NCBI RefSeq assembly: GCF_009834535.1
Contig: NC_045717.1
Span: 24,738,001 to 24,802,000, forward strand
Direction: 5' to 3'
DNA: 64,000 nt
From: Camelus ferus
Lineage: Eukaryota
Shown: positions 1 to 64,000 of the stretch, piece by piece
Position numbering within the stretch: position 1 is the stretch's first letter
Layout: the number at the start of each line of letters is the position of its first letter
The notes under the pieces: model-generated
Databases searched by the model: none
Seen by the model: the letters and a program-made list of their open reading frames with translations, nothing else
What the model was told of the DNA's origin: nothing
Made by a program: the position numbers and the translations under genes

Positions 1-543
1 GTAAATTTATTCCTAGTAGCCCTAAACTGCAAACAACTCAAGAGCCTGCCAACGGAAGAACAAGCAAGATGTGTTACAATCATACAATAAAATAAAACTT
101 GTTATCTATACATTGACATGGATGAATCTGAAACCCAAAACGCTGAGCCAGAGAAGGCAGATGCAAAGAAGTATGTGCTGCCTGTGTGTTGTGTCACATT
201 CCGGAACAGGCAAAATGAACCTGTGTGACAGAACTCGGAACAATGGTGGCCTTTGGGGCCAGGGTAGGCAAGGACTGTCAGGGAAGGGGCACGTGGAAAC
301 TTAACAGTGACGGGAATGTTCTGTATTTGATGGCACTTGGTTTACTCGGGTACGTTCATTTGCTAAAACTCAAATTACACCCTAAATATCTGGAATTCAC
401 TGTATGTAAATTATACCTCAATGATTAAAAATATAAAACTGCACTGAGAAGTGGTGATCATTATGTAATGCATAAAAATACCAAGTCACTATGTCGTACA
501 CCGGAAACTAATATCAGATTATAGGTCAATCTTACTCAATGTA
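1..543 (+). mobile_element. Older L1M 3' fragments
   Basis: ACATGGATGAATCT..GCTGAG..AGAAGGCAGATGCAAA, CACTGTATGTAAATTATACCTCAA and CTGTACACC-type L1 3' motifs. Confidence 0.7.
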
Positions 544-933
544 TAAGCCAGAAAAAGGAAAAAAAAAATACTGTATGACATATCACTTATATGTGGAATC
601 CAATAAAAAAAAAAAAGACAAAAGAATTTATTTACAAAACAGAAACCGACTCACAGACATAGAAAACAAACTTATGGTTACCAGGGGGAAGGGGGTGGGA
701 AGAGATAAACTGGGAGTTTGAGATTTGTAGATACTGACTGGTATACATAAAATAGATAAACAAGTTTATACTGTGTAGCACAGGGAACTATATTCGATAT
801 CTTGTGGTAGCTTACGGTGAAAAAGAATATGAAAACAGATATAAGTATATTCATGTACGACTGAAGCATTGTGCTGTACACCAGAAACTGACACAACATT
901 GTAAACTGACTATATACTTCAATTAAAAAAAAA
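544..933 (+). mobile_element. Relatively young, 5'-truncated artiodactyl/camelid L1 3' end
   Basis: Typical 3'UTR (CTCACAGACATAGAAAACAAACTTATGGTTACC...CTGTACACCAGAAACTGACACAACATTGTAAA), poly(A), imperfect ~16-bp TSD 528-543 / 934-950. Confidence 0.85.
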
Positions 934-3900
934 AATCTCACTTCAATGTAAAAATAAATTTGATGAAGCAAAAAAACCAAAACACAAATAACACCAATAC
1001 CCCCCCCAACAAAACCCACTACACTGGGCAGTCATGTGACTGGAAGACTGGAAGAGGTGGAGAAGTCTGATAAACACTGACGAGGCCGCGCTGGCAGGAG
1101 GGAAAGGCTCTGCGGAGAAGCCGGAACAGACCCCGGACCACGGCCACCGGCGCCGGTAGACGCGCGCACGCGCAGCAGGACCACGCCTGCCGCCCGACGC
1201 GACTCCAGATGGTTTTTATCAGCAGAAGACTGTTAATGACCTAGGTGCCCACCCGTGTGGTCTGGTCAACATCCACACGGGACCCCACACAAGGGAATAC
1301 TATGCTACCGTGAAAACAGGTGCTCCGATACAGACTCATCCCCAAGATGGTTTTAAGTGAAAAAGGCAGGTGCGGAGCAGGGGTTGCTATTTGTGTAATC
1401 AAAACCCAAAACCGAGGGAGGGGCTCTGTGCAAGAGCTGTCTCTGGGGGTGCGAGAGCTGGCCACATGTCAGCCTTGGAGTGGCCACGAGGTAAGGCGTC
1501 TGCCTTTTTCATACTGCAAACCCGTCAGAAGAGCGATGGCCCGACTGTCCCTGTAACGAGTAGGGGTGTAAATATTTTCGGCTTTGTAAGCCACGTGGCT
1601 TATGCCTCCACGTCCCCACTCTGCCCTGCACCACGCAAGCCGCCAGTGAGAGCTGAGCACAGGCCTGGCGTGGCCAAGACCAGCAGGGAACAGGCCCTGG
1701 TCAGCCCACCCCTACTTCCGAAGTCCAAAGCAGCACAATGGGGAAGCTATTTAAAAAGCAAACACAATTCAAATTTGAAACCAGCTCGGACTGGTTCGTA
1801 CCCCAGCTCTACCCAGCCCTGTACACCTCCATCCCCACCCAAGCCTGGACAGCCTCCACGCACAGGACCCATCTCTCAGGGCTAGGTCTGGAGATGGAGC
1901 CAGTCAGAGGTGGCCACTGACACTGCCACGTTGTTGCCGCCAGTTCCTGCTTGTTGAGGAGGGCTGGTCCCTCCAGAGTCCTGGCTGGGGCCCTGGAAAA
2001 GGGCCGCCTAATTGGAGGGCTGGGTGCAGGGAGGCTACTTGCAGACATGCCCAGACCTGCCCAAAGAGTTGGGGCAATTATTTATGGGGGAGGGGGTCTC
2101 ACATCTGATAGATCCCACCGAGTCCCCTGGAAGGCAGGGGAGGGGGGCGGTCCACCTGGTAATCAGGGAGCTCTGCCAGTAGAAACTGCAAGAAAGGTCA
2201 CTGAAGGACTAGAATCCGGGGTCCCTTTCCGAGAAGGACTCCTACTTCTAGGTGAGGCTGCTGTGGGGGCAGGGGATGCACACTGAATCCAGATTTTCTG
2301 CTGTGCCATCAGCTTGGGACGGCTGTGACTGTTTCCCCAGGGAGCCAAATGGCCAGTGGGAGGTGAGCTGCCACCTCAGCAGGGACACAGCACACCCTAC
2401 ACCACCAGGAGGGGGTGAGGGTCCCCCAAAACCGTGCCTTAGCCGTCCACCGCCAGTGGCGGCCCCACCCTTCGGGCTGTTCAGGGCTGAGATGTGGCGT
2501 CCATCCTCACCATCAGCTCCTGAGGCCAATCCTGCTCACTTCAAATCCCAAATGCATCCAGGGTGGTCCCTTCTCCGCCAGTGCTTATCTGATCAGAATG
2601 CAGACCCGATGCTGGTCTCCTGGCTCCCTCAGCTCAGGACCTTAGGGGGCACTCTGTCCCCAGCCCTGGTGGCCTTGATTCCACGGCAGCCACCTTAGCC
2701 ACCTCCTCATGCTCCTCACCTGCCAAGAACATCTCGCCTAGAAGCCTTTGCACTTGCCATCCCCTCTTCCAGAACGTTCCCCTCCTCAAGTACCTACACA
2801 GTCCTGGTGTTTAAGAAAGTCTACGCAAATGCCCCTGGAATAGAAGTCTTCCCTTGAGTGCCTTTATTTAAAAGCCACAACCTCCACCCCAACCCACCTG
2901 CAACTCCAGCGCTCCCCACCCCCTTCCCTGTTCTGTTTTCTCCAAAACTTTTATCTTCTTAGAGTGAACACAATTTTCCCATGTCTTTGGTTCGTTGTGG
3001 ACGCTGTGCCAAAGGTACCTCTGTTGTCACCCATGCTGCACAGGTGGAGCAGGGCGGAGGAGGTAATCGCCCTCCTAGCCTCCAGCACACTCACCAGGCA
3101 GAGCGCCCCTCAGGACTAAAGGGAGAGCCCCTGTTCCAGGGTGCTCAGGGGAGCTGGAATCCCGGGAGGAGCAAATGGACCAGGGAGACGGGGAACTAGC
3201 TGCCTGCTCGATCTGAGACCCCAACACAGAGCATGACATACGCATTACCACACAGCCTCGCAAACTGCCACTAGCAAATAATATTTAGTGACCTCAGAAG
3301 GTGCGCACGATATACCAGGGGGTAGGAGGTGACACACCAGTAGTCAGGACACACCACACTTCGTAGGTCGCACACACACAGAGAAGGCGGTGGCAAGAAC
3401 TAGCCGAGACCGCCCACAGGGACCGCCCCTGCCCTGGACAACGGGCTTCCTTGGTGTTAACCTGTGATTTCTATGATGAACACATATTTACAAAAATTTA
3501 AATAGGAAGAAAAAGACCTTTTAAGAATTCAATCGGATGGGACTGGTGTCTCTCCCACTGGCCTGAAGTCCTTTAGATGGCAGCCCCCTGGGGCCCCAGG
3601 CCTGGCGTCCAGGCTGAAGCCCCGCCCCAGCAGGTGGTGCTGGTCGGATGTGGGGGGTGTCATGGACAAGGCCAGAAAACAGGTGTCCTGGGCTGAGGAC
3701 AGAGGCCTCGAAAATGTCAGGGAGCAGACGGGTACCACAAACTCCAGTTGGGGGCTCTGGGTTCAAAACCACGCTCCTCCACTCACGGGGCAAGGGACCT
3801 GGGCTCCCGACTTCCTGCTGGTGGGGCCGTGGGAGGAACAAGCACTGAAAGAGAACGTGAGTTCAAAGTCGTTCTCACTGCAGCCCCCAGGTTGCTCCTC

Positions 3901-6900
3901 AGCTCCAAGCCTTTGCTCATTCTGCCCCCACCCCACTCCATCCTGCAGATGCAGTGGGGGAACAAGCCAGTCCCAGGCATTGAATAATGTCAGGCTGGGA
4001 GGAGAGAGTGGTGAGGGAGGGCAAGGAGAAGAGGCAGATGAGCTTCAGATTACGCGATAGGGGAAGAACGACTATGTGGGTGTATAGAGAAGAGTGTGAC
4101 AGACAGGAAGACAGCACATGCAAAGGTCCTGGGGCAGGATCAGGCCTGGAATGCTGGAGGAGACTGAAACAGAGTGAGCAAGGTGGGCGGGCAAGAGGGA
4201 GGTGGTAAGGGCATAGAGGGGACAGAGAAGAAAAACCAGATCATGAGATGGTTTTGAGCAGAGGAGGAACGTAACCAGCCTGCTAGTCTAAAAGCTTCCT
4301 CTGGCTGCTGGGGGGAAAGCATGAAGGCAGGACCACCTCCATGCCCACCTGCAGGCTCCTCACAGATTGTGCTGGATGCTCCCTAAGGCACCTACGGCAG
4401 AGCTGGCAGAGCCCCTCCTGCCACCAACCAGCCCAGTGGGACAGGCCACCTGCCCTGCAGCTGGGACACAGGACATGGGGTGCCACATGACTGTCCAGGT
4501 TCCCAGGGCACTAGATGGACCTGATGCCACGGAGGCACCAGGGGCCTGGTATGAACTACTCCAGGCTATGGGGTGGCGGGCAGGCCACCCTACCTCTGTG
4601 CCTCAAGGATATTCCCTGCCGCAGAAAGGACTCAAGAAAACAAGACCTGGAAAAGCTCAGAAGCCCTCAGGACAGTCCAATTGGCTCCCAATGTTCCCAA
4701 TGGCCTACCCATCTTGCATTTCCTGGCCTCTGCGGCCCATGTCTGGGCTGCTCTCCCTCCCCAAGCCTGCACCACACCATGCTCCAGTCACAATGGCTTC
4801 CATTCACGACCCTCTCTCACCACCCAGCCTCTGCCTAAAAAACACACACACCCCCTAACCTCCTTTGGTCCAGCTTAATTTCTACTCATCCCTCAGATCC
4901 AGATGGGAATGCCACCTCCTCCAGGAAGCCTCCTTGACTGCCACCTCCCCACAAATGTGCAATAAGGGGCTCCTGGTACTGAAATATTACTGGCTCCCTG
5001 GGAACCCTGCCCTCCCTGATTAGAACATTCCTCACCCATCACCCTATCATCACCTCCAGTGCAGCTTCCTGGCAAAATGCACCAGGCCAGGGCTCTATTA
5101 CCTTGCTTGTCATTTGGGCAATACCAACCAAAGGGGCGTCAAGCCTGAATGAGGGACATGTGTGGGCTCTGCAGGACAGAGCGGGCACTAGACCACTGGC
5201 TCTCGATCAGCCACTTCTCTGGGCACTGGAGTACCAGGGACAGCTTACTCTCTCTCTTGGGCCATGGGAGTGGGCCCACCCTGCAAGGCGCTGGCCACGG
5301 GGATGCCAGGAGCCCAGGTTCAGCACCAGGCCAGGTTGTGTTTTCTTCTGTCTGTCCTTGAGTCTCATGACAGTCACCAGTCAAACTCTGGCTGCTGACA
5401 CCCCAAGGGGCCAGGCTTGGGGGACCCTCAGGTCACCAGATATCCAGTGAGCCCCCAGCAGCAGTGTCATAACCCAAGGCTGCATTCTCAGCCCCACCCC
5501 ATCATTGGGCAGTGAGAGCCTCTGGTCCCAGTGTGCCTGGCCGTTGGCCCCTCTCCCAACTGGGAAGGGGAAGACGGCTGGGGTCCCCATCCTGAGAAGA
5601 GGCCTGGGGTCCAGAAGCTTCATGTGGTTCAGAACAGGTGCTTCCCCACAGGGGAGCAAGGCACTGATAGTGCAGGGAGGGGGTGAGAATTGGGAAGATG
5701 GCTGAGCACGTAGCCCCAGACTCCCCTCCTCAGGAGACTGTGTGACCTTGGGCCAGTCTCCTGACCTTTCTGGGCACTGGTCCTCACCCCCTGCTGGAGC
5801 AGATCATCTGTCTCCTAAGGTCCTTCCAGTTCTCGCTCTGTGGTTCTATTATTCCCCTCCCCTCCCCCAACCCGAACATTCCTCTCCTTGTGATTTATGT
5901 CTCCTGTCGGCCTAGCTCAGTCTCCATCCTGGAGCTGGCTGGCGGCTCTTCTGGTGAAACAGGACCAGACTGTTTGGGCCTTGTTTTGGTCGGCAGGTCA
6001 TGACCAGGGGCGAGGGGGAAGGGGAAGCTGGCCAGAACCTCCTGAAGTGGCCCTTGGGCAAAGCCAGCGCTGCAGGGTTCACCACAGGGAGGCACCCAGG
6101 GTGCAGGCTGGGCAGGCAGAACCACTTCTCCTGGAACAGAAGGGGCTGGCCTGCTCTGGGGCCAGCGTCTGTGCTGGATGAGGCCCCTCCCTAGGAAACC
6201 GGGCAGCCGCTGGGAGTCCTCGAGAAAAAAGAGAGTCATGAGAAAAGCGTACACCTTGGGATGGGGCAGGGGAGTGGGTGGGAGCAAAGGCAGGGTGGGG
6301 TCGGCCTCTTTGTTCTGAGCCGCCAGCAGAGTAATTCCCGGTATAGACAGGGGAGCAGACTCTCCCGGAGATCAGGTGACCGGGGTCCCCGGGGGCTCAG
6401 GGCAAAGTGATGCATTGTGGGGCGGAAGGACTGCACGTTCGCCGTGCAGGAAGGAAGCCCACGGTCCAGGCAGGGGAGGGAGGCTGCCGCCCTGAGTTCA
6501 AAGTCACCTCCAGCCCCATCCTCCGCCCAATGCCAAACCCGCCTTGCAGCTCCCCAGTAAAAACCCAGACTCCTTGTTACAAAGATCATGCTGGGAGTCC
6601 TTAGGAGCCTAAATCATCAGCTCGACCTTCAGAACCAGCCAGCCAGCCAGTTCTGAGGCCTCAAAGCCTGTTAGGGGCAGGGTGGGGGAACCGGTCCTTG
6701 CATCTATGAGACACTGTGGGGAGCAGAGGCAGGGGAGGTCATCCGGAGAAACGCAGGGAGGGGACTCTGGGCCTCAGTGCTGCCACGTCACTCCCACAAC
6801 AGGTGCTGCTGAGGCAACCTGCTCCCCACCTGAAGGCTGGCGAGAAATGCCTGCTCAAATCAGAGAAAGCAGAGGAGGGCAGAGCCCCGGGCTGGAGTGT

Positions 6901-8269
6901 AGGCCCTCAGATCCCAGGGCCAGGCCACCACCAGAGCTCTCACTGGCCTCCTGCAGCCTCGTCTGGAACCACAGCCCCTCCGACCCACCCTCACCAAGTC
7001 CAAGGACTATAGGCAGTTGTCCCCCTCCCCTTTCCCAAACCTAGGGCAGGACCGAGAGGGCCAGTGGGCGTGGGGCTGAACTAAAGCCTATGTGCAGAGA
7101 GGGCCCCTGGCCAAGCAAGGCAGTCCGCTGGGTCAGCAGGGTGGGAGGGAGAGAACCGCGCAGCCAGGGGCCCAGCGGCTAGTTGGGTGGAAGGGCCGTG
7201 ACCTCTGCCACGGTGCGCAGGGCTCACCATGATGGGCTGCAGGACCCAGAGGGCCAGCACAGGCTGGGGGCACCCAAGGCCCCAGACAAGGAGTGCAAGA
7301 AGGGAACTTCCACAAGGGTGGGGGCTTTGTCTGCTCCATGCGCTTAGATGCGTGCCGTGTGAATAAACCAGTGAGTGGATGGATGAGGGGGGTTCTCTAG
7401 GAACAAGCAGGGACCTGGTAAAACTGGAGGAGCGACAAGAGCCCCACTGCCTTCCACCCCATCTCCAGCCCTAGAAAATGTGGCTAGTCGGCCTCCCGGC
7501 CTGGAGCTCAAGACAGTATCTGAGGTTGAGTCCAGGCTGACATCCACCCCCAGCTCTGTCATCAGAACTGTCTGGGAGGGGCCGGGGCCCGCCACACAGC
7601 AGGCGCGCAGTCAACGTAAATACGAGGTTCCCTGGCATTACCTCCTCCGGCTGCGACTGCACCCCACCTCCTGGGCGTACACCTAGATGTGCCTTGGCAG
7701 GCTGGCCCACGTTGACAAGCCTGAACCCCCTGACCAATGTCACTCCCGCTGGATGCCCACTAGGAAACAGCCTTCTGCGAGGGGAAGGAGGGAAGGTTGG
7801 ATGGAACGTTCAGCCCCTATGCCACAGGGATTAAGGGCACGGGAGCAAGCCTTTCTTCCAGGTGGCCCAGTGACCCCTGCCTCCTGGTGGTCCAGCCTGG
7901 CATAGCCCCTGCCCATGGTGTACCAGGCTTGGTATCTGTGACCAGTGGAGTGCCGCAGAAGTAAAGGTACAAAGGTATGCCACTTCCAAGCTGAAGTTAT
8001 GAGAGAGAGAGCCTGTGGCCTCCAGCTGGGTCATGCATACACACGTGTGCACACACTTACCTCCTCTCTCTCTCCCTCCACTACAGCAACCCCCAACCCC
8101 ATCACTGGTTCTTGGGGACTCGAGTCACCATGTCATGCTGGGAGGACACCCAAGCAGCCCACAGAGGCCCACATGGTGAGAACTGGGGTCTTCAGCCAAC
8201 AGCTAGCAATCACGTGAGTAAGCGCCCCACCTCCAGCCCCAGTCGAGCCTTCTGATGAGGCAGCTCCTG

Positions 8270-8432
8270 GCCGACAGCTTGACTGTGACCTCCTGAAAGA
8301 CCTGGAGCCAGAACCACCCAGCCAGGCCACTCCTGAGTTCTGATCTTCGGAAACTGAGAGCTAACAGATGTTGGCTGTTTCAAGCTGCTGGGATTTGGGG
8401 TAAATTGTTACACAGCAACAGGTCAATAACAC
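8270..8432. mobile_element. MLT1 (ERVL-MaLR) LTR fragment
   Basis: GAGCCAGAACCACCCAGC..AAGCTGCTGGGATTTGGGGTAAATTGTTACACAGCAA. Confidence 0.65.
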
Positions 8433-8560
8433 AAGGACCCAGAGGTGGCGCCTGTACTTCCTGGGACGGTCAAGCCCCCGCAGCCCCTTGGCTCATGGCA
8501 GGCCTCGGGTACTAGGAGAACTCAGAAGGTGGGGCTCCCCCAGGGGAGGCGATGACTCAC

Positions 8561-11500
8561 CCAGCTCGGTGGGCTTCAGCAACTCATCCAACATGTTAAA
8601 GAAGGGCAGCTTCACCAGGCGCACTTCCGGTTTGAGGGTCTTGGCAGGCAACCGTCCAAGTCCATTTAAGTACTTCCCGTAGAGCACAGGGTAGTCAATG
8701 TTGGGGCCTGTGAGGGGAGTCCTGGGCACTGAGCTGGCCCGGTCGTAGGTCGAGTGCATGGTCAGGGGGTCCAGGGGCCGGTGGGGCTGGGGCACGGGCT
8801 CCGAGCTCTTCTTGGCGTAGCGTGTCTCGTAGAGCTCCTTGATCTTCTTGAACAGCTCGGGGCTACAGTCAAACTGGACCAGCTGGAGGGCCCGGGTGAC
8901 AAGTTCGTGTTTAAGTCCGCTCTTACTCCGACCAACAAAACCCAGGAGCATCTGAAGATCGGAGACTCGGAAACTCATCACCATGTTCTGGGGAAGAGCA
9001 ACCACAGACACATATGCTTAGAGGGAGGTGTCAGAGTGAGGGGCCACCAAGGGGACGCCGGCCTTCTCCGGAGCCACCTGTGCTCTGACTGAGGGTATAG
9101 AGAAGTGAGACCCTGTCAGCAGCTGGCCCCCCAGGAGATGGTGGCTTCAGCCCCAGTTCCACTGGCCTGGGCTTGGTCCCACCTCCACGCCTGAGCTCAG
9201 GCTGCTGGCTCACCCTTCCCTATGATGTCCCCTCCCAGCTCAGTCCTGCTCCCCTCCTCCTCCTCCAACTTTCCTCAGCATCGCCAACGCAGCAGAAGCT
9301 CCTCTGACTGCCCCCTCAACTGCTTCTATTTTGGGTTCTCTTTTCCCATTTTCAACCCTGAAAGCATCTCCAGGGCAGGAACTGGGAATCTTCATTCCTC
9401 ATAAACAGCCTCAGCCACTCCTTAGCCGAGGACACTGAAGGCCTCTCTGACCCTCAGTCTCTTCATCAGGGACAATGACAGGTCCACCTCATCAGGATGC
9501 AGGAAGGACCAAATGAGGTGAAAAGCAGAGTGAGTGCTCAAACAACATCGGTCACAAACATGTTTTCCCTTCAGTGTGGAGGCTGGCAGCCACCACTTGC
9601 TTAGCACCGCTCACCTGCTGGGGACTGAGCTGGGCATGTGATTATATGCTTAATTCTGATCCTTTGAACACCCCGGCCAGGTTGGGTGAGCTTGTCACAG
9701 ACAAGATTCAAACCCAACTCTGAAGCCAGTGGTGGCTCCTCTTTACCATGCTGTCCCAGCACTGACTCAGAGCTGAACACGGCTGAAGCCATCAAAGTGT
9801 CTGCTAGTACCTCCAGCAGGCGTTCCCCTCAGCTCCGCGGATGTCAGGGCTGGATCATCCTCCTTGGGGGGCCGTCCTGGGCACACTGCAGGGTGTGGAG
9901 CCCCACCCACCAGATGGGAGAAGCCCCCCCAAGCCCCACTCGTGATGACCACAAACGTCCCACAGACATTACAAAGTGTCTTCTAGGGGCAGAGTCAATC
10001 CCAACTGAGAACCACAGGGCTCCACCAGCCATAGAGGTTGTTAACTGAGCTGCAGCAAAGTGATGAACGAGGTCTGACACCTGTTACCTGGCAGGGTCCC
10101 GCCAATGAAATCAAACCAAACACATGAGTGCAGTGGATCCCCATGTTTCCTTTGGGACTGCCTGGCAGTGGCCTGCCCTCCAGGAGTTCCAAGACAGGAA
10201 CTCTCCAACGTTCCTTCCCGCTGTCCAGCGCCAGGCTCCGGCTGATGGCCAGGTGGGCTCAAAATGACACGAGACAAATGTGCGGGTCTTCCTTCCACTC
10301 CTGCACAAATGTGGAGTGTCACCAATACCAAGCACCACAAGGGCCTTCTCAAGAGGACTGGTGCCCACTATATAGGTGAGAAAACTGAGGCCCCCAAGAG
10401 GGAAGCAGCTGGCCCCAGGCCTCCCTGCTTGTCAACCACAGGGCAGGCATCTGGACCTGGGACCATCGGGCTCCTAAGGCTGTCTATTTCCACTTGCACC
10501 CATCTGCCTGAGAGACCCTCACTCCCCAGAGCACCACCTGCTTCGGGACCCAAGCAGAGAGACTGAATACTATAAAAACAAAGAGGTTCCATCTCCCTCA
10601 CCCTGACTTCCTACCTTGAGCAGAGAAGAAATGCTTGCAGACAAGATGTTTCTTCTGGAAGAGGCCCAAGGCACTCAAAAGGAGAGGCAATGTCATGTGG
10701 GAGCTGACCGCTGGCCACAGAGCCAAAGGCAAGTGGGCTTGGCCTATTGGAGTCTGACCACCACACATCATCCCACCCCTGCGAGCCCCTGCCCCCATTT
10801 ATCCCTTCCACCAGGTTGGACATCCGGAGCTGCCTCATGCACGCGCACCCCAGCACACACCCCTCAAGCTACCATATGTTCACGACTCAGATTTCTCCGC
10901 AGCTGCCACCACCAAGGGGCCTGCCCTTGACACGGGAGGGGAGGGGCAGCGTGAGCAGGGTGCAAACATTCAGGAAGAAGCCCTGAGCACTTCGCAGATC
11001 ACTTCCTGCCGTGGCTTCATCCTGACCCGCCTGCCCCTCAGATCTGTGTTTATAAACAGCGCCAGGCCCCAACAGCTTCCAGAGTCTCAACTCTGGGTGC
11101 CTTCCGAGCCCTGTGGAGAAACATCAGCCTGGACAGAGCAGCTGCGTGGAACTTAACAGGGGCTCTTCTCTCCAAGAAATAGGAGCTCTGTACAAAACGC
11201 TACACACTGTCTCAGGGAGTTCTCAGACACCCACCCCCAACTCCTCTCAGGGGCCTCAGATTAAAATTCTCAGATTTCCAAGTTTATTAACAAGCCCCCC
11301 TCATTCTACCCTAGGACCAGCCCACTTTGCACCCCAAAAGATAAAATCTCCAGCTCTTTGAGACACTTGGGAAAGTGCCTATAAGAGGGAGACATTTCAA
11401 TGGCATGGAAGGCACCCCACGGTGAGAGTAAGGCATTAAAAAAGAAAGAAGGCTCCATAGGATCGGAGCAAGCTGGGCTGCAGTCCTGATTAGAGAACTT

Positions 11501-13382
11501 GAAAAAAGGGTCAACTTGATTTAATTGGAGTGGGGGGGCCCCAGCCACCAGAGGGTCAAGTAGAGTTCATCAGATCATATTTCAAGGCCCTGGAAAGTAT
11601 AAGAGTTCAGACCCTCATCTCTGGCTGGGGTGGGGGCGACAGACCAGAGCCACAGCCCTACAGCGCCCCAAGGAGGTTAAATTTTAGGGCTCCAAGGGAC
11701 TTCAAGCCCACAGGCTGCCGCCTTGGGCTTGCAGAGTTCAGACTTCCACATCTCTAGGGCAAATCTCAATTTCTCGAAACTCTAGAGAGAGGCAGAAACA
11801 TGTGTGGTGCAGGTAGAGGGGGAGCGCGCTCAGAGGTGAAGGGAGGGTAATACCCTATAATCACAAAACCCTGATGGCTGCATTTTAGATCCCAGTGGGA
11901 AGAGAAGAGAAATTTAAGGAGAGGGAGGAGCGAAAGAAAATAATTACAGGTCAGGACCCTGGGAAGGGGAGACCAGAAGGGGGTGGGGACTGTGCCTGGG
12001 TCCTGGGAAGGTCCTGTCCCCTACCTTCCTGGGATCAGTGGCTTTGAGTAAACTACTCAGGGAAGGAAGGAAGGAGCCTAGTCTAGTTACTCGGGGACAA
12101 GAGCTCTGGAGCCTCACCTCGGGGAGGCACCTGGGAAAAGGAGCATCCCTGGGAGAGGGATGCTCCCAGCTCGGTCCCAAGAGGATTAACTGGAGCCCAA
12201 ACTAGGAGAGGGGGGGGTGACATCTATAGGACGTGGACCCAAGACAGGAACATAGAAGAGAAGCACTAGGAACTATCCTAAAGAAAGAGACATACCCTGC
12301 AATCAGCCAGGAACCTGCAGAAAGAGGGGGGACTCAGATGCCAGAGCTGAGGTACAAAATGGATGTAAAGCAAGACTTCTGGGGGCTGTGTGGGAAGGGC
12401 ATGTGACCTAAGAAGTAGACCACGATGGAGGAGAGTACAAGCGAAGCAGCCAAGGTTTGGAAATGAGGTCTGATCCTTCAAATGTGGACTCCAGAGCCCC
12501 CAGGAGCAGAGTCCAAAGCCTCACAGATGCTGTCTTGAGGGGAAAGAGGGAGGAGGAACACAGAGCCCAAGACCCAAAATTGAGAAGAGAGAGTTAGGAA
12601 GGCCCTGGACACAGGGGCCAGGGCTCCATCCCACGGAGTGGGGCAAGCTGAGTTAATACCGCGCTCACTCCGGGGCGCGGATGGTGTCAGGAGGGGGGCG
12701 GGGCTCTGGGACTAGAGCGGGAGCTGAATATGGGCTCCAAACCCAAGCTTGGGGTACAGACTCCAAAAGACACGCTGTGTCTGGGGGCGGTTCAGGACCC
12801 TAGCTCCTCACCCAGGATTGTGGAAGCGGTAGGACAGTCAGGAGATCCTTGTGAGCAAGGAGTCACCAAACCCAGTCTGGTCTGCTGGGCAAGTAAGCTG
12901 AAACCCAGGTGCCAGCCCACTGTACCAAGGAGGTCGGGGAGACGCAGACACACCCCCAGGCCAAAGAACGCGCGGACTCCAGTTCGGGACGAGCAGCCCA
13001 GCCCGTCATACTGTCCGAGGGGACTGTGCCTCAAGCTGGGAGGCGCGGCCCTATGACCGTGTTTAGGCGGACTCGGACCCCAACCTCTTGGGCTGGAAGA
13101 GGGGAAGCCAACCTCAAGCTCGGGGGCCGACACCCCAGCGCGAAGACTAGGGTGAGGTTTCGGGGGCCCCGCCCCCGGCCTCCTTGAGCCCCGCCCGCAC
13201 CCAGAGCCCCGGGGCCAGAGGCGGGTGAAGGGGCCGGATGCCGAGCCGCCGGCAGGCCGCGCCATGGGGCCCGGAGCGGAAGGCGCAGAGTTCGGCCTGC
13301 CGCCTGGCCGCTGCCCCACCGCCCGTCCCGGCCGGCGCCGCCGCCGCTCACTCACTTTGGCCTCCACCAGCTCCGCCGCCAT
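8561..13382 (-). CDS. PIAS4: E3 SUMO-protein ligase PIAS4 (PIASy), 5' part: coding exon 1 13382-13356 and exon 2 8987-8561; remaining exons lie left of the window
   Basis: Exon 1 MAAELVEAK followed by GTGAGT. Exon 2 (427 nt, CAG acceptor, GTGAGT donor) reads [36 protein letters not shown]...[17 protein letters not shown] (SAP domain, LxxLL motif, start of PINIT). Confidence 0.98.
9840..10018 (-). mobile_element. MER20-like hAT MITE
   Basis: GCTGGATCATCCT..GGGGGCCGTCCTGGGCAC..CAGACATTACAAAGTGTC..TGAGAACCAC. Confidence 0.65.
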
Positions 13383-13980
13383 CTTGGCCACCAGCGTCCC
13401 CCGCGCCGGGAGCCCCCAGCCGTCGCGTCACGTGACCACCCTCCACACGCGGGCGGGGCCGCCGCTGCGGCCAATTAGCACCCGCGCACCCTCCTCCCCG
13501 GGACGCGCGCGAACTCTCACTGCGCAGGCGCGCGCAGCCACCGCCCGGGCCTCGAGCCTATCAGGGAGGCCCGACACAGCCCCTCCCTTTTCGCTAGCGG
13601 CGGCCACGCCCACCCCTGGCCGCCTCTGGCTTCTTAAAGGGGCACGAGCCCCGTACAGGTTGGGGCTGGTGTTGGGTCCTGTCTGGGGAGGGAGGGGACA
13701 GCAGCGGCGACAACAATGCAGCCAGGTTCTGCGGTTCCTGGCGCGACGCGGCCGCCAGGTGTGTGACCGGGCGCCTAGGGGGCTTAGGGGGAGGAGACGG
13801 TTGGCCTGCTCAGCAGTCGCCAGTGCGGGCGGCGATGGATCCTTGCAGCGCAGCGCGGTGCAGCCTTGGTGGACCCGGCGCCCCGCGCGCTGCACATCCG
13901 GGTCCTGGCACGGCAGCGGGGGCGCGGACGTTACACCCCACGGCTGGCCCCCTGCCCGGTTCCCGTGAGCTCGTGCATCC
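13100..13980 (-). promoter_or_regulatory. PIAS4 CpG-island promoter
   Basis: Very CpG-dense. GTCACGTGAC E-box 13427-13436, GC box 13451-13459, CCAAT 13471-13475, YY1-type CAAGATGGCGGC overlapping the ATG. Confidence 0.85.
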
Positions 13981-15291
13981 CTCACTCCAGCAGACCTCTG
14001 CTCCCCGCTAGTTCCGCCTCCCCACCCACAGTAAACCCTTGGAATCTGCACGAACCGCAACCTACCCTGCTCAAGAGCTCTTCATGGCTCCCCGATGCCC
14101 ACGGGCCGCGGAGCTCAAATTTTCTTGTATCAAAAGCAGGAAGCAAGAAAACAATGTATATTTCATGGCTTATCCCTTAAAATTATAAGTCTCAGGGCAA
14201 GAATGAGGCGAAATTTAAGAAAGCGTCCCAAATGACTCAGTCAACAAGATAAGTATGTGTGATATTTTTTAAACAAAAATTAATGCAAAAATATAATCCA
14301 TGATGAAGAAAATACTCATTTAAGTAGAGAGAATCCATCTCTGCGGTTGCACACGTGACCTCCTAAACCTCACCCCAGTTCATTCACTTCATCCGAACTA
14401 TGACTCTGCAGGGTTTTGTTTTACTTTTGCTACACTTTATTTTGAAAAGGGTGCAAAACTAGCACCCTTCACTCTAATGTACCCTTCACCCAGCTTTCCC
14501 CAGTGGTAATAGCTTTCATAACCACAGTGTGTTGTCAAAACCAGGAAGTTGATGTTGATACCATGCAGGCAGCTGAGGTACAGGCACTTGGATTTCACCA
14601 GTCTTTACATGCACCTTTTTTGTTGGTGGTGGTGGCGATGTCTAGTTTTATGAATTTGAATTTCATGTAAATTCTTAACAACCGTCAAGGTTCGAACAGT
14701 TGAAGGTGTGATAATGGTATTATTGGCTGTATTTTATTTATTTATGGCTGAGTCTTTGTGAAAAATACAGGAGGGCATGTTTACAGAGGAAATGGTATAG
14801 GATTTGCTTTACAATAATGAGGAGGGCCTGGGGAAGGATAGATGAAACAAAATGGACTGTCAGTTGCTTATTGTTGAGGCCTGAGGACAGACTCAAGAGG
14901 GAGTCATGATATTCAGTAGGTAAGACTCTGAGTTCTCCCAGAGCTGCCAGAACAGGCTCTTTCCCTGTGGTCAGCAATCTGGTGGACCCCAGTTTTCTAA
15001 TGATGAAATCCAGACATTGGCAAAGCCAGAATCTTAATCCAGGTCTGACCTTCTTCAAACACCACAGTTGTAAACTGCATCAGACTCTAACGTCCCATAT
15101 TCAGTGATAATCTCCCCCTATATTCAAATACCTACTCTATGCCAGGCTGTTTTGAATTAGAGATGGGCAAACATTTCCTGCAAGGGGCTGTACAGAGACA
15201 GTTGTCAGGCTAGATTTGACACTTTCTTCTTCCTCATTCCTTCTTCCCTCCTTCCCTTTCCTCTTTCCTTAAATCCCGTGTTTTTTTTAAA

Positions 15292-15955
15292 NNNNNNNNN
15301 NNNNNNNNNNNNNNNNNNNNNNNNNNNNNNNNNNNNNNNNNNNNNNNNNNNNNNNNNNNNNNNNNNNNNNNNNNNNNNNNNNNNNNNNNNNNNNNNNNNN
15401 NNNNNNNNNNNNNNNNNNNNNNNNNNNNNNNNNNNNNNNNNNNNNNNNNNNNNNNNNNNNNNNNNNNNNNNNNNNNNCTCTCCTAGACNNNNNNNNNNNN
15501 NNNNNNNNNNNNNNNNNNNNNNNNNNNNNNNNNNNNNNNNNNNNNNNNNNNNNNNNNNNNNNNNNNNNNNNNNNNNNNNNNNNNNNNNNNNNNNNNNNNN
15601 NNNNNNNNNNNNNNNNNNNNNNNNNNNNNNNNNNNNNNNNNNNNNNNNNNNNNNNNNNNNNNGAATGGTCCACTGCATGGATGGGCCATTTGTTTATCCA
15701 TTTATCTGTCAATGGACACTTGTTTCTGTCTTTTGGATGTTGTGAACAGTGTTGCTAATATGAACATGGGTGTCCAAATAGCCNNNNNNNNNNNNNNNNN
15801 NNNNNNNNNNNNNNNNNNNNNNNNNNNNNNNNNNNNNNNNNNNNNNNNNNNNNNNNNNNNNNNNNNNNNNNNNNNNNNNNNNNNNNNNNNNNNNNNNNNN
15901 NNNNNNNNNNNNNNNNNNNNNNNNNNNNNNNNNNNNNNNNNNNNNNNNNNNNNNN
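15292..15955. other. N-runs 15292-15477 (186), 15489-15662 (174), 15784-15955 (172); others at 26037-26168 (132), 41976-42127 (152), 42989-43130 (142)
   Basis: Counted directly from the sequence. Confidence 0.97.
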
Positions 15956-16660
15956 CTACCTGTTTGTGTGTTTTTAATAATAGCCATCCAAACAGATGTG
16001 CAGTGGTATCTCATTGGGGCTTTGATTTGAATTCCCTAAGGATTAATGATTAGGATTCTCTTTGGGTTTATTTTTTTTTCATGTGCTTATTGGCCATTTG
16101 TATATCTTCTGTGAAAAAATGTCAACTCAAGTCTTTTACCCATTTTTTCAAAAACAGGTTGTTTGTTTCTTGTGTTGTTGAGGTGTAAGTGTCCTGTATG
16201 TATTCTGGACATTAATCCCTCATCAGATTTATGTTTTGTAACATTTTCTCCCATTTTCTGGGTTGCCTGACAATAGTATTAAGATGTCAAGGGAGAAGCT
16301 ACACAGCTCAGTGGTAGAGTGCGTGCTCAGCATGCATGAGGTCCTGGGTTCAATCCCCAGTACCTCCATTAAATAAAAAAAAAAAGCCTAATTACTCCCC
16401 CTCCAAAAAAAAAAAAAAACCATGTCAATACGATCCGAATTGATCTACAGATTCAATGCAATGCCTGTTGAAGTCCCAACCATGTTTTACAGGGGTAGAA
16501 AATCTCAGGGGGTCCCAAACTGCCAACAGAATCTTGGAAAAGAACAAACTTAAGGACTCACACTCCCTCGTTTCAAAATTTATTATAAAGCTACATAAGT
16601 AAAACAGTGTGGTCCCAGCATCCACACAGGCACGCAGACCAGCGGAATAGAAGTGAGAGC
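15663..16660. mobile_element. L1 ORF2/3' fragments: minus-strand segment 15663-16265 joined to plus-strand segment 16268-16660
   Basis: Minus: GAAAATGGGAGAAAAT, AAATGGCCAATAAGCACATGAA. Plus: GATCTACAGATTCAATGCAAT, AAAGCTAC..AAAACAGTGTGG. Confidence 0.8.
16291..16419 (+). mobile_element. tRNA-Ala(AGC)-derived camelid SINE (Vic-1 type)
   Basis: tRNA-Ala head with A/B boxes, A-rich linker, CCTAATTAC..CCCCCTCC unit, poly(A). ATGTCAA duplicated on both flanks (16284-16290, 16422-16428). Confidence 0.88.
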
Positions 16661-16735
16661 TGGTTTTATGTTATATGTATCCTACCAAAGTTTTTTTTAA
16701 ATATAAAAAAAGAAAAAAAGTACTTGGCTGCCTTT

Positions 16736-16874
16736 ATTTTTCTTTTTTTTTATTGGGGGGAGGTAATTAGGTTTATTTATTTATTTGTATTTGGAGGGGG
16801 CACTGGAGGTTGAACCCAGGACTTTGTGCGTGCTAAGCATGCGCTCTGCCACTTGATCTGTACCCCCCCCCCCC
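16736..16874 (-). mobile_element. Vic-1-type SINE
   Basis: Same consensus in reverse; 10-bp TSD GGCTGCCTTT at 16726-16735 and 16875-16884. Confidence 0.88.
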
Positions 16875-17384
16875 GGCTGCCTTTTCTTCTAGGGGACAAA
16901 ATGTTAAACAGGTACAAGGCCCCATCCCTTCTTTGCCAGACCCACCGCTTCCCAAGTTGATCTTTGTGATCGCTTTACCCTGTACCCTTTCTCCAGTATG
17001 ATAAGTATGTTATTTTTTGAAAAACCGAAAGAAAGAGAAGCTGAGAACATTTAAAAGGGCCAGTGTGGAAAATGGCTGGGTTGGCTGCCATTTGGAAAAA
17101 CCGAGGTCAATTAACCTTTGACCCACCAACTCCACTTCCCATAGAAATCACTGCAATGCTGCTGATGGTAATAATACCGGCTAATACTGTCAAACCCTGT
17201 TTTAAGCACTCAGATTGTGTCACCATTTCATCCCCACACCAACCCCGTGCAATAGGTACCATTATTGGGTCCAATTGACAGATGAGAACAGCGAGATCTT
17301 GAGTGGTTAAGTGACTTGCCCAAGTCACCTAGGAAAACAAGCACATTGAAATTGCATCTGAATATTCAGGGAAAAGCTGAAGTT

Positions 17385-17630
17385 GCAGCTCAAGTCTGAA
17401 GGCCGTCTCTTGGTGAAATTGCTTCTTGCTTGGGGAGATCAGATTTTTATTCTAGTCTGATTGGATGAGGCCCATCCATATTCGGGACGGGAATCTGCTT
17501 TACTTAACAGTCCATGGATTTAAAGATCAATCTTTCTCAAAAACACCATAGAAACATCCAAGTATTGTTTGACCAAGTATCTGGGCACCACTGTGACTCA
17601 GCCTAGTGGACACATAAAATTAACCAGCAC
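17385..17630. mobile_element. MLT2 (ERVL) LTR fragment
   Basis: CTGATTGGATGAGGCCCATCCA..GTTTGACCAAGTATCTGGGCAC..GACACATAAAATTAACCA. Confidence 0.65.
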
Positions 17631-17764
17631 CCAGGGTAAGATAGGCTTTGTCTTTGGGAGGAGCCTGGTGCAGTCACCCAGGCACGTGATGATGGGGTCC
17701 TGGACCAAGGTGGGGGCCAGAGAGGATGGGGTGAAATGGACAGAATCAAAGGGCTTGTTTTCAC

Positions 17765-18090
17765 TGTTCAATTTAATGAGTTTTACTATCACCATAATAT
17801 AATTTTAAAACATTTCTGTCACCCCCCAAAGAAACCTCATCCCCATTAGCAGTCACCCCCTCCCCCTCCCCAGCCCCTGGCAACCACGAACCCACTCTCT
17901 GTGTCTGTGGATTGGCCTGTTCTGGAGGTTTCACATCGGTGGAATTACACCCTATGTGGTTTTTTGTGTCTGGCTTTTCTCACTGAGTATCATGTATTCA
18001 GGGTTCATCCACCTTGTAGCACGTGTCATTCCTTTTTATGGCTGAATAATATTCCACTGTGTGGCTAGACCACATTTTCTTTATCCATTC
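17765..18090 (-). mobile_element. Old L1M 3' fragment; similar pieces at ~22200-22560, 41660-42250 and 58150-58830
   Basis: CCCATTAGCAGTCAC..CTGGCAACCAC..GTGTCTGGCTT..CACTGAG..GGCTGAATAATATTCCA. Confidence 0.7.
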
Positions 18091-18349
18091 CTCAGCCCCC
18101 ACTGTCTCCTCTGTAGACTAGCACAATCCCCAAGGCCATGCCCTGCCCCCCCACAACAGTCTGTCCTCCCCACAGAAGCCACTAGTGGGCGACCATGAGC
18201 ACCTGAGTCAGGTCCTGCCTATCCTCTGCCCACAGCCCACCAGCCCTCCAGGGATCCCACTTTCCTCAGTGTAAAAGCCCAATTCTTCCTGGTGACCCAC
18301 AAGCCCTGCCGGACTCGCTCCCTTCCTCCCTCTCTCCCCCTCACTCACT

Positions 18350-18740
18350 CTGCTTCAATCACATCCTTGTAGTTCCTCTGGCACACCAGTATTGGTACTG
18401 CCCCAGGACCTTTGCACAGGCTGTTCCTCCCACCTAGAATGCCTTTCCTCCAGACATCCGCAATTGCCCCCTCTCTGATCTCCTTCAGGGTTCTGCTCTG
18501 ATATCTCCTTATACCTATAAAGTATCTGCTATCATCTGCCCCCAGGACCCTGTTCCCTAACCCTATTTCACTTCCCTCCAGAGCACTTCTCACCATCTGA
18601 CATGGCATATATTTATTTATTGCCCCCCCCACCATCTCTCACTAGAATATAAACCCCACCAGGACAGGAATGCTTGCTCTCACTCAAAATCTGGATGATG
18701 GGAGGTGCTCACTAAATATGTATCGGTTGAATGAATACCA
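18350..18740. mobile_element. L2 fragment
   Basis: CAGGACCTTTGCACAGGCTGTTCC..CTAGAATATAAAC..GTGCTCACTAAATATGT..GTTGAATGAAT. Confidence 0.6.
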
Positions 18741-18768
18741 TCTGCTCTCTAAACGTTTGGATCAGGCA

Positions 18769-18875
18769 GGTGGATATAGCTCAAATGGTAGAACACATGC
18801 TTAGCATGCACGAGGTCCTGAGTTCAATCCCCAGTACCTCCATCAAAAAACAAATTTAAAAAATAAAGTAAAAAT
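18769..18875 (+). mobile_element. Vic-1-type SINE, short form
   Basis: tRNA-Ala-like head directly followed by an A-rich tail. Confidence 0.85.
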
Positions 18876-18911
18876 TTAGAGCACATCATTTAAGTAAATA
18901 ATCAAATATAA

Positions 18912-19110
18912 GGTTTTTCTCAACCTCAGCATTATGGACATTCAGGACCAGATCATTCTCTGCGGGGCTGTCCCAGGCACTGGGGGGTGTGGAGCAGCAC
19001 CCCTGGCCCCCACTCATTTGATGCCAGGAGCAGCCCCAGTTGTGATGACCACACATGTCCTCAGATATGACCCAGGGTCCCCTGGGGGCAGGGTCGCTCC
19101 TGGATATGTT
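18912..19110 (-). mobile_element. MER20-like hAT MITE
   Basis: TTTCTCAACCTCAGCATTATGGACATT..GGGGCTGTCCC..AGCAGCACCCCTGGCC. Confidence 0.75.
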
Positions 19111-19991
19111 CCAGTGATGTAGGATTACTGAGTTCATCTTACGAATGCAGCTTACATCAGGCACGGGTAGTACTGGGGTTCTGCTCATTGGGGTCTTCAC
19201 ACATATACTCCCCTAACTCTGGGGAGCCACACATCCCAGGGGCCTGGGATAAACCTAGTTTACAATCATCCTCCTGGTGTAAACACATTAGCATCCCTTT
19301 TGCTTTCAGAATCCTTATGGTTGGCACTTTGGTGAACGGACTCATCCACTCAAACTGGAATCAGGCACAGTGTATGACTCAGCAATCCCTCTCGGAGGGA
19401 CGTACCCAACACAAATGCTGTTGAGACACGTGCTAGAATGTTCCATAGCAGCATTAGTCATAACCGCCCCAAACTGGAAACAACCCAAAGACCCACCAGC
19501 AATGAAAAAGATAAATAAATTGCACCCTGGTCTCAAAAGAACAGAGCTGTGAGAATAGATAAAGCTCAGCCATCCGTAACCTGGACAAACCATATAAATG
19601 TTGAGTGCAAGAAGCCGTATTTAAAAGAAGCCATGCTGCGTGATTCAACTTGTAGGAAATTCAAAGATAGGGCCCCCTAAGATCTGTTGTTGAAAGACAT
19701 GATGCTGGGTATCTTTGGGTGGTAGTGACTGGAAGAGGCACAAGGGGGATTTCTGGGGTTTCTGAGGGCTGGTCACTCGCTATCTTGAGTTTCACATTGC
19801 TTGTGAACACAGTCAGATTTTACACATTTAACTTATGCCCTTTCTGCATATTATTTAAACTTCAGTCACAACTTTGCAAATGTAAATACCAAACATTTTT
19901 TTAAAAAGGAAAAAAAACAACAAAAAACAATTTTGAGATGTAAAGTTTTCCTATTTAGGTGATGAATTATGGGGACACACTTATCCTAGAG

Positions 19992-20322
19992 CAAGGGGCT
20001 CTTAAACTATGACCCACAGGCCATATCCCCCCCTACTGCCTGCGTTTGTATGCCCCAGGAGCTAAGAATTTTTTTGCTATTTTTTAATGATTGGGGGTGG
20101 GGAATCAAAAGAAACATAATTCATGTCATGTGAAAATTGTGTGAAATTCACATTTTAGGGCCCGTAAGTAAAGTTTTAGTGGCACACAGCTATGCCCATT
20201 TGTGTATATGTCATCTGTGGCTGCTTATGTGCAGAGTTGAGTAGCTGGGAGCAAAACCATGCGGCCTGAAAAACCAAAATAGTTTTTACTTGGCCCTTTT
20301 TAGAAATAGCTTAGCTGACCTT
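19992..20322 (-). mobile_element. MER58B-like hAT-Charlie element
   Basis: AAACTATGACCCACAGGCC..AAAGTTTTAGTGGCACACAGC..GCAGAGTTGAGTAG..TGGCCCTTTTTAGAAA. Confidence 0.7.
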
Positions 20323-21523
20323 TGTCTCAGAGTCATGCCCTGACCAGTCCATCTAAAGCAGCCCCCTCTGCTCTTTTTACAGAGTCATACGCTGTTTCTT
20401 CACTGTGCCTCCCACCTCAGGGTATTTGCTGTTCCCTCTCCTTGGAATGTCCTTTCCCACTTTGGCCCAGCGAGAGCTTTCCCATCTTTCAGGTAACAGT
20501 TGAGGAGTCACCTCCTCCAGGCAGCCTTCCAGGATTCCCCAGGCTGGATCATAGACTTCTCCGCCCTATCCTCTCCTTTGTTCATTCTCTCTCTGCTTCC
20601 TGGAGCAATTCAAAAGTTTCAATTTGTGCATATGTTTGACTATTTCTTTCACCAGCAGGTCAGCTCCCCAAGGGCAGGGATTATTTTTTTTCCTACCACG
20701 GGCTCTCAGGAAAACATTTGTTAGACCGATGAGTGGCGAGTCTGAGGGATGTGAGGAATTCTAGGCAAAAAGGTTGAGCCAGGCCACAAAGCTGATGGGT
20801 GTGTTTGCAGGCGGGGAAGGGCGGGGTGTGTGGAAAGTCCCTCAGCCTGGAGGTCCCAGGGGACAACTTACAAACAGTGAAATGCAAAACAGTTTGCCTA
20901 GGGCTCTAATCAAGTCCCTAAGGGCCTGCTGGGAGCCATCACTGAAGGCTGAATCCTGAACTGACGCTAACCTTCACTTGCCCTGTTGGAGTCTCAGTTT
21001 TAGCCTCTATAAACTGGATTGCCACAGCTAGACCCCTCTGAAGGTGCCAAGCAAACCTGTCTACACAGCTCAGTGATCTTAGGAACCAACCCTGGACTGC
21101 CCATTCTCACCACGCAGCCCCGCTAGACCTCCCTAAACCCAACTGTCCAACCATCCAGAGAAGGTAGTACATCCCTTCCTAAGGTCATACCAGAACATTC
21201 CATGCTACAGAACCTTCCTAGAGCATATGGTAGGACGACCCAACCCTGCTCGCACTCATCCTGGACCCTGAGGCAAAAGGAGAAATCTATAATACTCCTT
21301 CTATCTTTATTTTAAATTTTGATGCTTTGTTCTTCATGGATTTTTCTGGCATTTATTTGAATTTTAAAAAGTGATGTTAAAATATCATCATGACAGTTTT
21401 TGGAGCTCCCTAAATTTTGTGGTCGAGGAGAATGCCTCCCTCTCTGCACCAGAGCAGGAGTGCTAACAAATGTTCCTGGAAGGAATGGTTGCAATATACA
21501 AAATCTAGTGTTTCTATCTCACA

Positions 21524-21897
21524 GTGTTTTAGTTTGCTGGGGCAGCCACAACAAAACGCCACAGGATGGGTCACTTAAACAGCAGAAATTTATTGTTTCT
21601 CAGTTTTGGGAGCCAGAAGTCCAGATCAAGGTATTGGCAGGGTTGGTTTCTGCCAATGCCTCTCTCCTTGGCTTGCAGACTTGTAAATTTGCCTGCTTCT
21701 TCTGTCTTCACAGGGTCTCCCTCTGAGCCAGTCATCTCCTAATATGACTAGTGTCAGTTTAGGGCCCACCCTAAAGACCTCATTTTAACTTAATTGCCTC
21801 TTTCTAGCCCTATCTCCAAATAATGTCACATCCTGAGGTACTGGGGAGTTAAGACTTCAGTATATGAATTTGGGAGGGGGGTCAATTCAGCCCAATG
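21524..21897. mobile_element. MLT1 LTR
   Basis: ACAACAAAACGCCACAGGATGGG..CAGAAATTTATT..AAGTCCAGATCAAGGT..GGGCCCACCCTAAAGACCTCATTTTAAC. Confidence 0.7.
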
Positions 21898-24779
21898 TAG
21901 GAGTAGTCATCAATTGGGCTTCCTATATGCCAGGCACTGTGTTAGGTGCTTTATTTTGCTTTGTTTATTTTAACGTGTTTAAGACTCACAAAAGCCCCAT
22001 AATAAAATGGTTTCTGTTATTAGTCAACATTTTACATGAAGAATCTGAGGTTCAGAGAGGTTATGTAACTTGCCCAAGGTCACACAGTCCATGAGGGCAG
22101 AACCTAAACTCAGGATTTCTGGCTTCAGGTTAATCAATTCTGAAATACATCTAGGAAATAGTAGTGGGGCAGAGTTTGCTCCCTGATTAAAAAATGCTTT
22201 TTAAAATTGTGGTAAAATATGTATCACATAAAATTTACCATTTTAATCGTTTTTGTAATGTACTTAATGCACTAAACATGCCCAACAGCCATCTTCAGGA
22301 CTTTTCCATCTTCCCAAACTGAAACTCTGCCCCCAACTAAACACTGGCTCCCCCTCCCCTCCCCCAGCCCCCAGCCTCCACCACTTTACTATCTGTCTCT
22401 TTGACTTCTCTAGCGACTTCATATAGATAGAATTATACAGTATTTGTCCTTTTGTGTCTGGCTTATTTCACTGAGCATCATGTTTATTCATGTGGCGGTA
22501 GCCTGTGTCTGAATTTCCTCCCTTTTTAAGGCTAAATAGTATTCCACTCTATGGATGGATCACTAAGCCATGCCTTTTTGAGTCACTTGCTTCCGCCGTT
22601 ATTAGCTATATGACCTGGGGAAAATCACTAAACTTCTCTGAGCCTGTTTGCTCCTGCATAAATAAGCCCACACAAAGCCCCCAGTGTGGAAAGAATTAAG
22701 TGAATTAACTGTTTCAGAGTGGTAATGGGCATCAAATAAGCCCTCAACAGCATGGAAACGGAGACGTAAGGGGCGTGCAGTGACGGCCTCTGGTCAGCAG
22801 GGGCCGCTGCCGCGGCCTCCTTGCCCTCCCCGCGCCGCAGCGGGCGCATGCGCAGCGGAGCCTCCCTGCAGAGGGTACTTTTTTTTCTCGCGGTTCTTCC
22901 CCGCCCTTTACCCCCGCATTTATTTGTTACTGCAGACTCTGAGCCTGGCTGTGGCTGTTTTTGCTCTCTGCTGAAGCTGTGCTCCTTCTCTAGGCTCCTG
23001 CTAAACGTGGGTCTGGGGATGGTAGTGGGGAGAGGTCCCCTGCGAACCTGTACGTGCTGCTGTGGGGTTTTACATCTCTGCATGGAGAGTTACAGTGGGG
23101 AGGGAATGTCTTAAATCTCCTTATTCTCTTCAAATTCTTCCCGGCTTCTTTACCTTACACTAAGTTAAAATTTCTCAATAATCAGTCTATTCACTTGCGA
23201 GCAAATTCAACCCTGTTTATGAAAATCTTTGCTTTTCATCTCTGAAATGCTCCAATTTGCAAGGAAGTGCTGCGAAGTGCCTGATATCGAGCCCAGCACA
23301 CAATGGGTGCTGAGTGCATTTAAACATTTTTAAAAATTAAAATAAACATATTAAGAACGGGAAACTGGATACCCATCTGCTGAATACACGTCCCCGGAAT
23401 AGCGCATGCGCTTGCCTTGTAAAATTAACAGGGTCACGAACACAGGTGCAGGTGTTTGAAGATCCCGGATTGAGCACGGGGAGTGACATCTGCTGCCTGA
23501 CACTGCCGCTCTGAGCCTCGATTATTCAACAGATATTTACTGAGCAGTTCCTACCTGCCTTGGTTAAACGCAGTATGGTGTTAGCAATCTTCGATTACAC
23601 GAAATCAGGGCCGTGACAGCACTTTACAAAGCAAAATGCGCAAAGCGTTTTCCAGAAGAGGAAGAGTGCACAGGCTTATTTTAGAGTTCAGACTTGAACT
23701 TGCGTGGCTTTTTACAGATGTACATCTCCCCTTCTCCTAGCGCAGGGAAAGCACTGCAGTCCACCTCCTTTTGACCGAGTGAGTTTAAGAGATTTACTGA
23801 AGGGGATTTATTTGCGCTAAAAAGAATACTATTCATTGATGCAAGAAATACTGAGTGCCTACAGTGAACCAGACATTAAGCTGGGCTCTTTATTAAGAAT
23901 GAATATACTGAATTGAATGCCAATTCGTTCCCTGGAGCCAAAGATTTGGGAACTACAACCGTTTCTTAGGGTCATATTAGGACACAAACACAAAACAGTC
24001 TTCCTGCGCCTCCTCCTGGAGAAGAAATGAAACAGAAAATGAGATTGCGTATGTAAACAAGCTCTGAGCCCCCGTGCCTGCGACATGGCAAAACAGTCCC
24101 TGAAATGCTTTATTAATAGTCATGGTAGCTAATCTGTATATTCAGAACTGTGTCAGTCACAGCGCTAGTCCTTTTACATCTATTTAGTTAATTTTACTCT
24201 CCCCCAAACAGTGAGGTAGCACTGATTACCCTCATTGTGCAGATGAGGAAACTGAATAGAAGAAAATCCAAGTATCTAGTGTAAGAACACTTACAGTGGC
24301 GGAGCTAGTAAGGTGTTTTGTTCACTGTTATACCCACAGTGCTATATCTATAGCAATGCCTGGTATAGTAGATGTTCAATCTGTCTTTGTGGAATAAACT
24401 AATGATTAATACCTGGTTTTTAAAAAGCTTTATATTTTGAAATAGACAGGTAGTTGCAAAAATAGTACAGAGAGGTCCCCAGTACTCTTCCTTCAGCTTC
24501 TCCTAGTGCTGTCGTTTTACATAACAATATCAATCCCAGGAAATTGACCTTGGTACAATCTGCAGATCCTATTCGGATTGTAATATGCTTTAAATAGAAG
24601 TGCTTGGCATTTTGCAAACTGATACAGTTGCTGTGATACAACGTTCTCAGCTAAAACGGCGCTCTTCGCTTTTTGCATCTGAGTATTGCATCCTGGAAAC
24701 TTGTACGCAGCTCTGAGCCAACCACGCCCCAGGGAAATCCAAGCGCGGAAGGCAGACGTTCCAACCTAGAGCGACCGCA

Positions 24780-24945
24780 CGGACACCTAAGGGGTTGCGC
24801 CTAAGGGGTTACCCGAGGGAAGGGCGTCCATGCGCCTGCGCGCGGCGTCCCTTCGCCCCGCCCTCGAAGCGCGATCAGATGACCCACCCAACCGGCGTCG
24901 GCCTATAAAAGCTCAGGTGTTGACGTCAGTGTTCTCTTCCGCCGT
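24780..24945 (+). promoter_or_regulatory. EEF2 core promoter with TATA box, CRE and 5'TOP start
   Basis: TATAAAA 24904-24910, TGACGTCA 24921-24928, TOP start CTCTTCC at ~24934, GC box ~24855, NRF1-like ATGCGCCTGCGC ~24831. Confidence 0.92.
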
Positions 24946-25016
24946 CGTCGCCGCCATCCTCGGCGCGGCTTACCGCTGTTGGATCTGCTAGGGAGAATCC
25001 ACCGCCATCCGCCACC

Positions 25017-33138
<8,122 letters not shown>

Positions 33139-33644
33139 GCGGGCTCCCTGCAGCCTGCCTCCTGGTGGGACTCAGCGCAGCCCCCGCGCCTGGGAACAGG
33201 TGACCACAGCAACAAGCCCCCACATTCTCCACGACACTTTGAGACTGTCCAGACCCAGTAATTCTCTGCCTGACCGGTTTCTGGGGCCTACTCCGTGCCA
33301 TCGCTCAACATGAACACTTGATGACGTTTTCTTTCGATATTTATTTCCAGATTTGAGGCAACAGAAATATCCTTACAGCAGGGACTTACCTGGCCTGTGG
33401 GGATGGGGAGATGGGACACCCAACACTTGATTTTGTTTCTTCAGAGGGAAACTCAAATGTCCATAAAAAAATTAAAACAAATTGCATTAAGAGGTTTATT
33501 TGGGTAAATGGTCCGTAGTGGATTTTCCTCTAGAAGGGGGAAGGAACAAGCGGGTAGACGTTCTCTTTGGACAGAAACTAGAAGGCAGGAAATCCTGTGC
33601 AGTGTCACCATGAGCACCTCCAGCTGTACTAGTGCCATTGGAAT

Positions 33645-33650
33645 AATAAA
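33645..33650 (+). terminator. EEF2 polyadenylation signal
   Basis: AATAAA ~500 nt after the stop, followed by a GT-rich (TG)n downstream element at ~33669-33682. Confidence 0.88.
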
Positions 33651-35419
33651 TTTGATACGGTGGTGATCGTGTGTGTGTGTGTCCACGTGTTCCTTCACCA
33701 TCCACTCAGGCTGCCCCTGCCAGTGCATGGTGGTTGGTGCTATCCCAGTACAGTGTTCAGTATCATTTCAACGTGTCAGAAGGTCACACCAGCGGGTCCA
33801 AGACACGTGATCCAGGCCGGTCCAGTAGTCCATCTGTCACCCAGGGCCAGCCAATGGCACTTCTGTGATGGTGGAACTGTCCTGCATCTGTGCTGTTCTG
33901 AGGGGCAGCCACTGGCTCCATGTGTCTACTGAGCAGTTGAAACTGGAGCAGCCCCAGAACCAGATTTTTGACCTTTAGTTTTAACTACATTTCCATAGCC
34001 TGACGGGGCTGGTGCTGTTAGTGCAGGCTTATAAAATTGCTTTTTGTCTTACCCCATCAAAACTTGTAACTAGTGAAGCACGCTAGGGGCTCACTTGTAA
34101 AAGTTCCTAGGATGTGGTAAAGACCCCTTACCTAAATTCTGTGCTCGTACCAGCTCCTTGAGCAGCAGCAGTGAAGATTCCTTTGTCAGATTCTCTGGGT
34201 TTGTCAAAGAGTTTAACTCGGATTTGTTATATACGGGTTGTCCTCAGGCAGATGGGGAGAGTGAAGTACTGGTGGGTTATTGGCCAGGAGGTTGGCCAGG
34301 CTGCCCAGGCCTAAGCTTCACTAATGTGTCCATGAGGTTTCAGCTTTATTGCTGAATCTAAGTGTGGAAGGAGGAGAAAAAAGTAACGATATCAGACATT
34401 TTTGGCGCTAGATGACCAAGGTCAACATCAGTGATGAATCATGATAATGTAGACCCTTGATGTGATGAGAATGCCGCTCTGTGGCTTTCATAAAACCCAT
34501 CATCCCAGTCTAACCATGAGAAAAACAGGCAAATCCCAATTCAGGGGACTTACATAAAATACCTGACCAATCCTCAAAGCTCATTAAAAATCGGAAACCG
34601 AGAAGCTGTCCCAGCCCGGAGGAACCTAAGGAGGCATAACTAAATGTGACATGGGAAGATAAAGGACATTAGGGAAAAACAAGGGAGTCTATTCTGAATA
34701 AAGTATGGACTTTGGTTAACGTTTCACTGTTGGTTCATTAGTGGTGGCAAATGTACCAGACTAATGTAAGATGTAATGATAGGGAGAACTGGATATGGGA
34801 GAAGGCACTGCTGTAGCTGTGAACTGAAGTTCAGTAAGGGTGCAGGAAGGCGATCTCCAGGCAGGAGGAACAGCTTGTGCCAAAACATAACGGCGGAAAT
34901 GAGACGTTTGAGGTGGGAAGGAAGACAAATCGTGTTGGAGTGAAGAAGAGGGAGACTTGCCAAAGTCAGGGCGGTTAGCAAAGACAAAGAGACACAGGGT
35001 CTGTGTCAGACGGCATCTAAGGTAGTTCTGCATAGAAAGAATCTCAGCTATGCCTTTAAGGGCTATGTGACTTTGGCTGGATCTGTTCCCCCAACTGTAG
35101 AGTGGGTAAAGATATTACTGTATTTTACCTTCTCAGGTTGATTGGTACGCATTTAAGGTTCATTCAGCAGTAGCTGCTATCATTTATCTTAGGTCGAAAA
35201 GGAGTCACGAAACAATCCTCAAGAGTTAACGGCAACACCTGACTGACCTGATTCGCGTTTTTACGTATTTGGAAGTTGGGTAACATTTTACAGAGGAGGA
35301 AACTGCCACTCAAGGGCTTAAACAGCCCCAGGATCCACCCCAGGAGCTGTCATACCGGTTCTGGTCCTTGGATTCGCGTATCATGCCCAAGAAAGGCAGG
35401 AAGAGCGACGCAGGACTTC

Positions 35420-35830
35420 AGCATCCCGCCTCCCGACTTCAGAGCCGCGTCGGAGAACGGGCGGGGCGGACCAGGGGCCGGAAGTCGGAAGGTCAACTTC
35501 CGTAAGCTTGACCGGCGTTCAGTACAGCCAATCAGCTGCGGGAAGGCGAGGCTTTTCCAGAGACAGCATTCTGCTGAGGAGGGTGGGACGCCCGCGGGCC
35601 AGGGCTTGGAAAGTGGTGGAGGGCGGGGCTTCATGAGCGGCGGGCGCACTGACCACTGGGCCGTGGGATCTGCCTCTGGGGGGCGGGAGCTGGCGGGCGC
35701 GGTGACGTCGCACGGGTCGGCACTTCGAGGCAGCCGAAGCGGCGGCGCCCGAGGACGCGGCGGCGGCCAGCGCGGCTGAGGGGCCGGTCCGTGGTGCGGG
35801 GCCGAGGAGGGTGCGGAATGGGCTCGGTCT
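35420..35830 (+). promoter_or_regulatory. DAPK3 CpG-island promoter and probable non-coding exon 1 (~35720-35786; donor uncertain)
   Basis: GC box 35462-35468, ETS/GABP cluster CCGGAAGT 35478-35485, CGGAAGG and ACTTCCG 35496-35502, CCAAT 35528-35532, TGACGTC 35703-35709. Exon 2 starts at a splice acceptor (36827), so an upstream exon is required. Confidence 0.8.
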
Positions 35831-36905
35831 GAGGCTGGCGGATGGAGGGGCCCTCGGGGGAGTTGAGGGGTGACGTTTAGGGACCCCTGGGATGACCTGG
35901 CCGGAGGAGGTGGACCGGGGCCTGTGAGGGGCGTGGTGGCATCTGGGACGCTGGAGCAGGGGCGTTAGGGGTTGGGGAGACCTTGGAGGCTTCTATGACG
36001 GAAGCCATCGGGGTCTGCCTTGGGGCCTGTGAGAAGGCTGGGGGTGAAGGACGATGGAGGAGACTCTCAAATGTGGCCCTTTGCGGGGTCCCGTTTGGGG
36101 CTTGGAGACTCGGGGTGGGGGACTTTGAAACCTTGAAGGGTGGGCGTTTTCGAGGAGCGAGGAGAAAGAAGTTAGCTTTGCTAGGACAGTGGAAGTCAGG
36201 GGCAGGCAAGAGTGAGTAGGGACCTTGCAGGAGCTTGGAAGCCATTGTCCAGTTCCCGGGGAATTCAAGACTGAGGGGAGTAAGAGATGGGGTGAGCACT
36301 GCTGCGGGGCGTCTTAAGAGACCAGCCGAGATAGGGAGGGGGTGTAGGAGTAGCGCGGGTAAGGACAGGGAGGGGTTGAGGTTGCAGATGGGCAGGGAGA
36401 TGGGAGTGTGTTGGGACTGGAACCAGTTAGGAAACTTGTCAGAGAATCAGGGAGCCCCAGGGTTTGGTGGTGTGAAGAGTGTGGGGGAACTTGCAGGAAT
36501 GTGTGGGGCTCTGGACGAACATGTTGAGAGAAGCCTGGGAAGGAGAGGCAGGGAAAGACTGGGGCACTGTGGAGAACCAGAGGTATGTGCTTGGCGGGAG
36601 TTGTGGGAGTGAAGGTGGCACAGTGGGGCTAATACTGACCTATTGGGTGGTGTGATAGCTAAATGAGATGACACAGGAAAGTACCCCACCCACCAAGTGC
36701 AAGTGCTTTCTGTGAGGAGAGTGGAGTTTCACTGTGGGGTGATGTGAAACCTGTTTTTGGGGAGCGAGTCTGTTCACCTAGAAGTAATGGCTGGCATCTC
36801 CTTTCCTACTTCCCTGTCTCCTCCAGGGTCACAGCTAGAGGATTCCCCGGGCCACTGTGACAGTTTTCACTGGAGTGGAAGGTGCTGGAAGGCAGACCGG
36901 CCACC

Positions 36906-47328
<10,423 letters not shown>

Positions 47329-48964
47329 GGCCTCCTGGGGTATGCGGTGTCCCGCAGCTCTGGGTGGCGCCCCCATCACCCTGGTGTGGCCCTCCCTGGA
47401 GGGCCCGCAGGCTGGAGGCTGACTTGGGAAGAGCGCTGGTCTGGAATGCACTTCGCGGGGCCCAGGAATTCACGGCCGACGGGAGGACCTTGGCTCGGCT
47501 CTGCCCCGGGAGGACGTGCTGGTCTGGCCTCTGCAGAGCCTGCGTCCCCCCCCCAGCTCAGCCCCTCTGTCCTGCAACTCAACTCTGGGGGCTTCTGGGC
47601 CAGTGTCCCCTCAGGAACTCTGAATTCTGTGAGGAGTTGACATCTCCAGTATGGAACTGGCCACAGTGGACACAGATGCCTCACACCTGGGGGTGTCAGC
47701 GTGGCAGCCTTTGTGCCCAGGGCTTGGGCCAGCAGCTTCAGGCCCTCCATGTGACCCAAGTGCATGGAGCCTTGGGGAGGGCCTCTGAGTGCCCGGGCTC
47801 GCCCCAGGGCTCAGAATTGATGGGCTCCTGCTGGACACCCCAGCTCCTCTTCTGCAGACAGGAGGCTGCTCCTCCCGGGTCAGTGGTGGAGGTGGCCTCT
47901 GAGCCCGGCCCTTCAGATCCCTAGCCCCTCACATTGTCCCCAGCCTGGGGCAGGGCACCAGGGCCAGAGCTGAGATGACCCAGCCCTCAAGGAGCTGTTG
48001 GTCTGGGGTAGTACTGGGGAGACCGTGTGGCAGGCACAGTGCCAGAATGCAGTAGAGAAAACAGCTAGCTGCAAAGGGGGTCTCCACTCCCCCCCGTGAG
48101 GCGGGCCCACTGGGGGCCAGGCGGGGAAGAGCTGCGGCTGCCCGCGGCCCTCCCCAGTGGGGCAGGCTGTGGAGCCATCCTCTCCTCTCCAGCTCCCCGA
48201 CAGCACAGAGCCCCTGACTCACCAGAGCCATCAGTGAGGGTCCCACCCTTGCCTCTTCCCCTGCCCCATCTCACTGTCTTCTCCAGTGCTGCCTTCGGAA
48301 CCATTAGGGCTTCAGGCCAGCAGCTCTCGTGTGGGCCCCGTGGAGTAATTGCTAGAGGCCCATGTTCCCAGTGTCCCCTCCCTAGAGAGCCCCAGGGACC
48401 CTTACAACCACCTCCCTGCCCATGCTCCATGCTGTCCCGTGCATGGAGCAGCCCGTTCCACTGCCTCCCCAGTGTTTGCAGGAACACGCCTGTGGGAGGA
48501 CCCTGGGAGAGCGTGCCCTGGACCAGAGGGTTAAGGGGGTTGAGCGAGCAGTTCCGCAGTGTGCCACTAGGTGCTGCCCTTGAGCGGCATTTGCACCCCA
48601 GAGGAAGTGCCAGGCTTCAATGAAACGTGGGTCCCTGGCCTGTGGCTGCCCTGAACTTGGAATTCTCTGTTGCTGGTTGTGTTAATCAAGGGATCCTGTG
48701 CAGCATCCCCTTAGCCCAAGAGGAGTCCTCGGGATGGAGGTCAACTCCAGCCGAGTGCAAGGAGGAGCTGGGCAGGTGGGCGGGTACTCCAGCTGTGGCC
48801 CTGGTTGGGGCTCAGGTCACAGGACCCTGCAGGACCGAGGAGGGTGTTGGAACCTAGCTGTGGGGCTGGCAAAGCCTTTGGTGGGGTGGGCCCGCTGTAT
48901 CCCCCTCAGGACCTCCATTGTATGACATGCATGTCTCTAAGCATGTGCCTGCTTAGAAAAGGGA

Positions 48965-48970
48965 AATAAA
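48965..48970 (+). terminator. Probable DAPK3 polyadenylation signal
   Basis: First AATAAA I found downstream of the stop codon, followed by a GT/T-rich tract. Confidence 0.7.
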
Positions 48971-50419
48971 GCCTGGCTTCCCGGCGTCCAGCTGTTCTCT
49001 GCTCAGGCCGGGGCAGGGACAGCCAGCCTTGGTGGTCACCTGGTGTCACAGCCTCTCTGGCCTCTTGTGTCTCCTTCCCTCTGTCACTGCCTGCACCTGC
49101 GCTCCTTGGGCAGAATTGGGCAGACCTGGGGGGCCCTGGAGGCTGCCCTGATCTTGGGGTTCAGCTGGACCCTGGTTCTTTCCATTGCGATGACTTGGAG
49201 GCTTCTGAGCAGCCAGAGTGGGCCGAGAAGGGTTTCCTGCCCTTTGTGCCCCTTCGGACACTGCCAGGTCACACGTGGGCTCCCCTGCCCTGCTTTGGGC
49301 TCACCTGGAGGAGGCGCCGTTGCTGCTTCTGCTGCCACTCTGTGGCCTCTGGGTGTGGAGTGGGCTCCGAGGACGGCTTCTCTGGTCCTCTGCTGCTTTC
49401 TGAGTGGCCCAGTCAGTCTTGTTATCTCGTTCCATGCATTGAGGGGCACATCACTCGTTTTTTTTTTTTTTAATTAGTTTTAAACTGAGATACAACCCAT
49501 AAAATTCATCCTTTTATAGCTCTTTTTGGTCAACAACTTCCATTTAAAATCTCAGTAAATTTCAGCTTTTGTCAAATGGTCAGATTTCCCCAGTCAGTCT
49601 ATGATTGTCCTTTATAGCTGGCACCTGGCTGTTAGGGCTTCAAGACAGGGCTCTGAGCAGCACATCCCCAGATGGTACGTTGCAAAGTGCGGTCAGTCTG
49701 TGGCAGGAAAGGGGCGCGCAGTGTGGGTGCTTGTGTAAGATCAGTGGGCATCATCTTGGGTGCCACCTGCCTCCTGTGGAAAAGGAGGCGCTTCTCTGCA
49801 GTGCTGGAGGGTCTCTAGACACCAAGGGTGGTTAGCCAGAGGCTCCCTGGAGATCCCAGAGGCCCAGTAAACAGCATTAATCCAGCCAACTTTACCCAGT
49901 CATCTCCCACTGTGGGCGCCACGTCAGATGCTGGAGATGTGAGTGGGAAGTGGAGACAATGTCTGTCTTGATGAGGGTAGAGACGGGGGCCCTCACCCGT
50001 CCAGTCTTTCTGATGAAGACTGGGTAGAACTCAAAATTCCCTTTGGACTCACACCTGCCCATTCAGTATCCAAAGCGCCTCCATACTGAGGGCAAATTCC
50101 CCAGTGCCTTCAGCGGTGGCATGAGTAGGCACCCTCGCTTTGGAGACAACCTCTGCCCCGCGCCCCTTGACCTGGGTTATCTTGGCTGGCTCAGCTCAGC
50201 GCAGCCTCAGCTTCCTCAGCCTGTCAGTTCAGGGCACAGGGAACCACGCTGTGGTCATAAAGTACCTCACCAGTGTATCTGGCCCACCTAAGCACTTGGC
50301 ACTGTCCCACTGCAGAGCCTGTGGGGCTAACACTTAATTTATTCTGCCTGTGGCAGGCAGACCCTAGGATGGCCTCCAAGGAGCCCTGACTCCTACTCCC
50401 CACTCCCGTGAGAGCAGGC

Positions 50420-50812
50420 CGGGCTAGTGGCAGATTCTAACCGACAGTGCTGCGAAGGAGGTGGAGGTCATGTCCATGGTGGGGCTGCACAGGCTGACTT
50501 CCATCGTGCTAGCTGGCTCTCCCTTGCTGGCTTTGATGCAACGAGCTGTCATGCCCACATGGCAAGGAACAGCCAGCCAGGAATGAAGCCTGCCAACCAC
50601 ATGAGGGATCCTAGTGGTGGATCCTTCCCCAGTTGAGCCTTTGGATAAAATCCAGCCTGGCCTGACACCTGGATTGCAGCCTCCCAGGGAACCCTGAGCA
50701 GAAAACCAAGGTAAGCCCTGCGAGATTCCTGACCCACAGCTGTGAGATGACAGTGTATTGCTTTAAGGCACCAAGTTTGTGGTGCTTTATTACGCAGCAG
50801 TAGCTGACTCAC
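50420..50812. mobile_element. MLT1 LTR fragment
   Basis: GCCTGCCAACCACATGAG..TTCCTGACCCACAG..AGTTTGTGGTGCTTTATTACGCAGCAGTAG. Confidence 0.6.
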
Positions 50813-52754
50813 ACTGATGAAGGTGCACTGCGCCTGCTCCCAGGTTTACTGAGCAATCCGACTCTCAAGTCGCCCCTTTAGGCACCCCATCCCTCAGCCC
50901 TTTTCTTTCAGGGGTATGATTGGGGGTGCATGTTAGCACCTTCTCAGGTCTGCAGAGTGAGGGCTCCCTGCATCTGGTTTTGCCTTGTGCAAAATAAGGA
51001 TGTTTTCTTGTCTGCTGCTGAAGATGTGTTGGAATGAACTGTGGGAGCCTTGACCCTGTCCCTCCAGCTGGTGGGAGGCTGGTGGGAGTCAGGCCGTACC
51101 TGGCCCAAGACTGGCTCGGGGTTTGGCTGCAGTGTATGTGAAACTCTGCAAGGAAAGGGTTGAAAGCCTGTATTTCTCTCAGTGAAGCTCGCGCAGGAGA
51201 AGGCAGGTGAGGGAGGCTGGGGTTCCAGGGCCAGCTCTGCGCCGAACTTGCAGATTCCCCCTCCTTGCTGGCTGCATGGAGGTAGTGATTCCTTCCTTCG
51301 CCGGAGATGCTACGAGGAGTAAGTGGGAACTTGCAGAGCACTGTGTAAACATAACGGTGCAGCTTACATCCCAGGGTTGACCTGAGACCAGCAAAGCTGG
51401 TGTTTCGAGGCAGGTCAAGTTCTCTAAATGGACACTGTGACACCAGCTTCAGAGTGAGACAAGGGTGGGCACAGGGGTCACGAGCGATGCCTCTAGAGCC
51501 ACACGGCCCCACACCCCCGCCACAGGGAAGGGAGAGGGTCTGGGAGGGCTCAGATTTGGGGCAGCTGACAGAGTCCAAGCTTTATTTGATTGAAGTCACG
51601 AGGGTCAGAAAAGGTCACCATCATCATCCTTTAGGTTCCGGCTGATCTTGTGGTTGAGCACTCAAAGGGAGGTGCTTCAGGCTAATCTGTACCATGACTG
51701 CCAGAGCTGGGAGCCCTTACAGCTGATCTATTATCTTTGCTATTGTCACTTCTCTTGCCTGGTAAGTCATTCCTCCCTGCATTCTTTTGTTCCCTTAATT
51801 ACTGAGGCCTGTTCAAGGACAAACATTGTGGCCAGGCTTAGATTCCAAACTGGCTTAGGTCAAAAATGGCTTCCCTGATGTCAAGAAAGCCATGCCTGGT
51901 TCTGTTTCTCCAGGACCCATGCCTTGTGTGCTTTCACTGGCTCCCTTGGGCGGGGATACGGCACTGGTGTGATCGGCTCTGGGCTGAGCCGTCTCACTGC
52001 CCCCGGTGGAATCTGGCCCGTTGGTTCCACCTTTAGGAGGAACCTGGCAACAGGCCCTGCAGGAAAGCTCCCCAGTGGGCAGAAAGCCTCCTGGCTTTGC
52101 CAGTGACCAGCAGAGAAGAGTCAGAAGGGGCAGGACCCGGGGTGAGGCAGGGGAGGAGTGGGGGGTCTCATGGCCCACTCAGGGGAGACAGTTTCAAGGA
52201 TACCCCATGTCAGGGATTGGCACAAGGGCAGCCAGTGACATTCCCGGCTCATTGCCTTGCATGACTTCCTGCTCTTCTGTTGGGTGGGGAGCTGAGGCAG
52301 CGTAGGGCGGCAGCAAGATGCCCTGGAGAAGCAGGGCCTCATTGGTGGGGGCCTCAGTGGGGGTCACTGAGCGGCCCTCCCGGATTTGGCAGATGGAAGA
52401 TGGAGCCAGAATATAGGCCTTGTACCACATTGTGCATTCGTCACACACCATCTGCAAAATGAGTCAGATGGTCCTGGGTTTGACGCAGCCTGATTGGTTC
52501 TTGGTAGACAAGGTACAGCTTTGTCCTCCTTAGGGACAGTGGTTCCTGGGGTGGCAGCAAGGGTTGGAGGACAGGCTGTGTCGGGATCCGGCACACACCG
52601 GGCACCCCTCACTAGGCATGAGTCTTGTTAGATTTGGGGGCTTAGGCACCGGAGTCACCCGGCCACGCTGGGTCCTGCACCTGCCTCTCGTAGGTCAGAG
52701 GGCCGCCCTCGGGCCACAGCTGCTGTGCTCCTGACCATACTTGGGCAAGAGGCA

Positions 52755-52901
52755 GCGGCCGCTATTAATAACCGGTGAGGCCCACCAGGCGCAGGGTGGC
52801 GGGTGGCTCCTATAAAGCCAGCCCCACCAGCCCCAAGAGGCTCCTTCAGCCCCCGAGACCTTTAGCCCCCCTGTTGTACAGAGAGAAAAAGAAAAGTAAG
52901 T
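52755..52901 (+). promoter_or_regulatory. Muscle-type regulatory module (MEF2 + TATA + splice donor); candidate promoter of an unannotated transcript
   Basis: CTATTAATAA 52762-52771 fits YTAWWWWTAR; TATAAA 52811-52816; AA|GTAAGT 52896-52901. Confidence 0.55.
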
Positions 52902-54428
52902 ACCGAAACCATCCCCTGGTCCCTCCGCCCGGCCCCACTCGGTGGCCTGAAAGTGAGACACAGAACAGTGGTGAAAGACATGCCCCCTTGCAAAGGACGC
53001 GTGGAACACAGCCGCGGGGGCCCTTAACTGGCCCAGGAGGGAAGAGGGCTGGCGGGGGGGAGAAGGAGGGGGCTGGGCCTTTTCTTCCTCAATTTTCTTT
53101 GTCCTAGAGGGGACAGATCTGGGGACCATGCCCCGGCCAGGCGACCCCAGGATGCATGTGTGTCTTGCAGTGACGTGGCCGTGGTGCTGGCTCCCCTCAG
53201 GGAGTTCACGGCTTCCTCTCTACCCCACCCCTGTCCCCAGACCCCACCCTGTGTCCCCCATGCTACCCCCGGGGTTCTTTATTTTTGAAGGTCCCTATAT
53301 GGAAGGACTTACGGACCAGTCCAGAAATGAACCCTGTTTGCATGATTGTACCCCAAGACGCCTCCACTCTGGGAGCTTTCCGACCCCACCTGCCACCCCC
53401 TCCCTCCCTGACTGGTTGAATGCCAGAGAAGCTTAAAGGGAACCGGGAGGCCCGGGGCTCCCTTCACAGTGTGCTGAGTAGATTTGGGGGGCTCCTGGGT
53501 GGCAGCCGAGGGCATGTGGCTGGTCCTGTCTGTCTCAGTCCTGCTCCTCCCCCAGGCACTGGCTGGCCCCCGCAAGTCTGCCCCAAGAATGTCCCCTCAG
53601 GGACTTGGCAGGCAGGGCGCCTGAGATGGGGGTGGCGCTCAGAGGTGACAGCTTCGGGCTCTGGGTGAGGGTGAGGGCACCGGCAGAGTAACTGCTGATT
53701 AAGAGGGCTGGCTGAGTGCTACTTGATGTGAGTGGCAAGTGCTTGGGGTGGGGGGGTCCTGAAATAGAGTGAGAAAAGGGGGCAGGGAGATGGGGCTGCA
53801 GCCTCACCCCCGCCTCCCAGGGCCTCTGCCTCCATCTGTCTCCTTCCATGGCTGTTAGGACATTTGGGGAAGGGCCTCAGGGCTCAGCTCCGGTAGTATG
53901 AGCGTCCAGGGGCTGGGGGCTCCTATGGGGATGCTTTGCATGGAAGGTTGCCTGTCTGTGTGTCAGCAGTGGGCTGGGGTGTGCAGGTTCTCCCCAGCAG
54001 GGCAGAGGCTTCAGATTGGCCTCCTTATTGGGGTGACCTCAGAGGAGCCAGGTTGCAGCGAGAGGCCCACGGGATCTTGCCCAGCCCCCTTAGCCCCCAT
54101 TGACCCTCCTCAGGCAGCCCTCCACACGTCCTCCCTGGGAGGCGGGGGCCACTCCTCCTCCCCCACAGCCTGGGCTCCCTGCACCCAGGGCCCTACAGGG
54201 ATCAAGGAAGGGGGCAGCAGGAAGGCCTGGCCGAGTTCCTCGTGGTGGGGGATGACTTGGCCCAGGCGGGTGTCAGCCACGGGACGACTGGCACGTGGGC
54301 GTATGTGTCACATGTGTGTGTGTGTCAGGATCTGTCCCGTTCTGGGCTCTCAGCCTTCTCCACACAGCGAGTCCCACTCAGGGCACCTCCAGGGGACCAG
54401 GGTTTGAGCCAATTCTCTGCCCTTAGTC

Positions 54429-54640
54429 CAGGGTGTCTCCCCCTTGGCACTGTTGACATTTGGGCTGGATTGTTCTCAGTTGTGGGACCGTCTTGGGCAC
54501 TGTGGGGGGTTGAGCAGCATCCGTGACCTCCACCCCCTTAGTACCAGGAGCACCCCAGTCTGACAATTTCAGACATTCCCAGACGTGGCTCCGTGTCCCG
54601 GAGGGCAGGGAGCAGAATCACCCCCAGTTGAGAAGCACTG
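54429..54640 (-). mobile_element. MER20-like hAT MITE
   Basis: GGCACTGTTGACATTTGGGCTGGAT..AGCAGCATCC..CAGTTGAGAAGCACTG. Confidence 0.75.
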
Positions 54641-55720
54641 ACTTGAGGCGGTTCTCGGCCTTGAACAAGTGTTTCGGGAAGGCGGGGTGCTTGTTGCTGG
54701 GCGCCCCAGCGCGGTCTTGGGGGATGGGTGGGCAGGTGTTCTGAGTGTTTGCAGTGATGAGCTTTATTCTAATGTGTGTCAGGAAACTCACGTTTTCCCT
54801 TCCACAGCAAGGCCGTAAAGTGTCCTCTTGAATGAATTTAGTTAAAATCCATCAAATAAGCGAGACTCATAAAAGCAACCAACAACGACAACAACTAAGT
54901 ACTGTGGTGACCGTGGGGGCGTCCGCAGCCCCGTGGTGAGGGCGGGAGGAGAGTGAGTGGCCTCAGAGGCAGCGGGGGCGCCGGGAGTTGGGAGGCTTCT
55001 CTGGGGGAGGGGGAGCCTGGCAGTGCCTGGTCCTGCCACTGGCCAGGCACAGGACAGGGGCGCAGCCGGGCCCCAGGTCCTCATCATGGTGGGTGGCTAC
55101 GCCGGCCACAAAAAAAATCAGCAGTGCACATCCCCAGCACAGGGAGGGAGCGAGGCGCGGAAGTGGCACTTGTTGCATGCCCGGGGACCTCTCGCAAGGA
55201 AGGGGCTGAGGCCGCTGGGTTCCGGAGCTGCCCACTTACGCCCTGGACTGTCCTGTCTTAGGGTGTCCTGTCCTGGGGCCAGAGGAGACCACCTGGCACT
55301 GACTGAGGGGTACCCCTGGGGGTGCTTGGTGGACACAGAAGGGGCGCATCAGATGCGTCTTGGGGTTCTGCCTGGGGAGGGCAGGGGCTGCAGGAGAGGC
55401 ACAGGTTAGTCTAACTGGCGTCATCACTGCCCAGAGCCGCCCCGGCACAGGCAACAGCAGGGTTGGATTTGCTGGGCCCATCAAGTGCTTATGGGAGGAA
55501 CGAGAGAATCTTCCTGGGACGTGGATGGAAAGACGGAAGATCCGATGGGGTGAGGGTGAGGCATCCTACCCTGGCTGGAGAAGGCCCTGGATCGGCATTT
55601 GAGATTTGACTTAAAGTCTTAGCTCTGCTCAGTGATGTTGGCCATGTCCTTTTCGTCTCTGAATCCTAGAGAGGTGGGTCATAGAGTAATCTGACTTCTC
55701 AAGGTGGTTGGCCCCTGGCC

Positions 55721-55827
55721 AGGGCGGCCAGCTTCCTGTTTCCCTGGGCCTGGGCTTTCCCGGGGGGGAGCTTTCAGTGCTGAAACCGGGAAAGTTCTGG
55801 GCAAACTGGGACCAAGAGGTCCCCCTA
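55721..55827 (+). mobile_element. MER81-like hAT-Blackjack MITE
   Basis: CTTTCAGTGCTGAAACCGGGAAAGTTCTGGGCAAACTGGGAC with degenerate AGGGTGACC-type TIRs. Confidence 0.7.
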
Positions 55828-56084
55828 TTGCTACTGTTCTCGTAAAGACTGAGGAGTCTGGTGGCCAGGCAGGGCTCTGGCTGCCCCGGAGTCACCTCTC
55901 CCATGTCCCTGTCCCATCCTGGACTAAATCAGGCCTGGTGACGGGCAGACCAGCCTCACAGTGCTGCGTGCTTGTGGCAAAGGGCAGGCCTTGGCAGGCC
56001 CGCCTGCGCTCCCTCCTGGCCCGGCACCAGTTCCCACGCGGCCTCCAGGACACAGCGACCTCTCCCCAGGGCCCTCCGGCCCAG

Positions 56085-56400
56085 GCCTCGCATGTACCGC
56101 GCAGGCTGCGGCAAGGGACTTCGGCTGTACCGACGTGCGCGTCTCTGCCGCAGCGCCTCACTCAGTCAGACAGCTTGAAAGCAGCCCCGCGGCGCACTCG
56201 GATGGGCTGGCTGCCGGCCAAGGCAGCTGTATTTATAGACCCTGAAATGTGAATTCCTCGTAATTTGCATGTGTCATGAAATTTAATTCTTCTTGTTACT
56301 TTTTTCCATGACCATTTGAAAATGTGAACCCATTCTTAGCTTGAGGGCTTTACAGAAACATGCTGTGGGCTGGATTTGGCCCATGCGCCATAGTTTCCCT
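56085..56400 (+). mobile_element. MER58B-like element
   Basis: GAAAGCAGCC..CTGAAATGTGAATT..CCATTCTTAGCT..GGATTTGGCCCATGCGCCATAGTTT. Confidence 0.7.
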
Positions 56401-56517
56401 CCCCAAATACTACACAAAATAAATGTTTAAGTGAATAATGTTTAGTGCCCCATTAAACCATGTGCCCAGTTTATTAGCATGACAGCAATGTACTGTTAGT
56501 GATTATGTCAGCAGTGA

Positions 56518-56604
56518 TTTTTTTTTTTAATGGAGGTACTGGGGATGCAGCCCAGGACCTGGTGCCTGCTGAGCATGCGCTCCAGCCCTGACATATACCC
56601 TCCC
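56518..56604 (-). mobile_element. Diverged Vic-1-type SINE, short form
   Basis: T-tract then TGGAGGTACTGGGG..CCCAGGACC..GCTGAGCATGCGC. Confidence 0.8.
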
Positions 56605-57394
56605 ACCTGCATTTTTGATTAAAGACACAAGTGTTGAAAATGCCACTGAATAAAATAAAAGGTACATTGGGTGGGGTTTTTTTTCTTATTAAAAATTCTG
56701 AGAGATTTTTAAAAACAGGTTTATTGAGATAGAATCAACACCATACAATTTATCCATCTGACATGTGAACGTCAGGGATTTTTGTGTATTCACAGGGTTG
56801 TGCGACCATCAACTACAATCGGTTTGAGAATATTTAACCCCCGCTCAAAAGAAGCCCTGTCCCGTTAGCAGTCACGCTCCACGCCCTCCTCAGCGCCTGG
56901 CAACGCGAACCCACCTTCTGTGTCCGGGTTTGCAGGCTGCGTCCCCCTGGGCCTCTCCCCTTGGCTTCCAGACGGGCGTCTTCTCCCTGCGCCCTCACGG
57001 GTCTTCCCACTGCATGTCCCAGCTTCCTCTTCTTATGTGGACCCCAGGCATATTGGACTGAGGCCCACCCTCGGGACCCCATCTTAATATAATCACCTCC
57101 ACATATAATCACACGCTGAGGTCCTGGGAGTCAGGGCTTCAACACATGAATGTGGGGGCGCACAGTTCAGCCCATGAGTGTCTCTTTTTTTTTTTTTTTC
57201 TTCTGCTTTTGTTTCTGTTTGAAGTGAGGAGAGAACAGATTCAAATCCTGCTCAGATACACCAGGACATGGTGTCCAGAGCGGAGGTGCACAGCTCGTCG
57301 GTAGCCAGGTGGGGACGGCAGCCGCGCCCTCCCGACCCTCAGCCTGTGGGCCCCTTCACCCGTCTTCTGCGGGTCCCGGAAGACTAGCAGATAC

Positions 57395-57497
57395 AGGGCC
57401 AACCATCTTGGTCGGTTCTGAGGGATTTCTGGGGAAGCGGGACTTTTAGTGCTAAAACTGTGAAGTCCCTGGCAAATCCGGACAGTTGGTCACCCTA
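57395..57497 (+). mobile_element. MER81-like MITE
   Basis: GGACTTTTAGTGCTAAAAC..GGCAAATCCGGACAGTTGGTCACCCTA. Confidence 0.7.
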
Positions 57498-58195
57498 CTA
57501 GCGGCCTGCACTGGGTCTTCAGGTTGGTGGGGAAGGAGCTGCGCAGGGCCTCAGCTGAAGCTAGTGCCAGGGACCAGCGCCAGGCCCAGCGGGTCCTCCT
57601 GGCTCTGCTGCCGTCCGTCTGTCTGCTCAGCACTCTGTCTTGTGTGTCTTGCTCTGTGCTGGGTCTTGAGGCCATAAGGGCAGAGGGCAGCAGTGATGGC
57701 TGTTCTGGGTGAATGTTGTCAGCAGGAAGGCTGTGTTTAGAAGGGGCAGCAGCCAGGTGGACCGGCCCGTCGGGAGGCTCCCACCTGGGGCACAGGAAGT
57801 GAGCAGTTTCCTGGAGCCTGGGGCCCCAAACCCGGGCTGGGATGGAGCTGTCGGACCCACCCGTTGCCTGCCTGCTCTGTGGCGAAGGGTGGGGATCCTT
57901 TGGGCACATGGAGACCCCAGTCCACGGACCCCACCGTGAGAAGCTTGCAGGACAGTGGGGTTGTCGTAGGCGGTGAAATGAAGGGCCTGGGCTGTGTGGC
58001 GAGTGAGGGGCAGGGCTCTGGACACCCGCACCCCACACCCTACCGCTGCCTCCTCGCTGACTGCAAGTGCAGCCAGACAGCCCGCGGGGCCCTCACTGCA
58101 CCTGTGCCCCGTCCTGCGCCCGGACCTGATCGCCCTTCCTCCCTCCCTCTTCTTTTTATTGAGGTGAAGCTCACACAACATAAATTTAATCATTT

Positions 58196-58349
58196 AAAAA
58201 ATTTTAAATTAATTAAGTAATTTTGTTTTGGGGAGGAGGAATGTACTTAGGTTTATTTATTTACTTTTTAGAGGAGGTACTGGGGATTGAACCCAGGACC
58301 TCGTGCATGTTAGGCATGTGCTCTACCACTTTGAGCTATACCCTCCCCC
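58196..58349 (-). mobile_element. Vic-1-type SINE inserted in an old L1 fragment
   Basis: Full consensus; perfect 15-bp TSD TAAATTTAATCATTT at 58181-58195 and 58350-58364. Confidence 0.9.
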
Positions 58350-59629
58350 TAAATTTAATCATTTTAAATGAGTGTTGTGCAACCATCACCTCTGTTTAAT
58401 TCCAGAACATTCCATCACCCCGAATAGAAAGCCTGCCCCCTTCAGCAGTCACTCCTCCCCTCCCGCAGCCCCTGGCAGCCAGGAATCCGCTCTCTGTCTC
58501 TGCGGATTAGCCTGACGTTTCATATGAGTGGAATCAGACAGTATGTGTCCTTCTGTGTCTGGTTCTCTCACTGAGCATCACGTCCTCAATATTCACCCCT
58601 GTTGGAGCAGGTGTCAGAACTTCTTTCTTTCTAAGGCTGAATAATATTCCAGTGTGTAGATGGACCACATTTTGCTTACCCATCATTTGATGGATGTTTA
58701 GGTTGCTCCCACCTTTTAGCCACTATTAATAGTGCTGCTTTGAATATTCATATAGAAGTTCTTGTTTGAACACCTGTTTTCAATTCTTTTGCGTATATTC
58801 CTACGAGTGGAATTGCTAGGTTATATGGTAATTTGTTCTTTCTTTTCTTTTTTTTCCCCAAATATTCCCTGGCTTTGTTCAAAGCTGGCTGGACTGCAGG
58901 TTTTTACTGCCCTTCTGGATTGAGTGGGGCAGGTGGCTTCAGTTCCACGGCTGGCCCTGGGGCGTCATCCTTGGTCAGGGGGCACCCTGTCCTCTCCCTC
59001 TCTCCCCCTACTCTATCTACCCCCATCTTCAGTCTCTATGGGAACCCAACCTCCCTTGGGCAAAAAGAATAGCATCTGAGGAGATCTGAGATCAAATCCC
59101 AGCTCCTAGGCCACTGACCATCTCTGAGCCTCAGTCTTCCTGTCTGTGAAATGGGTGTACATGATAAACTGTCTCACGACGTTCTGGGCAAGGCTCAGGG
59201 CGATGTGGTTCCTGGGATAGGAAGTGTGTCCTTACAAGCACCCTGGGTCCTCAGAGGTTCCCCATAACACAACAAAGTAGGTGTCAGCTCCAATCACAGA
59301 GGAGGTGCTGGCATGCAGTGAAGGTGGGGCTCAGCTATGAGCTAAGAGCACCCTCAGGCTTGGCTGACCTCCGAGTCCCTGGCCTGGGCTGTGCTGTACT
59401 GTTTGTTGAAAGCTGGTGGGAAATTTTGCTTTTGGAGAAACCAGGCCCGAAGTACCCCCAGTAGCCCTCCAAGGTCATGCTGGCATGGGTCCAACAGGTA
59501 GAGACTGCCTGCCCAGAGCTCTCAATGCCCCCCCACGGGCCACCAATGCACTGAGAGGGGGCAGGAGTGTCCCTCTTAGCACCTCAAACACGACAGGCTG
59601 GACCCCAACAATTGAAAAACAGGGTGAGG

Positions 59630-59635
59630 TTTAAT
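59630..59635 (-). terminator. NMRK2 polyadenylation signal (ATTAAA)
   Basis: ATTAAA on the minus strand ~210 nt past the stop, followed by a T/GT-rich tract. Confidence 0.7.
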
Positions 59636-59842
59636 ACACAAGCCGCCGTCGAGGTTACAGAGGCGTCTCAGGGCGGGACACTGGGCTGCGAGCGGGGCTT
59701 CCACTCTCATATATACAGACTTCCCCAAAGGGCAATGGTCATGCAGTGTCTGGCTGGGATGAGACCAGCCTGGCCGTGCTGTGGCTGAAATAGTGTGTGG
59801 GTCCCTGCAGTCGGGGGCAAGGCCCCTCTTCTCTGGTCACGC

Positions 59843-62800
59843 CTAGGAGCGGTTCAGGAGCCAGTTCTGAATGTCTTCCAGGACTTGGTGGAAGAGCTCC
59901 TCGCGGGACTTCATGCCGTCCAGGTACACTGAAATCAGAAAGGCCACAATCAGGGCCCCTCGGGACTTTGCCGAGGGCCGGGTCACTGGGGTTGCTGCCA
60001 GGAGGCAGGTGGCTGGCTCACAGAGGACTGGTGGACTGCTGGGTCAGGAGGAAGCTGACCTACGGAGTCAGGCTGCTGGAACAGAATTGGCCTCTGGGGC
60101 CCAAGGCAAGAGAGACTAGTAGTGAGACTCGAGGAGGGACTTCCAGGTTTCCCAGACGGTCTCAGCGGGGAAGGGCTGGCCTCATCCTACTCAGGGACTT
60201 ACCTACTTCCACGCCACTGGCTTCCATCTCCCGCTTATACTTCTGGTACATAGGCCACACATGGCCATCGAAGAGGCCAGGGGGGTCGGGGACTGGGTAG
60301 CTTCGAATACTGGGGAAGGAGATGGATGAGAGTGAGTGATACCCATGTCACCCAAGGGTGGTGCCATGAGCAGAACCTCGGGTGTGAGAACTGGGTCAGG
60401 GGCAGCACCACAGGGGACGAGGACCCCACTGAGTCAGGGGCTCTGCGATGGGGCCTGGGTGCCCCAACTTCCAGCATCTTCACTGGCAGGTCTGGGAGAT
60501 GTCTGGGGCAGCTCCTGAGTGGGCCACTCTATCCAAGCCCCAGGCTGCGGGCTTCTGGAACACAGCACTGGCCACCCAGGAGCCTGCTGCCTTCAGGGTG
60601 GCCCTGTGTCCACAGGCATTACCTGGTTTCCTGGTCCCACCTGGGAATGCAGACAGGGCCTCCAGAATTACCTTCTCCTCCACTTGCATTCTTCATACGG
60701 GACAGTCAGGAAGTACCGTCGGCTATACAAGTCCACCAGGGGCCTGGGCCGTGGGGGGACATGGTCAGTGCCCATGGTCAAAGCACACCCCCCAGGGCCC
60801 TGGCCTCTGGGGGCTTTCCTGGCTGGTGAGGGCTGGGGGTTCTGACCTGATTAGTTAGGGGTGAGCGAGGGGACCAGCATCAGCCAGTCTTCTACTGCGC
60901 CCAGGAGCATCCTTGCAGCAGCCTCCCTCCCCGAGGACAGAGTCCTCCCTCTCCCCCGATTTGGATGGGCACTGAGAGGTATGTTGTCTTGCCTGGGGTC
61001 ACACAGAAAGGCTGGGGATCCCACCCAGCCTCCAGCTCTGCCTGAGGAAGCTGAGTTTCCCCAAGAAGTATGCATGTTTGCCCCGGACCCTTGAGCTGAG
61101 CCCAGCACTGCCCGCAGCACTGAGCCTCCCGCTGCACCTCCCACACACCCAGGCCTTGGTGTCCCATCCGTTGAAATAAAAACTCGGTGGCCTGGGAGGG
61201 CCTCGATTGCCTGGGGCCTGAACCCACAGAGGCTCACTTGTAGCTGTAGAGCAGGAAGCCTTCCAGAATGAGGATGTGTGTGTCCGAGGCGTCCAGCTGG
61301 ACACTGACCCCGTGGGCGCGGGCAAACTTCCGGGGACTGCTCACCCAGGCCTGCACGGTGCTCAGCATGGCCTCCATGTCCAGGGACTCCAGCACTGGGG
61401 GTGGGAGAGTGGGCGTTGGTGGGGCAGGGGGCCAGGAGACAGTGTGGGCAGGGGGCGGGGGGCTGCCGTCCATCCTTACCGTCCCACTGTTTGAAGCCGT
61501 CCTCCCCAACTGCTATTTGGTCTTGGGGCTGAAACAGAGGAGCCCAAGCCGCGGGCTCAGTGCCCGCCTTCCCACCTTACCCCACCATGGGGTGACAGCA
61601 CTTGGAGAGGCCACAGTGGGGGTCCGGGAGCACCTGCCTGTCCCGTCCCCCTGTAGCTGATGCTTAAAGGCTCAGAGGTCCCGGGCACTCAGACTGGCAC
61701 TCAGAGCCCCTCCCCAGCCTCGTAACTCTTGGGACCAGGAGTGGGGCAACTGTGCGTCCATCATCTCCTTACCCCTCACCCTCCACAAAACATCAAGGGT
61801 ATACTCAGCCCATTTTGCAGATGGGAAAGTGGAGGTGCAGAGGATAAAGGGTACTGCTCAGGTGGCACGCCCCCTCTGGGAACTGCAGTTTCCTCATTGG
61901 TCCCATGGGGGACGGGTGTGCTGAGAGAATGTGCCAGGTGCACAGTAGGTGCTCAGTAATCGAGAATGCCCGTCCCTTGCTCTCCCAGCGTGGGTTAGCC
62001 CAGGGTGACCCTGGAGAGGTCTGCTTGCCCTGAGGCTCCTTCTCAGGGGCTGCCTCCCCCAACCCCCGGCCGGGGCGGCCACCTTGAAGAAGTCATCCTG
62101 GTGGATCACGCAGCAGTTGGGCAGTGACTTAAGGAGGCTGTTGGTCAGTGTGGTCTTGCCGCCGTTGGTCACGCTGTGGAGAGAGCACACACGTGAGGCT
62201 ACCTGGGTCCCCTCTCCGGGCCTGCGCAGATCTGAGGCCCCCCCAGATCTGAGGCCCCCCCCCCACCCCAGGATCAGACTCAAATTGAAAACACGGGCCT
62301 GTAAAACCATAGAGCTAAGGGAGTATGTTTATTCACCCACGGTCAGAGAGGGCTTTCTAAGCAGTCAGCCCGGGCTGCCCGGGCCAGGCACAGGCCTGTG
62401 CGTGCCTGCCTGACGAAACAGAGAAAAGGGGCAGAGGGTATGAAAACAAACAAAAAAGCTAACACGCGGTTTTAGCTGGGGTCATGGAAGCACTGCTTTC
62501 TGTGTTCAGACTCCTTTAGCGTTACTGTAAACCCAGGAGGCGGGGCGCAGAGCTTTCCAGATGAGGAAACTGAGGCCTAAGTGTAACTTAGCCTCAGGAG
62601 GGCTTAAAAAAACCCAAAACATTAAAGCAAGTGCAAGCTGGGGGAGAAAAAATATTTGTGACAGGAAAACCAGCAGTTCACTGCAAAACTGGGAAGAGGC
62701 AATCACCCTACGACAAAGATTTTAAAAAAGCAATTGGCAAAGCAGGATGACCGGTTCATCCTGGTTTGCCCGGGATGTCTCTGGTTTTAGTGCTGAAAGT

Positions 62801-63835
62801 TCCAAGTCCTGGGGACACTTCAGTCCCAGGAAAAGTAGAATGACGGTCACCCCCAAGAGCTCTGGACTAGGGCTGATGAAGGACAGAGAAGGGTAGCTGT
62901 CAGGCCTTTCTGGAAATGCGTGTCCCTTTGACCTGTGTGTCCCGGATCTAGGAATCGGGTGGGAATCTGGGCGTGGAAGTGGGGAAGCTGCAGCCGATGG
63001 GAAAGGCGACCCCCGTAGATTATGGGGAGCAGGTTAGAACACGCCTGATGTTCATTTGGGTTCTTGCTGAAAGGCACACCTTGCCCTCAGGGCTGGCTAC
63101 AGAACGCCTCGCCCCGCAGGAAGAAATGGGTGCCCTTGGTCTCACTCTTACCAGGAATTTCAGGAGAGTGATGGAGCGTTAAACCGACGGGGAAGGACCC
63201 GGCCGCCCCAGGCAGGGAGCCCCACGCCAGCCTTGCTTATGCTTCATGTTTCTCAGGCATCATCTTAAAAGGCCTGGTTATTAGCAGTAAAACGGAGAGT
63301 TTGAAACCTGGGAAAGGCAAGGCCCCTCCCTGAGGGTCAGCAGCCGTGGCTTAAAAAGCAGGTGCCACAATCAGGGGAGCGCCATTCTGGGCTCCCCGCC
63401 CCACCTGCCCACGTGCCTCCCTGGGGCCCATGTCTCCCCACCCCCACCCCCACGGATGGCCCAGCACCTTAAGGAGGGTCTGCCTGAGCTTTATAAAGTC
63501 TTCTATCCCCCACAGAGTTCAGTGTGTGTTAGGGAAAAGCAACTTCCGTTTGGAATTTAAAATTGGGCCCCGTGCCCAGCCTGCGCATACCGCTGCGGGC
63601 CCAGAGCCCCCGAGGGCAGAGAGAAATCCCGCCCTCGCCCTCCGACCTTGGGCGGCCGACCCCTGCGACCCCATCCCCGGGCAGCCCTCCGCGCTTCCCC
63701 GGCGGCCGGCCCGCGCCTCCCCCGCCCGCCCGCACGCACGCACGCACGCACGCACAGGGGCGCGCCTCCGCCCCAGCAGAGCAGCCCGCCGGGGACGCTG
63801 GGCGCTCACCCTCCGATGCCCACGATGTACTTCAT
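59843..63835 (-). CDS. NMRK2: Nicotinamide riboside kinase 2 (MIBP/ITGB1BP3), 195 aa. Coding exons 63835-63810, 62173-62083, 61528-61480, 61394-61238, 60743-60672, 60309-60203, 59928-59843
   Basis: [18 protein letters not shown]-loop, [38 protein letters not shown]. All GT-AG; lengths sum to 588 nt; TAG at 59845-59843. Confidence 0.98.
62744..62853 (-). mobile_element. MER81-like MITE in NMRK2 intron
   Basis: GGATGACC..CCTGGTTTGCCCGGGA..GGTTTTAGTGCTGAAAGT..GGTCACCCC. Confidence 0.65.
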
Positions 63836-64000
63836 CTCCGCGCGGAGGGGCGGTGGGGACCGCGCTCGGCAGGCCGACTCCCGACTCCCCGGCACCCCGA
63901 AGCGCGCTCCCGAACGCCTCCCGGCGGCGGCGGCGGCTTCATTGAGAAAACCCTGCGCCTTTATAGGCCGGCGCGGTCCGAAGGACTATGGGGAGCGCGG
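63690..64000 (-). promoter_or_regulatory. NMRK2 CpG island and proximal promoter with TATA/CArG at 63958-63967
   Basis: CpG-dense. Minus strand reads CCTATAAAGG ~125 nt upstream of the ATG. A further upstream non-coding exon outside the window cannot be excluded. Confidence 0.7.
63721..63755 (+). repeat. (GCCC)n(GCAC)5 tetranucleotide repeat in the first NMRK2 coding intron
   Basis: cccgcccgcccgcacgcacgcacgcacgcac. Confidence 0.9.

Follow-up and report, generated by a model that had tools for sequence, protein, structure and literature searches.

Background

Classic striated-muscle promoters, such as those of muscle creatine kinase, myoglobin and desmin, combine a MEF2 site with a TATA box (and an E-box). 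They serve structural or metabolic protein genes, whereas the module described here is proposed to drive a non-coding antisense transcript.

The closest described counterpart of such a transcript is the mouse heart and skeletal-muscle lincRNA Atcayos (2310050B05Rik), whose transcription spans Nmrk2 and precedes Nmrk2 expression in cardiac differentiation (10.1101/793257). After E9.5 it is strongly expressed in the ventricles and in somitic mesenchyme, and its level in the adult heart is very high; the RNA is nuclear-enriched and polyadenylated and carries no coding signal (10.1101/793257). Deletion of 2–3 kb around the Atcayos transcription start site (TSS) abolished Atcayos and lowered Nmrk2 (10.1101/793257). 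Atcayos is also induced during C2C12 differentiation, where it correlates with Mef2c, MyoD and MyoG, and it is needed for timely differentiation of satellite cells, which is delayed by its knock-down (PMC7507427). NR_015477/2310050B05Rik is among the listed neighbours of Dapk3 and Nmrk2 (PMC5438630). Further cis-acting lncRNA promoters beside cardiac genes are those of the Handlr/Hand2 and Rubie/Bmp4 pairs (10.1101/793257). As with Atcayos, these are tissue-specific lincRNAs for which TSS deletion alters the neighbouring gene; however, Handlr and Rubie lie beside their targets, while Atcayos runs antisense across its own.

The present analysis concerns a 64,000-nt stretch of Camelus ferus DNA (NC_045717.1), referred to below as the window, in which a cluster of muscle-promoter and splice motifs was found between DAPK3 and NMRK2. 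With a probability of roughly 0.8, this module can be read as the promoter of the Camelus ferus orthologue of Atcayos, together with its first exon and its first splice donor. A first-pass annotation had put forward the cluster as part of a candidate unannotated gene. The feature is real but not new in kind, since it looks like the start of the counterpart of the published mouse gene Atcayos, and the mouse transcript that the annotation had placed between Dapk3 and Nmrk2, 2310050B05Rik, is Atcayos (10.1101/793257; PMC5438630). What had been an anonymous motif cluster is thereby tied to a published gene.

Genomic context and sequence features

Six-frame motif scans and ORF lists placed three genes in the window, EEF2 (+), DAPK3 (+) and NMRK2 (−), with the following features:

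About 27–32 kb, plus strand: EEF2 exons, from motif scans and ORF lists
To 47325, plus strand: frame of the last DAPK3 coding exon, with the stop codon next and AATAAA at 48965, from ORF lists and motif scans
63.8 kb down to 59846, minus strand: NMRK2 coding exons, the gene occupying 59.6–63.9 kb
63808–63835, minus strand: first NMRK2 coding exon (MKYIVGIGG), about 130 bp downstream of CCTATAAAGG
63958–63967, minus strand: NMRK2 promoter CCTATAAAGG, with a TATA within a CArG box

DAPK3 and NMRK2 face each other with their 3′ ends across a gap of about 10.9 kb (10,860 bp), and the map positions of these two genes therefore place the module within it, on the DAPK3 strand (+) and about 3.8 kb beyond the DAPK3 polyA signal. 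The window ends (at 64000) just beyond the NMRK2 promoter, which leaves the ATCAY 3′ region outside it. The features of the module and its immediate downstream sequence are:

52678–52683, plus strand: upstream E-box, CACCTG
52717–52722, plus strand: E-box CAGCTG (MyoD/myogenin-type), about 120 bp upstream of the predicted start
52732–52749, plus strand: nearly invariant 18-mer TGACCATACTTGGGCAAG, with CArG-like core CCATACTTGG
52762–52771, plus strand: MEF2 consensus site CTATTAATAA, a perfect YTA(A/T)4TAR, assigned by consensus match only
52810–52817, plus strand: TATA box CTATAAAG, invariant in seven species
52835–52895, plus strand: predicted ATG-free first exon, with a start about 25–32 bp downstream of the TATA box
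52839–52862, plus strand: exon 1 core GGCTCCTTCAGCCCCCGAGACCTT
52892–52903, plus strand: 5′ splice site AAAA/GTAAGTAC, with the G of GT at 52896
52950–52959, plus strand: second donor-like site AAA/GTGAGAC, a possible alternative donor, with the donor G at about 52953
53080–53107, plus strand: proposed acceptor, a pyrimidine tract with AG at 53106–53107
53145–53167, plus strand: conserved box CCCCAGGATGCATGTGTGTCTTG, CCCCAG(G/A)ATGCATGTGTGTCTTG, about 40 bp past the proposed acceptor

Reading of the sequence and a script both recovered the MEF2 site, TATAAA, ATG-free exon, GTAAGT donor and acceptor exactly where the first-pass annotation had placed them. The TATAAA at 52811–52816, contained in CTATAAAGCCA at 52810–52820, is the only one in the window with a MEF2 site 15–70 bp before it, and an exact-coordinate script found no ATG between 52811 and 52895. 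The module has a GC content of 0.63 and a CpG observed/expected ratio of 0.24–0.33, and it is therefore not a CpG island, though GC-rich. It is also single-copy, with one nhmmer profile match in the window and one at each orthologous locus that carries it. In having a YTA(A/T)4TAR site tens of bp before a TATA box, both under constraint, together with a nearby E-box and a non-CpG-island context, the module resembles the classic muscle promoters. A similarity was also observed between the TATA of the Atcayos-like module (CCTATAAAGC) and the NMRK2 promoter CCTATAAAGG.

Occurrence of the motifs in the window and in shuffled sequence

Taken singly, the motifs are frequent in the window, with 9 MEF2-consensus sites, 28 TATAAA and 19 GTAAGT over both strands. 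The ordered MEF2..TATAAA pair, in contrast, occurred once in the 64 kb, at the module, as did the ordered triple MEF2..TATAAA..GTRAGT. In dinucleotide shuffles of the whole window the pair was recovered in 2 of 300 and the triple in none of the 300, and neither pair nor triple appeared in any of 1000 shuffles of the gap alone. The analysis confirmed that the motif cluster is far beyond chance.

Conservation among placental mammals

For comparison with other mammals, a search with an NMRK2 exon led to mammalian NMRK2 proteins and from these to genomic loci with 10 kb flanks, namely those of Mus pahari (L001), rat (L002), serow (Capricornis, L003), pangolin (L004), manatee (L005), opossum (L006), anteater (L007), bushbaby (L008) and flying fox (L009); the locus of the mangabey Cercocebus atys (L010) was fetched from the DAPK3 side, with 10 kb downstream. 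The flanks covered the gap in six species (serow, pangolin, flying fox, manatee, Mus pahari and rat), representing three placental superorders. When the 10,860 bp gap was compared by BLAST, only two blocks of about 54 bp each, 52810–52862 and 55873–55926, aligned in all six, and the former is the TATA/exon 1 core.

An alignment of positions 52700–52925 of the window with the six loci was then inspected column by column. Exactly four invariant runs of at least 6 columns were present among the seven species, coinciding with the MEF2 site (52762–52770), the TATA box (52810–52817), the exon core (52842–52848) and the donor (52892–52903), the last being the longest at 12 nt. Of the motif positions named in the first-pass annotation, 21 of 22 were invariant, against 60 of the 204 others (Fisher p = 1e-9). 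The 18-mer at 52732–52749 was identical in 14 of its 18 columns, whereas the CAGCTG E-box was present in the window, serow, pangolin and manatee and absent in flying fox and rodents. At the second donor-like site, serow, pangolin and flying fox have GTGAG and manatee has GTGAC; it was not found in rodents.

The ordered MEF2..TATAAA..GTAAGT pattern was found once in each of the six loci, on the matching strand and at the syntenic position. The MEF2-to-TATA spacing varied among species from 24 to about 40 bp, and the donor lay 60–85 bp after the TATA box. About 20–30 nt of the 3′ part of exon 1 are missing in rodents, so that a TATA-directed start would there give an exon 1 of about 30 nt. Against the genomic DNA of Mus pahari and rat, the module gave a BLAST identity of 85% over 53 bp and nhmmer E values of 1e-44 to 1e-46. 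The expectation that the motifs would be conserved in other mammals thus held for the MEF2 site, TATA box and donor, which are invariant in the seven species, but only partly for the acceptor at 53107. These results support a real promoter and first exon, deeply conserved over a span of placental evolution of about 90–100 My.

Downstream of NMRK2, the module profile matched nothing in the 10 kb flanks of opossum, anteater and bushbaby, of which the latter two end short at window-equivalents of about 53660 and 55200, respectively. It likewise gave no match in the 10 kb downstream of DAPK3 in the mangabey, a flank dense with Alu-like repeats; in primates, judging from this Cercocebus atys flank, the module may be lost or displaced by more than 10 kb from DAPK3. 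Alu-like repeats run throughout positions 26800–35800 of the mangabey locus, which has almost nothing in common with the window gap. Two scans of metagenome contigs for the pattern of the module, intended to catch stray mammalian copies, found none.

Correspondence with mouse Atcayos

The siRNA targets and qPCR primers for Atcayos that are given in the PMC7507427 supplement were mapped to the Mus pahari locus with at most 4 mismatches. Three of the six siRNA targets matched the minus strand of L001 at 3130–3688 and the reverse qPCR primer matched the plus strand at 1574–1593, all four lying within the Atcay 3′ region. The forward primer and the other three siRNA targets had no match in L001 within 4 mismatches, and these oligonucleotides may be junction-spanning, diverged or outside the locus. 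From the strand of the siRNA targets it follows that the Atcayos RNA is encoded on the strand of the module, which in Mus pahari lies at 17320–17503 of the same minus strand (17320–17410 for the block homologous to 52810–52903), and that its 3′ exons are in the Atcay 3′ region. Since Atcayos transcription spans Nmrk2 (10.1101/793257), its start must fall in the gap between Nmrk2 and Dapk3.

Mus pahari and rat keep the gene order Atcay, Nmrk2, Dapk3, in agreement with the DAPK3/NMRK2 arrangement of the window, and no block of the gap other than the module is both conserved and promoter-like. It occupies the same slot as Atcayos between the Dapk3 and Nmrk2 3′ ends, on the strand opposite to both Nmrk2 and Atcay. 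Strand, synteny and its standing as the sole conserved promoter-like block make the module the probable counterpart of the annotated mouse Atcayos TSS. The earlier proposal of a spliced, MEF2/TATA-driven non-coding gene on the plus strand, with its start between DAPK3 and NMRK2, convergent with NMRK2 and perhaps regulating it, is supported by motif conservation, by the Atcayos papers and by the strand of the oligonucleotides. Further likenesses are that the window module can be aligned with Mus pahari and rat, that the mouse RNA is non-coding, and that expression of Atcayos in heart and skeletal muscle and its correlation with Mef2c fit a MEF2/TATA promoter. The two differ in that the mouse 3′ exons map to the Atcay 3′ region, beyond the window, in that exon 1 is about 20–30 nt longer in the window, and in that the candidate acceptor at 53107 has no rodent counterpart.

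Downstream splice sites and conserved blocks

The first-pass annotation had further proposed a 212-nt intron closing at 53107. The strong acceptor sequence is indeed present in the window, and an AG is found at or beside the acceptor column in pangolin, manatee and flying fox, but serow has no AG there and rodents have lost the pyrimidine tract by deletion, for which reason the intron and its exon 2 are treated here as hypothetical. Other acceptor-like sites, at 53858, 54367 and 54547, have an AG at least as conserved as that at 53107, and the second donor-like site (52953) is conserved to at least the same degree as this acceptor. A crude global alignment of five species gave several equally plausible acceptors and no single exon 2.

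The box at 53145–53167 was mostly conserved in a six-species alignment including rodents and in a further alignment, and contains the RBFOX-type motif TGCATG as well as a CATGTG E-box. Its flank carries AGAATGC (MCAT-like) in most species, though not in the window. The second block of the gap, extending over 55873–55999 and aligned in all six mammals, carries the NFI-like half-sites GTGCCTGTGGCAAAGGGCAGG and TTGGCAG. Its candidacy as exon 2 was rejected because conserved splice sites are missing, and the block is probably a regulatory element rather than an exon.

Proposed mechanism and alternative explanations

The motifs, their uniqueness, conservation, synteny and strand were established in the present analysis, and mouse expression, the nuclear non-coding nature of the RNA and the effect on Nmrk2 are taken from the papers cited above. 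Together they suggest, as probably as the orthology itself, that MEF2 drives initiation in striated muscle, that the transcript is spliced from the invariant donor, and that transcription proceeds antisense over NMRK2 and affects it in cis. MEF2 factors are predicted to bind CTATTAATAA, MyoD-type factors on the upstream E-box would help in some lineages, and some factor on the nearly invariant 18-mer would assist. In heart and skeletal muscle, RNA polymerase II would be recruited to the TATA box, with a predicted start near 52835–52845 (+) and a short exon, free of ATG, whose last base is 52895. U1 would be recruited by the invariant GTAAGT donor, and the exon would be joined to a downstream acceptor, of which 53107 is one candidate. 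The polymerase would continue antisense through NMRK2 (59.6–63.9 kb, −) toward the ATCAY 3′ region, and if the mouse promoter deletion is a guide, the element, its transcription, or both would support NMRK2 expression in cis. The start site, the acceptor used and the activity of the module in Camelus ferus are thus predictions, drawn from sequence and from the mouse.

The main rival to this account, considered unlikely, is that the module functions solely as a conserved muscle enhancer of NMRK2 (or DAPK3), giving no stable spliced RNA in Camelus ferus, with the TATA-like and donor-like sequences kept as protein-binding sites. The poor conservation of the acceptor at 53107 and the presence of a second conserved, non-exon-like block at 55873–55999 are in line with such a role, and the effect of an enhancer cannot be separated from that of the RNA or its transcription in the mouse, because the deletion removed 2–3 kb of DNA (10.1101/793257). 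However, an invariant, 12-nt perfect 5′ splice site located 60–85 bp past an invariant TATA would be difficult to account for if the DNA were not transcribed and the RNA spliced, and a mouse Atcayos RNA does exist, on the same strand. Far less probable is a chance constellation of short intergenic motifs, or an alternative 3′ exon or read-through product of DAPK3. Every motif is common on its own, as counted above, and DAPK3 lies 3.8 kb upstream on the same strand, but the MEF2/TATAAA/donor triple is unique in the window and absent from all 1,300 shuffles, and the motif positions are the invariant positions among the placental mammals compared. An internal DAPK3 exon is further contradicted by exon 1 itself, which is not preceded by a pyrimidine-rich acceptor.

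Just as improbable is a micropeptide or small-protein gene, which the first-pass annotation had offered as an alternative to a lncRNA, in which translation would use either the ORF at 53128–53436 (102 aa) or a smaller one that opens with the conserved ATG at 53152. The longer ORF starts 20 nt into the proposed exon 2 and the ATG at 53152 falls within the conserved box, yet a search of 5.8 billion proteins found no homologue of the 102-aa ORF, and its first ATG (53128) is missing in serow, pangolin and manatee. From the ATG at 53152, the frames of the window and Mus pahari diverge completely past the shared codons MHVCL. Neither start codon nor frame is thus kept at the protein level among species, and mouse Atcayos is nuclear-enriched and lacks a PhyloCSF coding signal (10.1101/793257), leaving this alternative unsupported.

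Within the preferred reading of the module as the Atcayos start, a more tentative possibility, itself doubtful, is that selection has for about 100 My kept only the start module, with its MEF2 site and TATA box, some 25 nt of exon and a perfect U1 site, leaving the RNA body and exon 2 free. The function would then reside in MEF2-triggered, splicing-licensed antisense transcription over NMRK2 or in the promoter acting as an enhancer, and not in an RNA product; if so, the module may be lost or displaced in Old World primates.

The new point made here is a modest one, namely that conservation in Atcayos is confined to a compact module of MEF2 site, TATA box, exon 1 and donor. Its base-level conservation across Laurasiatheria, Afrotheria and rodents, without conserved downstream exons, was not set out in the mouse Atcayos papers cited above. 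The MEF2 site, 18-mer and donor offer small, separately mutable targets for studying Atcayos control of NMRK2, a stress-induced enzyme of NAD+ salvage in heart and muscle, and the module allows a testable distinction between the effect of an enhancer and that of transcription. For genome annotation, it illustrates that the first exon of a lncRNA can be placed through conservation alone.

Other observations at the locus

A 72-aa gene model deposited for pangolin (L004, 19671–23951, −) lies on the module strand and overlaps the module. It was set aside as uninformative and apparently spurious, its last ORF being low-complexity (GPLPPSVVVAAA). In the window, the NMRK2 frame at 59846–60043 (−) stops immediately after ...LLNRS, which would make the C-terminus shorter than in the human protein. 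An Rfam scan of 48–64 kb gave no match except a tRNA-like SINE. This intergenic tRNA match (50 bits; 58272–58345, −) most probably represents the head of a tRNA-derived SINE, since its sequence has several matches within the rat locus.
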